A stretch of 64,000 bases of DNA, taken from Candidatus Hodarchaeota archaeon (lineage in GTDB: Archaea > Asgardarchaeota > Heimdallarchaeia > Hodarchaeales > Hodarchaeaceae). This document shows positions 1 to 64,000 of this stretch, piece by piece. The stretch lies in NCBI GenBank assembly GCA_016840035.1, contig JAEOTC010000030.1, positions 51,527-115,526 of the forward strand, in the 5' to 3' direction. The position numbers and the translations under genes were made by a program. Position 1 is the first letter of the stretch. Each line of letters starts with the position of its first letter. The notes beneath the pieces were generated by a model. The model ran no database searches. It was given only the letters and a program-made list of their open reading frames with translations, and was not told the origin of the DNA.

Positions 1-401
1 TTCTAGGGGCAGAAAAAGCTTTATTTAGGCACCTACGATCAGGAGAAGATCCACCCAAGCATGGGGTTATATTCCAATCACAATTGATACATTCAGCAAA
101 AAAACATCAGAGAGGAAAGATTGCTAGAGCTTTAGCAGGAAAATTAAGCATTGCTTCGCGTGTTGATTTCTTTAGTGGTGAATTTATTGCTCCAACTCTC
201 TTGGAAGATGTAGAAAAAAGAGTAAATGAGATAAAAGAATCCTTTCCAGAACCTTCGGAAAAGCAAAGGGCCAGAAAACAGAAAAAGAAAGAAAAGAAAC
301 CAAAAGGAAGACGTGGCAAATATCAGAAAAAAGGTCCAAAGTGGTCTGGATCAAAAAAGGATTTTAAAAAGAAAAAACACCGCAAAAATAAGAAAGAATA
401 A
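1..401 (+). CDS. nop5: C/D box sRNP protein Nop5/Nop56/58, C-terminal part (5' truncated by window)
   Basis: Frame open from nt 3: LGAEKALFRHL..PPKHGVIFQ..RGKIARALAGKLSIASRVD, Lys-rich tail, directly upstream of fibrillarin. Confidence 0.95.
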   Translation, partial: LGAEKALFRHLRSGEDPPKHGVIFQSQLIHSAKKHQRGKIARALAGKLSIASRVDFFSGEFIAPTLLEDVEKRVNEIKESFPEPSEKQRARKQKKKEKKPKGRRGKYQKKGPKWSGSKKDFKKKKHRKNKKE

Positions 402-428
402 GTATTTTCCTCATTCCTTGGTGTAAAA

Positions 429-1109
429 ATGAAAATAAAGGAAACAATAATAGAGGGTATGTATCAAATAAAAATTGATCAAAAAAATCGCCTTGCAACA
501 CGAAATAAAGTCCCAGGTACAAATGTTTATGGTGAGCGATTAGTCAAGATAAATGATGAGGAATACAGACTTTGGGACCCATTTCGATCGAAATATGCAG
601 CAGCCTTTTTATCTGGAATGAAATTCCTCCCTCAATTAAAGAAAAAGAACATCCTATATCTGGGAGTATCAACAGGGACAACCCCATCACATTTCTCCGA
701 TATTTTAGATAATGGATATATATATGGAGTTGAATTTTCTCCAAAAATCATGAGGAAGTTTTATCGTCTTGCTGAACAGCGACCCAATTTGATACCGATT
801 CTTGCTGATGTAAGAAGGCCAGAAGAATATTCTTCATATGTTTTTGATGTTGATTTGCTGTATCAAGATGTTTCTCAACCAGAACAAGCAACCATCTTTG
901 GGAGAAATGCTCAAGAGTATCTTAAGCCAGGAGGAGATGGTGTTATCGCTATCAAATCTCAGAGTATTGATGTTTCACTCGAACCAGAAGAGATTTTCTC
1001 CAAGCAGATGAGTATTTTAGAGGATAAATTCGACCTAAAAGTGATCGAGCATTCCTCAATTGATGCATTTGAGAAAAAACACGCAGTAATTGTAATAAGA
1101 AAAGAGTAG
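429..1109 (+). CDS. flpA: Fibrillarin-like rRNA/tRNA 2'-O-methyltransferase
   Basis: VYGE, YRLWDPFRSK, LYLGVSTGTTPSH, VEFS, QDVSQPEQ motifs. Confidence 0.96.
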   Translation: MKIKETIIEGMYQIKIDQKNRLATRNKVPGTNVYGERLVKINDEEYRLWDPFRSKYAAAFLSGMKFLPQLKKKNILYLGVSTGTTPSHFSDILDNGYIYGVEFSPKIMRKFYRLAEQRPNLIPILADVRRPEEYSSYVFDVDLLYQDVSQPEQATIFGRNAQEYLKPGGDGVIAIKSQSIDVSLEPEEIFSKQMSILEDKFDLKVIEHSSIDAFEKKHAVIVIRKE

Positions 1110-1123
1110 TTTCTCCACAATTC

Positions 1124-1468
1124 CTATCCATAATCACGCCATGTGAACTTGCACTTCTTGCAACGATAGAAGGTTGTCGTTGCTTCGTCTGCACTCCTAG
1201 TTTGAAGTTGCCAATATACTGCCTCATGATGTCCACATTTTTCGCAACTCGCAGTAGCCGTTGGCATTGTTTCTACGGCGTTTTCATCTTCAATTATGAC
1301 CGTTTTTTCTAGCTCGGAGTGTCGTATGGTTTGTTTTATTTCAAAAGCTTTAGAATTTGTTTGTGAATTAGCCCCAATTTTCTTCCCACAGGCATTGCAT
1401 TTCATTACAACAGATCCATCTGGCTGTTTATCAGGGACAAGAAGGGCTCCGCACTCACAAAAATCCAT
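1124..1468 (-). CDS. tfs: Transcription factor S (TFS/RpoM)
   Basis: Two Zn ribbons and QTRSADE acidic hairpin. Confidence 0.95.
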   Translation of the reverse strand: MDFCECGALLVPDKQPDGSVVMKCNACGKKIGANSQTNSKAFEIKQTIRHSELEKTVIIEDENAVETMPTATASCEKCGHHEAVYWQLQTRSADEATTTFYRCKKCKFTWRDYG

Positions 1469-1642
1469 TAAAATTGTCTCCAGTCAATTTGTGCTCAGTA
1501 CAAGCAGAAATCTCCCGATGTTTTAAAGAAGCTGTGATTTTTATGTAAAACACCCGATATTTCCAAAAGCTAGATATTCAAAAAAATGAGAAATATTAAT
1601 TATTTCAATGATCAATTTGGAATAAGAGTACTAGAGAGGAGT

Positions 1643-1954
1643 ATGTTGCACAGAACTTCTATTAGACCCTATGAGGAAATTACTATTTTATCTCTCGATA
1701 GTCTTGCTTCAGAAACGAAATTTCAACTCTTTTGCAAGATAAAAGAGAAGGAAGATGCACATATAATATTATCAGATGAGAAGGCTGAATATAAATTTGC
1801 TTCTAAAGATTTAGATCTAGAAGATATTGATGTAGGGGATACAATTCTAGTTTTTGGCCAAAAGGAAGAAGATAATATAAATTTGGAGAAACTCATTAAA
1901 CTTAATCTTGATTGGTCTCTTCTTGTTAAAGCTAGAACTATTGAACAGTTGTAA
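1643..1954 (+). CDS. Small OB-fold protein, probable RPA14/RPA3-like replication protein A subunit
   Basis: ATG 1643 after GAGGAG. Single OB-fold pattern (ILSD..VGDTILVFG) with C-terminal helix LDWSLLVKARTIE, resembling euryarchaeal RPA14. Confidence 0.55.
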   Translation: MLHRTSIRPYEEITILSLDSLASETKFQLFCKIKEKEDAHIILSDEKAEYKFASKDLDLEDIDVGDTILVFGQKEEDNINLEKLIKLNLDWSLLVKARTIEQL

Positions 1955-2208
1955 AATCCATTCATATATTCAGATACATCAGTTCAAGTGGATTCAGATT
2001 TAAAAAGCGACCATCTATCTCAATTATCGTTTTTCGCTAAAATAAGTTCTCTTCCTCCATAGATGCGGAAATAAACTTCAGAAAAAATATATATACAAGA
2101 TAATTGCACATTTAACGAACCAGATTACCGTTACGAAGCAAATTTAGGTTGAAAATCTAAAGGTTTTATTAATAACGAAATCTGCTTGTTCTGTAAGGAG
2201 GCTTATAC

Positions 2209-2652
2209 ATGTCCATGGTCGGTCAAGCCAAAAGAACTTTTCAAAAAGAAATCTCTGCATTTAACAACAAAAGAGTAGCAGTTATTCTCAAGAATGGTAC
2301 AAAATTCGTTGGGGAACTTAAGGGATTATCTCCTGAAACTCTTACGTGTGTACTAATAAAAGCCAAGCGTGATGATGATACTAACGAAATTCATCGTATT
2401 TGTCTTAATGGCGATCAAATTGCAGAGATCTACTTAGAAGAAGCCCCATTTGATCTTCTAGGTTTAAAAGATGAACTTGAACAGATCTTTCGGCGTCCTG
2501 GAGACGTGAAAGTCTATGATGAGGCTGGATTGATCGTCGTACTTGAAAGAGTGAAAGTCTCTGAAACAGGTGTGGAAGGAACAGGCCCCGTCGCAGATAG
2601 AGTTAGAGCCATATTTAACCGATATGCAAGTGATCAAGCTTCAGAAGAGTAG
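2209..2652 (+). CDS. Lsm family RNA-binding protein (SmAP3-type with C-terminal domain)
   Basis: Sm1 motif NKRVAVILKNGTKFVGELKG plus C-terminal extension; conserved tfs-lsm-rpo8 neighbourhood. Confidence 0.85.
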   Translation: MSMVGQAKRTFQKEISAFNNKRVAVILKNGTKFVGELKGLSPETLTCVLIKAKRDDDTNEIHRICLNGDQIAEIYLEEAPFDLLGLKDELEQIFRRPGDVKVYDEAGLIVVLERVKVSETGVEGTGPVADRVRAIFNRYASDQASEE

Positions 2653-2660
2653 GAATTTAT

Positions 2661-3017
2661 ATGCTAATAAATGCAGAAGTATTTCAACTAGAGGAAGATA
2701 TTGATAATAATCTCTGGTTAATTGACTTTAGAGATGAGAAGTTAGGTCTCAGAGGAAGAATGGAAATACCCTCAAAATTAGTTGATCTACACGATGCAAA
2801 GAATCTTCAAATTGAAGTTGTTGCCGTTAAAAAAAAGACCCCATCGTTTAAAGATGCTAAAGTAGCCTTGAATGCTATTAACTATAGAACCAAACCCGTT
2901 GGAAAAGAGAAAATCTACTCATTTTCCTCAGGTGGATTAACATTCCGGCTATTCTCTGGAAAAGTCATTCCAGAGTTTAAACTACCACTTAAAGAGTATT
3001 TGATTATAGTGCGCTAA
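2661..3017 (+). CDS. rpoG: RNA polymerase subunit Rpo8 (RpoG/RPB8)
   Basis: SFSSGGLTFRL resembles the RPB8 S.GGLL.RL motif; position after Lsm. Confidence 0.7.
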   Translation: MLINAEVFQLEEDIDNNLWLIDFRDEKLGLRGRMEIPSKLVDLHDAKNLQIEVVAVKKKTPSFKDAKVALNAINYRTKPVGKEKIYSFSSGGLTFRLFSGKVIPEFKLPLKEYLIIVR

Positions 3018-3029
3018 AAATTTTAGTGT

Positions 3030-3114
3030 GCGGGGGTTTCCCAGCCAGGTCAAAGGAGCTAGGTTGAGGTCCTAGTCGTGTAGGCGTTCGTGAGTTCAAA
3101 TCTCACCCCCCGCA
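3030..3114 (+). tRNA. tRNA-Leu(GAG)
   Basis: Acceptor GCGGGGG/CCCCCGC-A, anticodon arm CTAGG-TTGAGGT-CCTAG, long variable arm, GTTCAAATC T-loop; CCA not encoded. Confidence 0.97.
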
Positions 3115-3274
3115 TTAGCATGTATCACTCTTCTTTTGTTCACAAACCCAGAAACTAATAAGGGGTTGTTGATCATTATTTTTATTGCGGAATATTGAAT
3201 CCAAGAAATTTTTATTATGGTTTGAATTTCTTTGGAAATGAAATCCTCTTAATTGAAATGGCTGGATTTTAATT

Positions 3275-4066
3275 TTGAAAATAAATTTACGGTTTGATTC
3301 ACTAATCTATAAACTTTATGAACGTAGATTATGGAATCAAATAAAGGGTGGCATTGAGGAGGGTATTCATCCAACTCACGTCGCTCTAATTATGGATGGA
3401 AATCGACGATATGCTCGTGCGAAACGTCTTCCGAGCACATATGGCCATCGATTAGGACGTGAGAAATTAAAGGATATTTTACAATGGTTTTGGGATCTCG
3501 AGATTGATTATGTTACACTCTATGCTTTCTCAACAGAAAACTTCGAGAGGTCCAATGGGGAGGTAAATGAGTTAATGAATCTATTTGAATCAACCTTTCA
3601 GGAACTTATCGACCATCCAGAGTTTAAAAAAAGAAATGTGAAAATTAAAGTCATTGGCCGAACTCATTTATTACCGATGAGAGTCCAAGAAGCAATTAAG
3701 AGGGCAGTAAATAGTACTGATACAGAAAAACAAGGCCCGACATTAATCATCGCAATCGGGTATGGAGGTCGAGCCGAAATGATTGATGCAATGAAATCAA
3801 TTGCTAGAAAGGTTGTTAACAATGAAATTGATGTTGAGGAGATAGATGAGCTAGTAGTTGAGCGACATCTTTACACCAATGGAATTCCTGATCCTGATTT
3901 AATTATACGTACATCAGGTGAAGAACGATTATCAGGGTTCCTTACTTGGCAATCTGTCTATAGTGAACTCTATTTTGCTGATGTTTTCTTCCCTGGATTT
4001 AGAAAGATTGATTTGTGGAGAGCTATTCGTACCTATCAATCACGAAAGCGACGTCATGGACGGTAA
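3275..4066 (+). CDS. uppS: cis-prenyltransferase (UppS family)
   Basis: HVALIMDGNRRYA, YAFSTENFER, IIRTSGEERLSGF. Confidence 0.96.
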   Translation: MKINLRFDSLIYKLYERRLWNQIKGGIEEGIHPTHVALIMDGNRRYARAKRLPSTYGHRLGREKLKDILQWFWDLEIDYVTLYAFSTENFERSNGEVNELMNLFESTFQELIDHPEFKKRNVKIKVIGRTHLLPMRVQEAIKRAVNSTDTEKQGPTLIIAIGYGGRAEMIDAMKSIARKVVNNEIDVEEIDELVVERHLYTNGIPDPDLIIRTSGEERLSGFLTWQSVYSELYFADVFFPGFRKIDLWRAIRTYQSRKRRHGR

Positions 4067-4082
4067 ATTCTTAGAGTTTAGA

Positions 4083-4838
4083 TCAAGTATACATACGCTT
4101 ATTTGCTAAATTTTCACCTTGACTTTCCTCAATTGGAGCAAGTTGACGTTTAATTTCCTCTTCTATTGTCTGAGCATTTTGAACTAATTCGTTCGTATTG
4201 ATGCTGATATTTAGGACTTCGTTGAGTTTCTCAATTGTTGAAACGGCCCCAAGTGGATCAGGACGCTCCCTTTGTGCATATGCTAGAAGGCCGATAGCTG
4301 GAAACATACTCATATCAAGATAGCCTAACATTATTGCTAGAGGGCCAGCCACAAATAGACCTGGATCAAGTAAATTCATCTTGACTTCACTTAGGAAATC
4401 AGAATTAAGGGATGTCGATTGTAAAAATGCTCTTGTTGGAATATATTGGATATTATTCTCAGAAGCTTTCAACCGTGCATCAACTCCTCCAATAAAATAA
4501 GCCTCGGAGAATGTGTTCTGTTTTAGGATCCATTCAGACATTTTTTCGGAAAATTCGATTTGTACGTGACGATATGGTTGAAGGTGAGGGATGAAGACCG
4601 CAAAATCGTATTCATCTTTTCCGTATATCTCAAAAGGTAATCTCAATTGACTATTTTGTACAGAAATGAAGGGAGGAGCTCCACTTGACATGATAGTTGC
4701 TATTCTTTTTAATTTGAGGTCCTCAATCATGTGAGATACTGTTATATATCCAATCTCCCCTAATCCATGCCATCCCGCTATAAATCTGTTACACTGATTT
4801 AATATTTCTTGATCTTCATGAAAAATTTTGAATTTCAT
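4083..4838 (-). CDS. PAC2-family proteasome assembly chaperone
   Basis: GWHGLGEIGYI, AGPLAIML, PDPLGA motifs. Confidence 0.85.
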   Translation of the reverse strand: MKFKIFHEDQEILNQCNRFIAGWHGLGEIGYITVSHMIEDLKLKRIATIMSSGAPPFISVQNSQLRLPFEIYGKDEYDFAVFIPHLQPYRHVQIEFSEKMSEWILKQNTFSEAYFIGGVDARLKASENNIQYIPTRAFLQSTSLNSDFLSEVKMNLLDPGLFVAGPLAIMLGYLDMSMFPAIGLLAYAQRERPDPLGAVSTIEKLNEVLNISINTNELVQNAQTIEEEIKRQLAPIEESQGENLANKRMYT

Positions 4839-4861
4839 TCGTTTTCAACCATCAATTCTGT

Positions 4862-5524
4862 TCATTCAAGTCGATCTTCTCGTGCTATATATCGTGCACG
4901 ACTTTGGATTTTTTTCATCTGTTCATAAGTATTCTTCCCCTCAGGATACACACTTAGATACCCATCTAAAAATGTGCTGAAGAGAATTTTTGACGCTGGC
5001 TGAATAGCTTTCAATGTTGAATAGAAAGTGAGTATATCATCAGCCTTTGACTCTATTTCATTAGATATCCTCCCCAGTCCAAAATCAATTATTATTGGTT
5101 TATCCTCTAGTTGAATAATTACGTTAAAAACCGTTAAATCTCCGTGAATTATGTCATTACAATGTAAAAGACCAATTTGTGATCCTAGACTGGAAAAAAT
5201 CGGTTTTAGTCTCTGAATAGGGAGTAAATCCATTGTTTCATAGAGTAATTTTCCATCAATCTCCTCTATAAGCAAATAACTCTCTTGAATATTAATACCA
5301 ATAAGACTTGGAACAGAAGCTCCAATTTTTCTTGCAATAGACATGACTTTAGCTTCTGATCTTAATCGGTGTAATCTTATCCGATGGTCAATTTCTGGGT
5401 GTCGGTATGTTTTTGGTAACCGTTGTTTGATTATTACTGGATTTTGAAGGTAAGTGCCTTGATAGATTATTGCCTCTGCACCTTTGGCAATTCTAGCAGC
5501 TTTATCTAATCTCATTCTATCCAC
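4862..5524 (-). CDS. bud32: KEOPS kinase/ATPase Bud32
   Basis: KGAEA, KQRLPKTYRHPEID, HGDLT, IDFGL; overlaps kae1. Confidence 0.95.
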   Translation of the reverse strand: MDRMRLDKAARIAKGAEAIIYQGTYLQNPVIIKQRLPKTYRHPEIDHRIRLHRLRSEAKVMSIARKIGASVPSLIGINIQESYLLIEEIDGKLLYETMDLLPIQRLKPIFSSLGSQIGLLHCNDIIHGDLTVFNVIIQLEDKPIIIDFGLGRISNEIESKADDILTFYSTLKAIQPASKILFSTFLDGYLSVYPEGKNTYEQMKKIQSRARYIAREDRLE

Positions 5525-6504
5525 CCGACCTGAACTTGATCAGTTCTCCATCTAGGTTTCACCTGACTGTCCTCAACAGAGAGAATTTTCCCAGTGTTAA
5601 ATAGATGAGTTCCTGCGAAAGCAATCATAACACCATTATCCCCTGCTAGGTTTCTTGGAACAGCCTGAAATGAAGTGTCTTGCTCTTGAGCGACTTTCTG
5701 GATAATAGTCTGTAAATGAGCATTAGCTGCTACTCCTCCTGTTAATAATACTGAAGGCTTCTTAGTGCAGGATAAAGCGCGTTCAGTAGCTTCAGCAAGT
5801 ATTGCAAAAGTATACTCTTGAAAAGAATAACACACATCTGGAATTGAATGATCATGAAGGAGCTTCTTTGCTGCAGTCACCATTCCCGAGAATGAAAATG
5901 ACATTCCCTTTATCGTATAAGGAAGCGTGAGGAGTTTATTGCCCGATTGTGCTTGTTTCTCGATGTGAGGACCTCCAGGATGAGGTAAATTCATTTCTCT
6001 TCCAAGTGTGTCTAGTGCATTTCCGATTGCGATATCCAAAGTTTCTCCTAATACTCTGTACCGCCCATTTAAGAATGTAATAAGTTGAGTATTTCCTCCG
6101 CTCACATACAGAACCAATGGGTCATCTACAGGAGTCACCGTTCTTCCTAGTTCAACATGAGCAATACAATGATTAACTCCTAGAAGTGGAATGTTCAATC
6201 TTAATGAAATTGCTCGCGCGACCGTTGCTGTTGTTCTTAAGCACGGTCCTAATCCAGGGCCTTGAGAAAAAGCGATTCCATCAATCTTATCGATTTTAAA
6301 AGGTAATCGTTTGAATACTTTATCTATAAGAATCGGGAATTCTTTTGCTAGAAAGATTGCAGCTTCTCGTGGATGAATGCCCCCTTGAGGAGGGAAATAA
6401 GTTGCTGATTCATTGACAATAACTTCCCTTCCTTTTATCACAGCGACCCCTGCAGTATGTGCTGTACCTTCTAATCCTAGTATAATTGGTTCGATAGATG
6501 CCAT
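5512..6504 (-). CDS. kae1: tRNA N6-adenosine threonylcarbamoyltransferase Kae1
   Basis: GLEGTAHT, NHCIAH, YVSGGNTQ, DNGVMIA; start placed at ATG 6504 to avoid overlap with rps27ae. Confidence 0.96.
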   Translation of the reverse strand: MASIEPIILGLEGTAHTAGVAVIKGREVIVNESATYFPPQGGIHPREAAIFLAKEFPILIDKVFKRLPFKIDKIDGIAFSQGPGLGPCLRTTATVARAISLRLNIPLLGVNHCIAHVELGRTVTPVDDPLVLYVSGGNTQLITFLNGRYRVLGETLDIAIGNALDTLGREMNLPHPGGPHIEKQAQSGNKLLTLPYTIKGMSFSFSGMVTAAKKLLHDHSIPDVCYSFQEYTFAILAEATERALSCTKKPSVLLTGGVAANAHLQTIIQKVAQEQDTSFQAVPRNLAGDNGVMIAFAGTHLFNTGKILSVEDSQVKPRWRTDQVQVGWIE

Positions 6505-6524
6505 ACTGATTTCATGATTCAAAA

Positions 6525-6710
6525 TTAGAATTCTGTATATCCACATAAGCCACAAGATGCTCTTCCTTTGTGTTTAGCTAAAAAAGACCCCTTACATCTT
6601 GGACAAAATTTATTTGTTCTTTTTATGGTTCCTTTTTTATAATCAACCTTATAATATGATTGAACTGGATTTCTACGAACTGGCATTGTTTTAGTCCTCT
6701 TTTTGCTCAT
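6525..6710 (-). CDS. rps27ae: 30S ribosomal protein S27ae (eS31)
   Basis: [23 protein letters not shown]. Confidence 0.95.
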
Positions 6711-6993
6711 TTTCTATAATTTTATTTCTCTTAAGAAGGAATTTAGGTTCGTAAACAGACACATCCTCCACTTTGTCATAGCAGTGTACAGTTAATTGTG
6801 ATTTTGGTTCACCAAAATGGCCTTCTATTTTTTGGATTACAACACGTTCAAGATCAAAATTCATTTGTGCTGCTACCTTGGACCTTACAGCTTCTCTAGT
6901 GGGTGTGATTTCCCCTAGATGCGTAATAAGGGCTTTAATTTCGTTTCGGCCAATAAGTGGATTGTGTTTTTCTTCAGTAATCGTAATCTCCAT
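6691..6993 (-). CDS. rps24e: 30S ribosomal protein S24e
   Basis: [16 protein letters not shown], operon position. Confidence 0.93.
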
Positions 6994-7543
6994 TTCTATA
7001 TTCCTCGTGAAATTCGAATTTATCTAATAAGCCTTGTACTTGTTCCTTCAGGGAAGTAGTAATCACTGCTACAACAAGGCCTTCTTCAGTGGTAATGGGA
7101 GGTTGTCCGTAAATGACAATGCTTCCAAGAGGTAGGGAAATTATCACAGGGATAATTAATAAATCCTCTTCACCGTCAATCCTTACTGCTATGCGGCAAT
7201 TGTTGGAGGTAGAAAAAGCTATTGCATTTTCGATTTCCTGAATCGCACTCTTAAGGATCCACTCTTTAGGATTAGATGTACGATATATTGAATATTTTTC
7301 AAGATTCATTGAAACTGGGCCAGTTCGTTGAGTTTTTCCATCAAAAATAATAACATTAGGATAATATTCTTGATCAAGGAAAGATTTTGCACATACGTCT
7401 CCAATAGCTACAACTAAACCTTCATTCGACTTTCTAATGTAATTTATTGCGTTCCTAGCTGATGCAGAATGCTCTCCAGTAAATAATTTACCAATAGGCG
7501 TTCTTAATGATTTTCGAAGAGAAATGGGGAGCTTATATCCCAC
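6974..7543 (-). CDS. GTP-dependent dephospho-CoA kinase (DUF359)
   Basis: IGDV, DGKTQR, DGEEDL, YGQP motifs; conserved position between spt4 and rps24e; likely GTG start 7543. Confidence 0.9.
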   Translation of the reverse strand: MGYKLPISLRKSLRTPIGKLFTGEHSASARNAINYIRKSNEGLVVAIGDVCAKSFLDQEYYPNVIIFDGKTQRTGPVSMNLEKYSIYRTSNPKEWILKSAIQEIENAIAFSTSNNCRIAVRIDGEEDLLIIPVIISLPLGSIVIYGQPPITTEEGLVVAVITTSLKEQVQGLLDKFEFHEEYRNGDYDY

Positions 7544-7553
7544 CAGAAATCCC

Positions 7554-7748
7554 TCAACGAACTTTAATAGCATATTTTCCGGGACGGTTAATATTCAGCC
7601 TCTTTGCAATCTTACTATCTTTAGGCTCACGAATGATTACCATCCCAACAAAGCTCTTGGATAGGTGATTGTGTGTTTTACAGATAGGACATACTTCCTC
7701 TCCATGGACGATGCTATTACATTTTTTGCAGGCTTTGATTTTTACCAA
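7554..7748 (-). CDS. spt4: Transcription elongation factor Spt4 (RpoE2)
   Basis: ACKKC..CPIC..SKIAKRLNI..PGKYAIKV. Confidence 0.95.
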   Translation of the reverse strand: MVKIKACKKCNSIVHGEEVCPICKTHNHLSKSFVGMVIIREPKDSKIAKRLNINRPGKYAIKVR

Positions 7749-8294
7749 CTAGGCTGCCTCCTTTTGTTCATCAATCCAACTTTTCAGACCTAATCCCTCA
7801 CCTTTCATGGTGACAGCAATTTTCATGCTTACGTGATCAACGGTTGCAGTAATTATTTTTCCACGGACTAAATCCCCTGGTCTAATAGTTCTACCTGATT
7901 CTCTTCCTACTAAAACTCCTGAAGATCTAGAAGACATTTGAAAATATTCATCAGCAATTTGACTTATATGTGCTAAAGCATCGGTACAACCGATTCGCAT
8001 AAAAAATCCAAATTTCGTTGTTTCAACAACTTCTCCTTCTGTTACTTCATCATCCAAAGGACGAAAAGTGATCGCTTCATATTCCACATCATGAAAAGTT
8101 GCTCCGTCCCCAGGAACAATTCTTCCTGGAGAAATTTCTTTAACTGCCAAGATAGCAACAATCATTCCTACATCTCCTCCAATTGTGGTTTCATTCTTTG
8201 ATCTTGAGATATCAAGAATAACCTCTTCTAAAGGCTGTCCGAATCTGTTTGGGGGAATGCGGATTGTTTCACGGATTTGAGTCATGTAATACAT
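7749..8294 (-). CDS. rpoE1: RNA polymerase subunit Rpo7 (RpoE1)
   Basis: IRIPP, GRIVPGDGA, S1 domain, GLGLKSWI. Confidence 0.95.
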   Translation of the reverse strand: MYYMTQIRETIRIPPNRFGQPLEEVILDISRSKNETTIGGDVGMIVAILAVKEISPGRIVPGDGATFHDVEYEAITFRPLDDEVTEGEVVETTKFGFFMRIGCTDALAHISQIADEYFQMSSRSSGVLVGRESGRTIRPGDLVRGKIITATVDHVSMKIAVTMKGEGLGLKSWIDEQKEAA

Positions 8295-8423
8295 TTATCC
8301 AGTGCCTCTTTACGCTGACCTCAGTCAAGCTATACTGAAAATAGAATCATTAAAGGCTTTCTTTATTGGACTATTGAGTCTTTCCAAGTGAGTTTATGAT
8401 TCGAGAGGTATCCAAAGTAATAA

Positions 8424-8441
8424 AAAAAGGAAAAAAAGGGG
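8424..8441 (-). terminator. Probable oligo(T) intrinsic terminator after hppA
   Basis: Two T7 runs on the minus strand about 30 nt past the hppA stop. Confidence 0.4.
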
Positions 8442-8470
8442 AGGATGAATATTTCAGGGTTGTTAGAAGT

Positions 8471-10903
8471 TTATTCATCTTCAGTGTTGAAGGATATTGC
8501 TGACTTTCTGGAACTTTTTCTATAAGCCCATACGAAAGCGACAAAAAGTAATGCACCAACTATTGCTAAAATGAAAGTTAGCGTAGAATCCTGTGTTGAT
8601 TGAACTAGCAGCGGAGCTAGTATAAGACTAATCAAATTAATCACTTTTATCATGGGATTCAATGCTGGGCCAGCTGTGTCTTTTAATGGATCTCCGACTG
8701 TATCTCCAACAACACCAGCTTTGTGACGCTCCGATCCTTTTCCTGTATTCTTTTCTAGATCTCTTGGCTCATCTTCAATAGCCTTTTTGGCATTATCCCA
8801 TGCTCCACCGGCATTAGACATGTATACAGCGAGTAATTGTCCACTAACAATAATTCCTGCTTGAAAACCACCCAGTACTTCAACACCAGATCCAATTAAT
8901 TGTGCATTGTCTACCTGCCCAAGAGCAATGGTAAAGAATATCGCCATAAAAATTGGTACACTAACAGCGATAATTGTCAGGCTAATTAGTTCTCTTTGAG
9001 CAGCAGCTGTTACAATTTTGACAACATTCCCATAGTCTGGCTTCTTGGTACCCTCCATGATTCCTGGAATTCGGAATTGCCTTCTAACTTCATTAATTGT
9101 TTGACCAGCGGCTCGATTTACTGCTCTGATATTAAAAGCGGAAAAAAGCCACGGCAGTGCTGCTCCAATAAGTAATCCAATAAAGACTGCAGGAACATTG
9201 ATTCGTAAACCATAAGCAAGTGGACTTGTGATTTCCAGGTTTTCAGCAACAATTCCCACGTCTATTACAAACGAGGCGAATAAGCTAACTGATGCTATCA
9301 CAGCAGATGCAATTGCAACTCCCTTGGTAATTGCTTTTGTAGTATTACCTACAGCATCTAATTCTTCTAAGACGTGTCTAGATTCTTTGTCCATACCTGT
9401 CATTTCTGCAATACCTTGTGCGTTATCACTGATTGGACCGAACGAATCCATTGCAACATTATTACCTGTGTGAGAAAGCATTCCTATTCCTATCAATGCA
9501 ATTCCATATAGTATTGCTGTTCCTAGATCCTCCTGTGAAACTATCAGATTATGCTCCAATCCATTGACAAATGGTAATCCAGTATTATCGGGGAAAATTG
9601 CATATGTTACAATTGCGAAAATAAATGAAATACAAATTGCTACAACAGCCCATACACTACTTTCATATCCCAAGGCAATACCACTCAATATTGTAGTTGC
9701 TGGACCTCCTTCGGTGGATTCAAATACTTCAACGACTGGGCCACCAGCTTTTGCAGTAAACCGAGCCGTAATGGGATTAAATGATACTGCTAACAATACT
9801 CCGACTGCGATTAGGAAACCAAGTCTCCAATCACCAGCGTAAAATGTGGCAAGAATTAATGATGTAATTATTGTGATAGCACTAGAAATTTCATAGGATT
9901 GAAACATAGCTTTTTCTGCATCAGGAGTTTTCCATAATGCAACCGCATAAGTACCTACAATCGAACTGATTACACCCACAGCTCTGACAATTAGGGGAAA
10001 CATAATCCAAACGATTCTTCCATCGATTCCAAAAAGAACCAGTCCTAATATTAAAGAGGAGACAATAGTAACTTCATATGACTCGAAGATATCTGCGGCC
10101 ATACCTGCACAATCCCCAACATTATCCCCAACAAGATCCGCAATAACACCAGCATTCCTTGGATCGTCCTCTGGAACGTCTTTTTCTACTTTACCAACAA
10201 GGTCTGCACCGACATCGGCTGCCTTGGTGTAAATACCTCCTCCAACTCTCATAAATAGAGCTAGAATCGTACCACCAAAACCAAAACCAAGCAAAGCATC
10301 AGGAGCGGCTTTTCCAAAGATAATGAAAATAAGAGTACCACCTAGTAATCCAAATCCATCAGTTAGCATTCCTGTGACAGTACCAGCATGATATGCCACA
10401 GATAGTGCTTTGTTGTATCTCTGTCCAACATCTAATGGGTTACCAGATTCATCAGTGGCTTGAGATGCAGTAGCAGCTACTCTCAAGTTACCTTGAACTG
10501 CAATCCGCATACCAAATTGGCCAACCATCATTGAAAATGAGGCACCCATTATGAATGCAAGTGTACGCCCGAATGCTATGATAAGTACTGGATCCAGTCC
10601 TTCAAATTCATCTACCGCTGCGTGAGTTGGTTCAACAAGATATACACTAAAAAATAATGCTACCGTGAGAATAAGTACAATAGGTAGAATCGTTTTGAGT
10701 TGACGCATCAGATAGGCATTTGCGCCTTCATTGATAGCTTCCCATACCTCTTGCATCTCCTCCGAACCTGTATCATGGCTGAGGACATCTTTACGAAGCC
10801 ACCATGAATAGATAAAGGAAATAATTGCAACAACGATTACAACACCAAGGGTTAACTGTTCAATGGGGGCTAATTCCAAAAAAGTTTTAAGCACTGTTTT
10901 CAC
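8471..10903 (-). CDS. hppA: Membrane H+-translocating pyrophosphatase, K+-independent type
   Basis: GGGIYTKAADVGADLVGKVE, DLVGDNVGD, GNTTKA (Lys = K+-independent signature), GDTVGDPLKDT. Confidence 0.96.
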   Translation of the reverse strand: MKTVLKTFLELAPIEQLTLGVVIVVAIISFIYSWWLRKDVLSHDTGSEEMQEVWEAINEGANAYLMRQLKTILPIVLILTVALFFSVYLVEPTHAAVDEFEGLDPVLIIAFGRTLAFIMGASFSMMVGQFGMRIAVQGNLRVAATASQATDESGNPLDVGQRYNKALSVAYHAGTVTGMLTDGFGLLGGTLIFIIFGKAAPDALLGFGFGGTILALFMRVGGGIYTKAADVGADLVGKVEKDVPEDDPRNAGVIADLVGDNVGDCAGMAADIFESYEVTIVSSLILGLVLFGIDGRIVWIMFPLIVRAVGVISSIVGTYAVALWKTPDAEKAMFQSYEISSAITIITSLILATFYAGDWRLGFLIAVGVLLAVSFNPITARFTAKAGGPVVEVFESTEGGPATTILSGIALGYESSVWAVVAICISFIFAIVTYAIFPDNTGLPFVNGLEHNLIVSQEDLGTAILYGIALIGIGMLSHTGNNVAMDSFGPISDNAQGIAEMTGMDKESRHVLEELDAVGNTTKAITKGVAIASAVIASVSLFASFVIDVGIVAENLEITSPLAYGLRINVPAVFIGLLIGAALPWLFSAFNIRAVNRAAGQTINEVRRQFRIPGIMEGTKKPDYGNVVKIVTAAAQRELISLTIIAVSVPIFMAIFFTIALGQVDNAQLIGSGVEVLGGFQAGIIVSGQLLAVYMSNAGGAWDNAKKAIEDEPRDLEKNTGKGSERHKAGVVGDTVGDPLKDTAGPALNPMIKVINLISLILAPLLVQSTQDSTLTFILAIVGALLFVAFVWAYRKSSRKSAISFNTEDE

Positions 10904-11311
10904 CTTATATTTTAACTAAGAAGAATTCATATAGTATAAATTCTATGGACCTATAATGAGAATTAGGTCATAACTAAGTAAGTTGCATTTTTTGCCTATG
11001 GTTAATAAAAAATATCAATGAAAATTACTAGTTAGAAATGTACTAAAATATTTGTAAAGTAATTAAAATCAATAAATCTTCATTTACAGATGAATTTTAA
11101 CCCAAAAATTATTGAATAATTCTCAGTGAATCGTAGAATCAAAAATAATCTAAATTTTTTTACAGTTCGAGATTTGAGTATTTTTAAGGTAATGAGATAC
11201 AAAAACTTAACATCTTCTCCTTTACAGTAGTTTCTTAAGCCCACTTTCAATTCCTATTATTTAATAAGATATCACATGATTAATGAATTTATATTGGAAT
11301 CGTGGAATAAA

Positions 11312-11761
11312 ATGGCTGAAAGGACTTTATTAGTAATTAAACCAGATGCAGTGCAAAGAGGTCTCATAGGAAATATTATTTCCCGAATTGAAAGAAAAGG
11401 GTTAAAGATAATTGCTCTTAAAATAATGATGTTAACAGACGATGAAGTAGATAAGTTATATGACATCCATATGGATAAAGTATTCTATCCTCTTTTAAAT
11501 TCCTTCATAATATCTGGACCATTGGTAGCTATCGCCATTCAAGGGAAAAATAGTGTTAAAATTGTACGAAAGCTAGCAGGTGTCACTAATTCACCTGAAG
11601 CTGAACCCGGGACCATTCGTGGAGATTTCGGAGTGGATCTTACGAAAAATATCATACACTCTTCGGATAAACCTGAAAGAGCAGAATATGAGCTCAGCGT
11701 ACTATTTAAGGAAGAAGATTACGTGTCTTATAGCTTAATAAATGAATCATGGGTTGAATAA
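11312..11761 (+). CDS. ndk: Nucleoside diphosphate kinase
   Basis: ERTLLVIKPDAVQRGLIG, PGTIRGDF, NIIHSSD; ATG 11312. Confidence 0.97.
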   Translation: MAERTLLVIKPDAVQRGLIGNIISRIERKGLKIIALKIMMLTDDEVDKLYDIHMDKVFYPLLNSFIISGPLVAIAIQGKNSVKIVRKLAGVTNSPEAEPGTIRGDFGVDLTKNIIHSSDKPERAEYELSVLFKEEDYVSYSLINESWVE

Positions 11762-11784
11762 CTCCCACGTGCGAGACGGCATAG

Positions 11785-12441
11785 ATGAAAAGACGATCTC
11801 CTTATAAACGAATTAAGATTAGGAATATCACTGGTTCAGAGCTTTTAAAAGATAATGAAGAACGTTGGCGTCTAAGAAGTTCAAATGGATCCAGCTTATT
11901 TCGTATTTGGATTGTTGGGGTAATTACGGAAATTTACCAGGGGCAAAATAACTATATTGGATTGAAAGTAGAAGATGGGAGTGGTGCAGCAATTGTTAAA
12001 TCTTGGGATGGTAATCTAGAATCATTCTCTCAGTGGGATAAAGTAGAAATTCTTGGTCAAATTCAAATTTCTGAACAAGATGAGAAAATTGACGTATTTA
12101 TAACCCCAGATATCATAGAAAAGATTGTGGATGACAATTGGTTTATCTATCATCGATTGAAAATTGCTCAACAAAACGCTTTTCTTGACACAGAAATTAC
12201 AGTAAAATCTGCCGTCGTTGAAGGAATCGATCTTGGAATAGCGTCCTTAGAAGATTTGAAAACTAAACTTAAGAAACTTGTTAAGCAATTAGATAAAGGT
12301 AGTGGAGTTACAATGGATGACATCATCGAAAAATTACCAAAAATAGATGAATCACAGATTTATGATGCAATTACCGAATTATTGGAATCTGGAGAGTTTT
12401 TTGAACCTCAAGTCGGTATATATTCGATCGCATTTGAATAG
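11785..12441 (+). CDS. RPA32/RPA2-like protein (OB fold plus C-terminal winged helix)
   Basis: RIWIVGVI..VEDGSG OB motif; C-terminal wH AITELLESGEFFEP. Confidence 0.75.
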   Translation: MKRRSPYKRIKIRNITGSELLKDNEERWRLRSSNGSSLFRIWIVGVITEIYQGQNNYIGLKVEDGSGAAIVKSWDGNLESFSQWDKVEILGQIQISEQDEKIDVFITPDIIEKIVDDNWFIYHRLKIAQQNAFLDTEITVKSAVVEGIDLGIASLEDLKTKLKKLVKQLDKGSGVTMDDIIEKLPKIDESQIYDAITELLESGEFFEPQVGIYSIAFE

Positions 12442-12450
12442 GACCCGAAT

Positions 12451-12999
12451 TTACGGCCTATTCCACTGGAACACGTAGTAACGGATTTGTTGATCAGATA
12501 AGACTGTTGCTATTACATATCTTTTTCGAACTGAAGTTGCCAATCTACCAGCTCTAACTAAATCGATAGGCTCAATGGTTGATTCCTTCGGAATTATAGA
12601 GACTAAAAATGGTGCATGATCAATTCCTGGCCCTCTTCTGTATACGGAAAAATCTGTTCCAAATTTTAGTCCAGGACGTACAATATATCGTTTTGCTCGT
12701 AAGTCTTTATAAACAGTAAATAAATCCTCAAATTTTGTGAATCGTTCTATACAAATTGTTGTGTATTCACTAAAGGAAAGCTCTCTCTCATCTTCTGTAA
12801 TTTTTATCTTGTCATCCTCAAGTAAAAACGCCGCTTCTAGCAGGGTTAGTTCTAGAGGTCTTTCAAATCTCGGAGATTTGGGTTTTCTTATTCCCACAGG
12901 CTTTCCAAAGTAACCTAGTTGATAAATTTGACTTCCTTGCTCATGGTTCCAAATAATGACGTGTTTATCCACTAATTGAGCTGGAATAGGAGTTTCCAT
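12451..12999 (-). CDS. endA: tRNA-splicing endonuclease, catalytic alpha subunit
   Basis: VYKDLR, GLKFGTDF, catalytic Tyr/His/Lys (SVY..DHAPF..SVRK), GYFGKPVGIRKPK loop. Confidence 0.95.
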   Translation of the reverse strand: METPIPAQLVDKHVIIWNHEQGSQIYQLGYFGKPVGIRKPKSPRFERPLELTLLEAAFLLEDDKIKITEDERELSFSEYTTICIERFTKFEDLFTVYKDLRAKRYIVRPGLKFGTDFSVYRRGPGIDHAPFLVSIIPKESTIEPIDLVRAGRLATSVRKRYVIATVLSDQQIRYYVFQWNRP

Positions 13000-13035
13000 T
13001 TTTTACCTCCAGATTGTTCTGTCTTCGAAGAATAA

Positions 13036-13641
13036 TTAATTCTTCTTTCTATTAAACTTTGGTGCTATAATTCGTAAAGCGAGTATAAGGTTAAGAATGA
13101 CTAGAACAAGTAAAAAGGTTATAGCAGAGTTTAAATTTGCTAGTGAAAAGTCTTCTCTTTGATCATTTACCGTGATATGTAAAGCATTACTGTAAGCTAG
13201 GAATTCTGTATCTGAAATCTCAGATACTCGGTAATAAACCTTTGCAGCATGGAGTTGATAATCTCCTGCTTTATGTGCAGTGATAATATAGCTAAATTTG
13301 CGTGTTTGATTGGGTTCAATCCAACTGTAAGATAATTTTGTTAATCCAGCCACAGTAAAAACGTATGCAGAATTTAATGTATCAATGAAGGTGACATTAT
13401 ATGCTGTACTATTACCAACATTCACAATCGTAATCGTTACTACAAAAGAATCATTTTGGGTAATTTCTGTGTTTTCAACACTCTTAGTGACAAATAAACT
13501 CGGATATACTTCACTTGTGTTTGTGGATCTAGATGGGGAAGCCTGAAGTTGTGTTAACATAAAATTAAAGCAAAGAATCGTAAAAATAAAGCTTATAACT
13601 AGCTTTCTACCAAGTTGAGACCTTCTAGGTACAGTCCACAT
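13036..13641 (-). CDS. TRAP-beta (SSR2)-like type I membrane protein
   Basis: Signal peptide, Ig-like domain LFVTKS..NVGNSTAYNVTF.D..KAGDYQL..A.V.Y, one C-terminal TM, basic tail RKKN; ATG 13641 after AGGTGA. Confidence 0.65.
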   Translation of the reverse strand: MWTVPRRSQLGRKLVISFIFTILCFNFMLTQLQASPSRSTNTSEVYPSLFVTKSVENTEITQNDSFVVTITIVNVGNSTAYNVTFIDTLNSAYVFTVAGLTKLSYSWIEPNQTRKFSYIITAHKAGDYQLHAAKVYYRVSEISDTEFLAYSNALHITVNDQREDFSLANLNSAITFLLVLVILNLILALRIIAPKFNRKKN

Positions 13642-13744
13642 TAATATCACCTAAAATAGGTATAATGAATCCCATTTTCTTTATCTAGTTAAATCTTAGT
13701 ACTTAACAAAAGATTCATGTTTTAGTTATTTACCCTCTCCTTCT

Positions 13745-14692
13745 ATGTCAAATTCATTATTCAACAAACATTTTCTATTTTTTGGTGGAAAAGGGGGAGT
13801 TGGAAAGACTACAATGGCCGCAGCGACCGCTATTCGAGCTGCTGATTTAGGTCACAATACATTATTAGTTTCAACTGACCCAGCTCATTCTGTATCAGAC
13901 AGCTTAGATCAAAAAATTGGTGGAGACGATTATATTAAAGTAAATGATGTTGAAAACTTGTGGGCGATTGAATTGAATACTGATCAGGCAATGAGCACTT
14001 ATTCAGAAATGATAAGTCAGCAGGATCCCACTGGCGCTTTCAATGAATTATTAGGGGATGGTGATCCAAGTTCTCTTTCACCACCTGGAACTGATGAAAC
14101 TGTTGCCTTTATCCAGTTACTAGAGTTTATCCAGAATCCTGAGTACGATATTGTTGTATTTGATACAGCACCCACTGGACATACTTTAAAACTTCTACAG
14201 CTACCAGAATTAACCCAAAGTTGGTTGTTTCGATTAATAAAAATGCGCCGTCGTCTTGGAGGTTTGATGGGAGGATTTAAATCACTATTTGGAGGAGGAT
14301 CAGAACTTGATGAACAAGATGCATTTGATAAACTTGAGGAATTAAGGGATCAAGTTGAGATTGCTAGAACTCACCTTAGTAATAATGAGGAGACCGAGTT
14401 TGTAGCTGTTACGATCCCAACTATTATGGCGATCTGGGAAACGGAGAGACTTATTCGTGCTCTATTTGAAGTGGCCTTCCCCATAACTCGAATCTATATC
14501 AATCAGCTTCAGCCGGAAAATCCTGACTGTTCCTATTGTAAAAATCGATATACAGAACAACTCAAGAACATCGAAAAGATCAAAGACTTATATGATGAAT
14601 TTGATCTACACGAAATTCCATCATTTGAGTATGAGATCCGTGGAGTGGCACATCTTCGTAAATTGGCAAATATTCTATATGGAAAAAAATAA
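13745..14692 (+). CDS. Get3/TRC40 (ArsA-family) ATPase
   Basis: GGKGGVGKTT, STDPAHS, DTAPTGH, Met/Gly-rich insert, C-terminal CSYC motif; single ATPase domain. Confidence 0.9.
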   Translation: MSNSLFNKHFLFFGGKGGVGKTTMAAATAIRAADLGHNTLLVSTDPAHSVSDSLDQKIGGDDYIKVNDVENLWAIELNTDQAMSTYSEMISQQDPTGAFNELLGDGDPSSLSPPGTDETVAFIQLLEFIQNPEYDIVVFDTAPTGHTLKLLQLPELTQSWLFRLIKMRRRLGGLMGGFKSLFGGGSELDEQDAFDKLEELRDQVEIARTHLSNNEETEFVAVTIPTIMAIWETERLIRALFEVAFPITRIYINQLQPENPDCSYCKNRYTEQLKNIEKIKDLYDEFDLHEIPSFEYEIRGVAHLRKLANILYGKK

Positions 14693-14706
14693 ATCAGAAG
14701 AAAGGT

Positions 14707-15315
14707 CTACTTTTCTTCATCCCATCCCTTACGAATTCTAGAGAACGCTTCTTTAAGCTCCATGTTCATTTGAGCTTTCAAGCTCATTGGGGATGGACGT
14801 GCTGCCTGAGGTGGTGGTGTTTGTGGGCCACCCATTGGCGCGCCTACGCCTGGAGGAGCTAAACCGGGAGATGCAGGGGTTGGTGATTGTCCTGGTAATG
14901 GTGGAAGACTTGATGGCGATGGCGCTTGTGTTGTGGACGATGGTGGACTATTAGCTGTCATAGGAGGAGAAATTGCCGTTGGTTGTGCCTGAACTGGTGA
15001 TGGGGGAGTTGGAAATGCGGGTGGAGTGGGTAAACTGGGAGGAGGAGTGGTAGGGGGTGTAGGAGCAGTTATTGGTGCTGTAGGTTGTGAAACTGGTGGT
15101 GAAGAACTAGGTGCTGGTGCAGAAAGGGGAGGGGGAGCCGCACTTTGTTGTGAAACTTGACTAATTTTTGTACTTAGTTCTGCATATTTACGTTCCAGTT
15201 CATCGACAATCTCTGCTAATTGTGAGACAAAAACAAAGAATTTTTTCGTAACAGCGATCAATGTGTCAACATTTTGAGATTGGTTGTCTCCAAAGAATTC
15301 ATCTAAATTGGTCAA
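14707..15315 (-). CDS. Coiled-coil plus proline-rich protein with C-terminal amphipathic helix
   Basis: N-terminal heptad helix, about 120 aa Pro/Ser/Thr/Ala-rich linker, C-terminus MNMELKEAFSRIRKGWDEEK. Confidence 0.8.
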   Translation of the reverse strand: MTNLDEFFGDNQSQNVDTLIAVTKKFFVFVSQLAEIVDELERKYAELSTKISQVSQQSAAPPPLSAPAPSSSPPVSQPTAPITAPTPPTTPPPSLPTPPAFPTPPSPVQAQPTAISPPMTANSPPSSTTQAPSPSSLPPLPGQSPTPASPGLAPPGVGAPMGGPQTPPPQAARPSPMSLKAQMNMELKEAFSRIRKGWDEEK

Positions 15316-15370
15316 AGTATAAACCTACATTGAAGTTCTAAAAATATCTTTCATATATCCAATCTCTAAA

Positions 15371-16240
15371 TCACTTATAAGAAGTTTCTTTTTCAATTAG
15401 GGATTTCAAGTAATCGACCACTAAACAAGCATCCTTTGTTTCTTCAACATCATGTGTCCGAATAATGTGAGCTCCATTTCTAATTGCGATAGATGTAGCT
15501 GCTAGAGACCCCCATAATCGTTGTTCAGGCTTTTTTCCAGTTACTGCACCAATGAATGATTTTCGGGATATTCCAACTAATATAGGATAACCTAGTTGCC
15601 TTAATTCCTCTAATCGATCGATAATTTGATAATCGTCCTGAGTTTTTCTCTCTGGAACCCACCCCCCTAATCCAGGATCTAAAATTATACTCTGTTGTGA
15701 TATACCTGCGTCAAGTGCTAAGCTAATACTTTTACGTAATTCAACGAGTATATCCGAGATTTTAAACACATCCCCTGGTTTTTTTTTACATGCCATTAAG
15801 GTAACTGCTGCGTCATATTCAGATACCGTTTTCGCCATCATTACATCTGACTTTAAACCTGAAATGTCATTAATCATTGTAGCACCAGAATGCAGGGCGT
15901 AATTCGCAATTTTATGGGATTGTGTATCAACAGAAATAGGAATTTTACAATCTATTTCCTTTATGGCTTCAAAAAATATTCTTATTCTCTCTTTTTCTTT
16001 GGAAATTGAGAGGTCGTCTACAGAATCATAAAGAAATGATGGAGCACTCGAGATTGCACCAACATCAATGAAATCAGCTCCTTGCGAAATAAAATCGAGA
16101 ACTCTCTCCTGAATCGATTCTGAAGTATCAGCAATGCTTCCTTTGTAGAACGAAGCTGGCGAGAGATTGATAACACCCATAATAGCGGTTTTATAATTAT
16201 CACCAAAAGAAATATTTCCAATCCGACTAATAATTTTCAT
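15371..16240 (-). CDS. folP: Dihydropteroate synthase
   Basis: IMGVINLSPASF, ISVDT, INDISG, LDPGLG, GISRKSF, IRTHDV. Confidence 0.93.
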   Translation of the reverse strand: MKIISRIGNISFGDNYKTAIMGVINLSPASFYKGSIADTSESIQERVLDFISQGADFIDVGAISSAPSFLYDSVDDLSISKEKERIRIFFEAIKEIDCKIPISVDTQSHKIANYALHSGATMINDISGLKSDVMMAKTVSEYDAAVTLMACKKKPGDVFKISDILVELRKSISLALDAGISQQSIILDPGLGGWVPERKTQDDYQIIDRLEELRQLGYPILVGISRKSFIGAVTGKKPEQRLWGSLAATSIAIRNGAHIIRTHDVEETKDACLVVDYLKSLIEKETSYK

Positions 16241-17049
16241 ATAAACTTACCTAGATTTTTTTTATTCTTCCAAAGGGGGCCCATGTAAATACAATGAACA
16301 GGATCCATCTTCATCTGTTCATTATTCTCATAATCGTCTTCTATTATTTGTAATGGCAAATTTTTAAGGCCTCTTGCAATAACAACTGGTATTCTTTCAT
16401 TTGATTCTCCCATTAGTATTTCTGCACCACAAACAAGATTATCTGCTAAAGCTCTTGTCGTAATTTTCATTTTACGATCAAACAAATCTCGAGATCCTCT
16501 ATCATCAATAATTGGGGAGAATCCAGAGACTCCTAACGCAAATCCTGATGTCCCTCTCCGTAATGGATGTGTCTTGGAGTCAGCAATTATAACTCCGATC
16601 GAAATACCTAGCTTTTTTTCAAGACCTAGACGGATTTTATTAGCTGTATCAATGGGATCACCTGGTAAAGTAATGTAATAATCAATACCGCCTGAATTAC
16701 TCTGATCAACACCTGCATTCGCCTGAAGAATCCCGTTTTTTAGTGCAAGAACCGCTCCTGGTACTGCTCCAACTATTTCATCCGATTCACGAAAAATTAG
16801 TTCTACAAACCGCGGATCAAGTCGAGATTTATCTGCAAGTTCCTGAGCTTTTTCTCTGACATTTCTAATTTCAGAAATTTTATGTTGATGACCTTCTACA
16901 GTAGAAATAATTTTGCTAGCAATGATAATTACATCATTATCATGGATTTCATGATGGTTTTCCTCTAAGGAGTGTACTATTACTTGGATGATATCTTTAT
17001 CACTGGAGGTAACAAGCTTAGTTTTTATCCCAATAAATTCAATCCTCAA
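16237..17049 (-). CDS. cofE: CofE-family gamma-glutamyl ligase (F420-0 ligase or FolC2-like)
   Basis: ASKIISTVEG, ANAGVDQSN, VIIADS..PLRRG, LMGES.E.IPVV; overlaps folP start. Confidence 0.85.
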   Translation of the reverse strand: MRIEFIGIKTKLVTSSDKDIIQVIVHSLEENHHEIHDNDVIIIASKIISTVEGHQHKISEIRNVREKAQELADKSRLDPRFVELIFRESDEIVGAVPGAVLALKNGILQANAGVDQSNSGGIDYYITLPGDPIDTANKIRLGLEKKLGISIGVIIADSKTHPLRRGTSGFALGVSGFSPIIDDRGSRDLFDRKMKITTRALADNLVCGAEILMGESNERIPVVIARGLKNLPLQIIEDDYENNEQMKMDPVHCIYMGPLWKNKKNLGKFI

Positions 17050-17379
17050 TCATATTCACCATCTAGACTTGTGAAGTTTCCGTCGTTCCCTATTTTAGCA
17101 TTATAGACTGTCTGCTTCAAACAACAAGTCATTTATTGAGTATTTCTCATTCTAAATTAACAGATAATTAATTTACCTCTTGATAAACCAAAGAACGTAA
17201 ACATTCTGGTACATAAAACAGACAATCTTTTAAGGTCGCGATAGAGGTAGTTCTTAAAATATTGAAAAAGAACAAGACTGAACAACAAACAAAGAAAAAA
17301 TAGAAAAAGGAAATTTTATTAGTTTTTTTTAGGATATTAATTACGATAGATTAACAGTGAATAGTATGGAGATTTAAAG

Positions 17380-18135
17380 ATGTCAATGGAAGATCGTGCT
17401 AAATTTGGAATCCCTCTCTTAGACGACGCTTTAGGTGGAGGAGTTCCTCGTGGATCCATAATATTAGTGGAAGATGAAGTAGGGATTAATACGGAACATA
17501 TCCTTGTACAATTTTTGTCTGAAGGATTAAGAACTGGGGAATATGGGTATATACTTTCAACTGAACATCTTTTCTCTTATTATTCTCCGCTATTTGTCCC
17601 CTACAATATTTCGGAAGTGACTTTCGAGACAAAAAGACTCGTTTTCTTAGACGCATTCTCAAATCCATTTGGTTACTCTGAAGGTCGACCAAGTACAGCT
17701 GGAGAAAACGTAATTCGAGATATCACCCAACCCCGTCAGGTCACAGATCAGATTAGAAGAGCCTTATTACATGTTCGTTCCCAACCTGTTCGTGGTGTCT
17801 TGGATTCATTAACAACTATACTCCTCGTTTCAGAAACTCTCAAAGCCCCGATGGCTTTCCTTCAACATAAAATCGCTACAGATAAAGAAATGGGAATTGT
17901 AAGTATTCTTACCCTTCACAGAGATGTTCACTCTCCGCATATCATACAAGCAGTAGAACATTATTGTGATGGAGTACTTAGATTAACAAAAGAGACCTCG
18001 GATGGAAAAAGTCTTGCACCGACTGATCTACTTCAGATAATTAAAGTTCCTGGTATGTCTTTATCTGAATTAGAAAACACTCAATTTTCATTTCAACCGA
18101 GTCCCGGTCATATTGAATTATCACCAGTATTGTAA
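17380..18135 (+). CDS. KaiC/RAD55-like RecA-fold protein with degenerate Walker A
   Basis: FGIPLLDDALGGGVPRGS, LDSLT, EHYCDGV; P-loop reads EDEVGINTE. Confidence 0.8.
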   Translation: MSMEDRAKFGIPLLDDALGGGVPRGSIILVEDEVGINTEHILVQFLSEGLRTGEYGYILSTEHLFSYYSPLFVPYNISEVTFETKRLVFLDAFSNPFGYSEGRPSTAGENVIRDITQPRQVTDQIRRALLHVRSQPVRGVLDSLTTILLVSETLKAPMAFLQHKIATDKEMGIVSILTLHRDVHSPHIIQAVEHYCDGVLRLTKETSDGKSLAPTDLLQIIKVPGMSLSELENTQFSFQPSPGHIELSPVL

Positions 18136-18155
18136 AATCAATTATTGAACGCGAT

Positions 18156-18380
18156 GTGAGAAAAATTCCAGTTAAGAAGAATTGCGATGTAGAAGGTTGC
18201 TCGAAGGAGAGCAAGAAAACAGTATCTAGAGAAAAAGCAGGTGCCGCAATTAAAGAAGCAGGGCTAAATTTATCATTAAAAGAAAAGGTGACTAAGGCTC
18301 ATTTATGCGCTGATCACTATAGGAAGATCAAAAAAAGATTGAAGAAAGACCGTGAAATTGAACGCCTTCGCTGGGGTTAA
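18156..18380 (+). CDS. Small basic Zn-finger protein (conserved archaeal hypothetical)
   Basis: CDVEGC..HLCADHY, Lys/Arg-rich, ends ERLRWG. Confidence 0.7.
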   Translation: MRKIPVKKNCDVEGCSKESKKTVSREKAGAAIKEAGLNLSLKEKVTKAHLCADHYRKIKKRLKKDREIERLRWG

Positions 18381-18415
18381 GAAAAGAAAATTTTTTCTTT
18401 GTCCTTTGTTATGTG

Positions 18416-19336
18416 TCAGAGAAACTTAATCTCCATTGCATCCTCCGGGCATGCTCCAACACAATCCAGACAATTTGTGCAATGTTCACTCCTAACTTTT
18501 TCTGGTGGATGAGACATAATCCTAACTCCCATTGGACACACATCTTCACAAATTCCACAATGTGTACATTTTGAAATATTTCTGCCAATTCCAATAATAG
18601 AATTCTTTCCTATCTGTCCCATAATTATTCCTACAGGGCAAAACCATCGACACCAACCTCTAGGAATGTAAACAATGAGGATTAATCCACCAGCGAAGAT
18701 TATAAATCGGATCCAAAAAAAGATGTCTATTTGGACTAAAGTATTCCAATTGAGTAGGCTTTCTATTCCTCCCCAGTAAAAGAGAGCGGGAATGACTGTG
18801 AAAAGGAACGTCGCTGGACTTAAAGCGGTCCAGGGTTGCTCTGAAAATACACCAAAGGATGCCTTGACTTGCTCTGTATCACCTAAACCAACTCCGACCC
18901 CTATAACAACTGCCACTAATACAGTCCCTCCAGTGATAAACTCACCAATTTGTCTATAACTATCGTTCGTATCCTTGGTGGGTTCATATTTATTAAATCT
19001 AGAGGTGATTAGCCCAATTATGTCCTGAAATAAACCGAATGGACATCCCCATGAGCAAAACATTCTTCCAAATACAGCTCCAATCAGAAAAAAAGACGCT
19101 AGTGGTACCAATGGGATAATAGCTGTTGTAAGCATTCGTTGAAAAAGATCAAAAGCCCCTTCTGAAGTGGTGAATATACCTCTAGGATTTACTACAGGTA
19201 AAACTAACCAAGTTGCACCTATTAGGAAAAAAGACAAATTCATCAACAGAAACATAACAAATTGAACAAAAATCCTAAATAGTCGGAGTTTAGTTAGATT
19301 AACCTTACCCTTCTTGTGCCAAGTCATTTTGATCAC
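18416..19336 (-). CDS. Membrane 4Fe-4S binding protein (NapH/MauN-like polyferredoxin)
   Basis: FGRMFCSWGCPFG, WCRWFCPVG, two CxxCxxCxxxCP motifs. Confidence 0.9.
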   Translation of the reverse strand: MIKMTWHKKGKVNLTKLRLFRIFVQFVMFLLMNLSFFLIGATWLVLPVVNPRGIFTTSEGAFDLFQRMLTTAIIPLVPLASFFLIGAVFGRMFCSWGCPFGLFQDIIGLITSRFNKYEPTKDTNDSYRQIGEFITGGTVLVAVVIGVGVGLGDTEQVKASFGVFSEQPWTALSPATFLFTVIPALFYWGGIESLLNWNTLVQIDIFFWIRFIIFAGGLILIVYIPRGWCRWFCPVGIIMGQIGKNSIIGIGRNISKCTHCGICEDVCPMGVRIMSHPPEKVRSEHCTNCLDCVGACPEDAMEIKFL

Positions 19337-19483
19337 CTATGGAGTGGGAATCCCCGCGAGTGCGCTTGATGTAATATCTACTATTAAATCAGCAATATCT
19401 CCAAATTGACCTTCTGATATTGCTGTAGCAAGGAGAATAATTCCAATACTAAAGGCGATGAAGGCTTTTGCATTACTTTTCAT
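19337..19483 (-). CDS. 48-aa membrane peptide coupled to the 4Fe-4S protein (absent from the ORF track)
   Basis: MKSNAKAFIAFSIGIILLATAISEGQFGDIADLIVDITSSALAGIPTP; GAGGA upstream; stop abuts next gene. Confidence 0.65.
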   Translation of the reverse strand: MKSNAKAFIAFSIGIILLATAISEGQFGDIADLIVDITSSALAGIPTP

Positions 19484-19621
19484 GTCTAAGATTCCTCATA
19501 TGAATTATTAGAATAATTACTGGCTTTCTCTGATGAGATCTGACATTTTTACTCACCGTAGTCGTATTATTAAATATCTTCACTTAACATTATGAAGTAT
19601 TAAATCTTGTGTCATTACTGA

Positions 19622-20848
19622 TTAGAATCCCCAATCTCGACTTTTACTAAATCCATATGCCACTGTACGAACCTCGTTTATTCGTCTCAAATTTGAAGGC
19701 TTTTTTAGCGCTTTTAGCAATAAAATAATTTTCTGAAAATTAGAAATCTCCGTTATATCCCAACCATTCAATAATGAACCAAATGTATCTAAGTCTGCTG
19801 GTGAAAACTTGGAATATATAATTTTATGAGCTTCTTGGATCACTGGATCAGAATAGGGAAAAGAATCCATTCGAGTTTGATATTCTGATAAGAAATCTTC
19901 GTCAAATCTCTGAGCTTCATGTGCTTTTATTGCCATTTCACCAGCAAGCATACCTGTGTGTATACCAATTGCAATACCCCCATAAAATATTGAATTTGTC
20001 ATACCTGCTGCATCTCCAGCTACCAAATAATTATCGCAGTACCTCTTTGGAATAGGACCACTAGCAGGTATTATTCCAGCGATTTCCTTGAATATTTCAC
20101 TTTCTTTCAAATTTGGATTTTCTAAGTAATCTATAAATTCGTTTAATATTTTTCTCGGCTTAGATGCGGTATCAGTCACGACACCTACATTCGTATGTCT
20201 TCTCTTCGGAAAAACCCACCCATAATGCATTTTAGGAAACTTTTCGAAATTGAAATAAAAATCTAAAGCATCTGTATGCACACCATCAATTTTACATTCG
20301 ACACCTTGTACATATTCCTTAGGTGGTGACAGATCCATCATTTTTACACTGTGAGCAGAAGGGCCATCACATCCTATGACAAACGGGGCGATATACTTCT
20401 CTTTTTGGGTTGATATTTCCAATTGTTGAGCATTACGGGTTATCCCAATCACTTGTGAATTTAATTTGATTGTTGCTCCATTTTCTTCAGCTTCTTTTGC
20501 AATCTGCCTGTCAAATTCTGGTCGATCAATTGTTACAGTATTTAGGTGCGAGGTAGCTACTCCACTCTTTCCAAAGAAGAATCGCTGGTATGCAATTTCA
20601 CGCTCAATGAAAGAGTGTTTCTTCTGTAGTTTTAGTTCTGTTGAATAATCATCTTGTGAAATCCGAGGCATATTCTCTAATGTTAATAATTTGTCTCTAG
20701 ATATTCCTTCACCACAAGCTAATGGATTTCCTATTTCAGAATGTTCCTCTAAAACAACGGGTTTTAATTCGCTGTTTTTTGTTATTGTAATTGCGGTAGA
20801 AAGTCCTGTTGGCCCACCACCAATTATTATGACATCAAAAGAGTTCAA
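19622..20848 (-). CDS. Geranylgeranyl reductase-family FAD oxidoreductase
   Basis: GGGPTG, P..CGEG, IDRPEFD, YGWVFP, GDAAG. Confidence 0.9.
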   Translation of the reverse strand: MNSFDVIIIGGGPTGLSTAITITKNSELKPVVLEEHSEIGNPLACGEGISRDKLLTLENMPRISQDDYSTELKLQKKHSFIEREIAYQRFFFGKSGVATSHLNTVTIDRPEFDRQIAKEAEENGATIKLNSQVIGITRNAQQLEISTQKEKYIAPFVIGCDGPSAHSVKMMDLSPPKEYVQGVECKIDGVHTDALDFYFNFEKFPKMHYGWVFPKRRHTNVGVVTDTASKPRKILNEFIDYLENPNLKESEIFKEIAGIIPASGPIPKRYCDNYLVAGDAAGMTNSIFYGGIAIGIHTGMLAGEMAIKAHEAQRFDEDFLSEYQTRMDSFPYSDPVIQEAHKIIYSKFSPADLDTFGSLLNGWDITEISNFQKIILLLKALKKPSNLRRINEVRTVAYGFSKSRDWGF

Positions 20849-20992
20849 TCTCTTGTATCTCCTTATATTTCTGGAAGTAGATATTCTTAAATTTATTTTT
20901 TCTTCTTTATCATCTAACTTGATTTCTAAAAAAAATTTATCAGAGAAAATATTGAAAGATGATTCACGAATTTATGTTATTCAGGTAATCTA

Positions 20993-21319
20993 ATGGCACC
21001 ATCCTCAATGCAAATAGGAAAATGTACTGTCAAGACACAAGGTAAGATTCTCGTTCAACTTAAGGGAATAAATCTTCCTAAGATTGGATCCAAAGCTTTT
21101 GTCTCCAAAGAAGGAAAATCGAGGCAACTTGGTGATGTAGTTGAAGCTATTGGCTCAACCCAGCACCCATGGATTGTGATATCTGCCAATAAAAAAGCCT
21201 ATGAGCATATCCAGATAAATGATGAAATCTATACTTTAGAGAGAATCAAAAAGAAGAAATCAAAAAAATTCCGGGATCGACAAAAAAGAATGCGAGAGGA
21301 AAGATATAAGCGTAGTTAA
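20993..21319 (+). CDS. gar1: H/ACA RNP Gar1/Naf1-family protein
   Basis: P.IGS..LGDVVEAIGSTQHPWI, upstream of rps8e. Confidence 0.75.
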   Translation: MAPSSMQIGKCTVKTQGKILVQLKGINLPKIGSKAFVSKEGKSRQLGDVVEAIGSTQHPWIVISANKKAYEHIQINDEIYTLERIKKKKSKKFRDRQKRMREERYKRS

Positions 21320-21391
21320 GATTGCCCAAATATTGAAGAAGCCCTTCTAATTGGCTTTCTAGTACAATCTCGTTTAATATAAACTGAGGAA

Positions 21392-21775
21392 ATGCAAATG
21401 GCACGATCACAAAAACGATCCGTACGTAAACCTAGTGGCGGGCGTTATCATACAGCAGTAAAGAAGAAAAAGAGAGATCTATCTCGTCCACCAGCCCTTA
21501 CTATCCTTGGTGATCAAAGGAGAAAACTCATTAGAACGCGTGGTGGGAATCGAAAAATCCGTTTATTATCCCATAAATTTGCCAATCTTTCTCATCAAGA
21601 TAAAAAAACTTCTGAAAAGGTAGAAATTCTGGATGTTGAATCCAATCCAGCAAATAGAGACTTTGCTCGTCGTAAAATTATTACTAAGGGCGCAATTATC
21701 GAAACTAAAAAAGGTAAAGCGCGGGTAACTTCTCGTCCAGGACAAAATGGTACTGTTGACGCCATTCTAATATAA
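21392..21775 (+). CDS. rps8e: 30S ribosomal protein S8e
   Basis: [26 protein letters not shown]. Confidence 0.97.
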
Positions 21776-21874
21776 ATGGCTTTAATTTTATCCTCTGCTC
21801 TCAATTGATCTTTTTGGTTAAGATCGTGATATTGACAATCATTTTCTTTTAATTTTACTAAGTGGACGATCCAC

Positions 21875-22651
21875 TTAGCTCTGAATTTCTTTAGATTTAC
21901 TTTCGTTTTTTATTCTTTTCTTCAAATAACGCATACTTAGTAAGTATAGACTCAATATCGCCAAAGCAAATACTAAGAGGATTAGAAAGAACATATTTAG
22001 GTCCTCTTCGGCCCATGAAACCAGTTCTGACCCTATTAAGATGTAAAATAGAACCCTAGGAATTGTTCCGATGACCGTTGGGATGAAGTAGTTCCAAAAT
22101 CTAATTCGTGTAAAACCAGCTCCGTATGAAACAGCATCAAAGGGGATAAATGGTGTTAGTCTACCGATTAAAACGAACCAAAATCCTCGTTCCTCAATGA
22201 GATCAAAAAAGTACTCGGAATCTTCATCAATAAATCGTGCAAGGAAATTAGCGATTTTTGTGAGGTAAATTTTTTTCCTATTACTCTCTACGATTGACTC
22301 TTCTCCTTTTGTTGAATAAGGATCAACAATTCGCGTCTTTAGGATGGATTGTACACCCCTGGCAATGTAAAATGCAATTATTGCACCCAGAAGGGACCCA
22401 ATGATTCCTCCTATGAATGCTAAGATTAATCCCTCATCTCCATAGACCGTATAAAATCCATAACCAGCTGCAGCCAGAACTGCTTCTGATATAATTGGAG
22501 CGACAATTGCTTGAACTACCATCGCAATTATTAAACCCCATATTCCGAACTCTTCAACCAGATTTAATAGAATTTCATTCAAGGAATCCCAAATAAATAG
22601 AAATAAGTCAAAAACTGGATCAAGTAACGCTAAGAAGTGAGAAGATGTCAT
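21875..22651 (-). CDS. TVP38/TMEM64 (VTT/DedA) membrane protein
   Basis: QAIVAPIISE, GRLTPFIPFDAVSYGAG, GTIPR. Confidence 0.88.
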   Translation of the reverse strand: MTSSHFLALLDPVFDLFLFIWDSLNEILLNLVEEFGIWGLIIAMVVQAIVAPIISEAVLAAAGYGFYTVYGDEGLILAFIGGIIGSLLGAIIAFYIARGVQSILKTRIVDPYSTKGEESIVESNRKKIYLTKIANFLARFIDEDSEYFFDLIEERGFWFVLIGRLTPFIPFDAVSYGAGFTRIRFWNYFIPTVIGTIPRVLFYILIGSELVSWAEEDLNMFFLILLVFALAILSLYLLSMRYLKKRIKNESKSKEIQS

Positions 22652-22837
22652 AGAAAACCTCTGTTACACATTTTCTATTCGGAGAAATGATTAATGTGCC
22701 GCTGGGGCATCTCTAGTTTGTCATTATAAACACTTCAGAAAAGAAACATTTATCATTCATAAAAGTTCAAATGAAAGTATACTAAATGTTAAGGACCTCA
22801 TAATAGTACAATTTCATTTTCAGAGTGAGGCAATAAT

Positions 22838-24511
22838 TTGGAATCCGAGAAATTAGAATTACATCAGGAAGTCTTTCGAAGACGATCAAGACTTGATTTG
22901 AAACGTGAAATCGAGGATTGGTTATCTTTAAAGAATTTTCCAGACGAAACCAGAGTCAATCTTTCACTAGCTGGTCGTCGGTTCGTATTCCAACATAGTA
23001 GAATGCAAAAAGCTTTAGGCCCAGTTGTAAGTCGTACTCAATGGTCTCGATACCGTTCAAATCCAGAAATGACCATACCTCTCTCAACAATACGTATGCT
23101 GGTTGAAAATGAACGAGAACTATTCATGACATCGTTCACGGTAACAAGTATCGGTAACAAGAAAAGTCAGCTCCCAATAAAACTTCCAGTGAAAACAGAG
23201 AGTAATTCTTTAGCGAAATTGTTAGGATTACTCACCTTATCCAAGAATGTATTTCAAACTGGGACCTACCAAACTGATCAAAAAGGGAAAATTGAGAGTT
23301 TCATTGAAACATTTGATTCGGTATTTGATGTAAATCTATGTCCAGATGGAGAAATTGCCCAGAATCAACGAGGTTATTATGTTAAAATTCCCGTTCAACT
23401 ATGTTCTGCCATTGTAAAAGCATTCACAGGAGAATTTCAAAACAGTTTTCCACAAATAATTTTATCTGTCTCAAAGTGTAAGGATGAACAGGATATTTTA
23501 GATTTTGTTACAATGTGGTTGAAATTTTCTCGCCTATATAGGTTTGAAGGGGACGAGGAAAATTTATTCATGTTCAGATATAATGATGAGACACGAGAAA
23601 TTGCAAAACTGATTGAAAAATTGGGTGTTAGGTACGAGACAGCATCAATATGGGATCGAGGAAGTGTTGTACCAGTTTATCGGATCCCTAATGTAGACGA
23701 CAACAAGGTCATCTTGAACACTGCATCAATTGTAAACAGATTGAAAGATAAAATTGTTAGTCAAGAAGCACGTATAAAGGAATTAGAAGCGATAAAAGAG
23801 GATTTGGAGGTTGAACTTGAAGGTACGACACAGAGTTCACATGAAAAACTTTCCTGGTCTAGAGCAATTGATGAAAGGTTAGCAGATAACTTATCGGAGA
23901 AATTATTGGAATTTGAAAGAATTTTAATTACGACTAAACGTGAAAATGAAAAACTGAAGAATCTCTTACGAGAAGGAGGCACTATATCTCCTGAAATCTT
24001 AGAAGAAAGCTCTGATAGTACTGTAATAACATCTGATATAGCTAATTTGCGTGAAGAAGTCAATCTCATAAAAGAAAGACTAACAAATTTGAAAGAACAA
24101 AGCCAGGGTGGAAAAGAATTAAGTTACAAGGTAACAAAAGAGATTACAATGAAATCGGGAGGAAGCACCGTTGGAATGGAGATGGATCTTCGTCCAATAG
24201 TGAAAGCACTTCTCGCATCACCTGATAACTGGATCTTATTTGTGCTTGGAACTAATCAACAACTATCAAAAGAACAAATTAGTCAAATTTTAGGAATTCC
24301 TGCTGAAAAACGGTTAGATTTACAGAGAAGACTAAATGAATATGTTGATAGACGAATAATTAAAGTAATAGAAACTCCAGAGGAAGAACTTTATCAGCTA
24401 GATAGATGGGAATGGTCTGATCTGATCGGATCCTATACAAACACAATACTAGGGAATAAAGAAGGCGTTCCTTTGGATGTCAAACAATTAGTAAGGTATA
24501 TACTACGATAA
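22838..24511 (+). CDS. Multidomain putative DNA-binding protein: Cro-like HTH, degenerate LAGLIDADG-like domain, coiled coil, winged helix
   Basis: VSRTQWSRY..IP HTH; IKLP..LAKLLGLL; EIAKLIEKLGV; heptads around aa 300-425; C-terminal wH. Confidence 0.6.
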   Translation: MESEKLELHQEVFRRRSRLDLKREIEDWLSLKNFPDETRVNLSLAGRRFVFQHSRMQKALGPVVSRTQWSRYRSNPEMTIPLSTIRMLVENERELFMTSFTVTSIGNKKSQLPIKLPVKTESNSLAKLLGLLTLSKNVFQTGTYQTDQKGKIESFIETFDSVFDVNLCPDGEIAQNQRGYYVKIPVQLCSAIVKAFTGEFQNSFPQIILSVSKCKDEQDILDFVTMWLKFSRLYRFEGDEENLFMFRYNDETREIAKLIEKLGVRYETASIWDRGSVVPVYRIPNVDDNKVILNTASIVNRLKDKIVSQEARIKELEAIKEDLEVELEGTTQSSHEKLSWSRAIDERLADNLSEKLLEFERILITTKRENEKLKNLLREGGTISPEILEESSDSTVITSDIANLREEVNLIKERLTNLKEQSQGGKELSYKVTKEITMKSGGSTVGMEMDLRPIVKALLASPDNWILFVLGTNQQLSKEQISQILGIPAEKRLDLQRRLNEYVDRRIIKVIETPEEELYQLDRWEWSDLIGSYTNTILGNKEGVPLDVKQLVRYILR

Positions 24512-24519
24512 AATTCCCA

Positions 24520-24867
24520 CTACAAATTATCAATTACCTTCAAAGCTTGTAAAAGTTCCTCTTTCTCTGAAGATTCTTTTTTATCCCCATTAGCTTTCTT
24601 TACTAACATTTCCTCCGTTACTGTAAGATCAAATTCATCCTTTTCTGGTAGAAAGATATCTGAAGTAATTTCTTCAATTTTTGGAGGAATATCAGATATT
24701 GAGGGTGAATCTTCATGAGTTATCCTTCTCAAGGATTCTTTTAACCAGTCTATATCATTTTGCAGTTTATTAATCGCTCTACTTTGAGTTTGGATTTGGT
24801 CACCTAGTAATCTTGCAACTTTGGTTAACGTTTCAATTTTTTTTGCGTTTAATTCACCTAAGTCCAA
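24520..24867 (-). CDS. Hypothetical small coiled-coil protein
   Basis: N-terminal heptads, acidic linker, terminal helix EKEELLQALKVIDNL. Confidence 0.7.
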   Translation of the reverse strand: MDLGELNAKKIETLTKVARLLGDQIQTQSRAINKLQNDIDWLKESLRRITHEDSPSISDIPPKIEEITSDIFLPEKDEFDLTVTEEMLVKKANGDKKESSEKEELLQALKVIDNL

Positions 24868-25087
24868 TTTTATTCATTTCCTAGAAACCATAGAAAAGAT
24901 AGATTTGTAGGTAATCCCTGTTAATTTGTTAGCAATCTTAAGGAATTAAAAAACTTCCTTTTGATAAGAAGCTCAGAATTTCTAATAAAGATTTTAGAAT
25001 AAACACATAAAAGATTCCAGTTCTCAGTATAAAATAATTAATGAATCACTCTTAAAAAAAGCTTTAGAAGTCCTAGGGGTTTTCTAG

Positions 25088-27646
25088 ATGAGTAAAACCA
25101 ATTCTATCAGAAACTTTGGTTTAGAAGAAGATAAGGATTATCTTTTATTAAGTACTGTTTATGATGCGAAGAGTAACGGTGCAGGAATAAAGCTTCTTGA
25201 CATTAAAAAAGGTAAAATGGTCTATATCACTGACCCATTTAATCATGAACCATACTGCCTGAGTAATCAAACGGTACAAGAAATCCAAAACAAGAAAATT
25301 CCTTCAACTGTCATCAAACGTCTTTCTACAATTGAAAAACGCGATTTATTACATAGCAAAAGTCTAAACTTAACTCAAATTTTTACTCCGACTCCAAGCC
25401 AAGTCCCAGAGGTTAGAGAGATTCTTGGAGAGACTTGGGAATCTAGAATTAAATATCATCGAAACTGGCTGTATGATCAACAACTAGTTCCAGGAAGAAT
25501 TTATAGATGGAATCCTGAAAAGAAAGATTTTTACATTCCAACGGATCAAAAATCAGGTTTAAACCTTCCATCAACTGTAACAGATCACTTAAATAAATAT
25601 AAAGGACTTCTAGATAACTATTTGTACGATTTTACTCAGGAAATTCCAGAAATTCCAATTGTTTCTTGTGATATTGAAACAGAATATGCTGAAAATCAAA
25701 TACCACAAGCTACTGATCCAAAACATCGAATAACTTGTATTTGTTTTTTTGATAACTCAAATAAATCCTATGCACTTGTTTTAGAACGAAAAGAAATAGA
25801 AAAAGGCCAAGAAATAGGTAACGATTCCGAAAGTAGTAATATTAGCCGCTTTAAAGATGAAACCGATTTAATCAAGAAAGCTTTCGAAATTTTAAGTGAA
25901 TATCCAGTTATTGTAACCTTTAATGGAGATAATTTTGATTTTCCTTATTTGCACGAACGTGCACGAGAACTTAAAATCAATAGCTTTAGTCCAATCTTAT
26001 GGAATAGAAGAAATAGGGAGTGTACGCTAAAAAACGGAATTCACATTGATCTTTATCGTTTCTATCAGAATGTCGCAATTCGAACTTATGCTTTTGGAAA
26101 TAAATATCAACAAACTTCATTAAATGCTATTGCACTAGCATTATTGGGTGTTGGCAAAGTTGAGTTGCAAAAAGAAATCGCAGATCTTTCGGAATGGGAA
26201 TTAATTCATTATTGTCTACGAGATGCGAAAATCACTCTCGATCTCATCCTATTTGATGAAAGTACTCCTTTAAGATTGATTTTTATGTTATCTCGGATCA
26301 CTCGTTCACCCATTGATGATTTAACACGAACTGCTGTGTCGAATTGGGTTCAAAGTCTTTTTTATTCTGAACACCGTCGAAGACATTACTTGATACCAAA
26401 TGCAGAGGATATTCAGAAAGAAAAAAGCATATTTAGAAGTTCAGAATCCATTATCAAAGGAAAAAAATACAAAGGAGCAACCGTTATAGACCCAGTTCCA
26501 GGAGTTCATTTCAATGTCACCGTATTAGATTTTGCTTCTCTTTATCCCTCAATCATCAGTGCCTTTAATTTAAGCTATGAAACGATTTTATGTAATCATT
26601 CAGAGTGTAGGGAGAATTTAGTTCCTCAGACGAATTATTGGGTATGTAAGAAAGAACGCGGGATAATTGCAGATACTATTGGGTTTATAAAAGATGTAAG
26701 AGTCCAGTGGTTAAAACCTGAATCAAAAAAGAAATCTAATCAGCAGGATTATTACAAAATTCTCGAAAGAAGTCTCAAGGTATTAATCAACGCATCATAT
26801 GGTGTTTTAGGGAGTGATCGTTTTCTTTTATATTGTCTTCCAGTAGCTGATTCAACAACTGCATATGGAAGAGATTCAATTGAACGTACTATTGATAAAG
26901 CTCATAGTCTTAATGTCAAAGTGCTTTATGGTGATACAGACTCTGTTTTTTTGCTCTCTCCTTCTCCAGAACAAATCAAGGACATTATAGACTGGAGTCA
27001 ACAATCCTTGGGTGTGAGTTTGGAAGTAGAAAAAACCTATCGGTATGTTGTGTTATCAGAGAGGAAGAAGAATTACTTTGGGGTATATCCTAACTCTGAT
27101 ATTGATGTCAAGGGATTGATGGGAAAAAAAAGAAATACTCCCCCATTTCTTCAAAAAGCTTTCAAGGACGTATTGAAAATCCTTGCAGAGGTAAAATCGG
27201 AAGATGAGTTTAATTCCGCTCAAAAACATGTAAAAGATTATATACGTAATGTATACCGAAGATTAGAAAAGGGAAAATATTCGAGTGACGATCTTGCCAT
27301 CACAATGCAAATGACACAACAATTACATAAATATGCTGTAAATGCTCAGCATGTGAAAGCAGCTTGGCAATTAGAAGAGATGTTTCAACGACAGCATCAT
27401 AATAAACCATTGAATAAATCAGTTCCAGCAGAATTTATCAAATCTGGGCGGTTTATTAGATTTGTCAAAACAAAAAACCCTGATCGTGTGACAGCTTTAG
27501 AATTGATGTCTAATAAATCTAAAATTGACATTAAAGCATATCGTTCAATGATTGATACTATCTTTGAACAATTAATCGGAGCCTTAGATATCGAAGTTGA
27601 GGAATTATCATCTGGTCAAGTTAATCTGATGGAATTTTTTAGTTAA
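25088..27646 (+). CDS. polB: Family B DNA polymerase, PolB1-type
   Basis: Exo DIETE/FNGDNFD/YCLRD; DFASLYPS; KVLINASYG; YGDTDS; CNHSEC..WVC insert; C-terminal PIP box QVNLMEFF. Confidence 0.95.
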   Translation: MSKTNSIRNFGLEEDKDYLLLSTVYDAKSNGAGIKLLDIKKGKMVYITDPFNHEPYCLSNQTVQEIQNKKIPSTVIKRLSTIEKRDLLHSKSLNLTQIFTPTPSQVPEVREILGETWESRIKYHRNWLYDQQLVPGRIYRWNPEKKDFYIPTDQKSGLNLPSTVTDHLNKYKGLLDNYLYDFTQEIPEIPIVSCDIETEYAENQIPQATDPKHRITCICFFDNSNKSYALVLERKEIEKGQEIGNDSESSNISRFKDETDLIKKAFEILSEYPVIVTFNGDNFDFPYLHERARELKINSFSPILWNRRNRECTLKNGIHIDLYRFYQNVAIRTYAFGNKYQQTSLNAIALALLGVGKVELQKEIADLSEWELIHYCLRDAKITLDLILFDESTPLRLIFMLSRITRSPIDDLTRTAVSNWVQSLFYSEHRRRHYLIPNAEDIQKEKSIFRSSESIIKGKKYKGATVIDPVPGVHFNVTVLDFASLYPSIISAFNLSYETILCNHSECRENLVPQTNYWVCKKERGIIADTIGFIKDVRVQWLKPESKKKSNQQDYYKILERSLKVLINASYGVLGSDRFLLYCLPVADSTTAYGRDSIERTIDKAHSLNVKVLYGDTDSVFLLSPSPEQIKDIIDWSQQSLGVSLEVEKTYRYVVLSERKKNYFGVYPNSDIDVKGLMGKKRNTPPFLQKAFKDVLKILAEVKSEDEFNSAQKHVKDYIRNVYRRLEKGKYSSDDLAITMQMTQQLHKYAVNAQHVKAAWQLEEMFQRQHHNKPLNKSVPAEFIKSGRFIRFVKTKNPDRVTALELMSNKSKIDIKAYRSMIDTIFEQLIGALDIEVEELSSGQVNLMEFFS

Positions 27647-29021
27647 ATTCTTTAAATCCAATTTTGAATATCGAGAAACCCTCTGTTTCATTAACATGAG
27701 GAAACAAACGCTGTGCGTTCGGAAATTTTGGACTTGGTGTACCTATGAATATTTCTTGGTCTTTCAGTTCAAATTTTGGATTTTGTTTAAGAAATTTTTC
27801 AATTACATCTTCATTTTCCATCGGGAGGAGAGAGCATGTAGAATAAATTAGAAATGAAGAAGAATTTTCTCTCAACATTATTGAAACATTTTTTAGGAGT
27901 GTCAGCTGAAGTTTATGTAACCATTTCACTTGATGACGATCAATTCTCCATTTAGAATCTGGGCGAGAGGAAAAAGTCCCTGATCCTGAACAGGGTGCAT
28001 CTAGAAGTATTTTATCGAATACTATCTTGAATGGCCTTTCTAGTCTCATATCTAGTATGATGGGTTGTATACTTTTCAGGTTATACGTGTCTATTTTTCG
28101 AATTAATTCAGTCATTCTTCTTTTGTGATTATCTGTAGCAATAATATATCCTGAATCATGTTGTAGAGTAGCTAGATGTGTTGTTTTACCTCCTGGTGCA
28201 GCACAAGCATCGAGTATTACTTCTCCTTCCTTTGGATTGAGAATATGAGATATTAATGAGGAACCCATTGTTTGCATATAGTAGTAATCAGCTCTAAAGG
28301 AGTGTAGACGGGGTAAAGGTAGGTCAGTCGATACAACTTTTACCACATCATCCATGACAGGATCAAGTTCAACAGAGACCCCCTCCTCAGCTAATACTGA
28401 AACAATTGTATCTTTCCTAAATTTCAGAAGATTCAATCTAAGATATACTGGTAAAGTTTCATTATTTGCTTTCAAGATATTTTTAGTAAGTTCAGGACCA
28501 TAAAATGCATTTAAATCACGTACCAACCAAGTAGGATGTGCAAACTCAACACCAAGCCGTTCTTCCTCATCATTAATTGATTCAAGGAGAGTTTCTAATT
28601 TCCAATCACGAAAATATACCTTCAGTGCTGAAAAAAGCTGTTTTGAATATTTTAAATCCAGTGAATGTAAAATTTTGGTATATGCTTGATCCCAATACTG
28701 CTCTTGGTGGCTTTCAGGGGCCAGAATTGCCAAGTAAATAACAATTCTTAGAATATTTCGAGTATTCTCTTTTAATTTCTCGTTTAATTTATTTTGAATT
28801 TGCTGGTGGATTATTCGATTGCAGACATTTTGATATCGGACAGTTTCAAAAACTAACGCATGCACTTGTGAATATGAGTGTCTATCATCATCTTTTGAGA
28901 AGTTTGAATACATCTTCATCGCATTTCTTAGTGAAACTTGCCTCTCCTCATAAAATGAAATAATTTTTGAGGCAACTTCGATATTGTTGATGTATCGTTC
29001 CAGATTATCTTCATTATTCAA
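27639..29021 (-). CDS. RsmB/NOP2-family RNA m5C methyltransferase
   Basis: DACAAPGGKT, DAPCSGSG, YSTCS..ENE. Confidence 0.93.
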   Translation of the reverse strand: MNNEDNLERYINNIEVASKIISFYEERQVSLRNAMKMYSNFSKDDDRHSYSQVHALVFETVRYQNVCNRIIHQQIQNKLNEKLKENTRNILRIVIYLAILAPESHQEQYWDQAYTKILHSLDLKYSKQLFSALKVYFRDWKLETLLESINDEEERLGVEFAHPTWLVRDLNAFYGPELTKNILKANNETLPVYLRLNLLKFRKDTIVSVLAEEGVSVELDPVMDDVVKVVSTDLPLPRLHSFRADYYYMQTMGSSLISHILNPKEGEVILDACAAPGGKTTHLATLQHDSGYIIATDNHKRRMTELIRKIDTYNLKSIQPIILDMRLERPFKIVFDKILLDAPCSGSGTFSSRPDSKWRIDRHQVKWLHKLQLTLLKNVSIMLRENSSSFLIYSTCSLLPMENEDVIEKFLKQNPKFELKDQEIFIGTPSPKFPNAQRLFPHVNETEGFSIFKIGFKEFN

Positions 29022-29052
29022 TGAATTTGTCCACCCCTAAAATTTTATCAAA

Positions 29053-30147
29053 TTATTCTCTCAGGATAATTCTACCTTCATAAACTATCCCCCAAAAAGT
29101 ATCCCCTTCTGATAAGCTTGCCAGTTCGGTTGAATCGACATATTGACTCTCAAAATTAGATAAATTCATAATTTGTGCCAAGTTCTCTGCTTTTTCAAAA
29201 TGAACTACTTGAAATTCCTCAAAAGGTCTATCGAGTGGTTTTGGATCAAGTTCATCAAACGTTTTAACAGATATTCGCCTAATTGTATTATTTATGACAT
29301 CTAAACACGCTATTTTAAAATTAGAATAACCTTTTACCCTGAATACCTGGTTTTCAATTACAATATAATCCCCTTCTTGGTATTTTGGTAGAGCAATTAG
29401 AACAACTTGTTTCCTTGGATATTCTTTGGATTTCGATTTATCAAACCCTGCAAATTCAGTTGTAAGATGTAAAAGACCCCCTTTATCTCGCGCGAAGATT
29501 CTACCTATTGATTGGGCTGCAGATCTCGACCGAAACATAGCATCAAGTCCATTTTTAATTTGTATTAATCGGAAAAGGGGATTTTTCCCATCAGAAAGTG
29601 GAAAATCCTTACTTATCTTCTCTATCTCATCTCCCCATTGATCAATCACATCAGGATCAATTTCTTTCTGGGATCTTACTTGTATTTTCGAAGTATACAA
29701 ACCACTAGACCGGGTTTGACAATCAGAGCAGTCACCCCAATTTATATTTACCGAAAAATCCTCTGTAATAGTTATTAATGGAACAAATACATCAGGACTG
29801 GCTGAAATAATTACATTCCCGTTAATTGATTCTAATTCATCATTTTCGTTGTATTCTTGAAGCATGTTTTGAATTTCGATTTTTGTTGGTCGATAAAAGA
29901 ATTTCCACTCTTGCTGAATAAAACTCGTAATTTTCGGAAAAATCTTAGGAGAATCTAAGTCATTAATAAAGAATTTGGACCAATGGCCTTTAAATGCAAG
30001 AAGACCGCATGATAAACAGATAACTATTTCCAAATCGACTTTTTCTTTCAGGATTGGGTTCGATTCAAGATAACATGACTGACACAAATGCTGGAAAAAT
30101 TCTTCGTCTACACCACAGACAATACAGGGCGGAGACATAAGCATCAC
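29053..30147 (-). CDS. nmd3: NMD3-family ribosome biogenesis protein
   Basis: Four CxxC pairs, IQVR, gene order aIF2b-DUF424-NMD3. Confidence 0.85.
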   Translation of the reverse strand: MMLMSPPCIVCGVDEEFFQHLCQSCYLESNPILKEKVDLEIVICLSCGLLAFKGHWSKFFINDLDSPKIFPKITSFIQQEWKFFYRPTKIEIQNMLQEYNENDELESINGNVIISASPDVFVPLITITEDFSVNINWGDCSDCQTRSSGLYTSKIQVRSQKEIDPDVIDQWGDEIEKISKDFPLSDGKNPLFRLIQIKNGLDAMFRSRSAAQSIGRIFARDKGGLLHLTTEFAGFDKSKSKEYPRKQVVLIALPKYQEGDYIVIENQVFRVKGYSNFKIACLDVINNTIRRISVKTFDELDPKPLDRPFEEFQVVHFEKAENLAQIMNLSNFESQYVDSTELASLSEGDTFWGIVYEGRIILRE

Positions 30148-30155
30148 TCAAAATA

Positions 30156-30500
30156 TTAAATTGGAGGAATTGAGAAAATAATCAGATGTGGTATCCTTTT
30201 TCCATCTTCACTATTAAACCAAAGAACGGCATCCTTATTGATAATATTCTTTTCTATCCCCAGATCCAAAACAGATCCAAGAGCATTAATATTGGTGTAT
30301 CTCCGCATTAAATCTAAAGCATCTGATTTGGAAATATAAGTACCTTTGTAAAATCCAAGTGGAACTTTCATTCTAGTGGTACTATTAGACAGCTCCTTTC
30401 CCAGAAGGGCTTCATCACAAATAGCAAGAATTTCAGTTTTATCCTTACGATGAATCTTAAAAAGAACACGTTCAGAACGGTGCTTACTTGACTGCTCCAC
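30156..30500 (-). CDS. DUF424-family protein
   Basis: LAICDEALLGK, FYKG, IPHL; start uncertain (GTG 30500 or 30518). Confidence 0.85.
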   Translation of the reverse strand: MEQSSKHRSERVLFKIHRKDKTEILAICDEALLGKELSNSTTRMKVPLGFYKGTYISKSDALDLMRRYTNINALGSVLDLGIEKNIINKDAVLWFNSEDGKRIPHLIIFSIPPI

Positions 30501-30900
30501 GGGCACCACAAGCTTCACAAACTTTAATTAGAATTCGTCCTTCTCTGACGAGTTTAGTATCTGGTTTTCCACATTCTTCACATAATACAAATTCTTTCAC
30601 ATAAGCAGTAAGCTCCCGATTTATCATGGTTCGGGAGAATTTTCCTTGGAGATACAACCGACCTCGTTCTTCAGTTGCTGAAGTGGCAAATTCTCCAGCT
30701 AAATGTTTCGCAAGATGATCGGCGTCGTTTTCACGATTCAATATTTTTAGAATTCGATTCCAATCGGTGATCCAGGTTCTATTCCCTTCTTGAAAGATAT
30801 CACCTTGTGGAATCTCAAAACGAGACTTTTCAAATACATGTGCGGGAAGATTTTCACGTGCCCGTTTTAAACTAGCAAGATAGTCTTTTTCAGATGTCAA
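30484..30900 (-). CDS. eif2b: Translation initiation factor aIF-2 beta
   Basis: RFEIP, EGNRT, CEECGKPDT..CEACGA. Confidence 0.95.
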   Translation of the reverse strand: MTSEKDYLASLKRARENLPAHVFEKSRFEIPQGDIFQEGNRTWITDWNRILKILNRENDADHLAKHLAGEFATSATEERGRLYLQGKFSRTMINRELTAYVKEFVLCEECGKPDTKLVREGRILIKVCEACGARGAVK

Positions 30901-31292
30901 GATTAATACTTTCCTTGAAATAGGCAGGCAACATTACTTATGTCAAACCTTAGTTACTGGAAGGGATTCTTTTATGTAAAAGATGATTCTAGTATTATTT
31001 TTTTCCTATTCCTTCTATGTTACTATTTTTGGAAATGAGTATTTTTTTGTTATTATCTAATATATTTTTTTTCCAAAATAATTGCGAAGATCGTTTACTA
31101 AATTCAGTCCTATTGAGGGAGATATAGTTGTGACATGAAATACATTTTTTAACCCAAAATCAACTAATTTTAAGACAATATATGTCAATATTCGGTGAAC
31201 AATGGGCATTTATGCCTGAACTGTAAATAAAAAGATGAATAGAATTATCCTTTCCCCATCTTTAAACTAAAGAAGAAATGAGTATTTGATAT

Positions 31293-32069
31293 ATGAGACG
31301 TAGAAAAGAAAATCGCTGGGTTTTCGAGCTCATCAAAATAAGTGATGTAATTTTAGAGGTTGTAGATGGAAGGTTCCCTCATCTGACTAGAGTTTCATCC
31401 ATTGAAAAACATATATCTAATTTAGGATGCCCCCTGATCATTGTGCTTAACAAATGTGACCTTATCCCTAGAGAAATCTGTGAATATAATAAACAGATCT
31501 TGAGTAAGGAATTCCCTACCGTATATATATCTGCTCAGAATAGACTAGGAACTAAAAAGTTAAGACAACAGATTTCACGCCTGTCTCCGAAAAGAGAAAC
31601 AGTTATATCAATAGTAGGTGTTCCCAATACTGGGAAAAGCAGCTTATTGAACATTTTAAGAGGGAAACATGTAGCACCAACAGGTCAAAAGCCAGGTGTG
31701 ACACGTCATAAACAAATAGTAAGAATTTCAAACAGAATCTTAATCTATGATTCGCCAGGAGTAGTACCGTTTGATCATCCAGACATAAATCTGCAGGCGT
31801 TTCTAGGAGCATATGAGATAAGTAATCTGCCAGATCCAATTGATACTGTAAATTATTTTTTGGATCGAATAAAAACAAATAATTTTCAAGGATTGAAGGA
31901 TAGGTACAAACTTCCCTCAGAGAACGAAAGTAATGATGAAATCATTACTCACATCGCACGAAAACGAGGACTCATACTGAAAGGTGGAAAGTTGAACTTG
32001 GTAGAGGCCGCAAAAGTGATTATGCGAGAGTTTTCAGCAGGAAAGATTCCATATTGGGAAAAAGTCTAA
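31293..32069 (+). CDS. Circularly permuted RbgA/YlqF-family GTPase
   Basis: G4 NKCD before G1 GVPNTGKSS, PGVT, DSPG. Confidence 0.93.
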   Translation: MRRRKENRWVFELIKISDVILEVVDGRFPHLTRVSSIEKHISNLGCPLIIVLNKCDLIPREICEYNKQILSKEFPTVYISAQNRLGTKKLRQQISRLSPKRETVISIVGVPNTGKSSLLNILRGKHVAPTGQKPGVTRHKQIVRISNRILIYDSPGVVPFDHPDINLQAFLGAYEISNLPDPIDTVNYFLDRIKTNNFQGLKDRYKLPSENESNDEIITHIARKRGLILKGGKLNLVEAAKVIMREFSAGKIPYWEKV

Positions 32070-32300
32070 AAAATCGAGACACTGAAAGAAATCTTAGAAT
32101 TTCTGATGATTTTCAAGGTATTCTGTTCAAACAGAAGATATTTTTTAAATAATTTAAGGAAATTGCTTCTTAAGTAGTTTAATGAGATGCTTAAACTCAA
32201 ACAAATACTAGTTTATGTAACACCCTCATTCAAAGATGAAAAATTGATTGAATTCCCTCTGAAATAATCACCTTAAAACAAATCAAGTATGGTATGAAAA

Positions 32301-33860
32301 ATGAGTATCGATAAAGATTTAAAACAATTTCTTGAAAAGATAACAGCTTTTGCAAGTAGAACAGGAATTGCTTACCGCACCGGTGATATTTATGGAGGTT
32401 TGGCTGGATTTTGGGATTATGGGCCTATAGGTGTAGAAATTAAAAACCGGATTAAGGATACATGGTGGACTGATTTCGTTAGAAATCGTGATGATATTGT
32501 TGGATATGATGGAGCAATTATTACACATCCCAAGGTATGGGAAGCTTCTGGTCATCTATCAAGTTTTACAGATCCCCTAATATTTTGTCAAGGTAAATGC
32601 AAGAAGAAGCACAGACTCGATCACTTATTAGAAGATAACTTAAAAATTCATACAGAGAATCTGGATCTTGAAGGAATGGGGGATCTTGTCATTAAGGAGG
32701 AGCTTTCCTGTCCAGAATGTGGGGGGAAATTGGGAAAACCAATAACGTTCAATTTAATGTTTAATACTCAAGTTGGACCTGTCCAAGATTCTGCTTCGAC
32801 AGCTTATCTTCGTCCAGAAAACGCTCAATTGATTTTTTCTGGTTTCAGGAACGTAATAGACTCAACTCGCGTAAAAATGCCATTTGGTATTGCTCAATCG
32901 GGAATTGTTTTCAGAAATGAAATTTCTCCCCGAAATTTTCTGTTTAGAGTTCGTGAATATGAGTTAATGGAGTTTGAATATTTCACTGATCCCCAAAAGA
33001 CAAACGAATGTCCCGTATTTGATGATGTTGCACATAATATGGTAAATATCCATTCTAGAACAGATCAAGAAACGGAAGATGCAGTGGATTATACCTCAAT
33101 GACTATCGGAGATGCTTGGGAGAAAAAGATTTTCAAAAATAAATGGCAAGCATATTGGATGGTGATATCTAACGAATGGTTTATTCATAAAATGGGAATA
33201 AATCCTGATAAATTACGATTCAGACAACATCTAGAATCAGAATTAAGCCATTATGCCTTAGATACTTGGGATATTGAGTATCAGTATAAATTTGGATGGA
33301 AAGAGCTGATGGGTTGCGCTAACAGAACTCAATATGATTTAGAGCAACATCAAAAGCATTCAAAGGCAAAACTACAGTTTAGTGAAACCGATAAATCAGG
33401 TGTTAATAGATTTGTACCTTACGTTGTTGCAGAACCATCTGTGGGTCTTGGGCGTATTTTATTAACAGTAATTGCTGATGGTTATCAAGAAGAAACCGTG
33501 AAAGATCGAAAACGAGTAGTTCTCAAGATTCATCCTAGACTAGCCCCCTACGATGTGGCTGTATTCCCTCTTCAGAAAAAACCTCAGATTATCTCAAAAG
33601 CACAAGAAATTTTCAAATATTTAAGAACAGAAGGGTTTATTGTTAATTTTGATGATGGTGGATCAATTGGGAAAAGATATCGAAGACATGATGAGATTGG
33701 TACACCTTTCTGTGTCACGGTTGATTTTGAGACTCTTGAAGATGAAAAGATCACAATTCGACATAGAGACACCATGGAGCAAACAAGATTACCTATTAAA
33801 GGGCTTGTCGAAGAGCTAAAGAATTTAGGTAGTAATTATTTAGCAGCAAAAAGAATTTAA
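32301..33860 (+). CDS. glyS: Glycine--tRNA ligase (alpha2 type)
   Basis: YLRPENAQ, FRNEISPR, EPSVGLGR, SIGKRYRRHDEIGTP. Confidence 0.97.
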   Translation: MSIDKDLKQFLEKITAFASRTGIAYRTGDIYGGLAGFWDYGPIGVEIKNRIKDTWWTDFVRNRDDIVGYDGAIITHPKVWEASGHLSSFTDPLIFCQGKCKKKHRLDHLLEDNLKIHTENLDLEGMGDLVIKEELSCPECGGKLGKPITFNLMFNTQVGPVQDSASTAYLRPENAQLIFSGFRNVIDSTRVKMPFGIAQSGIVFRNEISPRNFLFRVREYELMEFEYFTDPQKTNECPVFDDVAHNMVNIHSRTDQETEDAVDYTSMTIGDAWEKKIFKNKWQAYWMVISNEWFIHKMGINPDKLRFRQHLESELSHYALDTWDIEYQYKFGWKELMGCANRTQYDLEQHQKHSKAKLQFSETDKSGVNRFVPYVVAEPSVGLGRILLTVIADGYQEETVKDRKRVVLKIHPRLAPYDVAVFPLQKKPQIISKAQEIFKYLRTEGFIVNFDDGGSIGKRYRRHDEIGTPFCVTVDFETLEDEKITIRHRDTMEQTRLPIKGLVEELKNLGSNYLAAKRI

Positions 33861-33907
33861 TTTACTACTAACTCATTTGGTTATAGGATAAAAGAAGTGT
33901 ATGGATT

Positions 33908-35338
33908 ATGATTGAAGAATCTCCCTCCTCCGTTATCACATATTCCACAGTATCATCAATAGCAGGGCCTTTATTATTTGTAAAAAATATTAAAGGAGTA
34001 GCTTATGGTGAAATTGTGCACGTCCTTACCCCAGATGGGGAAAAACGGACTGGACAAGTTCTAGAAGCAGCAGAAGATATCGCAGTTGTGCAAGTTTTCG
34101 AAGGAACACAGGGACTTGATACACGTAAAACTTCTGTACGGTTTTTGGGAGAAACAATTAAAATCGCAGTCTCTCAAGATATGCTTGGCCGTATCTTTTC
34201 TGGGAGTGGTAAAGCTATCGATGCAGGACCGCAAATATTCGCAGAAGAGCGTTTAGATATAACTGGAGCCCCAATAAATCCATATTCTCGCGAATATCCA
34301 AGAGAATTTATACAAACTGGAATTTCATCAATTGATGGACTCAATACTTTGATTAGGGGGCAAAAATTACCAATCTTCTCTGGAAGTGGGTTGCCCCATA
34401 ATAATATCGCAGCGCAGATTGCTCGTCAATCCAAAGTTCTTGGGAAGGAAGAAGAATTTGCGGTAATATTTGCAGCAATGGGAATAACTACTGAAGAAGC
34501 TCGATTTTTTAGGGAAGATTTCGAAAAAACTGGTGCTCTTGAACGTGTTATTCTTTTCTTAAATCTTGCAGACTCCCCAGCAGCAGAGCGATTGATTACG
34601 CCACGAATCGCACTTTCCGTTGCAGAATATTTAGCCTTTGAATATGATTATCATTGCTTAGTTATCCTTACAGATATGACAAATTATGCAGAGGCCTTAC
34701 GTGAAATCTCCGCAGCCCGTGAAGAGGTTCCTGGACGTCGTGGATATCCTGGATATTTATACACAGACCTGGCAACCATATATGAAAGAGCAGGAAGAAT
34801 CAAAGGCCATACTGGAACAATAACACAACTCCCCATCCTTTCAATGCCGTCAGATGATATAACTCATCCGATTCCAGACCTTTCGGGCTATATTACGGAA
34901 GGACAATTAATTGTAGATCGTGATTTAAATCGAAGGGGAATCTACCCTCCCATTGACCCGATGCCTAGTCTTAGTCGGCTTATGCGTGAGGGAATTGGAA
35001 GAGGTAGGACTCATGTATGCCATAAACCAGTAGCAGACCAAATGTTTGCTGGTTATTCACTTGGTAGGAATTTAAGAGACCTCGTTGCAGTAGTTGGGGA
35101 AGAAAGCTTGAGTTCAACAGACAAGAAATACTTAAAATTCGCTGATAGGTTTGAAAGTGAGTTTTTGCGTCAAGGTTATTATGAGAGTCGTGAAATCTTT
35201 GATACACTAGAGCTAGCATGGAATCTCCTTTCTGATCTCCCAGAGGAGGAATTAAAACGAATCCCTCCCAGACTTTTAGAGAAATACCATCCAAAATATC
35301 GTACAAGTAAGCTTGCAATTGATGATCCAGAACCTTAA
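33908..35338 (+). CDS. atpB: A/V-type ATPase subunit B
   Basis: [45 protein letters not shown]. Confidence 0.97.
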
Positions 35339-35566
35339 AGAGAAGAGCTCTCTCATTGACATAGGTATGGATGAATTTATTCTAAATACAAATTTTAAAA
35401 ATGAATAGGATCTCTAGAAACATACCCAAAATATTTACACAATAAAGTACTTACAATGTATTCGGTCGAAATATCTTTGAATAATTGAGAATTATATTTA
35501 AGTCGAGGAATATAGGAATTATAATGATGCAGTGACTTGCGACAAAGAAAGTAGGGTGAAGAACAA

Positions 35567-36814
35567 ATGGCTATTTGGAAGGTTCGTTTCGCTTTAGGGG
35601 CTGGTCAGGAGGAGGAAATCGATTTATCCGACGTTGAGGATCTAGTTGATTGGGATCCTGAATTTCAGGGAAAATTAATATCAAGTTTTTTCGATACAGA
35701 CTATCATTGGTTGCTTGCACTGAAAACAGTCATTCGTGAAGATGTTGAATTTCCATCAAAGAATTTTCTATTGATAGTCGGTAGAAAATGGGGAGAAGAT
35801 AAGAAAAAAACAGTACCTCTTGGAGTTCTATTCGAGTTTTCTGAAGGAGATCTTAAACTTCGTGCTGTTGGTCCTCAGAGTTTAGCAGCTCAAGCTGGAG
35901 GAGATAACAACCTTCTCCTAGATCTAGTTAATGAATTATTTGATTTCCCTCAAAAATGGCGGAGTAAGAGTGTGATCTGTGGAATTTCAAAAGCAGAATG
36001 GAGTAAAATTGCTGATATCATTGGAGAGGAACCTTGGCGACTCATTGATTCAGGAAGAAGACTTCTATCTACAGACCCTAGGAAAGCAATATCCGACTTT
36101 CAAAAGGCTTATCAGATTTTCTCAATTTTAGCAGATCTGAACGGTCAATTTCATGCCATGTTTGCACAGCTAGAAGTAGCCTTAGATTCAAAAAACTACA
36201 CCCTGGCAAAAGAGCATTTAGAAATTGTTAGACAATATTCTTTGGAGCTAGGGAATCCTATGCTTGAAGAGAATGTCTTTTCAACTGAAGGTATTATTCT
36301 CTATGAAGAAGATAATTTTCAACAAGCTGTTTCGGTTTTTGAAAACGCATTAGAGAAAGCAAAAAAAGCTAATATGCATTCACATGTTGTAAATGCTCAT
36401 TTAAATATTGGTGAATGCTACTATCGATTAGCCAATTATGATGGCGCCCTTAAGAATTTTGACATTGCACGAGGATATGCAGAAGAGCGTAATGATAAGC
36501 TTAATTTGGCTGTTTCCCAGATAAATATTGCAAAAGTCTTATGTCAGAATTTAAAGATGGGAGATGTTTCTAGTGATGTTCAAGCTACTCATTATTTAAC
36601 TGAAGCTAAAGAGTACTTTGAAAAAGCCGGTGATAATAGAAACCTAATGCTAGCTTACCAAATATTCGGAAATCTTGAAGATTCGAAACAAAACTTCGAT
36701 TCCGCCATGCTATACTATGAGCAGGCAGCAGAAATTGCTCAAAACCTGAATAACGATGTTCTTCACGATTTCTATTTTCAGAAGTCTCAGGCAATGAGAA
36801 GTAATTTGTATTAA
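35567..36814 (+). CDS. Tetratricopeptide-repeat protein with uncharacterised N-terminal domain
   Basis: About 6 TPR-like units (e.g. AHLNIGECYYRLANYDGALKNFDIA). Confidence 0.85.
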   Translation: MAIWKVRFALGAGQEEEIDLSDVEDLVDWDPEFQGKLISSFFDTDYHWLLALKTVIREDVEFPSKNFLLIVGRKWGEDKKKTVPLGVLFEFSEGDLKLRAVGPQSLAAQAGGDNNLLLDLVNELFDFPQKWRSKSVICGISKAEWSKIADIIGEEPWRLIDSGRRLLSTDPRKAISDFQKAYQIFSILADLNGQFHAMFAQLEVALDSKNYTLAKEHLEIVRQYSLELGNPMLEENVFSTEGIILYEEDNFQQAVSVFENALEKAKKANMHSHVVNAHLNIGECYYRLANYDGALKNFDIARGYAEERNDKLNLAVSQINIAKVLCQNLKMGDVSSDVQATHYLTEAKEYFEKAGDNRNLMLAYQIFGNLEDSKQNFDSAMLYYEQAAEIAQNLNNDVLHDFYFQKSQAMRSNLY

Positions 36815-36816
36815 TA

Positions 36817-36833
36817 TTTTCCTTTTTTTTTTT
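36817..36833 (+). terminator. Probable oligo(T) terminator
   Basis: TTTTCC-T11 directly after the TPR gene stop in a convergent gap. Confidence 0.45.
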
Positions 36834-36891
36834 CTAGTTATTAAGCTAGAATCTGTAAAGTACTAATAGAAAGAGAAGAATCTATTCCTGA

Positions 36892-37344
36892 TTAACCTAG
36901 GATCTCGCCAATCTTCTTTGCGGCTTGTTTCATATCGAGGAATATCAACCCTAGTTTAACCGATCTGTTTGCTGAGGCTGTTAACACTGCTTTTGTGCCA
37001 GATTGAACTGAAATTAAATAACCATCCTTTCCTTCAACTAGAATGCGGTTCATTTCCCCCTTCCCTGTTTCCATGACAGCTCTTTCCCCTAAACTGAGTA
37101 TTGCTGCAGTCATCGCTGCAATTCGCACATCATCCAAATCACCTGGCAGTTTAGGTGGCCAAGAAGAAATAGGAAGTCCTTCAAGACTAACAACGCTTGC
37201 AAAGTCTATGGCTGGCAATTTACTAACAAATGCTTCCAAGACTTCAACTATTTCTTTATGCATTTGTAGATCTGCATCACTATCGGGAATGTACATTCTT
37301 ACACCCATGTAAACAAAATTCCGCACATATCTTTGCTTAGACAT
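36892..37344 (-). CDS. Roadblock/LC7 domain protein
   Basis: SVVSLEGLPISS, RIAAMTAAILSLGER, LGLIFLDM; real start may be ATG 37296. Confidence 0.92.
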   Translation of the reverse strand: MSKQRYVRNFVYMGVRMYIPDSDADLQMHKEIVEVLEAFVSKLPAIDFASVVSLEGLPISSWPPKLPGDLDDVRIAAMTAAILSLGERAVMETGKGEMNRILVEGKDGYLISVQSGTKAVLTASANRSVKLGLIFLDMKQAAKKIGEILG

Positions 37345-37588
37345 GTGAATTTAAGCTACTCTCCTATAAATATATTTCTAATTCCGAGATTTTTCCGAAA
37401 GAGAAGGTGTACAAGGAGAATAATCCTACTAACATCATTCTTTCCACTCAAAGTAATATAAGATGCTAATATGTAGATATTACGAGGAAAAATTCACTCT
37501 ATTGGCTTAAAACAAATTAGATGAATCGAGAGAAGTGGATAGCAAAAATATTTGATTTGCTTCCAAAATCGCTGTAGAATAAGAGGTT

Positions 37589-37864
37589 TTGAAATTCATG
37601 CCAAATGTACATCGACTAAACCTGCGTAATATCCGATCATCGCCTTCAAGTCTCCAAGTAGGTAAAAAAGGTCTCTCTGAATCCTTCCTTATTGAACTTG
37701 AGACCAGGTTAAAGAAGGAAAAGACTGTAAAAATCAAATTTCTGAAAAATTCTCCTTTCAGTTCGCGTCAAGAAGCCATATCTTCTCTAAGTTTAGTATT
37801 AGAAGGTAAAATTAGAGTTCTAGAAACACGAGGGTGGACAGCTATCGTACAAAAACAGAGCTAA
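37589..37864 (+). CDS. YhbY/CRM RNA-binding protein
   Basis: LQVGKKGL, VKIKFLKN, ETRG. Confidence 0.85.
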   Translation: MKFMPNVHRLNLRNIRSSPSSLQVGKKGLSESFLIELETRLKKEKTVKIKFLKNSPFSSRQEAISSLSLVLEGKIRVLETRGWTAIVQKQS

Positions 37865-38442
37865 CCACTCTGAGATGTTTTTGTACCATAAAGTTGTATC
37901 ATTAAGATTTCACGGGCTAGAGATTGAAAGGCACGTTTTATTCCAATTCCTGTTGTTGCTACTGTTTCATATATGGGGAATTTTGATAGGCTTAATTTTT
38001 CGACTAGTTCGGATCGTGTTAAAGCATTTTCAACATCGCGCTTATTTAATGTGATCACTAGAGGAATTGTAGTCCCCAATTCCTCCCCTAAATGGCCTGT
38101 TAATTCCTCAAAGGATTCAAGATTCTCTTGGATTTGATCTGATGAAGAATCCACAACAAATAATATCCCATCCACTCCCTGAATTACGATTTTGCGTTGA
38201 TGTTTATGCCTTTCTTGACCCGCAGTTGTATAAACATCAAATACTACTCCTGTTGTAGCTTGCATGGGTGCAAAGTCAAAGAAAAGAGTCCGGCCATGGG
38301 GATCTGCTAATTGAGTGAATTTTCCTTTTTCGAGCCCATCAACTTTATGATAAAGCCAACCAAGAGTTGTAGTCTTTCCACAAAGAGAAGGGCCATAAAA
38401 TACTATTTTAAATCTGTGACGACCTTCTGCGTCTTTTCGCAA
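37861..38442 (-). CDS. MglA-like small GTPase
   Basis: KIVFYGPSLCGKTT, RTLFFDF, TTAGQ, NKRD. Confidence 0.9.
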   Translation of the reverse strand: MRKDAEGRHRFKIVFYGPSLCGKTTTLGWLYHKVDGLEKGKFTQLADPHGRTLFFDFAPMQATTGVVFDVYTTAGQERHKHQRKIVIQGVDGILFVVDSSSDQIQENLESFEELTGHLGEELGTTIPLVITLNKRDVENALTRSELVEKLSLSKFPIYETVATTGIGIKRAFQSLAREILMIQLYGTKTSQSG

Positions 38443-38484
38443 TTAGCTTGGCTCCTTCGTTAACTAGGAGGTTAAGAGTATTGA

Positions 38485-39009
38485 TTAGAACTTTTCAAGT
38501 TCTCGCAATGCGGCTTCAAGTTCATCCTTTTCAAGGCCTGTGCGGACTTCGGGTGATTTGGAAGGAGTGCCTGGGATTGCTCGAGATGGTTGGCCTGCTA
38601 GAAATTCATCAAGAATAGAGCTAAGTTCTTCATTGGCTTTTCTCATAAGTAAACGAATCATACCGATATTTACTTCAGCATCTGAGATTATTGTTAAAAT
38701 TCCTCGTCCACAAGCACTGGCAAATATCTTTCCAGTGTCAAATTCTGAGGTAACTATGTCCAATCCACCAATTGTGAGATTAGATCCTTGTTCTGCTGAA
38801 GCCATGAAAACAGCGGAAGCAATCGCTCCAATACCATCCACATCGACAGAAACATAACTAAACTTGGAAACATGGGCGATCGTTAGGCCAGTCCGGTCGA
38901 CTAGAATTATTTTTCGAATACCGGGTTCACTTTTAATGATTTTACTGAGTACACTGTCAAACCTTCGAGGATCTATCAAACTAGTAATCTCCTGCTTGTC
39001 TTTTTCCAA
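38485..39009 (-). CDS. Roadblock/LC7 (MglB-like) protein with C-terminal helix
   Basis: LVDRTGLTIA, NIGMIRL; co-oriented upstream of the MglA-like GTPase. Confidence 0.9.
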   Translation of the reverse strand: MEKDKQEITSLIDPRRFDSVLSKIIKSEPGIRKIILVDRTGLTIAHVSKFSYVSVDVDGIGAIASAVFMASAEQGSNLTIGGLDIVTSEFDTGKIFASACGRGILTIISDAEVNIGMIRLLMRKANEELSSILDEFLAGQPSRAIPGTPSKSPEVRTGLEKDELEAALRELEKF

Positions 39010-39229
39010 GTTCAGAGAAAATTAAATAAATTTTATCTCCGTATACCAATGCAAGATTAGTTCTTAATAAATTTAGCTTATTAACCTTTCATAGATTTGA
39101 AAACTTTCTTGAAAAAATTGACCCTACTACTATTCAAACTTCATTAGCATTAATTCTGATAACTTATACGAAAATAATCGTAGTTTCCTTTGAGTATACA
39201 TTTGATGATAAATGTTACACTTTTTTCCC

Positions 39230-40057
39230 TTATGCAAAATAAGCAGTAATAACGAAAATGGCATTTCCTAGTAGTAGTTCCAATAAAAAGCCTAATAATA
39301 TGAATAAAATGAATGGAAGAGAAGGTTGAACCCATATACTTTGTTTATCATGAGTTATAGTTTGTTGAGCAACGGTCATTTTTCTTTTAAGGTCATCTTC
39401 TGGGGTATCAAGCCGAAGTTTGAAGGTAAATTTCCAACCACTTTCCTCATTATACTCTTCTAAAAAATCGAAATGCCATGGTTTTCTCTCTATCTCTTCT
39501 AAAATGAATTGAGTTCTTCGTGGATAACCAATAAAGTATAGCGCAAATCTCTTTGTCATTGATGCATTTGATATTCCGTAAAGCTCACCAGTTCTAATTT
39601 TTCTTATGAGATTATAACAGAAAATAATAACTGGAGCACTTATAGCCAATAAATAGGCGTTGAAAAATGTCCCCACAATTTTCGGAGTGATAGTAAAGAT
39701 TATGTCATATTTCGGATCTGTAATTGAAAAAATCGGCTGTAAAATAGGTGTGATAAATGAGATAGCTACAAAAGCTATTCTATCTGCTTCTCCTCCTAAT
39801 CCTGATATAGAAAGAAAAAGAGCTAGTATTATTGCAAAAAAAACATTTCCTAACCAAGTGAAAAGATAATTTTGAATTGAAGTACCATTATATAATAATA
39901 AAAGAATTTGAAGGCTGTGTAGTACACATCCACTAATAGCAATTACCACCCAAATCCAATCCACAACTTCACGTGTTTTTAAATCTTGAATTGACCCAAT
40001 TAATAAAATAAAAAGCGCAATTAAAACAAGAAAGAGGTTTATTAGGAATTCTAACAT
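39230..40057 (-). CDS. A24-family prepilin/preflagellin peptidase
   Basis: SIQDLKTREV, GGEAD, IWVQPSLPFI; multiple TMs. Confidence 0.85.
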   Translation of the reverse strand: MLEFLINLFLVLIALFILLIGSIQDLKTREVVDWIWVVIAISGCVLHSLQILLLLYNGTSIQNYLFTWLGNVFFAIILALFLSISGLGGEADRIAFVAISFITPILQPIFSITDPKYDIIFTITPKIVGTFFNAYLLAISAPVIIFCYNLIRKIRTGELYGISNASMTKRFALYFIGYPRRTQFILEEIERKPWHFDFLEEYNEESGWKFTFKLRLDTPEDDLKRKMTVAQQTITHDKQSIWVQPSLPFILFILLGFLLELLLGNAIFVITAYFA

Positions 40058-40424
40058 TGTTGATAGATCCGTTTTACGGATTGATCTTCTTTGGTTTTCA
40101 TCTATTCACATTCACACAAATCTGACTGAACTAATTGCTCCTTCTAACTTAAATGTTCCCAAATTTTGTTAAGAATATTGAAGTAATTTAAATTTAATTT
40201 TCAATGTTAAATTTCCTTGATCGTTAACAGATCAGGGGTTTTCCATTAAAATAAGTGTATAAATCATGCGAATCCACATTTTGGCTGGTGAAATCGCTTT
40301 TTTCCGATATTAATTGCAATATATAGAACCTAAGTAACAAGTAAAAACATTCTAAAATAATCATGAGGGGAGTTTTAATAGATCGCTAGATCAAGTAATT
40401 CCAAATCAAACTAAAAATTTGACA

Positions 40425-40590
40425 GCCACTGTGGCTTATGAGATTTTCTATTGATCATCTCGGCAAAGCACGGTTATAGCGCCTCCTTGGTATTACTCAC
40501 GGATTTACTGATGAGAAACAAACAGGAGGATGTCGTGGGTTCAAAAAATAGCAATTTGTGGATTACTGTTTGAAATTCCCACCAGTGGCT
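40425..40590 (+). tRNA. tRNA-Thr(GGU) with three introns (about 14/15, 37/38, 59/60)
   Basis: Exons 40425-40438, 40468-40492, 40524-40545, 40577-40590 join into a cloverleaf: acceptor GCCACTG/CAGTGGC, U73, anticodon stem CCTCC/GGAGG, T-arm GTGGG-TTCAAAT-CCCAC. Confidence 0.9.
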
Positions 40591-40818
40591 TCATACTTTA
40601 CTTGATCCATCCTTTTTCTAATGGGAAAATGTCCTTAGACAAGAATTCATTCTTCTAAAAGCTTTTCTTATACATTCGATATATTTTAAAATCAAATTCG
40701 GGGTATTTACACAGATTCTCCTCCACTAGCTATTTTATCTTGTCATGATTCTGGCTTTTCAGGGAATATCAAACATCAACAAGTAATAATTTTGAGAGAA
40801 TTTATTGGAGGAATTTAT

Positions 40819-41442
40819 TTGGACTACGATAAATTAATTGAACTATGGAAAAATGAAAGATCCAATTCTTCGCTGTGCAATATTCCTAAAGACCTGTATG
40901 TTACTCTTGATGGATTTCTTGTTAATATCTCTGCTGATATTCAGCAACCAACAAATAAAAATATCGCTAATGCAGTATTAGATAGAATTTTTTTTATTAG
41001 AAAAGATATCGTTCAATTAAGGCTTGTTAAAATAGTAAATCTCGTCATTAATAATATTTCCTTTGATGAAAATGTCTTAACATGGGGGGAACGAAGAATA
41101 GCAAAAAATCTACGTCTCACGATTGAAACGATTGGCGTTGAGAAACCAAACATTTTAGATGAAATTGAAGTTTCACCCAAAATAGACCAAATTGAAAATT
41201 CTAACGTAGTTCTAGACCCCTTTAAGGAGAATAGTGAGAAAAAAACTACTGTGATTGAATATTCAACAGTCAGAATGCTTTATGATATTGAAGCGTTCAT
41301 TGGTTTGGATGAAATCTCATACGGACCATTAGAAAAAAATGATATCGTAAATCTTCCGTTAGAAAACGCAACTGCCTTGATAGCACGTGGAGTTGCTCGT
41401 CTAATAGAAACCCCCGAATTGAAAACCCCTGGTGAATCATAA
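40819..41442 (+). CDS. GINS complex subunit (Gins51/Gins15 type)
   Basis: WKNER..LCNIP..RLVKI A-domain, then B-domain FIGLD..YGPL..DIVNLP.ENA..LI..G.A; TTG 40819 after GGAGG. Confidence 0.85.
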   Translation: MDYDKLIELWKNERSNSSLCNIPKDLYVTLDGFLVNISADIQQPTNKNIANAVLDRIFFIRKDIVQLRLVKIVNLVINNISFDENVLTWGERRIAKNLRLTIETIGVEKPNILDEIEVSPKIDQIENSNVVLDPFKENSEKKTTVIEYSTVRMLYDIEAFIGLDEISYGPLEKNDIVNLPLENATALIARGVARLIETPELKTPGES

Positions 41443-41636
41443 TGAAGAAGAAATATATTCCTCAACCCCGCTCAAATTTCCTTAAAGTCTCATGTGAATG
41501 TGGAAATGTTCAGGAAATTTTTTCCCATGCAACTACACATATTAATTGTCGTGTTTGTGGGAAAGTACTTGCTGAACCTCGTTCTGGAATCACCCGACTC
41601 TTTGGAGAAGTTATTGAAATTCTAGATAATAAATAG
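41442..41636 (+). CDS. rps27e: 30S ribosomal protein S27e
   Basis: PRSNFLKVSC.CGN.Q..FSHA..C..CG..LAEP. Confidence 0.96.
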   Translation: MKKKYIPQPRSNFLKVSCECGNVQEIFSHATTHINCRVCGKVLAEPRSGITRLFGEVIEILDNK

Positions 41637-41646
41637 GTGAAATAAA

Positions 41647-42432
41647 ATGGACTCAAAATTTCCTGCAGTTGGTGAACTAGTTGTTGGATCTTGCTCAAAA
41701 GTTACACCCCATGGAGCATATTTCGAAATATTCGATTATGAAGGACTAGGAACAGAAGCAGGATTTGTTCATATTTCAGAATTGAGTCGAACTTGGGTTA
41801 GGAATATTAGAAGTCAAGTCCGCGAAGGACAAAGAGTTGTAGCGAAGATCTTGCGTATTGACTCCGCACGGGGAGAAATAGATATGTCTATTAGGAGAGT
41901 TTCAGAACCTCAGCGACGTACGAAGTTAACTGAACTGAAACAAGAGAATAGGGCTAGGGGAATCGTTGCTGTTGCTTGTGAAAAATCAGAAGTTGAAACA
42001 GAGAGAATAGAAAAAATTCTTCTTACTCAGTATGGATCTATTTATGAGGCACTTCTTCAGCTACGTGAACAATCAGTAAAAGTGTTGACAAAGATCGAAA
42101 TACCTGAAGAGGTTGCCACTATGTTGTATGATCTTGCTGTAAAAGAATTACAACCTCCTACAGTCCGTTTACTTGGAAAAATTTCCGTTACCTGTTATGA
42201 TTCGGATGGTGCTGTAGTACTTTCAAACTTCTTCAAAAAATATAAACAAACTTTTAAGAAAAAGCACAAAGGTTCAGATCTATCAATGCAAGTAATCTCT
42301 CCTCCAGATTATAGATGTACAATTGAGAGTGCTGATTGGAAAACTGCTGAAACAGTGTGGAAAAACGTCCAAAAAGAGGTTCAAGATAGCCTTAGGGGTC
42401 ATGAAATTGAAATTGCTTTCGAAAGAAAATAA
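41647..42432 (+). CDS. eif2a: Translation initiation factor aIF-2 alpha
   Basis: P.VGELV, HISELSRTWVRNIR, IDMSIRRV, PPDY. Confidence 0.95.
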   Translation: MDSKFPAVGELVVGSCSKVTPHGAYFEIFDYEGLGTEAGFVHISELSRTWVRNIRSQVREGQRVVAKILRIDSARGEIDMSIRRVSEPQRRTKLTELKQENRARGIVAVACEKSEVETERIEKILLTQYGSIYEALLQLREQSVKVLTKIEIPEEVATMLYDLAVKELQPPTVRLLGKISVTCYDSDGAVVLSNFFKKYKQTFKKKHKGSDLSMQVISPPDYRCTIESADWKTAETVWKNVQKEVQDSLRGHEIEIAFERK

Positions 42433-42460
42433 ATAACTGTGAGATAATTCTGGGATCTAA

Positions 42461-42637
42461 ATGCGTCTATTAAAAAGGTGTAATTGCAGATATACAATAG
42501 ATCAATCTCTTAAAACATGTAATTCATGTAATCATTCTTTTAAATCTGCTTATCCACCAAAATTTTCTCCACATGATAAATACGCAGAATATCGTAGACG
42601 AATGAAACAGGAAGCGAAAAACAGGGGTATCTTATGA
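42461..42637 (+). CDS. nop10: H/ACA RNP protein Nop10 (absent from the ORF track)
   Basis: MRLLKRCNCRYT..CNSC..SAYPPKFSPHDKYAEYRR; canonical position after aIF-2 alpha; ATGA overlap with next gene. Confidence 0.93.
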   Translation: MRLLKRCNCRYTIDQSLKTCNSCNHSFKSAYPPKFSPHDKYAEYRRRMKQEAKNRGIL

Positions 42638-43128
42638 CCGAACAGACTTCAGTAATCATCAGAAATTTCGAATTAAAAGACCTGGATCTTGTAATTAATA
42701 TAAATCGGAAGTGCCTGCCAGAGAACTACCCCGAAGGATTTTTTCGGACGATTTATTCTGAATGTCCCAAAGGATTCATTCTTGCTGAAGTTAATGGAAG
42801 TATTGTCGGTTATACAATGGGTCGGATTGAAAGTGGTTTGAGTCTTTTTTCCATCTTTCATAGAGCAAAAAAGGGCCATACTGTAAGTATAGCTGTTCTA
42901 CCAGAATATCGACGAAATAAAATAGCTACAAAACTGATAAACGCCTCTGCAACTGGAATGAGAGAATATGGGGCAGAAGAGCTCTTCTTAGAGGTAAGGA
43001 TGTCAAATACTGCTGCTGTTAAATTATATGAGGCTCTAGGATACAAAATCCTCAAAGAATTGCGCCATTATTACCGTGATATGGAAGGAGCATATTTAAT
43101 GGCACAAAAAGTCAAGAAAAAAGACTGA
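42634..43128 (+). CDS. Ard1/RimI N-alpha-acetyltransferase
   Basis: CLPENY, GHTVSIAVLPEYRR, LEVRMSN, YYRD.E.AY. Confidence 0.93.
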   Translation: MTEQTSVIIRNFELKDLDLVININRKCLPENYPEGFFRTIYSECPKGFILAEVNGSIVGYTMGRIESGLSLFSIFHRAKKGHTVSIAVLPEYRRNKIATKLINASATGMREYGAEELFLEVRMSNTAAVKLYEALGYKILKELRHYYRDMEGAYLMAQKVKKKD

Positions 43129-43451
43129 ACTATTTTTATTCCCTTTTAAACACTGGTAATGCACGGGAACCAAGATAATTCAATGTTGGATTGGGGTTGG
43201 ACTTTTAGGAAAGAATAAGATCTTAAATGCCTATTTACAGTAACTTCCTTTCTCTGTATGAGACGAGTTCTTGGAGTTTGGGAGGTATTTGTAAAACTAC
43301 TAGAGGAGTATTAGATAATTCTGTACACACCTGAACATAAAGCTTTAAAAGGTTTAAAATCGTTACAAATGTGAATAACGGATATTGACGATTTTAATAC
43401 GTTGAAATTGTGTGAAATAATTTCTAACAATATATTTAAGAGAAAATTAAA

Positions 43452-44453
43452 TTGGTGACTCTTGCTTTGAGAGAAAAATACCAAAACGCAAGTAATGCGC
43501 TAAATAAACTAAGTAATGCAGCTACCATTAAAGCTAAGCATCTATCTGATGTGGTTATCAAATCTTACTCACAGTTCCAAGAGATTCGATATCAGAGTGA
43601 GACTGTACCTGATATTATTATGCACTCCGATAATAAAAAATCGAATCTAAAAGAAAGTGGGGAAATTCGCGTTGCTCAGTTATTATCAGCTATTCTATGT
43701 GATCAAATAACAGAGAAATCTAATAAGTTGACGGAGGATCTTGAATTTGGAAGTATGGATCTAGATCTTCGTTCGGAAATATTAGAGCTTCGTGAACAAA
43801 TAACAAGATTGGAAGAAGTAGTACAAGTTCAAACTAAACTCGCTAATGGAGCACCAGTTTCAACCGAGGGAATTAAGAACTTGCAAAAGAAGTACGATTC
43901 CCGAATTAAACAATTAGAGAATACGCTTCTTCGACAAGAGGGACGTTCACTTACTATAACAGCGTTAGATGCAACCCAAAAACCAAAAATATTTGGAAAA
44001 GGAAAATTTATTGATAATTTAGCTGATTTAGTTCTTGAACAAGGAAAAACTCTTCGTGCTAGCGCAGGTGGTTACATTTCCATGGCAAACCTGTATACTT
44101 CGCTGAGAGATAAAGTTCCAGATATAAAATTCTCTTTGAAAGATCTAGAAAAAGCCTGTAAACAGTTAACCAAGCAATCATTAATCGAAGGGATTTCTAC
44201 TCAATCTGGAATTAAAATTGTCGAATTTACGCCAGTTTCTCTGGGAAAAGATGCTCGAAGCATATTTAATATCGCAGTTGAGAAGGGTTACGTTACAATT
44301 GAGGAAGTTATGATTCATACCAAATGGGATCAACAGCGAGTAACACGAGTATTAGATAGTCTTGTAAATCAAAATATTGCACGAAAAGTATCATCACTTG
44401 ATTCGGGAGATCAATATTACTTCCCGGGGTTATATGGAGATGATGATTGGTAG
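43452..44453 (+). CDS. ESCRT-II Vps22/Vps36-like (EAP30 domain) protein with N-terminal coiled coil
   Basis: GGYIS..LY..S.KDL.KA.K.L, P.SL..D, KGYVT..W...R...VL..L, QYYFPG tandem winged helices. Confidence 0.85.
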   Translation: MVTLALREKYQNASNALNKLSNAATIKAKHLSDVVIKSYSQFQEIRYQSETVPDIIMHSDNKKSNLKESGEIRVAQLLSAILCDQITEKSNKLTEDLEFGSMDLDLRSEILELREQITRLEEVVQVQTKLANGAPVSTEGIKNLQKKYDSRIKQLENTLLRQEGRSLTITALDATQKPKIFGKGKFIDNLADLVLEQGKTLRASAGGYISMANLYTSLRDKVPDIKFSLKDLEKACKQLTKQSLIEGISTQSGIKIVEFTPVSLGKDARSIFNIAVEKGYVTIEEVMIHTKWDQQRVTRVLDSLVNQNIARKVSSLDSGDQYYFPGLYGDDDW

Positions 44454-44462
44454 GTATAAACG

Positions 44463-45356
44463 ATGGCTGAACCAGATAAGTTTGGAGGATTATTCCGTAA
44501 AATTGGAGATACAATACATATTGGAACTAAGAAATTCAAAGGAAAAGCAATCTTAAATTCCAAGTTTGATGATACTCAAGGTACTTCATTGATTCATCGG
44601 GTGAAAGCAGAAGACAATGACAATTTCAGAAAAATTGATGGTTTTATTGTAAAAGAACCAGAAAATGCAGTCTTGTTGCAATCAGGCGTATTAATTGGGG
44701 TTGCAGGTAGTGGGATCTATGAACTCGAGAAATCTGCTAAGCACCCAGGAAGTGAAATAATATGGGTCACAAAGCGTGAATTCATCATTAAATGGGGTAC
44801 ACCAGGAATTTATACTTCGGATAATGTAATGGTCGGATGTTGGGGGATTTCTCGTATGAGAATAGTCAATCCTAGAAATTTTATAATGAATGTAGTGTCA
44901 CACAAGCAGTATTATAGCGGAGATGAGTTGAAAAACTGGGTAAAACAGACAATAATAGCAGCCGTCAAGCATGTTATGACTCGTTATACTGTCCCAGAGC
45001 TATTAAAGGAAAGAAGAAGTCTAGAGATTCAAACACGATCTGAACTAGGCCCTGAGAGTTCAAGATGGGGTTTGGAATTGGTAGGTCTAGATATTGGGGG
45101 ATTCAAAGTCCCGGAGGAATATGAAACACTCCTAACTTATGAAATTGAAAAGCAAATAATTGAAACTCGTCAAGAGCTTGCTGAAGAACGAGATCAGCTC
45201 GATAGTACTTCTGAGAAGATCAAAAAATTCGAATTAATGCTTGAACAAGCTGATGAGATGTTTCTAGCAGGAAAAATTTCTGAAAAACGCTATAAGGAAT
45301 TAACCGATAAATACTCGTCAAAACTGGCTAAATTGAAGGCACAAAATTCGCAATGA
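44463..45356 (+). CDS. SPFH/band-7 domain protein with coiled coil and SHOCT-like end
   Basis: IVKEPENAVLLQSG..G.Y, IKWGT, RWGLELV.LDI..F..PEE, GKISEKRY. Confidence 0.8.
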   Translation: MAEPDKFGGLFRKIGDTIHIGTKKFKGKAILNSKFDDTQGTSLIHRVKAEDNDNFRKIDGFIVKEPENAVLLQSGVLIGVAGSGIYELEKSAKHPGSEIIWVTKREFIIKWGTPGIYTSDNVMVGCWGISRMRIVNPRNFIMNVVSHKQYYSGDELKNWVKQTIIAAVKHVMTRYTVPELLKERRSLEIQTRSELGPESSRWGLELVGLDIGGFKVPEEYETLLTYEIEKQIIETRQELAEERDQLDSTSEKIKKFELMLEQADEMFLAGKISEKRYKELTDKYSSKLAKLKAQNSQ

Positions 45357-45366
45357 TGGTTCTTGA

Positions 45367-47124
45367 TTAACTCAATTTGAGGGAAGACCCACATTCTGGA
45401 CAAACACTCATTCCAACTGATTCCATTTCTTGATAACAACTTTGGCATACTTCAGCATTACAGAATTCACATATAAATTTTTCTTGATCGGTTTTTACCC
45501 AATTACAAACCACACATTCGAAAGAAACATAAGTTTTCCTTATTTGCAGTTGCATTTTTCTAATGCTTATGGTTCCCATAATTTTTTGATGAGTTATTAA
45601 TTTTTCAAGAATTTTTATAACCACGTCAGATGATTCACCAACAAAATCTATAATCTGATTAAGAGGGATATTCGTTACTTGACTATTCTGAATGTAGTTA
45701 ATCAATTGATTTTCAGTTGAATTAAGAGTCATGGATACTTCTTTTGGAGAAGTCCAACCTGATTTCAAAGGCCCCTGTTTACAAAAATAACATTCTTCAG
45801 TTGTCTCGAGATTATATGAAAAGGCATAAGTTAATTGACAGGAATGACAGTTTCGGGGCAAATCTATAATAAAGGCAGCAATATTTCCACAAAATGGACA
45901 TTCATGCGTACTGTCAATTTTTCTGCAGTTAGAACACATTACTCTTCTACAGTTTTGACACTCAAAGTAAATGTCGGGATTAGTATATGAGGAGGTATCA
46001 ATTTGGCAAAATATTTCCAAATTTTCAATTCCCTTAATTAAAAAAGGATTTATCGAATCTCCGGCGACTAAACGAAGTCTCAAACGAGTAGCTATATTTT
46101 TTATCAGTTTTAATAATTTTAAAACGTTTAAGTTTAATTTTGAAGCTATTCCCTCAATATCGATTCCATTGCCAAACCAGGAGATAAGTGAAATCTTTGA
46201 TAATCGATCCTGTGTCAAACTTCCACCTAAGCTTTCATTAAGAATTTCTAATAGTTTTAATAAATCATCATACGCTAAATCGAACCTTGAGACCCAGAAA
46301 TCTAAAGGAATTTCTTCATAAACATATATATCCCATAAAATTCTTGAAACAATGTCAATCGTAGAATAAATGTAATTCCCATCTTTGGAACGTATGAAGC
46401 TTATGTCTTCTCTAATTATGTCAAGTAAATCCCGAGCCTGACTATCTGATAATGCAGTGAGTCTAGAAAAATCCATAATTGAAACTTCAGATGAAACAAG
46501 AAAGCTTGTAGTAATGAATCTCTTAATTGCTTTTGTTGATCGTTCGTTTAGAGAAGGAAGGAAGAAATCAAGGTGAGTTAAGTTGTATAATCTTTGCTTA
46601 ATAGGATCAATGTATCCCCTGAAGAGATTTCTCTTAGCCATTAAGTCTAAAACAGCTTCTAACTGATCATCAGTCCAATAAAGGTGATTCAACATATAGT
46701 CGAGATCGTGGGAAGGGTTTTTTCCAATGTACTTTGTAATGAACACAATCGCTCCTGATGGTGTAAAAAATCTGCGTTTAATTATATCAAAAAAACCTTC
46801 AATTTGTTGAACGTAATCATAAATAACAGGTTCTAGTAATTTTCCATCTATATTCATTATGTCTATTAGCTCACAGATATCAACCATCCCTCCAGTATCA
46901 AGAAACTGTTGAATTTTTTTATTAAGATAAGATTTTGGAATAAAATAGACATTATTGTAGTCTAGAAGACCATTTAATTCTTGTTGCTGTATTTTGTCGT
47001 ATATAAATGCAATTAGCTTCATTTTATCAGTTTCGGAAGAAAAATCACTGAGCCGAATAGGTGATTGTGCCGTCGAAACTGCTTGTAACCATTTTGACCT
47101 CTTACGTCTTTGCATTTTGCACAA
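45367..47124 (-). CDS. Winged-helix/PCI-repeat protein with two RING-like Cys clusters; candidate E3 ligase
   Basis: Repeated wH units; CQID..CQNC..CSNC..CPFC; Zn ribbon CHSC..CYFC; PCI-like wH; terminal CVVC..CEFC..CQSC..CPEC. Confidence 0.65.
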   Translation of the reverse strand: MCKMQRRKRSKWLQAVSTAQSPIRLSDFSSETDKMKLIAFIYDKIQQQELNGLLDYNNVYFIPKSYLNKKIQQFLDTGGMVDICELIDIMNIDGKLLEPVIYDYVQQIEGFFDIIKRRFFTPSGAIVFITKYIGKNPSHDLDYMLNHLYWTDDQLEAVLDLMAKRNLFRGYIDPIKQRLYNLTHLDFFLPSLNERSTKAIKRFITTSFLVSSEVSIMDFSRLTALSDSQARDLLDIIREDISFIRSKDGNYIYSTIDIVSRILWDIYVYEEIPLDFWVSRFDLAYDDLLKLLEILNESLGGSLTQDRLSKISLISWFGNGIDIEGIASKLNLNVLKLLKLIKNIATRLRLRLVAGDSINPFLIKGIENLEIFCQIDTSSYTNPDIYFECQNCRRVMCSNCRKIDSTHECPFCGNIAAFIIDLPRNCHSCQLTYAFSYNLETTEECYFCKQGPLKSGWTSPKEVSMTLNSTENQLINYIQNSQVTNIPLNQIIDFVGESSDVVIKILEKLITHQKIMGTISIRKMQLQIRKTYVSFECVVCNWVKTDQEKFICEFCNAEVCQSCYQEMESVGMSVCPECGSSLKLS

Positions 47125-47276
47125 CCACGAGTTAATTAAACGAGGGAGGAAAATTGATTTTTATATCATTTACCCCCCCAAAAAAATGAATCGAAAACTA
47201 TATTTAATATTGATATTCTAGATAGTAAGAACGGAAAATATATAATCGAAGATATTAAGTTGTGTGCTGCTACTAA

Positions 47277-47609
47277 GTGAAAGAAACTAAGTTTAAATGC
47301 CAATTTTGTGGGTATGTTCCTCATTCACATGAACAACCTGGCACAGGTTCTTGGTATTGTCCTAGATGTGGAAAAAGAACAACAATTCGACTAAATGTCC
47401 CACGACCAAAGAAATTCAGTCAAAAACCTCCCCAATCTCGTCAAATCTCTCGTGATCAAATTTCTAGTAAGATTTACAATGAACTTACGAAAGGAAAGGG
47501 CCCAGAATTTGGTTTGAAAGAACCTTACATCAAACCAATGATCCAACCAATAAAACCCAAGATAAGAAAAGAGGTTAGAATTTTTTCTCCTTCAAATAAT
47601 AATGATTAA
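47277..47609 (+). CDS. Small Zn-ribbon protein with disordered basic tail
   Basis: CQFCG..WYCPRCG. Confidence 0.65.
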   Translation: MKETKFKCQFCGYVPHSHEQPGTGSWYCPRCGKRTTIRLNVPRPKKFSQKPPQSRQISRDQISSKIYNELTKGKGPEFGLKEPYIKPMIQPIKPKIRKEVRIFSPSNNND

Positions 47610-48856
47610 CTTTTTTTTGTTTTGAATCTAATAATAATTCTCTTCTCATCATCGTCAATTAAAGAACTGACGGTTATACGATCTCGATCTTTTAGAATCT
47701 CTCCTACCGGAACATCACCTGGAATTAATGTATTTCCTCTGAACCCGATGAAATCTTTCTTGAATTTTCGTTTTAATACGGTAAAGATGGTTCTACATTT
47801 TGATTTAGGATTAATATTAATTGTAGTCGGATTTTGGCAATACATAGAGGAATCTCCGCAAACCAAGCATTCTGGATCCTTTTTCAAATCAAACGAATTA
47901 ATAGTGCCAGTTAATGCCGAATATATTGTCAAATCAGGAATTCGGAATCGTTCTGAATCAATTAGGGTCTGGAAATACTTTCGACTTTTTTCTGGAAAAT
48001 GGTTCAATTTATCTAGAAAGAGAGTTTTAATAATTTCTTGTGATTGAATTCCACTGGTTACTGCATTAACTGTAATTAAGCTGGGAACATGGTACAATAC
48101 AGTTTGTATAACCTCTTTTTCATCAAAAAGAGGAAAATTATATTTTGATGCACTTTCATTTGCGAGTTTTGTCAGTTTGAGTGCATCTTCAGAGGAATTT
48201 TCATCAGGTTCCCTTTCATTGAGAGTATGAAATTCGTAAAGAGCTTTCCATGCACAGTGCTCCCTAATTCTAGGAGTTCCTACAAGTGTACATGGAGCAG
48301 TTAAAAGACGTGTTTCTTCTGGTGGATGAGGGGAATCACATGCTAAACATGCGGTGTTCTTAACATCAATACTTTGTACTTGTCCAAAATAACCATCAGT
48401 TGCAGAATCTATAAACGGTAAAGACAGTTCTATTGCATGTTCGTTAATATATTGACGTGCCAGAAAATTATCAACACATCCAGAAATAATGTCAGCCTCC
48501 TCAAATATACTGAAAGGTAACGATTGAATAGTGTCAGAATATGCGTCAATATCAATGGAAGAATTAAATCGATCTTTGATTACTTCCTTTGCAACACGAG
48601 CTTTATTTTTTCCAATATCAGATCGGGAAAATAGCAATTGCCTATTCAGATTCGAAAATTCAATAGTATCCATATCAACAAGTATCAACTTTCCAATACC
48701 AAGTAATGCTAAATTCTTAGCTACTTCCCCCCCAGTGCCTCCAAGCCCAATAATCAGCACACAACTATCTTCGATTATACTCTGATCCCAGATGGAGAGT
48801 CGTTCCTGGCGATCAAATACAGAATCTGAGGGAATCGAGTTCATTGAGATTTCCAT
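47606..48856 (-). CDS. Ubiquitin-like activating enzyme E1 (eukaryote-like UBA3/UBA2 type)
   Basis: FDRQ, GLGGTG, DMDTIEFSNLNRQ, catalytic PCTLVGTPRIREHC, CxxC pairs, C-terminal ubiquitin-fold-like domain. Confidence 0.92.
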   Translation of the reverse strand: MEISMNSIPSDSVFDRQERLSIWDQSIIEDSCVLIIGLGGTGGEVAKNLALLGIGKLILVDMDTIEFSNLNRQLLFSRSDIGKNKARVAKEVIKDRFNSSIDIDAYSDTIQSLPFSIFEEADIISGCVDNFLARQYINEHAIELSLPFIDSATDGYFGQVQSIDVKNTACLACDSPHPPEETRLLTAPCTLVGTPRIREHCAWKALYEFHTLNEREPDENSSEDALKLTKLANESASKYNFPLFDEKEVIQTVLYHVPSLITVNAVTSGIQSQEIIKTLFLDKLNHFPEKSRKYFQTLIDSERFRIPDLTIYSALTGTINSFDLKKDPECLVCGDSSMYCQNPTTININPKSKCRTIFTVLKRKFKKDFIGFRGNTLIPGDVPVGEILKDRDRITVSSLIDDDEKRIIIRFKTKKS

Positions 48857-48879
48857 TAGTAGAAAGAGAGTGGAGGAGA

Positions 48880-49209
48880 TTATCCCCCTTTTATCTGATC
48901 AGGAACTATCATCAGAAGAGCGTTTTCTTCAATATTGTATGAAGCAAGATTATTTGATGGATTCATCCTTCGTCCTTTAAATAAAAGTGCAATTGGTACA
49001 ACTTCAGGAATATTAAAAGCATCACGAGCCGCAGAAAGTGCTTGAAACACTGTGCCGTTAATATTGATGTACTTTTCACGAATATTTTGATCGGGTGGAA
49101 GTTGTGGATCCTTAAAGCGGACTTTTATCATACGTTCAATAGTATCCGATGGTGTCCCCGGGGAGCTGACATTTGAGTCCCAGACCACATCTTTTTTTCG
49201 ATTACTCAT
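48880..49209 (-). CDS. Ubiquitin-like modifier ending in GG, with N-terminal extension
   Basis: Beta-grasp pattern (IKVRFK, LLFKGRRM, LASYNIEE), C-terminal KGG-stop, adjacent to E1; ATG 49209 after AGGTGA. Confidence 0.88.
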   Translation of the reverse strand: MSNRKKDVVWDSNVSSPGTPSDTIERMIKVRFKDPQLPPDQNIREKYININGTVFQALSAARDAFNIPEVVPIALLFKGRRMNPSNNLASYNIEENALLMIVPDQIKGG

Positions 49210-49229
49210 TTTTTTCACCTTGCTTGTCC

Positions 49230-50018
49230 TTATACATAGAATAAGCGTTCGATTTCGGCTAATACAGTAATAAGATCAATACGACCTTTCGCATAATCTT
49301 CTAAAGGTCCACGAATCAGAGGGTATCTTGAAAGAACTTCACTTTCGAGTCCTATCGGGTAATTTTTCTTTCTCTTAATTGTAAACGGAATAATTTCTCC
49401 CGTTTGAGCATAAAAATTTATCTTGATTTCCTTTTTTGAATATGTGGCATCGTAGCTTTCCAATATTTGTCGAATTAATGGATCTTTTTCTTTGATTATG
49501 GTATCTGAAACAGAAGCTATCGGACTAGGATCGAGTTTCTGAGGGATTTGTTTTTCTGATATCTGGTAGATTTCTTCTAGTACGTCTAAAACTGAGCTTG
49601 TTCCAGGTTTCCAATTTTTCATTGTTTGAAGATCAATAATCTCACAATCTAATACTTCTCGAAGGGTATTTGGACCATCGATGAATGGTTTGTCTGGTAA
49701 ATCATCAAGAACAATTAATAATGGAAATGCGTACTGTCCAACCTGCATTTTAACACGAATTTTGCCTACTTCTTCTCCTACTAATTCCCCTGGAAAATTC
49801 TCAAGGATTTTTTGGGATTCTTGGTATAATGTATAGTAGTGTTCAGATTCAACTTCTTCGTCAACTGAACTTTCGTCAACGGCAATACCCTGTGGTTTCT
49901 TGAGATAATTTGTTAAATCACAATAATCACAATGAACAGGACGAAGAGAAGAAGGTTTTCCTGACAAAGGAGCACCACATCCATTGCACTGGGCAACATC
50001 TGTTTCGAGAGCAGTCAT
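49230..50018 (-). CDS. Zn-ribbon plus UEV/RWD-like (inactive E2-fold) protein
   Basis: CNGCGAPL..CDYC; LPDKPFI..LQTMKNWKP..SVLDVLEEI matches the UBC-fold pattern without HPN. Confidence 0.6.
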   Translation of the reverse strand: MTALETDVAQCNGCGAPLSGKPSSLRPVHCDYCDLTNYLKKPQGIAVDESSVDEEVESEHYYTLYQESQKILENFPGELVGEEVGKIRVKMQVGQYAFPLLIVLDDLPDKPFIDGPNTLREVLDCEIIDLQTMKNWKPGTSSVLDVLEEIYQISEKQIPQKLDPSPIASVSDTIIKEKDPLIRQILESYDATYSKKEIKINFYAQTGEIIPFTIKRKKNYPIGLESEVLSRYPLIRGPLEDYAKGRIDLITVLAEIERLFYV

Positions 50019-50338
50019 ATTTCCACCTCAATTTAATTTCCGATTTCTGTGAAGATTTATTTTCCGAAAAATTCAGAAAATCCTAACCCACTGGAATGAT
50101 CTTCATTCTCACATAACATGAGAACCTATGAATCCTATACAACAGTCTAGCCAGAATTTCCCTAATTAACTTCCAGAAAATCAAATTACTGCAGGTTCAT
50201 TCTGGAAACTGACCTTAAAAAACTAGCTCATAATGGCTTTCTTTCTAGCCAGACAATCCACAGCTTTAAATAAAATTGATGGAGTAAGTTTTTAGGTGAA
50301 TAGATAACACCTGATTAATGAACTAGGAGCGAACGCGT

Positions 50339-50890
50339 ATGTCTGATCTACATTCCAGACGATTAAGGGAAGAATTTAAGCGAATGCTAAAGATTTATCC
50401 CCCAAAAAGTGCGAACATAAAGTGGGTGATTGTGGATAATGATCTTCATCGCTATTCTGCGACAATAAAAGGGAAAGAAGGAACTCCATATGAAAATGGG
50501 GAATGGAAAATCACTATCGATTTACCACCCGAATATCCGTTTAAACCTCCAATTGTAAATTTCATCACACCAATCTGGCATCCCAATATTGCGATCGGTG
50601 AAACCCGATGGAAATGGGGTTCTAATGTGTGTTTGAGTCTGATAAATTGGAACAATATTGGTGAACCCGGTGGATGGAAGAAAACTATAACACTACCTAG
50701 CGTATTTGAACATATTGAAATGATGCTGGATGTGTATCAGAGTTCAGGAGATTCTGATTTTCCAGAATACCTTGTCGATCCTGGGGATCCATTCAATCCA
50801 GAAGCTGGAAAAATAATGCAGTCTAATTTTGACGGTTTTTGGGAAAAAGCTGTAGAGTGGACAGAGAAATTTGGGAAGAATAAATCCTAG
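50339..50890 (+). CDS. Ubiquitin-conjugating enzyme E2
   Basis: RRLREE, GTPYENG, PPEYPFKPP.V.F.TPIWHPNI, catalytic VCLSLI, DPFNPEA. Confidence 0.95.
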   Translation: MSDLHSRRLREEFKRMLKIYPPKSANIKWVIVDNDLHRYSATIKGKEGTPYENGEWKITIDLPPEYPFKPPIVNFITPIWHPNIAIGETRWKWGSNVCLSLINWNNIGEPGGWKKTITLPSVFEHIEMMLDVYQSSGDSDFPEYLVDPGDPFNPEAGKIMQSNFDGFWEKAVEWTEKFGKNKS

Positions 50891-50947
50891 TGAACTGAAT
50901 GCAATCGGGGATATTTCAAGAGAAAAAGAAACTAAGAGATTGTCCAT

Positions 50948-51514
50948 ATGACCAACAAATATCCTCACGAAACTAAAAGTCTGAATAAAAAATCAGATGA
51001 AGATAAAATAGGCGATATAAACGACGAAACAATCAGTTTAAATGCTGAAACTAATTCTGTCATGATAACTCACAAAGCTATCGATGAGATTACGAATTTT
51101 TCACTAAACGCTATGCCAAAAGAGGCGATTGGACTACTTAGTGGAAGGGAAATCAGACCTAGAGAACTATTAATAACGAAGGGTCTATTTGTGACAGAGG
51201 GCGAGGAGTATTCGGTGTCCTTTTCTGAAAGTGATTTTCAGATTTTTGACCAAGTATCCAGTCCAGAATTTTGTGTTGGATGGTGGCACTCTCATCCAGG
51301 ATTTGGACTTTTCTTATCACAAACGGATATTACCACTCACATTTTTTCCTTCCAACTCGTTCAACCTCTCTCTGTGGCACTTGTAGTGGATCCTATGGAT
51401 ATTGGAGACGATGGTATTGCTAAATACAAGTTTTTCCAAATCGTTGGAGATTCACGAAATAGAGATTTTCAATATATTGAAATCGCAAGTTATCTATCAG
51501 TATCTAGTGAATAG
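50948..51514 (+). CDS. JAB1/MPN+ metalloprotease (Rpn11/CSN5-like deconjugase)
   Basis: E(AIGLL), VGWWHSHPGFGLFLSQTD JAMM motif, ALVVDP. Confidence 0.93.
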   Translation: MTNKYPHETKSLNKKSDEDKIGDINDETISLNAETNSVMITHKAIDEITNFSLNAMPKEAIGLLSGREIRPRELLITKGLFVTEGEEYSVSFSESDFQIFDQVSSPEFCVGWWHSHPGFGLFLSQTDITTHIFSFQLVQPLSVALVVDPMDIGDDGIAKYKFFQIVGDSRNRDFQYIEIASYLSVSSE

Positions 51515-51599
51515 AGAAATTTCTAGAATTGAATTTTGGGAAATCGGTAAAGGGGAATAATATTAAACATCCTGGTGGAAAATAAATTCGAGGTTCAAA

Positions 51600-52382
51600 A
51601 TGATACTAGATGATCTTCTATTGGGTATTTTTCTCTCCTTTGGGCAATTCTTCCTGCAAGGAGAATCAGCCGGACTCTTAGATACTATTATTGTACTTTT
51701 AGGACCAGGATTAGTATTATTTTTTACATTTTACTTACTATGGGCTGGAAGAAGGAAGAATCATAAAATTATCAATGTATCGAAAGATGCTCTTCTTGAA
51801 ATTTTCTCTAATGAATTTGATGATCTAGTAACTGATCAATTGAGCTCTAATGGTGGACTTTTATTTCCTAAGTATAAGAGAACATCTAGTATTCCTTTTA
51901 AGGACTTTAGAGTTGTATTTGCACTAGAGGAACGTCATTTAATGCTCTCGGTAATAATTTCATGGTTTTCAGGAGCAAATGACTATATTGCAGTTCAAGG
52001 TAACGCAAAAAAAGGGAAATTACCTACGAAGATTCAGATTATTCCAAATCATGAAGAAGGACAGATTAAGAAGCACCAAGACTTACTTTTTGAATTGAAA
52101 GATATTAAGTTGAATTCTGAATTATTGGATCAGTTTTTTCTCATGAAAGCAACATCAGTTAAGATGGGAAGCTTCTTTCTCAAGGATAAACCTCTATTAA
52201 AGCAAATTTATTCCATTCGAAATTCACTAGTTCGTTTATCAATTGATTCTACCGAGGATCCTGCTATTAGACTCTATTGTAGAATAAATAAGGATTTAGA
52301 CCTAAAGAAGCTGCATAGAGTTTTTATATCGCTTGTAGAAAGGGTAAATCAAGTAGCGGATAAAAAAGTGATGAGGAAATAA
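51600..52382 (+). CDS. CCDC47/DUF1682 (PAT complex subunit)-like membrane protein
   Basis: TM helix followed by GRRKN..I......L....F, then L.ERH.ML..I......D.I, like the CCDC47 juxtamembrane domain. Confidence 0.6.
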   Translation: MILDDLLLGIFLSFGQFFLQGESAGLLDTIIVLLGPGLVLFFTFYLLWAGRRKNHKIINVSKDALLEIFSNEFDDLVTDQLSSNGGLLFPKYKRTSSIPFKDFRVVFALEERHLMLSVIISWFSGANDYIAVQGNAKKGKLPTKIQIIPNHEEGQIKKHQDLLFELKDIKLNSELLDQFFLMKATSVKMGSFFLKDKPLLKQIYSIRNSLVRLSIDSTEDPAIRLYCRINKDLDLKKLHRVFISLVERVNQVADKKVMRK

Positions 52383-52403
52383 ACAACCAGCTAACCTGGT
52401 TAA

Positions 52404-52967
52404 TTATAAAGTCTCAATCTTTTCAGTTACTCTTTGTCGAAGCCATTCTAATCCTTCTTCAACATTGAATCCTGTTTTAGCTGAAGTAGGTACAATCGCA
52501 TATGAATGTGTTGTGACTTTGTGGAGATTGAGGGATCTTGCTACTTCACCCGCAGAAGCAGCGTTTTCTAAATCCTGTTTGTTTGCCAGAACAAGAATAG
52601 GAATGTTTTCAACCTTGTCGTTATCTAAGACATATTTCCATAATTCAGCCTGAGCTTCGTCAAAACGTTGTCTATCATTAGAATCTATAACATAAACTAT
52701 CCCCATGGAACCAGCCATATAGCTCTCCCAGAGTGATTCACGAAAAGCTTCTTGACCTCCAATATCCCATGATATAAATCGGACATTCCCAGAACTAAAC
52801 TCATCAACATTCATACCGAGTGTTCGAAAGGTGCTATCATCAAATTCCCCAGATGTGATTCTTTTAACAATCGTTGTTTTACCTGCGTGATCCAGCCCAA
52901 GCCAGGCTATTTTCACCGTTAATCGTTCTCTTGCGAATTTTGAGCGCAATTTTGTAAGGAAACTCAT
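52404..52967 (-). CDS. Arf-family small GTPase
   Basis: GLDHAGKT, TLGMNV, WDIGGQ, NKQD, TSAK; N-terminal amphipathic helix MSFLTKLRSKF. Confidence 0.93.
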   Translation of the reverse strand: MSFLTKLRSKFARERLTVKIAWLGLDHAGKTTIVKRITSGEFDDSTFRTLGMNVDEFSSGNVRFISWDIGGQEAFRESLWESYMAGSMGIVYVIDSNDRQRFDEAQAELWKYVLDNDKVENIPILVLANKQDLENAASAGEVARSLNLHKVTTHSYAIVPTSAKTGFNVEEGLEWLRQRVTEKIETL

Positions 52968-52980
52968 CGATGATACCTCT

Positions 52981-53529
52981 TCATTTTCTCTGTATTTGCT
53001 TACTTTGAAATCTCTCGCTCATCCATTGCCAAGGTTCATCGACGCCTTCTCCAGTAAGAGCGGAGCATGGATAAACCCCAAATGTTCGTGGACGTTCTGC
53101 CATTTCCGTTTCCAATTCAAGAGTTTTGACAATATTGTCTAATGACATTGCAACATCGAGATCTTGCTTATTTGCCAGAAATAGGAATGCAGAGTCTTCT
53201 GGTGCCCATTGAATAACATTCTTGAGCCATTTCGCTGCTGTTTCGACCTTATCTCTATCAGCTGAATCGAATACGAAAACCACCCCTGAGGCCTCTGAAA
53301 CAAAAGGTTCCCATAAACTAGTAGGGTATGTGGGTTGTCCCCCTAGATCTACAGCCATTACCTCAAGTTCCCCTATTTTCAACGTTTCAATATTCATGCC
53401 CATAGTAGGAACTGTTTCTAAATCCTCATGACCTTTTAATCGTTTAACTAAAGTTGTTTTTCCTGCGTTAGCTAATCCGACGAAAGCTATTTGATTTTCG
53501 ATTTCTCGACCAAATAATTTTGTTGGCAT
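52981..53529 (-). CDS. Arf-family small GTPase
   Basis: GLANAGKT, PTMGMN, DLGGQ, NKQD, CSALTGEG. Confidence 0.92.
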   Translation of the reverse strand: MPTKLFGREIENQIAFVGLANAGKTTLVKRLKGHEDLETVPTMGMNIETLKIGELEVMAVDLGGQPTYPTSLWEPFVSEASGVVFVFDSADRDKVETAAKWLKNVIQWAPEDSAFLFLANKQDLDVAMSLDNIVKTLELETEMAERPRTFGVYPCSALTGEGVDEPWQWMSERFQSKQIQRK

Positions 53530-53724
53530 CTTCTAAACCAATCATTAATTGAATCAGATGCTAAAAGTGCTAAGAAGAAAATTTATTGGATTCTCACTAT
53601 ACTTTAACAGAGTGGGTTTCAAACCGATAAACAGTTTTCTTATAGCCGTTGTTTTAAGAGTTCTGTGCATTATTAATAAACCTATTTTATTAGACGTATT
53701 CGAAATAACTCCCTAAAATTCCTA

Positions 53725-55629
53725 CTAAACTACACGGGTGAATATTGGTTGATGAGAGACTAGCTTGGGAAATACTCTGAAGTACGTTGGTTTATCCTTG
53801 GTTTGAGCCTGAACATACTCTATTACATCTTCCAGCGCTTGGAATTCTTGAGAATTATTAAATCGATATCGCACACTCACTTTTCCCTCTTTTAATTCTT
53901 TTTCTCCCGCTACAATAATGATGGGTGTCCATAATTTTTCTGCAGCTCGGATTTTCTTACCTAGTGATAAGTCACGATCATCGATTTCCACTCTAATGCG
54001 ATTTTGTTCCAATTTTTGAGCGATTTTATCTGTAAATTCCAAATAATCCTCAGAAACCGGTAAAATTCTAATTTGAGCTGGAGATAGCCATAATGGAAAT
54101 TGTGGTTTTGATCCTCTTTGAGAACGTTTCAATTGATCCTCAATAATGCCGTAGATGACTCTTTCAGTAGATCCTGAGAGCGAGCAATGCATTAGAAGGG
54201 GATAAACTTCTTTCCCCTCTGAATCGATATATTGTATATCAAAACGCTCAGAATTCTCTACATCAATCTGAACAGTAGAAAGAGCTGCAGCTTTCTTTTG
54301 AGTGTCAACCACATTAAATTCGAATTTTAAAATAAAATATGCATATCTCGTCTCAAACAATTCCAACAGTATTGGTTTATTGAGTATTTTTACAAGAGAG
54401 ACAATCCAATCTTTATTTTCCTCATAAAATGCTGTTGTCATCCGAAATGCTGTTTCAATATTTATCTCGATATCGCTCATATATTGAAAAGCGAGAAGAA
54501 ATTGTTCCTCAAATTCTTTCTGTGCCATCTGAATATCGCTAGTAGCTGTGTGTAAGTCAGGCATGGTGAAAGCTCTAAGTCTACGTAATCCTGCCAACTC
54601 TCCGCGTTGTTCACGTCTGAATGATTTAGCCATTTCGAAGATCTTAAGTGGGAGTTGACGATAACTTATGATAGCATCAGACATAGTAAGAAATTGGCCA
54701 AAACAGGCTGCAAATCGCAAGAAATGATTTCTATTTCCAGATTTTACAACATATTGTCTTGCAGGAAATCTTTCAATATATTTCTTCAGCGATTGGTGAT
54801 CATAAGAGTACATGAGTGGTGTTTCAACAATCATTGCTCCATATTGGGCAGCCATGTTGTTGACATGATCTTCAATAAGCCTCTTAACTACGTAACCTCT
54901 TGGAAGTATTCTAAAATTACCAGGATCAGATCCTTCTTCATAATCCACTAATTCAAGATTCTTCATGACATCCACATGAAGTGGAGGGGTGCTAACTGTT
55001 CTATCCTTATCGGTCTCGTACTTAATAAACAATTCAAGCTCTTTCAATCCTTTATAGTTAAATTTGTCAAAGGGTTCCATTTTCCCATCCATAGTAAGAA
55101 CATGAAAAGTTGAACGGGCCGTTTCTTCTGCATCAAGAGCCGTGGTAACTTCGGCTGAAGCTTCAACTGTTTTTGCACCTGATTGACCCAATATTTCCTT
55201 AGATCTTTCTGCTAAAGCATGGCCTTTACAATTCAGATTGAAACCTTTGTAATATCCAAAAGGAGCTCTAACAATGCTCAAATCTGGATGGTTGGAACGT
55301 AAGCTTGTTTCAATGTTTTTTAGCGCAGATAAAGCTGCGTCAGGTTTAGCAGGCTGAGTTTTGGCTAAATGTACCCAAGGGTACACAATCAAATTGCTTT
55401 CACCAATATCTTTCAAAGCAGAAACAATTTCATCGCAGGCATTAGAGATCACAGTTGATATATCGGGGACGTCATTCTTCTCAACTGAAATGAAAACGAC
55501 TAAAGATGAATCCGTAGTAGAATATTCCATCTTAGCTGTTTTGGATGATTCAGGATTACTAATTGCCTTTTCAGTTACTTTCCAATCAAACCCGAGTGAG
55601 TGTACGAGTAAAAGTTGCATTTTAATCAC
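53725..55629 (-). CDS. thrS: Threonine--tRNA ligase (archaeal type with N-terminal editing domain)
   Basis: YPWVHL, APFGYYK, LRFAACFGQF, FRREQRGE, HCSLSGS.ER. Confidence 0.97.
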   Translation of the reverse strand: MIKMQLLLVHSLGFDWKVTEKAISNPESSKTAKMEYSTTDSSLVVFISVEKNDVPDISTVISNACDEIVSALKDIGESNLIVYPWVHLAKTQPAKPDAALSALKNIETSLRSNHPDLSIVRAPFGYYKGFNLNCKGHALAERSKEILGQSGAKTVEASAEVTTALDAEETARSTFHVLTMDGKMEPFDKFNYKGLKELELFIKYETDKDRTVSTPPLHVDVMKNLELVDYEEGSDPGNFRILPRGYVVKRLIEDHVNNMAAQYGAMIVETPLMYSYDHQSLKKYIERFPARQYVVKSGNRNHFLRFAACFGQFLTMSDAIISYRQLPLKIFEMAKSFRREQRGELAGLRRLRAFTMPDLHTATSDIQMAQKEFEEQFLLAFQYMSDIEINIETAFRMTTAFYEENKDWIVSLVKILNKPILLELFETRYAYFILKFEFNVVDTQKKAAALSTVQIDVENSERFDIQYIDSEGKEVYPLLMHCSLSGSTERVIYGIIEDQLKRSQRGSKPQFPLWLSPAQIRILPVSEDYLEFTDKIAQKLEQNRIRVEIDDRDLSLGKKIRAAEKLWTPIIIVAGEKELKEGKVSVRYRFNNSQEFQALEDVIEYVQAQTKDKPTYFRVFPKLVSHQPIFTRVV

Positions 55630-55739
55630 AGATCTTGCATTTTGTGAGTATATACGGACAACTTATAGTTCTCAAAAGAGCTTTTCCGAACTTGAACAAG
55701 AATCTTCTAGTCCATAAGATCCAGAGCTTAAAGGATTAT

Positions 55740-56339
55740 CTAGAAAAATGTCTCCACAAAGAAGTTGATTGCGGAATCAGGAATACCTTGCTCAATAAAA
55801 GTTGTCCAAGCGGTAGTTTTGGTTAATTTTTGTGAAAGTGTCTGTTCTGTCATAAATTCATAATATTCATGAGGAAAAACAACCCACTCCGAAGCTTCTT
55901 CAGCGTAAAAATCGGGTTTTACTTTGGACCACGGTTTATATAATAGGGTTGCGATTTTGACAGTTTTTGGGTCTTTTAAATTAAGGTAGTTTAGTGCACA
56001 CTCCAAACTTTCTCCACTATCAGCAAGATCATCAATTAATAGGATATTTTTTTGGAAAATATCAACACCTACATCTTGAGATATCACTGGTTTGGTGTGT
56101 GTTTCTGCTATAGCAGTATAAAATTTTATTTGCATAGTAGCAAGTATTGTTGATATTTGATGTCCTTCTAAGAGATAACTCGCTTCAAACATGTCACTTA
56201 AGAGACGTGCGGGAATCCATCCCCCACGACTAATTCCAAGAATAATATCAGGTTTATATCCATCTTTTTTTATTAAAATAAATAAAGAACGGGCTAATCG
56301 ATCAATCTCATGCCATTGAATTATCTTGATTTCAACCAA
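55740..56339 (-). CDS. Purine phosphoribosyltransferase (Gpt/Hpt-like)
   Basis: ISRGGWIPAR, LLIDDLADSGESL, WVVFP. Confidence 0.92.
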   Translation of the reverse strand: MVEIKIIQWHEIDRLARSLFILIKKDGYKPDIILGISRGGWIPARLLSDMFEASYLLEGHQISTILATMQIKFYTAIAETHTKPVISQDVGVDIFQKNILLIDDLADSGESLECALNYLNLKDPKTVKIATLLYKPWSKVKPDFYAEEASEWVVFPHEYYEFMTEQTLSQKLTKTTAWTTFIEQGIPDSAINFFVETFF

Positions 56340-56436
56340 AATCCAATCACATCATTATTCCATTTTGAAAAGGAATTTGAGTACTATCTAAAGAAAGATT
56401 TTAAGCTCTATTACAGTCGCATGATCGGTCATAAAT

Positions 56437-57021
56437 TTGAGGAGCGGCCATAAAATAGAACCCTACGTCATTCAAGAGCTGGATTCCTATGTTTACCTTG
56501 TCTTTGGCGCAACAATTCAAGACCAAAGTAAGTCTATTAATATCAAAAGTATCTTAGATGAACTAGAAGATAAGTTTGAGTTGGTTGGTTCACAACTATT
56601 TGACTTTCGTCTTATTTGGGGATATAAACATGTTTATTCCGCTCTGTGGCATGCTGAAAAAGCAAAAATATCGAATAATATGATTTCAAAGTCTTTCTCG
56701 ATGGAAATTCTGCTCTATCTCGCAGGCTGTAGGCAAATTAAGAAAGCTCTAGACATGCTGGGTGTAAAGAGCAATTCTGAGAAGATAATTGGAGTTGTGG
56801 TTGGGGAGAATCGTAAAGAATTACCTGAAGCATTCCAATTTCTGAAGAATACAATACAATTTGACGCTGATACTAGTATTATTGAACAGTATGATCTGAA
56901 AAGGAAATGGTTAATCGAACAACTACTGAAAGAGAATTACCAATATGCAAATACCTTTTCTGATGTGGAGATTGAAAAAGCTCAATTAGAAAAGGTGGCC
57001 CTACTTGCTTTGAATGCCTGA
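56437..57021 (+). CDS. cgi121: KEOPS subunit Cgi121
   Basis: H...A..HA, MEILLYLAGCRQIKKAL..LG, LEKVALL. Confidence 0.9.
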   Translation: MRSGHKIEPYVIQELDSYVYLVFGATIQDQSKSINIKSILDELEDKFELVGSQLFDFRLIWGYKHVYSALWHAEKAKISNNMISKSFSMEILLYLAGCRQIKKALDMLGVKSNSEKIIGVVVGENRKELPEAFQFLKNTIQFDADTSIIEQYDLKRKWLIEQLLKENYQYANTFSDVEIEKAQLEKVALLALNA

Positions 57022-57029
57022 CAATATAA

Positions 57030-57554
57030 TTAATCGGAAGAAATTTTCATCATACTGATCTCAGAGTTTGGAGGCATTAAACTTATCCCTGTCAGATCAC
57101 GTATGATTTCAATCCTGATTTCAATATCAGGAGTCTTTAGCTTCACACTTCCCCAATTAATTCTATCTGCAACCTCTTCAATTATTTGCCTTGATCTTAA
57201 ATTACATTGCCGTTTGTTCAGTGTAATCCTCCAAGATTGGGAGGGTGCTATCCTTTCTTTAGCTAATTTCGTGGTTTGCTCTATAATTAATGGAAGGTCT
57301 GTTTTTATTAGAAATTCCAGAGGAACAATTTTCAGACATGCAATTAAGGGTCCTTTTTCTTTGATGTAATTTTTTATATGCTCTAAAACTGCAAATGGAT
57401 TGTTTTTTTCCCCTTCAAGCTTCAAAATAGATAAACCCGGGACTCTGGATTTTAATGGTTTCACTCTATAGTCTAAAACATCGGACAAGACATAATACGC
57501 TTCAGAAAGCGCGTCTCGTTCATTTGTTCGTTGAGAGCTGATTAAGAAGCTCAT
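57030..57554 (-). CDS. THUMP-domain RNA-binding protein
   Basis: SWRITLNKR, VKLKTPD.EIRIEII. Confidence 0.88.
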   Translation of the reverse strand: MSFLISSQRTNERDALSEAYYVLSDVLDYRVKPLKSRVPGLSILKLEGEKNNPFAVLEHIKNYIKEKGPLIACLKIVPLEFLIKTDLPLIIEQTTKLAKERIAPSQSWRITLNKRQCNLRSRQIIEEVADRINWGSVKLKTPDIEIRIEIIRDLTGISLMPPNSEISMMKISSD

Positions 57555-57572
57555 TAGAATACCAAATCGGAG

Positions 57573-57749
57573 TTAATCTTCACTCCTAAGTAACCAAGCC
57601 GAAGAGATGAGGTCAGTTGAACCACACTTTGGACAGCTAGGCTTGGTAATATAAATACCATCTTCTTCAATAGTAACAAATTCAGCTTTTTGAAAACGGT
57701 TTTCACACTCTTTATTCTGGCAAATATATACATCTGGTTTCTCTACCAT
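57573..57749 (-). CDS. 58-aa Zn-ribbon protein (absent from the ORF track)
   Basis: MVEKPDVYICQNKECENRF..PSCPKCGSTDL..; fills the gap between co-oriented genes. Confidence 0.7.
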   Translation of the reverse strand: MVEKPDVYICQNKECENRFQKAEFVTIEEDGIYITKPSCPKCGSTDLISSAWLLRSED

Positions 57750-57773
57750 TGTCTCACAATTCCATACACTTAT

Positions 57774-58475
57774 TCAGATCTGTTTATGTCCAAATTCTAA
57801 GATATCAATAATATTTGAGACTCCCTTCGCTAGAAAATATCGATTATTATCCCAATCAGCGATCACTAATCGTCTCCATGATGCGAATTGAAGTTGAGAC
57901 AGAATCTCTGATTCTGATTCCCCCATAGTTTTTACAATATCGCTTAATTCACCTGTTGACTTTTTAACTGCTTGTAGTATTGGATAATAATGTTTTACCG
58001 CATTTAAAACAATTAATCCAAGAGCTCGTTCTAAACTCTTCCCCGTTTTCGCTGATGTGCCGATTACGGATATTGATGAAGCTCTAGGGCCAAGAATAGT
58101 ATTTGCTACTTCTTCAGGGCTTTTTGCACCTAAAATATCCTGTTTGTTTGCACAAAGGACAATTGGGATCCCAGGTAAAATCTCATCAATCTCATTCAAT
58201 AGTTTCTTTGCTTCGTCAAAAGAAGCTACATTTACCGAGTCAACAACAAAGAGAATTCCGTCCGCTCCCTTACTCAAAATCTTTCTAATAATTTCAAATC
58301 GTTGCAATCCAGGGGTCCCGAAGAGGAAGACTTCCACTCCATAAATTGTGGTTTTACAGTGGTCCAAAGCAATTGTAGTTCCACCATAATCAATCGAAAT
58401 TGATTTTCCTGAACTAATTTTTTGGACTGTTGAAGATTTTCCACTATTATAGGGGCCAAGGATCACAATTTTCAA
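57774..58475 (-). CDS. Small GTPase (MglA/ATP_bind_1-like) with C-terminal winged helix
   Basis: GPYNSGKS, TTIALD, FGTPG..RF, NKQD, TSA. Confidence 0.88.
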   Translation of the reverse strand: MKIVILGPYNSGKSSTVQKISSGKSISIDYGGTTIALDHCKTTIYGVEVFLFGTPGLQRFEIIRKILSKGADGILFVVDSVNVASFDEAKKLLNEIDEILPGIPIVLCANKQDILGAKSPEEVANTILGPRASSISVIGTSAKTGKSLERALGLIVLNAVKHYYPILQAVKKSTGELSDIVKTMGESESEILSQLQFASWRRLVIADWDNNRYFLAKGVSNIIDILEFGHKQI

Positions 58476-59117
58476 GACGTATTACCACATTGGAAAATGG
58501 CTAGTATCTGTTCTTCGATAAATCTAAACTCTGATATGGTTATTGAACTAATAATTCTTTATAATACTGTTTAAATGAAATTAGCTAAAAATCCCAACTC
58601 TTGCCAGTATAGCCAAGGGAGGAATTTTACAATAATTTCAGATGTCTACTAAAATCTACATTTTTGCCTTAAAAAGATTAGCTAATCTAAGGCAGAATTT
58701 ACTCATTAATCGTTTTTTTACTCCTCTAACCATGTATTTCTGATAACAATTGACCGATAATTATAATTTTGAAAAAAACTGGAGTTTTGTGTAAAATATA
58801 TTGGAAACCTCAGATAACTCCAAATAATTCATTTCGATTTCGAAAATGTTTCGAAATCCATTATATTCCACATATCAATAGTAGATTCAAAAATCGTTTG
58901 AAAAGGATCTTGGTGAAACGGTAATTGCATGTTTAAGGAATATCATTGATCAATTATTCTGATACTTCCCGATTCTTATGGGAACACAAGTATTTTCGAT
59001 ACAATCAGATGTGATAATGATCCTTAATGGGTGGAGTATAAAAGAAAAAAACAAACTGATAAAAACTGAACAAATTTTGGCTTTGTCTTGAGACACTAAT
59101 AAGGAGTCAATATAAAA

Positions 59118-59540
59118 ATGGCACAACTCCTCTATCGAAACCTTTGGGAACCAAGAGAACTACGTACTCTTCTTCTAGGCATTTTGATGATATCATTAGG
59201 TTTTTTACTTGAACTAATATTCTTATTTTTCTTGGATGAAATGAAATCATCATTTCTCGGAGTTTTATATTGGGAGCTAACCTTATTAGGTGGTACAATA
59301 ACCCCTCTATTAATACTATTCCATTTAATCGTGTGGAGTATAATCTACTTCGCATCACTTATGGTTTATACCGTTATTCGGGAATATAGTGGAGGAAGGA
59401 CGGGTATCTCTGAAATTGCCGCGATAATAATCATTCTTACGATTACAACGGGCTTGATTTTCGATGAATGGTTTGCACTCTTCTTTATTATCACTTCTAG
59501 TCTCATAACTTTGTATATTTATCTCGTTGTTGGCGAATAA
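59118..59540 (+). CDS. Hypothetical multi-pass membrane protein
   Basis: About 4 hydrophobic segments; AAGGAG upstream. Confidence 0.75.
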   Translation: MAQLLYRNLWEPRELRTLLLGILMISLGFLLELIFLFFLDEMKSSFLGVLYWELTLLGGTITPLLILFHLIVWSIIYFASLMVYTVIREYSGGRTGISEIAAIIIILTITTGLIFDEWFALFFIITSSLITLYIYLVVGE

Positions 59541-59623
59541 ATTAATATTTATAACCAGAAATCACGCTGTAGATAAAAAAGTGGGCGTATTTGCGTCTAC
59601 CAGAAGAAAAAAAGGGAAACTTG

Positions 59624-60514
59624 CTAGTATGCAAGTTCTCTGTTTTCAAATATATAAAGAGCCAAAACGAGTGCTGCTAATCCTGTACCTACTACAATTA
59701 TTAGTTCCGGTACAAGGTTGTTAAATAAGGCTTCCCAAGTACCAGTTACCCAACGCTGAATGTTTCCTGCAGTAAGATAATGGAAAATCGACAAACTTGC
59801 AACGAACTCTCCAATATTAAAGTGACATTGGATTATTTGAAGATCAAAGATCTTGATGTCGAATGTAGTTGTTTCCACTGCACTTGCTACAAGCATTCCA
59901 ATTCGTTCACCAATATACGAACCAAGGACTACTCCTGCAGCAGCAGCCATGGCACGATTAGTTTTGAGGAAAATAACAGCACAAAGAAATGTTAATGAAC
60001 CTAAGGCAAAAAATTTAAGGGTTACACCACTTAAAGCAAGAAAAACTGCGCCAGGATCAATTTCTTCTCCCATAAATTCCGTGAAGACAATTAGAATACT
60101 ACCAACGAGAATTGGATACAGTATCTGGTAAGTAACATATACAGAATACTTTTCTAGCAGGTATCTCCAACGGGGGATTGGATAAGATAGTGTTACATCT
60201 AAAGTTCTTTTATCAACTTCACTACTGAGCAGACGGACTGGCATGAATATTGTGATAAAGATCATGATGAAGTCGATCCACACGAAGATGTACATGATAA
60301 TTATTCCTTGCCAGCTAGTGAACATACCCTCAGCTAGATCTCCTAGCATTACTTTATAGATCTCGTTTTCTAATATTGCAGCGAACGCATCGGCTTGAGC
60401 TTCAAGCTCGGGCCAGATTGCAGCAATGATAGGAATAAACAAAACAACGAAAGCTGGAGGAATTACTCCAATAAGCCAATTCTTTTTTATACCTTTCAAA
60501 TACGTTGTTACCAT
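59624..60514 (-). CDS. ABC-2 type transporter permease
   Basis: SEVDKRTLD..LSYPIPR...L.EK; follows the ATPase. Confidence 0.88.
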   Translation of the reverse strand: MVTTYLKGIKKNWLIGVIPPAFVVLFIPIIAAIWPELEAQADAFAAILENEIYKVMLGDLAEGMFTSWQGIIIMYIFVWIDFIMIFITIFMPVRLLSSEVDKRTLDVTLSYPIPRWRYLLEKYSVYVTYQILYPILVGSILIVFTEFMGEEIDPGAVFLALSGVTLKFFALGSLTFLCAVIFLKTNRAMAAAAGVVLGSYIGERIGMLVASAVETTTFDIKIFDLQIIQCHFNIGEFVASLSIFHYLTAGNIQRWVTGTWEALFNNLVPELIIVVGTGLAALVLALYIFENRELAY

Positions 60515-60523
60515 CTTATCACC

Positions 60524-61483
60524 TCATTTATAATATTGCAAAAAGATCTCCTCGAGACTGGCATCCTCAATCGATATTCGTCTGACGGGAAACTTTGCTA
60601 AGAACTTCAACAGAATATCTACATCTTCTTTAATTTGTAGAGTGAAGGTTCGTTTCTTTATTTGCTTCACATCAATGATTGTCGGTATACCAGAAAAATC
60701 CTGTTCTGATGGCATATTATCAACTTCTTGAAAGGTTACACGTACATTCTGCATAAATTTTTCACGGAGACTTTCCACACTCTCAACTAGAATCATCTTT
60801 CCGTCCTTAATAATGCCTACTCTATCACAAACCGCTTGGACTTCTGCTAAATCATGTGAACATAGAAATACTGTGACACCGTCCTCTTGTTTTAACTTTC
60901 TGATTAACTTGTGAAAGTTTGAGGCCATAAGAGGATCTAATCCTGAAATTGGTTCATCAAGTATAAGAAACTCTGGTTTTGGAGCTAGAGCCGCCATTAA
61001 TCCAACTTGTTGTCTATTACCACTGGATAACGACCCAATCTTTAAAGTAAGGTCAACACGGAATAAAGATCTTAATTCTTTCATAAACTCTCTATTCATT
61101 GGTCGATATTTTGAATAATACTCAAGTAATTCGTTCCCCGTGAAGTTTTCATACAGAGCTAAGTCTCCTGGAACATATCCAATCCGTTCCCTGATACTGA
61201 GTGCTGCTAAATCATGAGGTAAACCAAAAACAGAAATTTTACCATTTTGGATTTTGAGATAATCCAGAACTGCTCGAATAGTTGTAGTCTTCCCTGCACC
61301 ATTCGGCCCTAGGAAACCAAAAATTTCACCTTTTTTAATGTCAAAGGTGACATCCTGCGCCCCTACTACGTTTCTTCCAAATCTTCTAGGACCTATATTA
61401 ATTTCTCTTCCATAGATCTTTGTTAAGTTTTCAACATTTAATATTGCGGAAATTTTATCCACTTCCTTTGTTGAGTTTTCCAT
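60524..61483 (-). CDS. ABC transporter ATP-binding protein
   Basis: GPNGAGKTT, LSSG, ILDEP, SH; start probably ATG 61483. Confidence 0.95.
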   Translation of the reverse strand: MENSTKEVDKISAILNVENLTKIYGREINIGPRRFGRNVVGAQDVTFDIKKGEIFGFLGPNGAGKTTTIRAVLDYLKIQNGKISVFGLPHDLAALSIRERIGYVPGDLALYENFTGNELLEYYSKYRPMNREFMKELRSLFRVDLTLKIGSLSSGNRQQVGLMAALAPKPEFLILDEPISGLDPLMASNFHKLIRKLKQEDGVTVFLCSHDLAEVQAVCDRVGIIKDGKMILVESVESLREKFMQNVRVTFQEVDNMPSEQDFSGIPTIIDVKQIKKRTFTLQIKEDVDILLKFLAKFPVRRISIEDASLEEIFLQYYK

Positions 61484-61702
61484 TAATTGCGTAACTGACG
61501 CAATTGTATCAATAATATAAGGGTTTCCCTTAGGTCGATTTTTTGAATAGATCATTGGTCATTTTGTCTAATTCGTTATGAAAATAGAAATAATTGATGT
61601 TAGCGGAATGAAAGAATCGATTCATAAAAAATATGGCAAAGTATTCCAGAACTGTTACCCCAAACTGTGACATTTTAATAATCAATTGAAGAATAGTTAT
61701 TC

Positions 61703-62197
61703 ATGTCATCTCAACATCAGCATGGAGTGGGAATTGAACATCCGTATTCCCATCAAATAATGATTGGAAGTCTGGTCTTCTTTTTTCTAACATGGGGCTT
61801 AGATACATTTTATATTCAATTATTTGTTGAACTGAGGAATTCAGTTCCATTATTACTTCGTATCCTATTATTTCTCATGACAGTGATCATTTCGTTTTTA
61901 ATGATGAAAAAGTCGGAAAGCTTGATCTTTTCAACCCAAAATGAACCAAAAAGTCTCGTTTCAGGAGGAATTTATGGTTTTATACGTCATCCATTATATT
62001 TGAGTATTCCCGTTCTTTATCTTGCTTTTGTTCTTCTTTCGTTTTCAATTCTCTCCATCTTGTCGATACTAGTCATATTCTATTTTTTCAACAGAATGGT
62101 TGTATTTGAAGAGAATGAACTAATAAAAATATTGGGAGATGAATATTTGCAGTATATGAGTAATGTTCCCAGGTGGATTCCTAGACTAAAAAGATAA
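61703..62197 (+). CDS. Isoprenylcysteine carboxylmethyltransferase/PEMT-family membrane protein
   Basis: GIYGFIRHPLY, EENEL...G.EY..Y...VPRW. Confidence 0.9.
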   Translation: MSSQHQHGVGIEHPYSHQIMIGSLVFFFLTWGLDTFYIQLFVELRNSVPLLLRILLFLMTVIISFLMMKKSESLIFSTQNEPKSLVSGGIYGFIRHPLYLSIPVLYLAFVLLSFSILSILSILVIFYFFNRMVVFEENELIKILGDEYLQYMSNVPRWIPRLKR

Positions 62198-62409
62198 AAA
62201 AGAAATTTCTCTCTCCTTTCATGAATAAAAACTCCTTATTCATTTGGAAAAAGTTCAATGAAATTAAATCCCTTAAAAATTACAATTATCTTAATAATCT
62301 TAAATTACGACTTTCTCCTTTATTTTAATGGAATAAAATCCGAAAAAGTTGAATTCTATTTAGTAATGATTAAATAAAATCAACGATATGTAAATCCTGC
62401 TGGGAATAC

Positions 62410-63114
62410 TTGCAGAATCTTTTCCCAAAAAAAGCAATTCAAGGTTATTTTATGTCCCATTACTTTATACCTAAACAAAAGTCTTTATTCACTTTTCTTC
62501 TTTGGACACGTTGGATAATATTGAGTTTGATAGGTTGGGGAACCTTATTTGGATCAGTTATTCTCATTTTCTTTTATACTGATAACTTATACATTTTTCC
62601 AATGTTTTTTGTAGGTCTTATAGTTATCGGCTGTTTACAATGGATAAATATACGCGGATTATTTTCTTGGTCTAATTTATGGATAAGAGCAACTTTAATT
62701 GGGATTCCTCTAGGTATAATCTATGTAATAATCTTGGCTGCGATTATTGGACCCGCTGGTCTAGGTATAGGATTAATTATAGACAATTTCTTTGGTGTAA
62801 TGCCTGGAATTGTATCTACCGCAGTAACCGTCTCACTCTGCTTTGTTATCGTCACTCATTATAATGGAAAACTAACTAAAAGGATTACTGAGAGAGTTAG
62901 TGGAAAAAGATTACTAATACTCGAACAGGTTGTTATCATTAAAGACGCCACTTCGACGGCTATAATCTTAAGCGCAATTTTTATTTTAGCAAATGTTATT
63001 GTCGGAATAATTGTTGGAGGCTTAACATTTGCTTTATTGACTGGATTTGGGGTAAAAGAAATCGGAGTTCCCATGATAAAAGGTAATACAGGATCCGTTG
63101 ACCCGCAGATCTAA
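62410..63114 (+). CDS. Hypothetical multi-pass membrane protein
   Basis: 5-6 hydrophobic segments; start uncertain. Confidence 0.7.
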   Translation: MQNLFPKKAIQGYFMSHYFIPKQKSLFTFLLWTRWIILSLIGWGTLFGSVILIFFYTDNLYIFPMFFVGLIVIGCLQWINIRGLFSWSNLWIRATLIGIPLGIIYVIILAAIIGPAGLGIGLIIDNFFGVMPGIVSTAVTVSLCFVIVTHYNGKLTKRITERVSGKRLLILEQVVIIKDATSTAIILSAIFILANVIVGIIVGGLTFALLTGFGVKEIGVPMIKGNTGSVDPQI

Positions 63115-63370
63115 TTTTCATAACCATATTTGTTTCACAAAATGTGGGATTGGTAAAGAAAATAAAGTCATTTTTTTGTCATTCAACTAAATTTGTGTCA
63201 AGATAGAAATGTCGTTAAACGTTGGCTATGTTAAGGAAGCTATATATGTTGCTATATCTATTGTCATGCCAAGGTTAAAGAACACTTCTTTTTCACTTAA
63301 AATTGTCTCGTTTTCTTCTTTGTTTTCTGACCAATCCAGCAGTCAATTTAAAAATATTTTAACAAAAAGA

Positions 63371-64000
63371 TTATACTTTTAACTGAATATACCCACCACT
63401 GATAGCTCGCTTTTCCCTTTCGTTGTAAACTGTAAAAAAGAGGTCTATTTCATTTTCTATATTTATTCTGTTATTCAGAATTAAACGAAGATCAGTTCCA
63501 GGTTTAACTATACTTGTAAATCTACAAGCGATCTCTTTCACCTTAAGAGGGTTTTTTCCAGCTTCCCTATTTGTTATCTCTTTCACCGCATATGCAAGAG
63601 TTGCTGTGCCTTGCATTATAATCCCTGGTAGACCAATTTGATGAGCGAATTCTCTTGAAGTATGAATAGGAAAGGTAATCCCTGAACAGCCATCATATAT
63701 GTATGACCTTAAAGCATCAATGGTAATGATTTCCTCCCATACCTGGTGAGATACCTCCTTTTCAGGAATTTTGGGAAGATTCTCTTCTCCTTTCCCTCCA
63801 CCAATACATTCAACCCCACGTAGCATACCACCATGATATTGCGTATAGACTGGTTCATTCTTATTATCTATTGCTTCTAAACAGAGAATTACATGTGTTC
63901 CCGCGCGATGTGGCATAATTGCTACAATCTCTCCTTTAATTGTTATTTCATCCCCAGATTTCATAAGACGATAGATCTTCAGGTGTTCTGAGTAATGGAC
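63371..64000 (-). CDS. MaoC-family double hot-dog dehydratase (5' truncated by window)
   Basis: SG..FPIH....A...GLPGII.QG, RFTSIV.PG; frame open to the window edge. Confidence 0.85.
   Translation of the reverse strand, partial: VHYSEHLKIYRLMKSGDEITIKGEIVAIMPHRAGTHVILCLEAIDNKNEPVYTQYHGGMLRGVECIGGGKGEENLPKIPEKEVSHQVWEEIITIDALRSYIYDGCSGITFPIHTSREFAHQIGLPGIIMQGTATLAYAVKEITNREAGKNPLKVKEIACRFTSIVKPGTDLRLILNNRINIENEIDLFFTVYNEREKRAISGGYIQLKV

Follow-up and report, generated by a model that had tools for sequence, protein, structure and literature searches.

A gene cluster of Candidatus Hodarchaeota archaeon GCA_016840035.1 (Hodarchaeales) probably encodes a self-contained, additional ubiquitin-type conjugation cassette, in which a 582-aa protein built on a UFL1-type scaffold would serve as the E3. 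The cluster was analysed within a window of 64,000 nt from contig JAEOTC010000030.1, and all coordinates are positions in that window (Table 1). The original prediction had placed a complete ubiquitin-like protein (Ubl) conjugation cluster of eight open reading frames at 45367–52382; all eight are present there, and the families and motifs of the E1, E2, JAMM protease and GG-ending Ubl were confirmed.

Table 1 Features of the conjugation cassette and its flanks
Feature	Position	Strand	Characteristics
ESCRT-II Vps22/36-like paralogue (EAP30 family) with N-terminal extension	43452..44453	+	Pfam EAP30 1.4e-10
SPFH/Band-7 protein	44463..45356	+	Pfam Band_7 4e-16
E3 candidate	45367..47124	-	585 aa from TTG; more likely 582 aa from ATG at 47115
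Small Zn-ribbon protein with Lys/Pro-rich tail	47277..47609	+	CxxC at 8–11 and 28–31
Canonical E1, Uba1/SAE2/UBA3-type adenylation and Cys domains	47606..48856	-	Pfam ThiF 4e-52
Ubl modifier	48880..49218	-	Pfam Rad60-SLD 1.7e-5, ubiquitin 2e-4
262-aa conserved protein, N-terminal Zn ribbon then alpha/beta region(s)	49230..50018	-	CxxC at 11 and 30
UBC-type E2 with catalytic Cys	50339..50890	+	Pfam UQ_con 2.4e-24, 86 bits
JAMM/MPN+ isopeptidase	50948..51514	+	Pfam JAB 5e-8, Prok-JAB 1e-6
CCDC47-like membrane protein	51600..52382	+	One strong TM segment (~25–49), cytosolic alpha/beta domain
Two tandem Arf-family small GTPases, convergent on the CCDC47-like gene	52404..53529	-	Arf 4.5e-48 and 6.7e-38

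The enzymes are of canonical ubiquitin/NEDD8/SUMO type, as had been proposed, and not UBA5, UFC1 or UFSP. Among solved chains in the PDB, the E1 is closest to Uba1 (2e-34), SAE2 (5e-33) and UBA3 (2e-28), with UBA5 at just 1e-14, and it carries GLGGTG (residues 37–42), a PCT motif with the catalytic Cys (188–190) and CxxC pairs at 170 and 330. The E2, whose closest solved chains are UBE2K, UBE2D and UBE2T (~1e-16), has HPN (81–83) and Cys98 invariant across 16 orthologues. The JAMM motif (HSHx7SxxD, residues 114–127) is intact, and this protein is likely the deconjugase of the cassette.

The Ubl consists of a beta-grasp core of ~83 aa with a conserved N-terminal extension of ~25 aa and ends in KGG followed by the stop codon; both the GG-stop end and the KKDV[IV]WD extension are kept among orthologues, which are 75–92% identical. 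Judged by its family matches, the tag resembles ubiquitin and SUMO and not UFM1: 17 of 17 orthologues match both the ubiquitin and the Rad60-SLD Pfam families and none matches Ufm1 (PF03671), even at E ≤ 10, and the matches in the PDB are to ubiquitin only. Homologues are confined to Asgard archaea, and the source annotation reads ‘ubiquitin-like’. The UFM1-like modifier of the original prediction is therefore replaced by a Ubl that groups with ubiquitin and SUMO-like families. UFM1, UFC1, UFSP and DDRGK1 (PF03671, PF08694, PF07910 and PF09756) were not found in the source genome, which is 87% complete.

A beta-grasp protein ending in GG would also suit a sulfur-carrier or SAMP-like system, in which a ThiS/MoaD-type protein is served by a MoeB-like E1 and proteins are not tagged, and the E1 does score on ThiF, MoeB and SAMP-E1 models, far under their cut-offs. 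However, the cassette contains an E2 with HPN and Cys as well as a JAMM protease, the E1 carries its catalytic Cys in a PCT motif and resembles Uba1, SAE2 and UBA3 most closely, and the Ubl matches ubiquitin and Rad60-SLD, not ThiS or MoaD, all of which makes such a system highly improbable.

The E3 candidate comprises a UFL1-like tandem winged-helix array (~1–350), a Cys-rich RING/ZZ-like cluster with a Zn ribbon (~373–448), a PCI-type winged helix (~465–530) and a C-terminal C4C4 RING-like finger (537–578). Over its first ~300 residues it aligns collinearly with human UFL1, both by sequence profile and by fold, which upholds the UFL1-like N terminus first suggested for it. The top four PDB sequences retrieved with the family profile are human UFL1 (E = 6.5e-7 to 1e-5), the top five Foldseek matches are UFL1 (E = 1.2e-9 to 5.8e-8, with SelB the next family at 2e-4), and the collinear alignments (VIA) span 130–282 residues. 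These alignments cover UFL1 residues ~25–364 only and contain no counterpart of UFL1 beyond ~364. PF09743 falls under the Pfam threshold on the candidate, and one of 62 homologues has a precomputed match to it. Further down the fold lists come SelB, TFIIIC and ESCRT-II, and tandem winged helices also bind nucleic acids.

All eight Cys of the C-terminal finger (C-x2-C-x11-C-x2-C-x4-C-x2-C-x11-C-x2-C) are conserved, five being invariant and three kept at ≥90%. Its weak profile matches are nearly all RING domains (UHRF1, MAT1, RNF31, NOT4, TRIM32 and BRE1; E = 0.01–1), and no RING, U-box or HECT Pfam family matches the 585-aa protein at E ≤ 0.1. The middle zinc cluster (residues ~370–420) is modelled at low confidence (pLDDT 50–64). 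Complex prediction of residues 355–582 with the cassette E2 scored 0.42, classed as ‘weak support’, with the best control at 0.01; contacts agree between runs to at least 33%, and partner pLDDT is at least 77. Of 80 solved complexes, 58 reach the mark for such support, as do 2 of 110 mismatched pairs, and scores of 0.60 or less among those that passed belong to 7 of the 80 solved complexes and to both mismatches. Because E2–RING complexes have already been solved, the pass may reflect likeness only.

Gene order is identical in 16 of 16 related loci of sufficient length, and the arrangement is not chance. The related loci include L006 from B3_Heim, a genome plotted in Hatano et al. 2022 (PMC9192718). 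The collinear block also contains housekeeping genes unrelated to the cassette (ThrRS, aIF2-alpha and a GNAT acetyltransferase), so that both lineage synteny and function underlie the conserved order. The E3 gene adjoins the E1, Ubl and E2 genes only in family f1, which is a single genus among the genomes examined. In sister family f28 the parts are scattered into an ESCRT-II-like, SPFH, E3 and Zn-ribbon group, a 262-aa protein, Ubl and E1 group, and the CCDC47-like gene; in G228, a genome of this sister family, the E3 lies on a different contig from the 262-aa protein, Ubl and E1 operon, the order of which is kept in both families.

The partners kept with the E3 in both order families are the SPFH protein, the ESCRT-II (Vps22/36) paralogue and the Zn-ribbon protein. 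The genome has three EAP30 genes, of which the ESCRT-II-like gene here adjoins SPFH and E3 in 22 of 22 loci and also in G228. At the source locus SPFH is convergent on the E3 gene; in G228 the two are co-directional and abutting (SPFH end 4859, E3 start 4860), and the ESCRT-II-like, SPFH, E3 and Zn-ribbon genes all share one orientation, separated by 0–20 nt, a 99-aa Zn-ribbon ORF directly following the E3. Orthologues of the Zn-ribbon protein, at 37–76% identity, occur in all loci, and its Pfam Zn-ribbon matches are weak only. No TM segment is predicted in the SPFH protein, which has no hydrophobic window >1.6. The 262-aa protein, previously described as UEV-like, has no significant Pfam or PDB-profile match, including none to E2, UEV or RWD families, and no hhalign match to the cluster’s own E2 and Ubl alignments; statistically, that description is unsupported.

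This distribution raises the question of whether the 582-aa protein is a ligase at all. It could instead serve the ESCRT-II-like/SPFH module, as a winged-helix/zinc-finger adaptor or a regulator that binds nucleic acids, while the E1 and E2 tag targets independently of it or take their specificity from the 262-aa protein: in both families the gene for the 582-aa protein remains beside the module, the operon partner of Ubl and E1 is the 262-aa protein, a Freyrarchaeum-like genome has an orthologous Ubl–E1–E2–JAMM operon without such an E3, and the protein has no RING Pfam match. We consider this unlikely, given that the cross-brace-like eight-Cys finger is conserved and its weak matches are consistently RING, that the complex prediction with the E2 passed, albeit weakly, that UFL1, to which the scaffold is most closely related among known proteins, is an E3 in its own right, and that E3 and Ubl co-occur across genomes. 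A full-length E3 is found only where the Ubl also occurs (21 of 21 in f1; within f28, both are present in G228 and both absent from G229).

The CCDC47-like gene is co-directional with the E2 and JAMM genes and lies 85 nt downstream. Its adjacency to the cluster was as predicted and its identity is moderately supported, the product being probably a true, stripped-down CCDC47 relative. All its PF07946 matches fall under the Pfam gathering score (best 25.5 versus 27.7 bits), the structure model has low confidence (pLDDT 58), and chain ‘4’ was taken as CCDC47 from length, numbering and PMC12572126, not from the chain table. Eukaryotic CCDC47 (PF07946; PDB 7tm3, 7tut and 9i78), a subunit of the PAT complex and the multipass/SND3 translocon, has a luminal domain and C-terminal coiled-coil/latch helices, both missing from the archaeal protein. 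The two Arf-family GTPases have secondary SRPRB matches (1.6e-10 and 2.7e-13) and are probably context outside the Ubl cassette; a small GTPase also adjoins CCDC47-like genes in family f2 and on the P0130-bearing contig.

The original prediction was of a hybrid system, midway from ubiquitylation to UFMylation, that would act jointly with the CCDC47-like protein on membrane-bound ribosomes (uL24) or translocon clients. In its favour, the E3 scaffold shares homology with UFL1, and in eukaryotes UFL1 docks on the 60S subunit at Sec61 (titles of PDB 8ohd and 8qfc); a probable CCDC47 relative follows the JAMM gene and is itself followed by Arf/SR-beta-like GTPases, and the CCDC47-like adjacency recurs in all related loci that extend far enough. 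Yet this synteny is not specific, since the f1 block carries the housekeeping genes as well. The CCDC47-like family occurs in 76 of 201 sampled Asgard genomes, and 25 CCDC47-like loci outside f1 have no E1, E2, JAMM, Ubl or E3 gene within ~10 kb; G228 and G070 hold both the Ubl and the CCDC47-like gene on different contigs. The linkage, expected to be conserved, thus breaks down in sister lineages even though these retain every part. The tag does not resemble UFM1, only part of UFL1 is matched, no homologue of DDRGK or of the CCDC47 partner Asterix (PF03669) was found, and the E3 neighbours kept in both families are of other kinds, so that ribosome or translocon tagging now appears very unlikely.

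We favour the ubiquitin-type cassette and propose that its E1 would adenylate the GG-ending Ubl, form a thioester at the Cys of the PCT motif and hand the Ubl to Cys98 of the E2. No C-terminal processing of the Ubl would be needed because the gene ends at GG. The RING-type zinc finger(s) of the 582-aa E3 would bind the charged E2, its winged-helix array would act as a substrate or partner scaffold, and the JAMM protease would take the tag off. We infer the E3 role, the transfer order and the target. Because SPFH, the ESCRT-II paralogue and the Zn-ribbon protein are the most conserved E3 neighbours, our tentative guess at a target is a membrane scaffold, possibly tagged in parallel to the ordinary ubiquitin–ESCRT system, rather than the ribosome.

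We regard the cassette as a variant of known Asgard ubiquitin systems and not as a demonstrated translocon or ribosome tagging system. The reference systems are Caldiarchaeum Ub-E1-E2-RING-Rpn11 and the Asgard ubiquitin–ESCRT clusters (Hatano et al. 2022, PMC9192718). The cassette shares with archaeal and Asgard ubiquitin operons a clustered GG-ending Ubl, single-chain E1, UBC-type E2 and JAMM protease, with an ESCRT-II-type gene beside them. It differs in being a second or third set, and in having an E3 on a UFL1-type scaffold instead of a small RING protein. Separate E1/E2/Ubl sets lie on contigs C3 and C184 of the source genome; C184 carries an ordinary ubiquitin–ESCRT cluster (Vps4, Snf7, Vps22, Vps28, UEV, E1 and ubiquitin), including the best-scoring EAP30 gene, and the cassette Ubl is the most divergent from ubiquitin in the genome (19.6 versus 54.9 bits).

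The C-terminal finger of the E3 resembles the CNOT4-type C4C4 RING in its eight Cys ligands and RING-like cross-brace spacing, and we take the CNOT4 spacing, with four residues (x4) separating the fourth and fifth ligands, to match it. The NOT4 matches are not significant (E = 0.2–1), and E2 binding by the archaeal finger is suggested by the weakly passing complex prediction. UFL1 is RING-less, whereas the E3 candidate has two RING/ZZ-like zinc modules; UFL1 (PF09743; PDB 8ohd, 8qfc, 8b9x and 8c0d) is found with DDRGK1, whereas the candidate is encoded beside a canonical ubiquitin-type E1 and E2. An Asgard origin and a UFM1-independent function of UFL1 and DDRGK1 have already been proposed (PMC10183829). 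By pairing a UFL1-type scaffold with ubiquitin-type enzymes in a genome with no detected UFM1, UFC1, UFSP or DDRGK1, the cassette bears on what UFL1 did before UFM1.

Probably the cassette encodes a ubiquitin-type cascade, in which the E1 would hand a ubiquitin-like modifier (Ubl) to Cys98 of the E2, a RING carried on a UFL1-type scaffold would pass it from the E2 to a target, and the JAMM protease would take the tag off again. All eight open reading frames claimed in the original prediction are present between 45.3 and 52.4 kb (see table). The source is a metagenome-assembled genome of an Asgard archaeon (4.3 Mb, 293 contigs, 87% complete) from the order Hodarchaeales, one of the known archaeal groups closest to eukaryotes.

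Positions of the cassette genes, their flanks and related loci (window positions unless a locus or contig is named).
Feature	Position	Strand	Length (aa)
aIF2-alpha, GNAT acetyltransferase and threonyl-tRNA synthetase flanks	41647-43128, 53725-55629		
ESCRT-II-like Vps22/36 (EAP30) paralogue	43452-44453	+	
SPFH protein	44463-45356	+	
E3 candidate	45367-47124	-	585, more likely 582
Zn-ribbon protein	47277-47609	+	110
E1	47606-48856	-	416
Ubl	48880-49218	-	
Ubl N-terminal extension (residues 1-29)	49132-49218	-	29
262-aa protein	49230-50018	-	262
E2	50339-50890	+	
JAMM protease	50948-51514	+	
CCDC47-like protein	51600-52382	+	
Arf-family (Arf/SR-beta-like) GTPases	52404-53529	-	
Protein with HEAT repeats, own genome, contig C11	L028:538-2904		788
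Ordinary ubiquitin-ESCRT cluster L103, own genome	C184:63000-82500		
ESCRT-II-like to Zn-ribbon run, sister-family genome G228	L092:2970-6946		
Ubl-E1-E2-JAMM operon, Freyrarchaeum-like genome G070	L089:130-2978		
CCDC47-like gene and neighbours, distant lineage	L033:2293-4183		
CCDC47-like gene and neighbour, second distant lineage	L036:3774-5229		

The three enzymes belong to well-known families. In Pfam, the E1 matches ThiF (4e-52, 177 bits); among solved chains in the PDB it comes nearest to the catalytic adenylation domains found in Uba1, SAE2 and UBA3 (2e-34 to 2e-28), with UBA5 reached at 1e-14 only and ranked under ThiF and MoeB. It carries a GLGGTG nucleotide loop, two CxxC zinc motifs and the catalytic-cysteine motif PCT188-190. 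In the E2, an ordinary UBC protein (UQ_con, 86 bits; UBE2K, UBE2D and UBE2T nearest), HPN81-83 and C98 are invariant among 16 orthologue sequences. The JAMM protease scores 33.1 bits against the Pfam family JAB, over the cut-off of 22.5, and has an intact HxHx7SxxD motif at residues 114-127. Family matches and motifs together bear out the earlier assignment of E1, E2 and protease to the ubiquitin/NEDD8 type and not to UBA5, UFC1 and UFSP.

The modifier had been called UFM1-like, a description that the sequence searches do not support: at the sequence level it matches the ubiquitin and Rad60-SLD families, never Ufm1, and it was not UFM1-like in any test run. The window Ubl scores 25.0 bits against Rad60-SLD (over the cut-off of 23.8) and 21.5 bits against ubiquitin (under the cut-off of 25.4). 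All 17 Ubls, the window's and 16 orthologues, match PF00240 and PF11976 (best Rad60-SLD 2.5e-7, best ubiquitin 4.8e-6), and none of them matches the Ufm1 family PF03671 even at E≤10. PDB sequence searches, by single sequence and by profile, returned only ubiquitin chains among the 60 matches listed. Among 5.8 billion proteins searched, 47 homologues were found, all from Asgard archaea; their precomputed Pfam domains, where present, are PF11976 or PF00240 only, and some are called ‘ubiquitin-like’ in NCBI records. A short DPxLP motif, which we take to resemble UFM1, is anecdotal. Matches to PF03671 (Ufm1), PF08694 (UFC1), PF07910 (UFSP peptidase) and PF09756 (DDRGK) were absent from the source genome at E≤1, and because this genome is only 87% complete, absence of the UFM1-pathway genes is unproven. 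Asgard Ufm1 homologues have been reported in nine clades (PMC12962969), a distribution much broader than that of the Ubl family, which we found in 11 of 201 sampled genomes.

The window Ubl ends in KGG followed by the stop codon, and among the 17 full-length orthologues 16 end in GG-stop and one in GGN. It shares an operon with the E1, and dedicated E1 and E2 genes are present; that the cassette has a sulfur-carrier role is, in our judgement, highly improbable. The N-terminal extension of the Ubl is conserved (KKDV[IV]WD...IE[KR]M) and missing from the Freyr-type orthologue. In the window copy of the Ubl, phmmer pairs PSDTIE...PPDQ with ubiquitin 17-41 (E ~0.002 for the whole sequence, against ubiquitin chains of 76 aa), a likeness that may be chance or a relic.

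Sequence profiles and a predicted structure identify the E3 candidate as a true UFL1 relative with added zinc fingers. Pfam gave no family at E≤0.1 and no RING; PF09743 (UFL1) did not match the window protein at E≤10 and had a precomputed match on 1 of 62 homologues. With a profile of 26 homologues, the top four PDB sequences were all human UFL1 (E 6.5e-7 to 1e-5), the alignment being collinear over about residues 21-168. The AF2 model (pLDDT 85, pTM 0.75) runs from five or six winged helices through a Cys-rich region and a further winged helix to a small C-terminal finger, and Foldseek placed five UFL1 chains on top (1.2e-9 to 5.8e-8), with SelB the next family at 2e-4. Profile and fold thus uphold the predicted UFL1-like N-terminus, as a tandem winged-helix array homologous to UFL1. 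The alignments end at UFL1 residue ~364, and UFL1 beyond this point is without an aligned counterpart. Towards its own C-terminus, the archaeal protein has zinc fingers together with a winged helix of PCI type.

Eight cysteines near the C-terminus are conserved (five invariant, three at ≥90%) with a cross-brace-like, RING-like spacing, and the weak PDB profile matches over this finger are nearly all RING fingers. Complex prediction for residues 355-582 with the cassette E2 returned ‘weak support’ (0.42 against 0.01 for the best control), a mark attained by 58 of 80 solved complexes and 2 of 110 mismatched pairs and, at ≤0.60, by only 7 of the 80 solved complexes and by both passing mismatches. 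Runs agreed in at least 33% of contacts, with a partner pLDDT of at least 77. Because E2-RING complexes have already been solved, this pass may show likeness only, as a memory of those structures. We consider a ligase role for the 582-aa protein likely; that the UFL1-type scaffold is an adaptor instead seems unlikely. Locus L038, which encodes the 27%-identical homologue P0062, stops at the E3 gene. Elsewhere in the source genome, a 788-aa protein with N-terminal HEAT repeats and a C-terminal winged helix gives a weak PF09743 signal (E 0.09) and is set among small-GTPase genes; proteins of ~790 aa with a UFL1-like N-terminal region occur in 5 of 40 genomes of another Asgard family.

The 262-aa protein, strongly conserved and with an N-terminal Zn ribbon, had no UQ_con, UEV or RWD match in Pfam. 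Its profile found nothing significant in the PDB (a SUMO2 fragment at E 0.025 only), and hhalign gave a probability of 0.1% against the cluster's E2 and nothing against the Ubl. Both families of the order retain its gene in one operon with Ubl and E1, and it is therefore probably a core pathway factor. The genome does have a bona fide UEV gene (PF05743), which belongs to the ESCRT cluster on contig C184. That cluster, an ordinary Asgard ubiquitin-ESCRT one, holds Vps4, two Snf7 genes, Vps22/36, Vps28, a UEV/E2-like gene, E1 and ubiquitin (55.6 bits), together with a Ras-like GTPase with a long N-terminal extension and a KaiC-like ATPase. The genome encodes three E1/E2/Ubl sets, including a compact Ubl-E1-E2-JAMM set on contig C3. 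The window cassette is thus an extra system, and it has a divergent Vps22/36 paralogue of its own.

All 16 related loci that extend far enough share one gene order: threonyl-tRNA synthetase, two Arf genes, CCDC47-like, JAMM, E2, 262-aa protein, Ubl, E1, Zn-ribbon, E3, SPFH and ESCRT-II-like. These loci come from one family, represented by a single genus among the genomes sampled (E3 in 21/21 of its genomes), and the collinear block contains housekeeping genes too. The aIF2-alpha, GNAT acetyltransferase and threonyl-tRNA synthetase genes that flank the cassette are collinear family-wide; in the sister family, the left-hand flank persists as well.

Outside the window's family, 25 CCDC47-like loci had no E1, E2, JAMM, Ubl or E3 gene within ~10 kb, and an E3-family HMM run against all their open reading frames gave RING-like noise only (E 0.03-0.08). 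In the sister-family genome G228, the parts are spread over three contigs: the first carries ESCRT-II-like, SPFH, E3 and Zn-ribbon genes co-directionally with gaps of 0-20 nt, E3 directly abutting SPFH, in what looks like an operon; the second carries the 262-aa protein, Ubl and E1; and the third has the CCDC47-like gene. The Freyrarchaeum-like genome G070 has a compact Ubl-E1-E2-JAMM operon without a UFL1-type E3, and its CCDC47-like gene is on another contig. The CCDC47-like adjacency thus fails the test of conservation that the original prediction had set, holding in one family only. The region between the window's JAMM and CCDC47-like genes has a TATA-like, AT-rich stretch, lacks a clear oligo-T terminator and is ambiguous for co-transcription. 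Downstream of the G228 run are MglA-like GTPase and roadblock genes, not E1, Ubl or E2. Identities of the G070 proteins to the window's Ubl, E1, E2 and JAMM are 53%, 39%, 53% and 34%, and the G070 JAMM carries a Zn ribbon at its N-terminus plus a linker rich in Lys and Pro, both of which resemble the window's separate Zn-ribbon protein, which may be a piece that split off.

Three partners stay beside the E3 gene in both families of the order: SPFH, the ESCRT-II paralogue and the Zn-ribbon protein. As to where the system acts, we lean tentatively to a scaffold at the membrane that would include SPFH and this ESCRT-II paralogue. Tagging of ribosomes or the translocon, the role first suggested, we hold to be improbable because its support comes down to distant homology of the scaffold and synteny in one lineage; in the alignments, the stretch of UFL1 past residue ~364 again finds no match.

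In all probability the CCDC47-like protein is a genuine, if minimal, relative of CCDC47. Pfam matches of family members and, more tentatively, fold comparison speak for this part of the original call. The PF07946 gathering score was not reached: with a cut-off of 27.7 bits, the window protein stays at 11 and the highest-scoring homologue at 25.5. PF07946 is matched by 16 of 26 close homologues, more than match any other family. The best of these matches (8.8e-6) covers profile positions 11-252 of 326, several distant members (26-29% identical to the window protein) match over the same span, and positions 252-326 are aligned in no member. The fold-matched PDB chains fit CCDC47 in length and numbering, and CCDC47 is common to both complexes that hold them (PMC12572126). 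Support is thus from Pfam and fold; neither profile nor single-sequence searches with the family ever retrieved CCDC47 from PDB sequences, and a full-library HMM search with its profile gave 25 representatives, all short (58-281 aa), and no bridge to eukaryote-length CCDC47. A single strong TM is present in the archaeal protein; missing, compared with eukaryotic CCDC47, are the luminal domain and the ribosome-contacting C-terminal coiled coil. Asterix (PF03669), the PAT partner, gave noise only in the source genome (E 0.74).

The CCDC47-like family occurs in 76 of 201 sampled Asgard genomes and 19 of 27 families, and in the literature searched an archaeal CCDC47 homologue is apparently undescribed. 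With or without a link to the tagging system, this family suggests that an accessory factor of the translocon has an archaeal root. Arf/SR-beta-like GTPases flank CCDC47-like genes in the window's family, in 3/3 sampled loci of family f2 (L069-L071) and on an unrelated contig from a metagenome (that of P0130), a pairing more widespread than that with the Ubl genes. In two distant lineages, the CCDC47-like gene adjoins a conserved 177-184-aa protein starting ME.P..A...FVVL, with a membrane-anchored zf-AN1 protein also adjoining in L033. Several genomes of the window's genus have two or three CCDC47-like paralogues (three in G102, two in G139), and Ubl genes are not adjacent to these (L086-L088).

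UFL1 and DDRGK1 are said to originate in Asgard archaea, perhaps with a UFM1-independent function (PMC10183829), the nature of which was not stated in the literature searched. Asgard UFL1-domain proteins, the proposal that their ancestral role was independent of UFM1 (PMC10183829; preprint 10.1101/2020.10.19.343400) and Asgard ubiquitin clusters and ESCRT synteny (PMC9192718) are already published; our searches found no report of a UFL1-type scaffold fused to RING fingers within a canonical ubiquitin-type cassette. Here such a scaffold, fused to RING-type fingers, co-occurs with an E1/E2/Ubl/JAMM set and is embedded there in one lineage, the lasting position of its gene being beside SPFH and ESCRT-II-like genes. 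The cassette offers a concrete, testable answer on UFL1's UFM1-independent function, and rebuilding it in vitro is feasible with five or six soluble proteins.

A more speculative reading, which we think doubtful, is that the cassette keeps a pre-UFM1 state: a UFL1-type scaffold with its own RING and a ubiquitin-type E1, E2 and tag, acting at a membrane with SPFH and ESCRT-II-like proteins and, in this lineage, perhaps also at co-translationally engaged ribosomes, where the CCDC47-like protein would be its partner. If so, the eukaryotic UFM1 ligase would have arisen by RING loss from such a scaffold, followed by re-coupling to UBA5, UFC1 and UFM1. The UFM1 pathway uses a UBA5-type E1 and UFC1, whereas the window's E1 is closest to Uba1, SAE2 and UBA3 and its E2 is a UQ_con protein with HPN.

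Follow-up and report, generated by a model that had tools for sequence, protein, structure and literature searches.

The window analysed here, a stretch of 64,000 nucleotides from a Candidatus Hodarchaeota archaeon, contains on its minus strand a gene for a 582-aa protein that combines a UFL1-like winged-helix (WH) array with zinc-binding modules and lies beside a cluster of ubiquitin-type genes (Table 1). The mechanical open reading frame runs on to a TTG at 47124, but the ATG at 47115 is the likely start, since the database copy (P0001) and all orthologues begin at the matching M-x-x-R-K. The frame is conserved in about 60 full-length relatives of about 583 aa, at 42-70% identity, and the full-length family was found in 20/20 genomes of its own genus and in one of two genomes of a sister family. 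As judged by sequence and predicted structure, this fusion protein is specific to Hodarchaeales and close kin. The claim of the initial annotation that a UFL1-like WH array and two Cys-rich fingers share one open reading frame was thus borne out. A scan for bacterial-type promoters and terminators, which is inapplicable to archaea, counted as many around the gene as in shuffled sequences.

Table 1. Features of the 582-aa protein gene and of its neighbours in the window
Feature	Residues	Position	Strand	Basis or remarks
UFL1-like/finger gene		45367..47115	-	582 codons + stop
N-terminal helix and partial winged helix (pWH)	1-60	46936..47115	-	DSSP of model, superposition on UFL1
Five tandem WH domains	61-363	46027..46935	-	DSSP of model, Foldseek, PF09743
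Central cross-brace finger	366-412	45880..46020	-	Ligand conservation, hhalign, AF2 model
Zinc ribbon C423xxC426...C442xxC445	420-448	45772..45858	-	Cys conservation
PCI-type WH (predicted)	462-528	45532..45732	-	Superposition, PF01399
C-terminal C4C4 cross-brace finger	530-582	45370..45528	-	Finger model, fold neighbours, ligand conservation
Vps22/EAP30-like gene		43452-44453	+	Most persistent neighbour class
SPFH/Band 7 gene		44463-45356	+	Most persistent neighbour class
Small Zn-ribbon protein, 110 aa		47277..47609	+	Conserved basic C-terminal motif; adjoins the UFL1-like/finger gene
E1, ThiF fold, Uba1/SAE2/UBA3 type		47606..48856	-	ThiF 4.2e-52
Ubiquitin-like modifier (Ubl), 112 aa, Gly-Gly end		48880..49218	-	Aligns to ubiquitin residues 43-71
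Canonical E2		50339..50890	+	UQ_con 2.4e-24; HPN motif, catalytic Cys and YPFKPP loop kept
JAB/MPN deubiquitinase-like protease		50948..51514	+	JAB 5.3e-8

The AF2 model of the whole protein (pLDDT 87.4, pTM 0.76) begins with a helix at residues 2-14, in a region where W9 and P19 are nearly invariant, and a pWH made of helix 28-43 and the hairpin 49-60. Five WH domains are predicted thereafter, at 61-117, 119-178, 191-251, 252-306 and 310-363. This layout equals in count and order that published for UFL1, in which an N-terminal helix, a pWH and five PCI-like WH domains stand in series (PMC9627666). The five best Foldseek matches of the full model were all UFL1 chains, with values from 3.8e-10 to 3.7e-8 (8ohd_A, 3.8e-10; 8qfc_B, 1.5e-9; 8b9x, 3.2e-8), and the next fold was that of SelB (1.6e-4). 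Residues 26-166 of the model superpose in register on UFL1 24-162 (Z 9.8, rmsd 4.7 A over 133 residues). The stretch in which a resemblance to the UFL1 N-terminus had initially been noticed was aligned by HMMER to residues ~60-117 of human UFL1, in agreement with that reading. When the PDB was searched with the family profile, UFL1 chains were the only matches at E<1e-4 (8b9x, 1e-6; 8c0d, 1.1e-5; 8qfc, 1.5e-5). The Pfam model PF09743 matched 18 of 35 family members, below or near threshold (best 3e-6), and found nothing at E<1 in the 582-aa protein of the window. Profile matches and predicted structure together show the N-terminal half to be a UFL1-type scaffold. The one other PF09743 signal in the genome (E 0.09), considered as a second UFL1-like gene, belongs to a HEAT-repeat protein of 788 aa (L003) whose C-terminus carries a WH array; this protein has a distant likeness only (hhalign prob 72) and was rejected as an orthologue.

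The region that follows carries the two Cys-rich cross-brace candidates and the embedded zinc ribbon proposed from the sequence; the Cys pattern is as described there, and the zinc ligands are fully or almost fully conserved across 35 sequences. In the central finger the ligand pairs are C370/D373, C386xxC389, C394xxC397 and C406xxC409, and H404 is nearly invariant. hhalign matched this finger to the C-terminal one (prob 79.6, E 1.5e-5), with C370/D373 aligned to C534/C537, and on this alignment it is a shortened duplicate of the latter. It is modelled as all-beta (pLDDT 66-87), leaves no space for a RING helix and is therefore RING-like by topology only. No known family was recognised in the central zinc region, where a profile search of the PDB yielded chance-level matches only (E of at least 0.27) and the Atlas feature search values of at most 0.80. 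The four Cys of the ribbon are invariant even among the most divergent relatives, and one relative (P0069) retains of the central region the ribbon part only.

The WH domain at 462-528 superposes on the PCI WH of CSN2 (Z 11.4, rmsd 1.1 A, 62 residues, 23% identity) and on residues 210-272 of DDRGK1, also named UFBP1 (Z 9.1 and 8.6, the former with rmsd 2.5 A over 63 residues). DDRGK1 appeared in the profile search against the PDB at E 0.11-0.46 only. The PCI model PF01399 matched 26/35 family members (best 1.9e-7), with E 0.59 for the window's own protein. The domain is thus predicted to be of PCI type in fold and sequence, with a likeness to DDRGK1 that may be no more than a general PCI likeness; the description of the later units as PCI/DDRGK-like holds in this sense, these units being predicted WH domains.

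The C-terminal finger has eight Cys ligands with cross-brace spacing (C534xxC537-x11-C549xxC552-x4-C557xxC560-x11-C572xxC575), invariant or nearly so among the 35 sequences, and a predicted helix after the sixth Cys. Modelled on its own it reached a pLDDT of 86.6, and its fold neighbours were almost all RING, U-box or ZZ domains (TM 0.53-0.65, Z 4.2-6.6). Among them were the Nbr1 ZZ (Z 6.0), the Nse1 RING (5.7) and the LTN1 RING (5.3), and other ZZ matches were p62, PRT1 and BIG; DUF1272, zf-RING_2 and the Nse1 RING-like domain were its Atlas neighbours. The model thus places this finger in the RING/U-box/ZZ fold, RING and ZZ being inseparable at this level of match, rather than among the FYVE/PHD or plain ribbon folds that had been named as the contrary outcome. 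No Pfam RING model reached its cut-off on the window's finger, and the best E-values of the other members imply the same for them. The matches below threshold on the fingers were zf-RING_4 (30/35 members, best 2.4e-4), zf-RING_5 (28/35, best 2.6e-5), ZZ PF00569 (12/35, best 1.9e-4), C1_2, B-box and DZR.

In RING domains three hydrophobic residues contact the E2, one that follows C1, one within the helix behind C6, and the Pro following C7; these positions have been defined from the c-Cbl and CNOT4 complexes. In the C-terminal finger these positions hold V/I at C1+2 in 32/35 sequences, M/I/L at C6+4 in all 35, and P after C7 in 31/35. The position after the last Cys, a Gly in 31/35, has no basic linchpin residue and no linchpin Arg. 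The single chain of scaffold plus RING that the initial annotation proposed is accordingly sustained in its UFL1-like array, its PCI/DDRGK1-like WH, its two cross-brace fingers and its ribbon; the RING identity itself is less secure, as no Pfam RING cut-off was reached and ZZ fits the fold about equally.

A 381-aa paralogue matches residues 313-582 of the 582-aa protein (hhalign prob 99, E 3.7e-18). The C-terminal half is shown by this match, and by the predicted structure, to be a WH-finger-WH-finger module that also occurs as a free-standing protein. As this half exists separately (~380 aa), the 582-aa protein is a true fusion. No ubiquitin genes were found among the neighbours of the free-standing paralogue.

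The Ubl, E1, E2 and JAB genes adjoin the UFL1-like/finger gene in the same genus, and beside a relative at ~30% identity the gene order is altered, yet JAB, E2 and E1 are still adjacent; this adjacency extends over three lineages and two gene orders. In two distant lineages (L022 and L035) no Ubl, E1 or E2 was found near the gene within the stretches read, and the ubiquitin link of the family is therefore not universal. Within the Ubl/E1/E2/JAB cluster there is no other RING-like gene. A gene of 262 aa that lies upstream of the Ubl (49230-50018) was considered as an E2, UEV or RWD protein and rejected, with no Pfam match, PDB profile E values of at least 0.16 and an Atlas value of 0.76. The cluster also carries an Arf-like gene.

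The arrangement of the Vps22-like and SPFH genes recurs in the same genus, and in L022 and L035 the EAP30, SPFH and UFL1-like/finger genes are co-directional and abut or overlap, as in an operon. Homologues of the small Zn-ribbon gene lie beside the UFL1-like/finger gene in the same genus, in L022 and in L035; the relative at ~30% identity has at this position a 104-aa gene that may or may not be homologous. Wherever the flanks could be read, every lineage has kept the EAP30, SPFH and small Zn-ribbon genes as neighbours, and their co-conservation suggests a membrane-associated target.

The predicted complex of the E2 with the finger reached an ipSAE of 0.46 (runs 0.42-0.53, best control 0.00), which lends weak support, as most predictions scoring 0.60 or less are wrong if the pairing was not likely beforehand. 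The runs share at least 96% of contacts, with a partner pLDDT of 83 or higher. When the method was calibrated, 58/80 solved complexes and 2/110 mismatches attained the mark; RING-E2 being a textbook pair, the pass at 0.46 may reflect likeness to solved complexes.

Because the gene lies beside a ubiquitin-type E1/E2/deubiquitinase cluster, we infer from this context and from the one weak complex prediction that the 582-aa protein is probably, though with no great assurance, the E3 ligase of the neighbouring cascade or an E3-like adaptor. The charged E2 would dock on the C-terminal finger as on a RING, by way of the hydrophobic residue that follows C1, the helix behind C6 and the Pro next after C7. 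Substrate or partners would be held by the WH array, the likeliest candidates being the Vps22-like, SPFH and small Zn-ribbon proteins. Some of the evidence also fits a non-catalytic adaptor, whose fingers would be ZZ/DC1-like peptide-binding or structural modules and which would bridge the Vps22-like/SPFH membrane module and the Zn-ribbon protein, perhaps reading cargo that has been modified, and would activate no E2. ZZ domains, whose ligands are peptides and not E2s, are among the best fold matches of the C-terminal finger, the motif Y-x-C-x-x-C-x3-V-C-x-x-C-Y resembles both ZZ and DC1, and the linchpin is lacking; the three persistent neighbours are kept even in the two lineages without nearby Ubl genes, and other Asgard lineages fuse a UFL1-like array to the C-terminal domain of Vps28, part of an ESCRT adaptor. 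However, ZZ domains have an acidic residue after the first Cys that binds N-termini and His ligands in the last pair, whereas C1+1 is variable in the C-terminal finger (G, S, V, K and others) and its last pair is Cys/Cys. The conservation of the three E2-contact positions and the recurrent adjacency of the Ubl, E1, E2 and JAB genes also speak for the E3 reading, and we regard such an adaptor as unlikely, while granting it an appreciable chance.

A nucleic-acid-binding factor, using its tandem WH domains and Zn ribbon on DNA or RNA like SelB, TFIIE/RPC62 and archaeal transcription factors, is improbable. Archaeal transcription factors commonly carry Zn ribbons, and the SelB WH, TFIIIC tauB, RPC62 and Pyrococcus PF0095 were found as weaker matches (Foldseek 1.6e-4 and above, profile E ~0.02), but UFL1 is ahead by 4 to 6 orders of magnitude in Foldseek, the WH domains belong to the PCI type, which serves in protein scaffolding, the pI is 6.4 for the WH array and 5.5 for the whole protein, and the gene context is ubiquitin/ESCRT-like. 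Nearly negligible in our view is the chance of a true UFL1 orthologue serving a UFM1/UFC1/UBA5-type cascade, even though the N-terminal array is collinear with UFL1 and Ufm1-like folds have been reported in nine Asgard clades in a 2026 paper (PMC12962969). Pfam Ufm1, UFC1 and DDRGK matched nothing in this 87%-complete genome, so the protein is not a UFM1 ligase, and Pfam Ufm1 was found in 0/301 Asgard genomes. The adjacent Ubl, considered as a UFM1-like modifier, was rejected as such, as it aligns to ubiquitin, has a GG end and gives no Pfam Ufm1 signal. The E1 is far nearer Uba1 (2.1e-34) and SAE2 (5e-33) than UBA5 (9.4e-15), the E2 is a canonical UQ_con protein with HPN, and UFL1's C-terminal region is absent from the 582-aa protein.

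To our knowledge, UFL1 stands out among E3 ligases in that no catalytic module can be recognised in it, and where it came from is obscure. Hodarchaeales are often placed as the order closest to eukaryotes, and strains of them have been reported in culture (bioRxiv 10.1101/2025.02.26.640444). The archaeal ubiquitin systems that we know of have small RING proteins only; they now gain a multidomain E3 candidate. It has been noted, with no role given, that Asgard proteins like UFL1 and DDRGK1 are older than UFM1 (PMC10183829). The 582-aa protein, whose UFL1-type scaffold is in one chain with RING-like fingers and whose gene is linked to a full ubiquitin-type cascade as well as to SPFH and ESCRT-II-like genes, may show the form of UFL1-type ligases before UFM1, and it offers a concrete, testable hypothesis for their function with components that are small, soluble and fit for reconstitution. 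A bolder and rather unlikely idea is that it preserves the ancestral state of UFL1, a WH scaffold whose own RING would drive a ubiquitin-type E2 at membranes with ESCRT-II-like and SPFH partners, and that UFL1/UFBP1 of eukaryotes came about when the RING was lost and the later UFM1/UFC1 system captured the scaffold. If true, this would explain why UFL1 is a scaffold E3 with RING-like kinetics and no RING.

Among known systems, human UFL1 with UFBP1/DDRGK1, the UFM1 ribosome E3 ligase (8ohd, 8qfc, 8b9x, 8c0d), agrees with the 582-aa protein in the order and register of its N-terminal helix, pWH and five PCI-like WH domains, and the sequences match at profile level only (1e-5 to 1e-6). Both have an additional PCI/DDRGK1-like WH, which in the 582-aa protein lies C-terminally in the same chain, and UFL1 is a scaffold-type E2 partner, as the 582-aa protein presumably is. 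Where UFL1 has a C-terminal helical region (CTR), residues 365-582 hold the fingers and WH; as initially stated, UFL1 has no such finger (PMC9627666), in contrast to the two cross-brace fingers and ribbon found here. UFL1, a pure scaffold E3 with neither RING nor HECT nor RBR module, works with UFM1, UFC1 and UBA5 and has DDRGK1 as partner, whereas the neighbours here are ubiquitin-type enzymes. Asgard UFL1-like proteins are already known, and an Asgard origin of UFL1/DDRGK1 has been noted (PMC10183829); the literature searched had no report of the form described here, RING-bearing and ubiquitin-linked. Fusions of DDRGK, E3_UFM1_ligase, PCI and Vps28-C of ~790-807 aa (e.g. L017:2680-5061) were reported by Liu et al. 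(bioRxiv 10.1101/2020.10.19.343400) and occur in 62/68 genomes of another Asgard family. Our family profile matches them over residues ~20-190 (1e-6 to 1e-10; hhalign prob 90), and both forms are tied to ESCRT, the fusions by Vps28-C and the 582-aa protein by the adjoining Vps22-like gene. Unlike the latter, the fusions pass the Pfam cut-offs for PF09743 and DDRGK, with DDRGK ahead of the UFL1 portion, and gave no zinc-finger match in Pfam at E<=0.01; at the one fusion locus examined (L017), none of the neighbours is a ubiquitin gene.

Nse1 of SMC5/6 (7dg2, 2ct0) also has WH domains followed directly by a C-terminal RING-like finger. Its RING matches the finger model with Z 5.7 and 26% identity, and the full model matches 7dg2_A (E 1.2e-2, prob 0.99), a likeness at fold level only, as Nse1 is a kite protein on a kleisin with two WH domains and no SMC context is present here. 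The C4C4 RING of CNOT4 (NOT4) shares with the C-terminal finger the eight Cys, a nearly identical spacing with x4 between ligands 4 and 5 and x11 ahead of the final pair, a helix behind C6 and a Pro following C7, but its ligands 3-4 are C-x-C instead of C-x2-C; NOT4 was among the profile matches of this finger (E 0.017). From other RING and U-box E3 domains the finger differs in having no linchpin and in lying below every Pfam RING cut-off. Finally, the minimal ubiquitin operon of Caldiarchaeum subterraneum type comprises a Ubl, E1, E2, small RING E3 and JAB deubiquitinase (PMC11354881). The same five functional classes are clustered here, with a 582-aa multidomain candidate instead of a small, stand-alone RING E3, and the cluster described here adds Vps22-like, SPFH, Arf-like and Zn-ribbon genes.

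Positions 45367-47124 (-) form one open frame. The database copy and all orthologues start with M-x-x-R-K, which here falls on the ATG at 47115; the product is therefore a protein of 582 aa. About 60 full-length relatives (~583 aa, 42-70% identity) were found, all in Hodarchaeales/Heimdallarchaeia metagenome bins, and when 1.8 billion cluster representatives were searched exhaustively with HMMER, only 21 clusters gave matches, some down to 23-35% identity. Among 301 Asgard genomes searched, the full-length protein was present in 20/20 genomes of the window's genus and in one of two genomes of a sister family, and was not found outside them.

The AlphaFold2 model, for which 35 relatives were used, has high confidence (pLDDT 87.4, pTM 0.76). 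Its N-terminal half has the same layout as published human UFL1, in which residues 1-25 are an N-terminal helix, followed by a partial winged helix (WH) and five PCI-like WH domains (PMC9627666). The top five PDB matches of the model in Foldseek were UFL1 chains (among them 8ohd_A, 3.8e-10; 8qfc_B, 1.5e-9; 9gy4_E, 1.4e-8; 8b9x, 3.2e-8), and a second aligner placed residues 26-166 in register with UFL1 24-162 (Z 9.8, rmsd 4.7 A over 133 residues). Independently of structure, when 177,635 PDB sequences were searched with the family profile, every match at E<1e-4 was a UFL1 chain (1e-6 to 6.7e-5), and the stretch aligned to UFL1 was the very one in which the initial annotation had seen a likeness to its N-terminus. 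In Pfam, PF09743 matches 18/35 relatives (best 3e-6) and not the protein of the window itself. The WH array of a 788-aa protein encoded elsewhere in the genome distantly resembles WH1-WH3 (hhalign prob 72).

Features of the UFL1-like protein and coordinates of other proteins considered
Feature	Coordinates	Source or description
N-terminal helix	residues 2-14	AlphaFold2 model
Partial winged helix (helix + hairpin)	residues 28-60	AlphaFold2 model
Five winged-helix domains	61-117, 119-178, 191-251, 252-306, 310-363	AlphaFold2 model
Free-standing WH-finger-WH-finger protein	L021:807-1952	sister genome G250
Probable partial copy of the same	G000:C29:165-497	own genome
Zn-ribbon protein, ~100-110 aa	window 47277-47609 (+), L001:7499-7816, L002:7505-7825, L035:9780-10079, L022:6647-6946
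Conserved 262-aa protein	window 49230-50018 (-)	first gene of the Ubl-E1 unit
Cluster E2	window 50339-50890 (+)
Conserved 260-aa protein	window 51600-52382 (+)	between JAB gene and Arf-like GTPases
788-aa protein	L003:538-2904	own genome, contig C11; N-terminal HEAT repeats, C-terminal tandem-WH array
DDRGK + E3_UFM1_ligase + PCI + Vps28 C-terminal single-chain proteins, ~790 aa	L017:2680-5061, L018:3158-5530	other Asgard family

In the C-terminal half, the WH at residues 462-528 is of the PCI type (CSN2, Z 11.4, rmsd 1.1 A, 23% identity; DDRGK1 210-272, Z 9.1 and 8.6), and PF01399 matches 26/35 relatives. The last 55 residues contain eight invariant or nearly invariant Cys, C-x2-C-x11-C-x2-C-x4-C-x2-C-x11-C-x2-C, which, modelled alone (pLDDT 86.6), form two hairpins with a helix after the sixth Cys. 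The closest solved structures found by Foldseek were nearly all RING, U-box or ZZ (TM 0.53-0.65, probability mostly 0.9-0.99), the neighbours in the Atlas carried DUF1272, zf-RING_2, zf_RING-like and the Nse1 RING-like domain, and an exhaustive aligner returned the Saccharolobus 30S ribosome chain 9fhl_a (Z 6.6), the Nbr1 ZZ (6.0) and the RINGs of Nse1 (5.7), Listerin (5.3) and TRAF3 (5.3). The initial annotation had proposed RING-like fingers, with FYVE/PHD or plain Zn ribbons as the folds speaking against them; FYVE and PHD were not prominent among the fold matches, so that the RING-like reading is not refuted. None of the curated RING models scored above its cut-off, and scores were weak for RING, B-box, C1_2, ZZ and double-ribbon models alike. 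In classic RING complexes, the E2 is contacted by the position after C1, a helix position after C6 and the Pro after C7. All three are conserved here: V/I occurs two residues past C1 in 32/35 relatives, M/I/L four residues past C6 in all 35 and Pro after C7 in 31/35; the linchpin position is Gly.

The central region (366-448), modelled as all-beta (pLDDT 66-90), carries the invariant or nearly invariant ligands C370/D373, C386/C389, C394/C397, C406/C409, C423/C426 and C442/C445. Because residues 367-416 align to the C-terminal finger in a profile-profile comparison (prob 79.6, E 1.5e-5), with C370/D373 on C534/C537, the central finger is a shortened duplicate of it. It is too short for the RING helix; the ordinary Zn ribbon that comes after it is the only part of the region kept in the most divergent relative. 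A free-standing protein of ~380 aa in sister genomes corresponds end to end to residues 313-582 (prob 99, E 3.7e-18), which makes the full-length protein a genuine fusion: a UFL1-like array joined to a module of the order WH-finger-WH-finger. Several further open frames of these genomes match the C-terminal finger more weakly.

The gene is surrounded by genes for Vps22/EAP30-like, SPFH and 110-aa Zn-ribbon proteins, E1, a GG-ended Ubl, the 262-aa protein, a canonical E2, JAB, the 260-aa protein and two Arf-like GTPases, and this order is repeated in relatives of 35-46% identity. The modifier and its enzymes make up a ubiquitin-type cascade: the Ubl can be aligned with residues 43-71 of ubiquitin, the E1 matches Uba1 and SAE2 at about 1e-34 versus about 1e-14 for UBA5, and HPN, the catalytic Cys and a YPFKPP loop are present in the E2. 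On contig C184 of the same genome (loci L023, L026 and L029), a canonical 250-aa Vps22 stands with E2 and UEV genes; a 175-aa E2 and a 244-aa frame matching UQ_con in part lie there. The window cluster is therefore a second, specialised system of the ubiquitin-like kind, equipped with a Vps22 paralogue of its own. After its catalytic Cys, the cluster E2 has N-W-N-N-x-G-x-P-G-G-W-K, conserved in three orthologues, which we take to be an insertion replacing the S-P-A loop usual in UbcH5-type E2s. The 262-aa protein has an N-terminal Zn ribbon and two further domains, the sole hint being a weak SUMO-like strand match (residues 187-216); the 260-aa protein has no Pfam match at E<=0.01.

Beyond the demonstrated domain architecture, conservation of ligands and contact residues, fusion and synteny, we propose that the C-terminal finger would recruit the charged E2 of the cluster in RING fashion, while the WH array would position a partner or substrate. 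Complex prediction of E2 and finger supported this weakly, with an ipSAE of 0.46 (runs 0.42, 0.46 and 0.53) versus 0.00 in all three controls; by the calibration of the tool, a pass this low is wrong more often than not for a pair that was not already a likely guess. Contact agreement was at least 96% and partner pLDDT at least 83. As RING-E2 is a textbook pair, this pass may only mirror likeness to solved complexes.

In a relative at about 30% identity, the gene order is changed and JAB, E2 and E1 still adjoin the UFL1-like gene; in two other distant relatives, EAP30, SPFH, the UFL1-like gene and the small Zn-ribbon gene share one direction and abut, and the stretches read around them contain no Ubl genes. 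The constant core therefore consists of these four genes, and ubiquitin enzymes are often, though not always, found beside it. In all lineages checked, the small Zn-ribbon gene is an immediate neighbour of the UFL1-like gene, on one strand or the other; its product, with an N-terminal ribbon (C-x2-C...C-P-x-C-G-K-R) and a conserved basic C-terminal motif (P-K-K/R-R-x-x-I/V-R-L/I-F), is a candidate partner or substrate. The main rival to E2 recruitment is that the protein, with ZZ-like fingers, acts as an adaptor without catalytic activity, together with an ESCRT-II-like/SPFH module. Nucleic-acid binding is less likely than either; the first fold after UFL1 in the Foldseek search of the PDB was the SelB WH array (1.6e-4). 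A true UFM1-ligase role, to which the UFL1-like array could point, is also less likely: Pfam gave no match for Ufm1, UFC1 or DDRGK in the window's genome (87% complete), and Ufm1 was found in 0/301 Asgard genomes.

Liu et al. (bioRxiv 10.1101/2020.10.19.343400) described Asgard proteins in which E3 UFM1-ligase domains are joined to parts of Vps28/Vps23 and of adaptin. This form was recovered as proteins of ~790-807 aa with DDRGK, E3_UFM1_ligase, PCI and Vps28-C above the Pfam cut-offs, in 62/68 genomes of another Asgard family. With DDRGK and the UFL1 part in one chain, these proteins are naturally occurring equivalents of 8b9x, the engineered DDRGK1-UFL1 chimera. They are related to the present family (1e-6 to 1e-10; hhalign prob 90) but differ in architecture, and a RING-bearing, ubiquitin-cluster-linked UFL1-like protein was not found in full-text searches of the literature on Asgard/Hodarchaeales with UFL1, UFM1, UFMylation or ubiquitin. 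Asgard UFL1-like domains are therefore known, and what appears to be new is the variant form found here.

Follow-up and report, generated by a model that had tools for sequence, protein, structure and literature searches.

Among the described systems with which the locus reported here can be compared, the operons of the Caldiarchaeum subterraneum type encode ubiquitin, an E1, an E2, a RING E3 and an Rpn11-like JAMM protease (PDB 6FNO; PMC6043591), and the Caldiarchaeum Rpn11 has been found to mature the ubiquitin precursor (PMC6043591). For Asgard archaea, ubiquitin systems are established, as is their connection with ESCRT, and the UFL1 family (IPR018611) has been used there as an E3 marker (PMC9192718). 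Since ubiquitin-type systems are already known from these organisms, the existence of a further ubiquitin-like protein (Ubl) is no surprise. With respect to the eukaryotic UFM1 pathway, UFL1 and DDRGK1 were traced to Asgard archaea, no UFM1, UFC1 or UFSP2 was seen outside eukaryotes, and the question was raised of the role of Asgard UFL1/DDRGK1 without UFM1 (PMC10183829). A structure-based survey has reported Ufm1 homologues in nine Asgard clades (Nat Microbiol 2026, PMC12962969).

The gene described here lies in a window of 64,000 nucleotides, by which we mean the whole stretch of Hodarchaeales DNA that was analysed. It very likely encodes a conjugatable ubiquitin-type modifier of this archaeon, a member of a small, Asgard-only family that is presumably served by its own E1, E2 and JAMM protease. 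The cassette is an addition to the Asgard ubiquitin-type conjugation systems already known, and comprises the following features, given in window coordinates:

45367..47124, minus strand: candidate E3 of 585 residues, recognized with a family profile against the PDB
47606..48856, minus strand: E1-like activating enzyme of 416 residues (Pfam ThiF, 177 bits)
48880..49209, minus strand: the Ubl gene, 109 residues from the ATG at 49209, by direct reading of the sequence
49215..49220, minus strand: Shine-Dalgarno-like AGGTGA, 5 nt upstream of the Ubl ATG, read from the sequence and presumed to function as such
49230..50018, minus strand: protein X, an N-terminal CxxC...CxxC zinc ribbon followed by two RWD/UEV-like (inactive E2-like) domains
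50339..50890, plus strand: UBC-type E2 with the HPN...Cys signature (WHPNI...VCLSL; UQ_con, 86 bits)
50948..51514, plus strand: JAMM/MPN+ metalloprotease (JAB, 33 bits; Prok-JAB, 29 bits)
51600..52382, plus strand: conserved membrane protein of 260 residues at the edge of the cassette

The stop codon of the X gene precedes the Ubl ATG by 20 nt and a gap of 23 nt separates the Ubl stop from the start of the E1; these short distances suggest an X-Ubl-E1 operon. The Ubl can formally be read as a 112-residue product from a GTG at 49218 (open reading frame 48880..49218, minus strand). This GTG, however, falls inside the AGGTGA site, and the product is thus most likely the 109-residue protein that starts at the ATG. 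The plus strand between 48880 and 49209 is closed by many stops.

The original prediction described the product as a Ubl with an exposed C-terminal GG and a Ser/Pro-rich N-terminal tail of roughly 25 residues, in which traits of UFM1, ubiquitin and SUMO are mixed. Structure prediction with AlphaFold2 on an alignment of 26 sequences gave a confident beta-grasp model for the core I31-P106 (residues 30 to 106; pLDDT 93-95), while the 26 residues of the tail M4-R29, which include five Ser and two Pro, are predicted to be disordered (pLDDT 46-63). The GG at the C-terminal end is flexible in the model. The model and the Pfam matches described below bear out the identity of the protein as a Ubl as well as its tail. 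All the peptides that had been quoted were found in the translation, KVRFK at 32-36, VFQALSAARDAFNIP at 57-71, LLFKGRRM at 78-85, GRRMNP at 82-87, LASYNIEE at 91-98 and LMIVPDQIKG at 102-111, and the segments of human UFM1 and ubiquitin set beside them were correct, the UFM1 stretch as typed giving a 100% match to database UFM1 and the ubiquitin segments agreeing with the database sequence. In a manual alignment the positions of ubiquitin Lys48 and Lys63 are occupied by residues other than lysine.

The tail motif KKDV[VI]WD is conserved throughout the genus, and the changes in its DNA lie mostly at third codon positions, together with conservative V/I and K/R exchanges, which indicates that the tail is translated; the tails of orthologues also contain in-frame indels. 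A start at Met30, which would yield a tail-less product of 83 residues as annotated for the relatives P0027-29, was rejected on the basis of this third-position variation, and is also countered by the leucine found at the Met30 position in distant relatives. Residues 21-45 ('TPSDTIER...LPPDQN'; window 49075-49147, minus strand) match ubiquitin 18-41, with PSDTIE and PPDQ identical. The notion that 'PSDTIE...LPPDQ' (residues 22-44) is the remnant of a partial duplication of ubiquitin 19-40 was rejected, as PSDTIE is not conserved in orthologues and the match does not fit the register of the predicted fold. The main effect of the match is to raise the phmmer scores of the Ubl against polyubiquitin.

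At its C-terminus the protein reads ...IVPDQIKGG directly before the TAA stop, and thus the di-Gly is exposed with no propeptide. The further claim that no maturation is needed holds for the window's gene but does not extend to its relatives: GG is invariant in the family and is followed by 0-7 extra residues, and the several members with 1-7 residues beyond it imply that the family includes precursors requiring processing. The family, which is recognizable by the motifs FKDPQLPP, NIPxxVPIALLxKGRRxNP and IVPDQIKGG, is small and confined to Asgard archaea. An exhaustive phmmer search of 1.84 billion representatives returned only a handful of single-domain clusters, the remaining matches being polyubiquitin-like repeat proteins with E-values inflated by the repeats. 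When the family profile was applied at E<=1e-8, one copy was present in 19 of the 20 sampled genomes of the genus, and the family was also found in one of two sister-family genomes and in one of about 280 other Asgard genomes. The labels of close relatives are Hodarchaeales or Hodarchaeota; distant members, with 42-54% identity to the Ubl core, are labelled Freyrarchaeum, Jordarchaeaceae, 'Sigynarchaeota' and Promethearchaeota. A genome from the genus of the window's archaeon contains a second, partial family match far from the cassette (G056:C1:1389201-1389350), which covers profile positions 45-94 in an open frame of 82 residues.

The partner enzymes are of the ubiquitin type. In translation, the E1 carries the canonical catalytic-Cys motif APCTLVGTPRIREHC (CT[LI]xxxPxxxxHC-type) and it scores 122 bits with UBA1, 118 with UBA2, 103 with UBA3 and 58 with UBA5. 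The E2, which is transcribed divergently from X-Ubl-E1, matched E2 K, D2 and T and gave no match to UFC1; indeed, neither the UFC1 nor the Peptidase_C78 (UfSP) profile found a match in the window's own genome, which is 87% complete. The metalloprotease has an intact JAMM motif, HSHPx7SxxD, in its translation and is a candidate deconjugase and, in relatives with a C-terminal extension, a candidate precursor processor. The beta-grasp fold, a profile match above cut-off, the C-terminal GG and the adjacent genes for an E1, an E2 and a protease place the protein in the ubiquitin superfamily.

A mode of operation can be proposed from the motifs, which are intact, and from the conservation of the gene order. 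The adjacent single-chain, canonical-type E1 would adenylate the terminal glycine of the Ubl and form a thioester through the cysteine of PCTLVG, after which the modifier would be handed on to the cysteine of the UBC-type E2 and ligated to substrate lysines, presumably aided by the RING-like finger of the 585-residue UFL1 homologue. Protein X may act as a non-catalytic E2-like adaptor or reader, and the JAMM enzyme would remove the Ubl and, in relatives with residues after GG, mature the precursor.

ThiF-family E1s also serve sulfur carriers, among which GG termini occur too. It could be argued, therefore, that the Ubl is a beta-grasp protein that is never conjugated, serving as a sulfur carrier like ThiS, MoaD and SAMP or as an adaptor domain on its own, a view with which the ThiF-family E1, the GG terminus and the NCBIfam ThiF and MoeB matches to the E1, all of them below threshold, are in keeping. 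The E1, however, has the eukaryote-type catalytic-Cys motif and finds its best matches in UBA1, UBA2 and UBA3, and a Pfam scan of the enzyme revealed no rhodanese domain. The Ubl is conserved together with a UBC E2, a JAMM protease and a RING-like protein, and its fold matches are ubiquitin-type modifiers, not ThiS or MoaD. We consider this explanation extremely unlikely, and favour that of a conjugated modifier.

The Hodarchaeales cassette resembles the Caldiarchaeum-type operons in its organization, in the single-chain E1 with a catalytic cysteine, in the UBC E2 and in a JAMM enzyme of a kind able to mature precursors. It differs in that its Ubl belongs to a distinct family with a long first hairpin and the 26-residue tail, in that the candidate E3 is a UFL1/DDRGK-like winged-helix protein of 585 residues with a RING-like end and not a small RING protein, and in the presence of the additional zinc-ribbon/double-RWD and membrane proteins. 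A Caldiarchaeum-type cassette is present separately in the same genome (contig C3, see below).

The 585-residue protein has winged helices homologous to those of UFL1 at its N-terminus and a C4C4 RING-like finger at its C-terminus, and also contains central zinc fingers and a winged helix of the DDRGK1/PCI-like type. Its family profile, when searched against the PDB, matched the N-terminal winged helices of human UFL1 with E-values of 6.5e-9 and 1.5e-7 and DDRGK1 with an E-value of 0.021; the C-terminus gave weak RING matches (E 0.02-0.1), those to TRIM32, MAT1 and NOT4 lying at 0.02-0.05. Eukaryotic UFL1 is not known to contain a RING. Pfam E3_UFM1_ligase matched five of ten family members and PCI nine of ten. 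The gene in the window was itself unmatched when its genome was searched with E3_UFM1_ligase, and the homology emerged with the family profile. The protein, which is encoded in all 21 genomes of the genus examined, in constant order beside the cassette, is a candidate E3 of the Ubl system, an assignment that depends on the weak RING matches; it is from this gene order that we infer a functional link between the Ubl and the UFL1 homologue.

Protein X, encoded directly upstream of the Ubl, has FANCL as its best Foldseek match; FANCL contains a double-RWD domain. Queries with the single protein found the X gene only within the order. A predicted complex of X with the Ubl core scored 0.01, a value that speaks neither for nor against binding. 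The 260-residue membrane protein occurs in all 24 genomes of the order and adjoins the cassette wherever positions could be compared. Weak matches to Pfam CCDC47 (PAT complex) were found in six of 11 of its family members, the best, with an E-value of 9e-4, lying below the cut-off, and a PDB profile search with the family returned no match, CCDC47 included. X, the Ubl, the 585-residue protein and the membrane protein are each present in nearly every genome of the genus, their genes in constant order wherever positions were listed. A divergent Hodarchaeales contig retains X-Ubl-E1 and a protein of about 600 residues. On a contig labelled Freyrarchaeum/Jordarchaeia the genes Ubl-E1-E2-JAMM are retained, after an unrelated zinc-ribbon protein, and no UFL1-like gene lies within 7 kb of this cassette, which indicates that the UFL1-like partner is not universal.

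Several other genes surround the cassette. Between the genes for the E1 and the UFL1 homologue runs, on the opposite strand, a 110-residue zinc-ribbon open reading frame whose zinc-ribbon matches are weak (window 47277-47609, plus strand). Immediately upstream of the cassette, a Vps22/36-like (EAP30) protein, which has a long extension at its N-terminus, is encoded together with an SPFH/Band 7 protein (43452-45356, plus strand). A small GTPase lies between two Roadblock/LC7 proteins, and a tandem pair of Arf-family GTPases is found elsewhere (36892-39009 and 52404-53529, minus strand); Roadblock/LC7 and GTPase genes are typical of the eukaryote-signature content of Asgard genomes.

With the Asgard ubiquitin-ESCRT clusters (HeimAB125_14240; PMC9192718), the locus has in common its Asgard origin, the ubiquitin-type enzymes, a UFL1-type (IPR018611) protein, UEV-like partners and a nearby Vps22/36-like gene. 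It differs from these clusters in that the window lacks a full ESCRT cluster, a scan of the genes from about 35.5 to 53.5 kb having revealed no further ESCRT gene, and in that the canonical-like ubiquitin of the genome is a separate gene.

That gene lies on contig C184 (236-1722), where an 80-residue canonical-like ubiquitin (Pfam ubiquitin, 54.9 bits) is encoded beside an E1 of 344 residues; it ends TTGG-TVK and so needs processing. Contig C3 (1981-7317) carries a classical operon of the Caldiarchaeum type, in which the genes for two Ubls, with the C-termini IPHSTAG-WR and IPVSTAG, precede those for an E1, a UBC-type E2, a JAMM enzyme and a RING protein. The genome of this Hodarchaeales archaeon thus holds at least three separate Ubl and E1 systems.

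The affinity of the window's Ubl to ubiquitin, SUMO and UFM1 was assessed with profiles, pairwise alignments, fold searches and a tree. The only Pfam family above its cut-off was Rad60-SLD (25.0 bits, cut-off 23.8), while ubiquitin, with 19.6-21.5 bits, lay below its cut-off of 25.4; both matched 26 of 26 relatives, with best E-values of 2.5e-7 and 2.9e-6, respectively. The neighbours of the Ubl in the ESM Atlas were all Rad60-SLD or ubiquitin. Alignment of the family with ubiquitin by hhalign gave a probability of 83% (P 8.5e-6). In Smith-Waterman alignments scored against 2000 shuffles the z-score was about 7.6 for ubiquitin (7.68 for the core) and 3.9-5.2 for SUMO1. Fold searches were carried out with Foldseek against the PDB, with VIA on 996 chains and with exhaustive VIA on 48,161 representative chains; ubiquitin, ISG15 and SUMO were at the top, and NEDD8, Dsk2, Rad60 SLD2, FAT10 and Caldiarchaeum ubiquitin were also matched.

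These data bear on the possibility that the Ubl is an archaeal counterpart of SUMO whose flexible tail serves in chain formation or recognition. The protein shares with SUMO and the SUMO-like domains of Rad60 (PF11976) its best, and sole above-threshold, Pfam match, the GG end and a flexible N-terminal tail, 26 disordered residues with a conserved KK in the present case; Rad60 SLD2, SUMO1 and SUMO2 are among its fold matches and UBA2 is among the best matches of its E1. It should be emphasized, however, that the Rad60-SLD and ubiquitin models overlap within one clan, and thus the difference of 3.5 bits between them says little. The pairwise similarity to SUMO1 is below that to ubiquitin or UFM1, and the tree described below groups SUMO with ubiquitin, away from the family. 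The enzymes also differ, as a single E1 gene takes the place of the SAE1/UBA2 pair and the protease is of the JAMM class and not a Ulp/SENP cysteine protease. A SUMO counterpart is therefore, in our judgement, very unlikely.

The domain is similar in length to that of eukaryotic UFM1 (PF03671), and both proteins have a long first hairpin that carries DPxLP and a tail of the form [IV][IV]P-x4-G. Their pairwise similarity is weak but significant, and a UFL1 homologue is encoded near the Ubl. In Smith-Waterman alignments the Ubl core scored z 6.25 against UFM1, a value reached in none of 2000 shuffles, and z was 6.0-7.3 against three UFM1 orthologues, while other family members ranged from 0.6 to 9.4. 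Among the controls, ubiquitin gave z 1.0 with UFM1, and no value above 3 was obtained for ubiquitin, SUMO or the canonical ubiquitin of the genome. Alignment of the family with UFM1 by hhalign covered the whole domain (73-77 columns, 27-30% identity), with a probability of 4-10% and P 0.003-0.01 (one UFM1 alignment giving 9.8%, P 0.0033). The mixed likeness that had been proposed is therefore statistically real in the shuffle z-scores, for ubiquitin as well as for UFM1, and some relatives show it towards SUMO too.

A preferential affinity to UFM1, on the other hand, fails on profiles, fold searches and the enzymology of the partners. Pfam Ufm1 matched none of the 26 family members at E<=10 and nothing in the window's own genome, and a search of 400 Asgard genomes yielded nothing above the cut-off, the best being partial matches of 15-20 bits. 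These were treated as noise, as one lies in the ACT domain of an aspartokinase and one in a long unknown protein. A custom HMM built from 120 database UFM1 sequences gave the Ubl -0.6 bits, equal to the score of ubiquitin itself. No UFM1 chain was among the top 50 matches of any of the three fold searches, an absence that concerns those listed matches only. The original prediction had named a lack of preferential similarity to UFM1 over generic beta-grasp families as the outcome that would count against it, and this is what most of the tests returned. The family thus resembles UFM1 weakly, not preferentially.

In a small maximum-likelihood tree of 27 rows (LG+C20 PMSF), built without NEDD8, ISG15, URM1 and ATG8/12, a split with support of 95/90 set the family, UFM1 and the two contig C3 Ubls apart from ubiquitin, ubiquitin-like domains, canonical Asgard ubiquitin and SUMO, and the family and UFM1 were grouped at 90/79. 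The AU test, however, rejected neither a grouping of the family with SUMO (p 0.19) nor one with the C3 Ubls (p 0.17). Given the long branches of UFM1 and the family and the many Ubl families that the tree lacks, we take it as a lead and not a result.

It could be argued from these observations that the family is, of all archaeal lineages, the one nearest to eukaryotic UFM1, that it supplies the natural modifier for the UFL1/DDRGK1-like ligase of Asgard archaea, and that eukaryotes kept the modifier and the winged-helix ligase and replaced the E1 (by UBA5), the E2 (by UFC1) and the protease (by UfSP). Consistent with this proposal are the alignment to UFM1 from the first strand to the tail, over a core as long as UFM1, with the 'beta5-Pro-x4-Gly' tail found in common by eye; z-scores that exceed those of ubiquitin, Asgard canonical ubiquitin and SUMO; the two splits of the tree; and the presence in the cassette of a UFL1 homologue with a DDRGK1-like winged helix. 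The published tracing of UFL1 and DDRGK1 to Asgard archaea (PMC10183829) and the Ufm1 homologues of nine Asgard clades (PMC12962969) also agree with it. The latter are reported to be Asgard-restricted Ubls that are Ufm1-like in structure despite low sequence similarity, whereas the best structural matches of the window's Ubl are ubiquitin, ISG15 and SUMO. The same proposal has to contend with the missing Pfam Ufm1 match, the score of the custom HMM, the much stronger profile match to ubiquitin, the fold searches and the alternatives left by the AU test. The Ubl ends in a di-Gly with no propeptide, whereas UFM1 has a single Gly that is exposed by the removal of a short propeptide, and its E1 is canonical and not UBA5, its E2 a UBC and not UFC1, its protease a JAMM enzyme and not UfSP. 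Moreover, the best UFM1-like sequence in the genome is the 117-residue Ubl of contig C3 (hhalign 42%, P 2.6e-4), which ends, as does the UFM1 precursor, with a single Gly and a short extension, here of two residues. As this protein outmatches the window's Ubl, UFM1-likeness is not peculiar to the window's gene, and yet the C3 Ubl belongs to a classical RING-type cassette. UFL1-like genes, in addition, already serve as an E3 marker in ordinary Asgard ubiquitin clusters (PMC9192718). On balance we regard this proto-UFM1 reading as unlikely, although clearly less so than a SUMO counterpart, and it stays alive as a minority view. Equally doubtful is the broader view that the cassette is a surviving 'proto-UFMylation' system, in which canonical E1 and E2 enzymes would charge a UFM1-related Ubl and the protein that combines UFL1, DDRGK1-like and RING elements would ligate it, possibly at a membrane, a site suggested by the conserved, weakly CCDC47-like membrane protein encoded next door.

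What can be said of the family is that its sequence lies at much the same distance from ubiquitin as from UFM1, SUMO being somewhat more remote from the window's protein, while ubiquitin and SUMO themselves have no detectable similarity to UFM1, and that the Ubl is genetically linked to a UFL1 homologue bearing a DDRGK/PCI-like domain and a RING-like finger. The presence of at least three Ubl and E1 systems in one genome indicates that the diversification of modifiers preceded eukaryotes. If the proto-UFMylation view were true, the cassette would illustrate the assembly of eukaryotic UFMylation and the role that Asgard UFL1/DDRGK1 had before UFM1. The modifier, E1 and E2 named here allow the question of what Asgard UFL1 and DDRGK1 did without UFM1 to be put in concrete terms.
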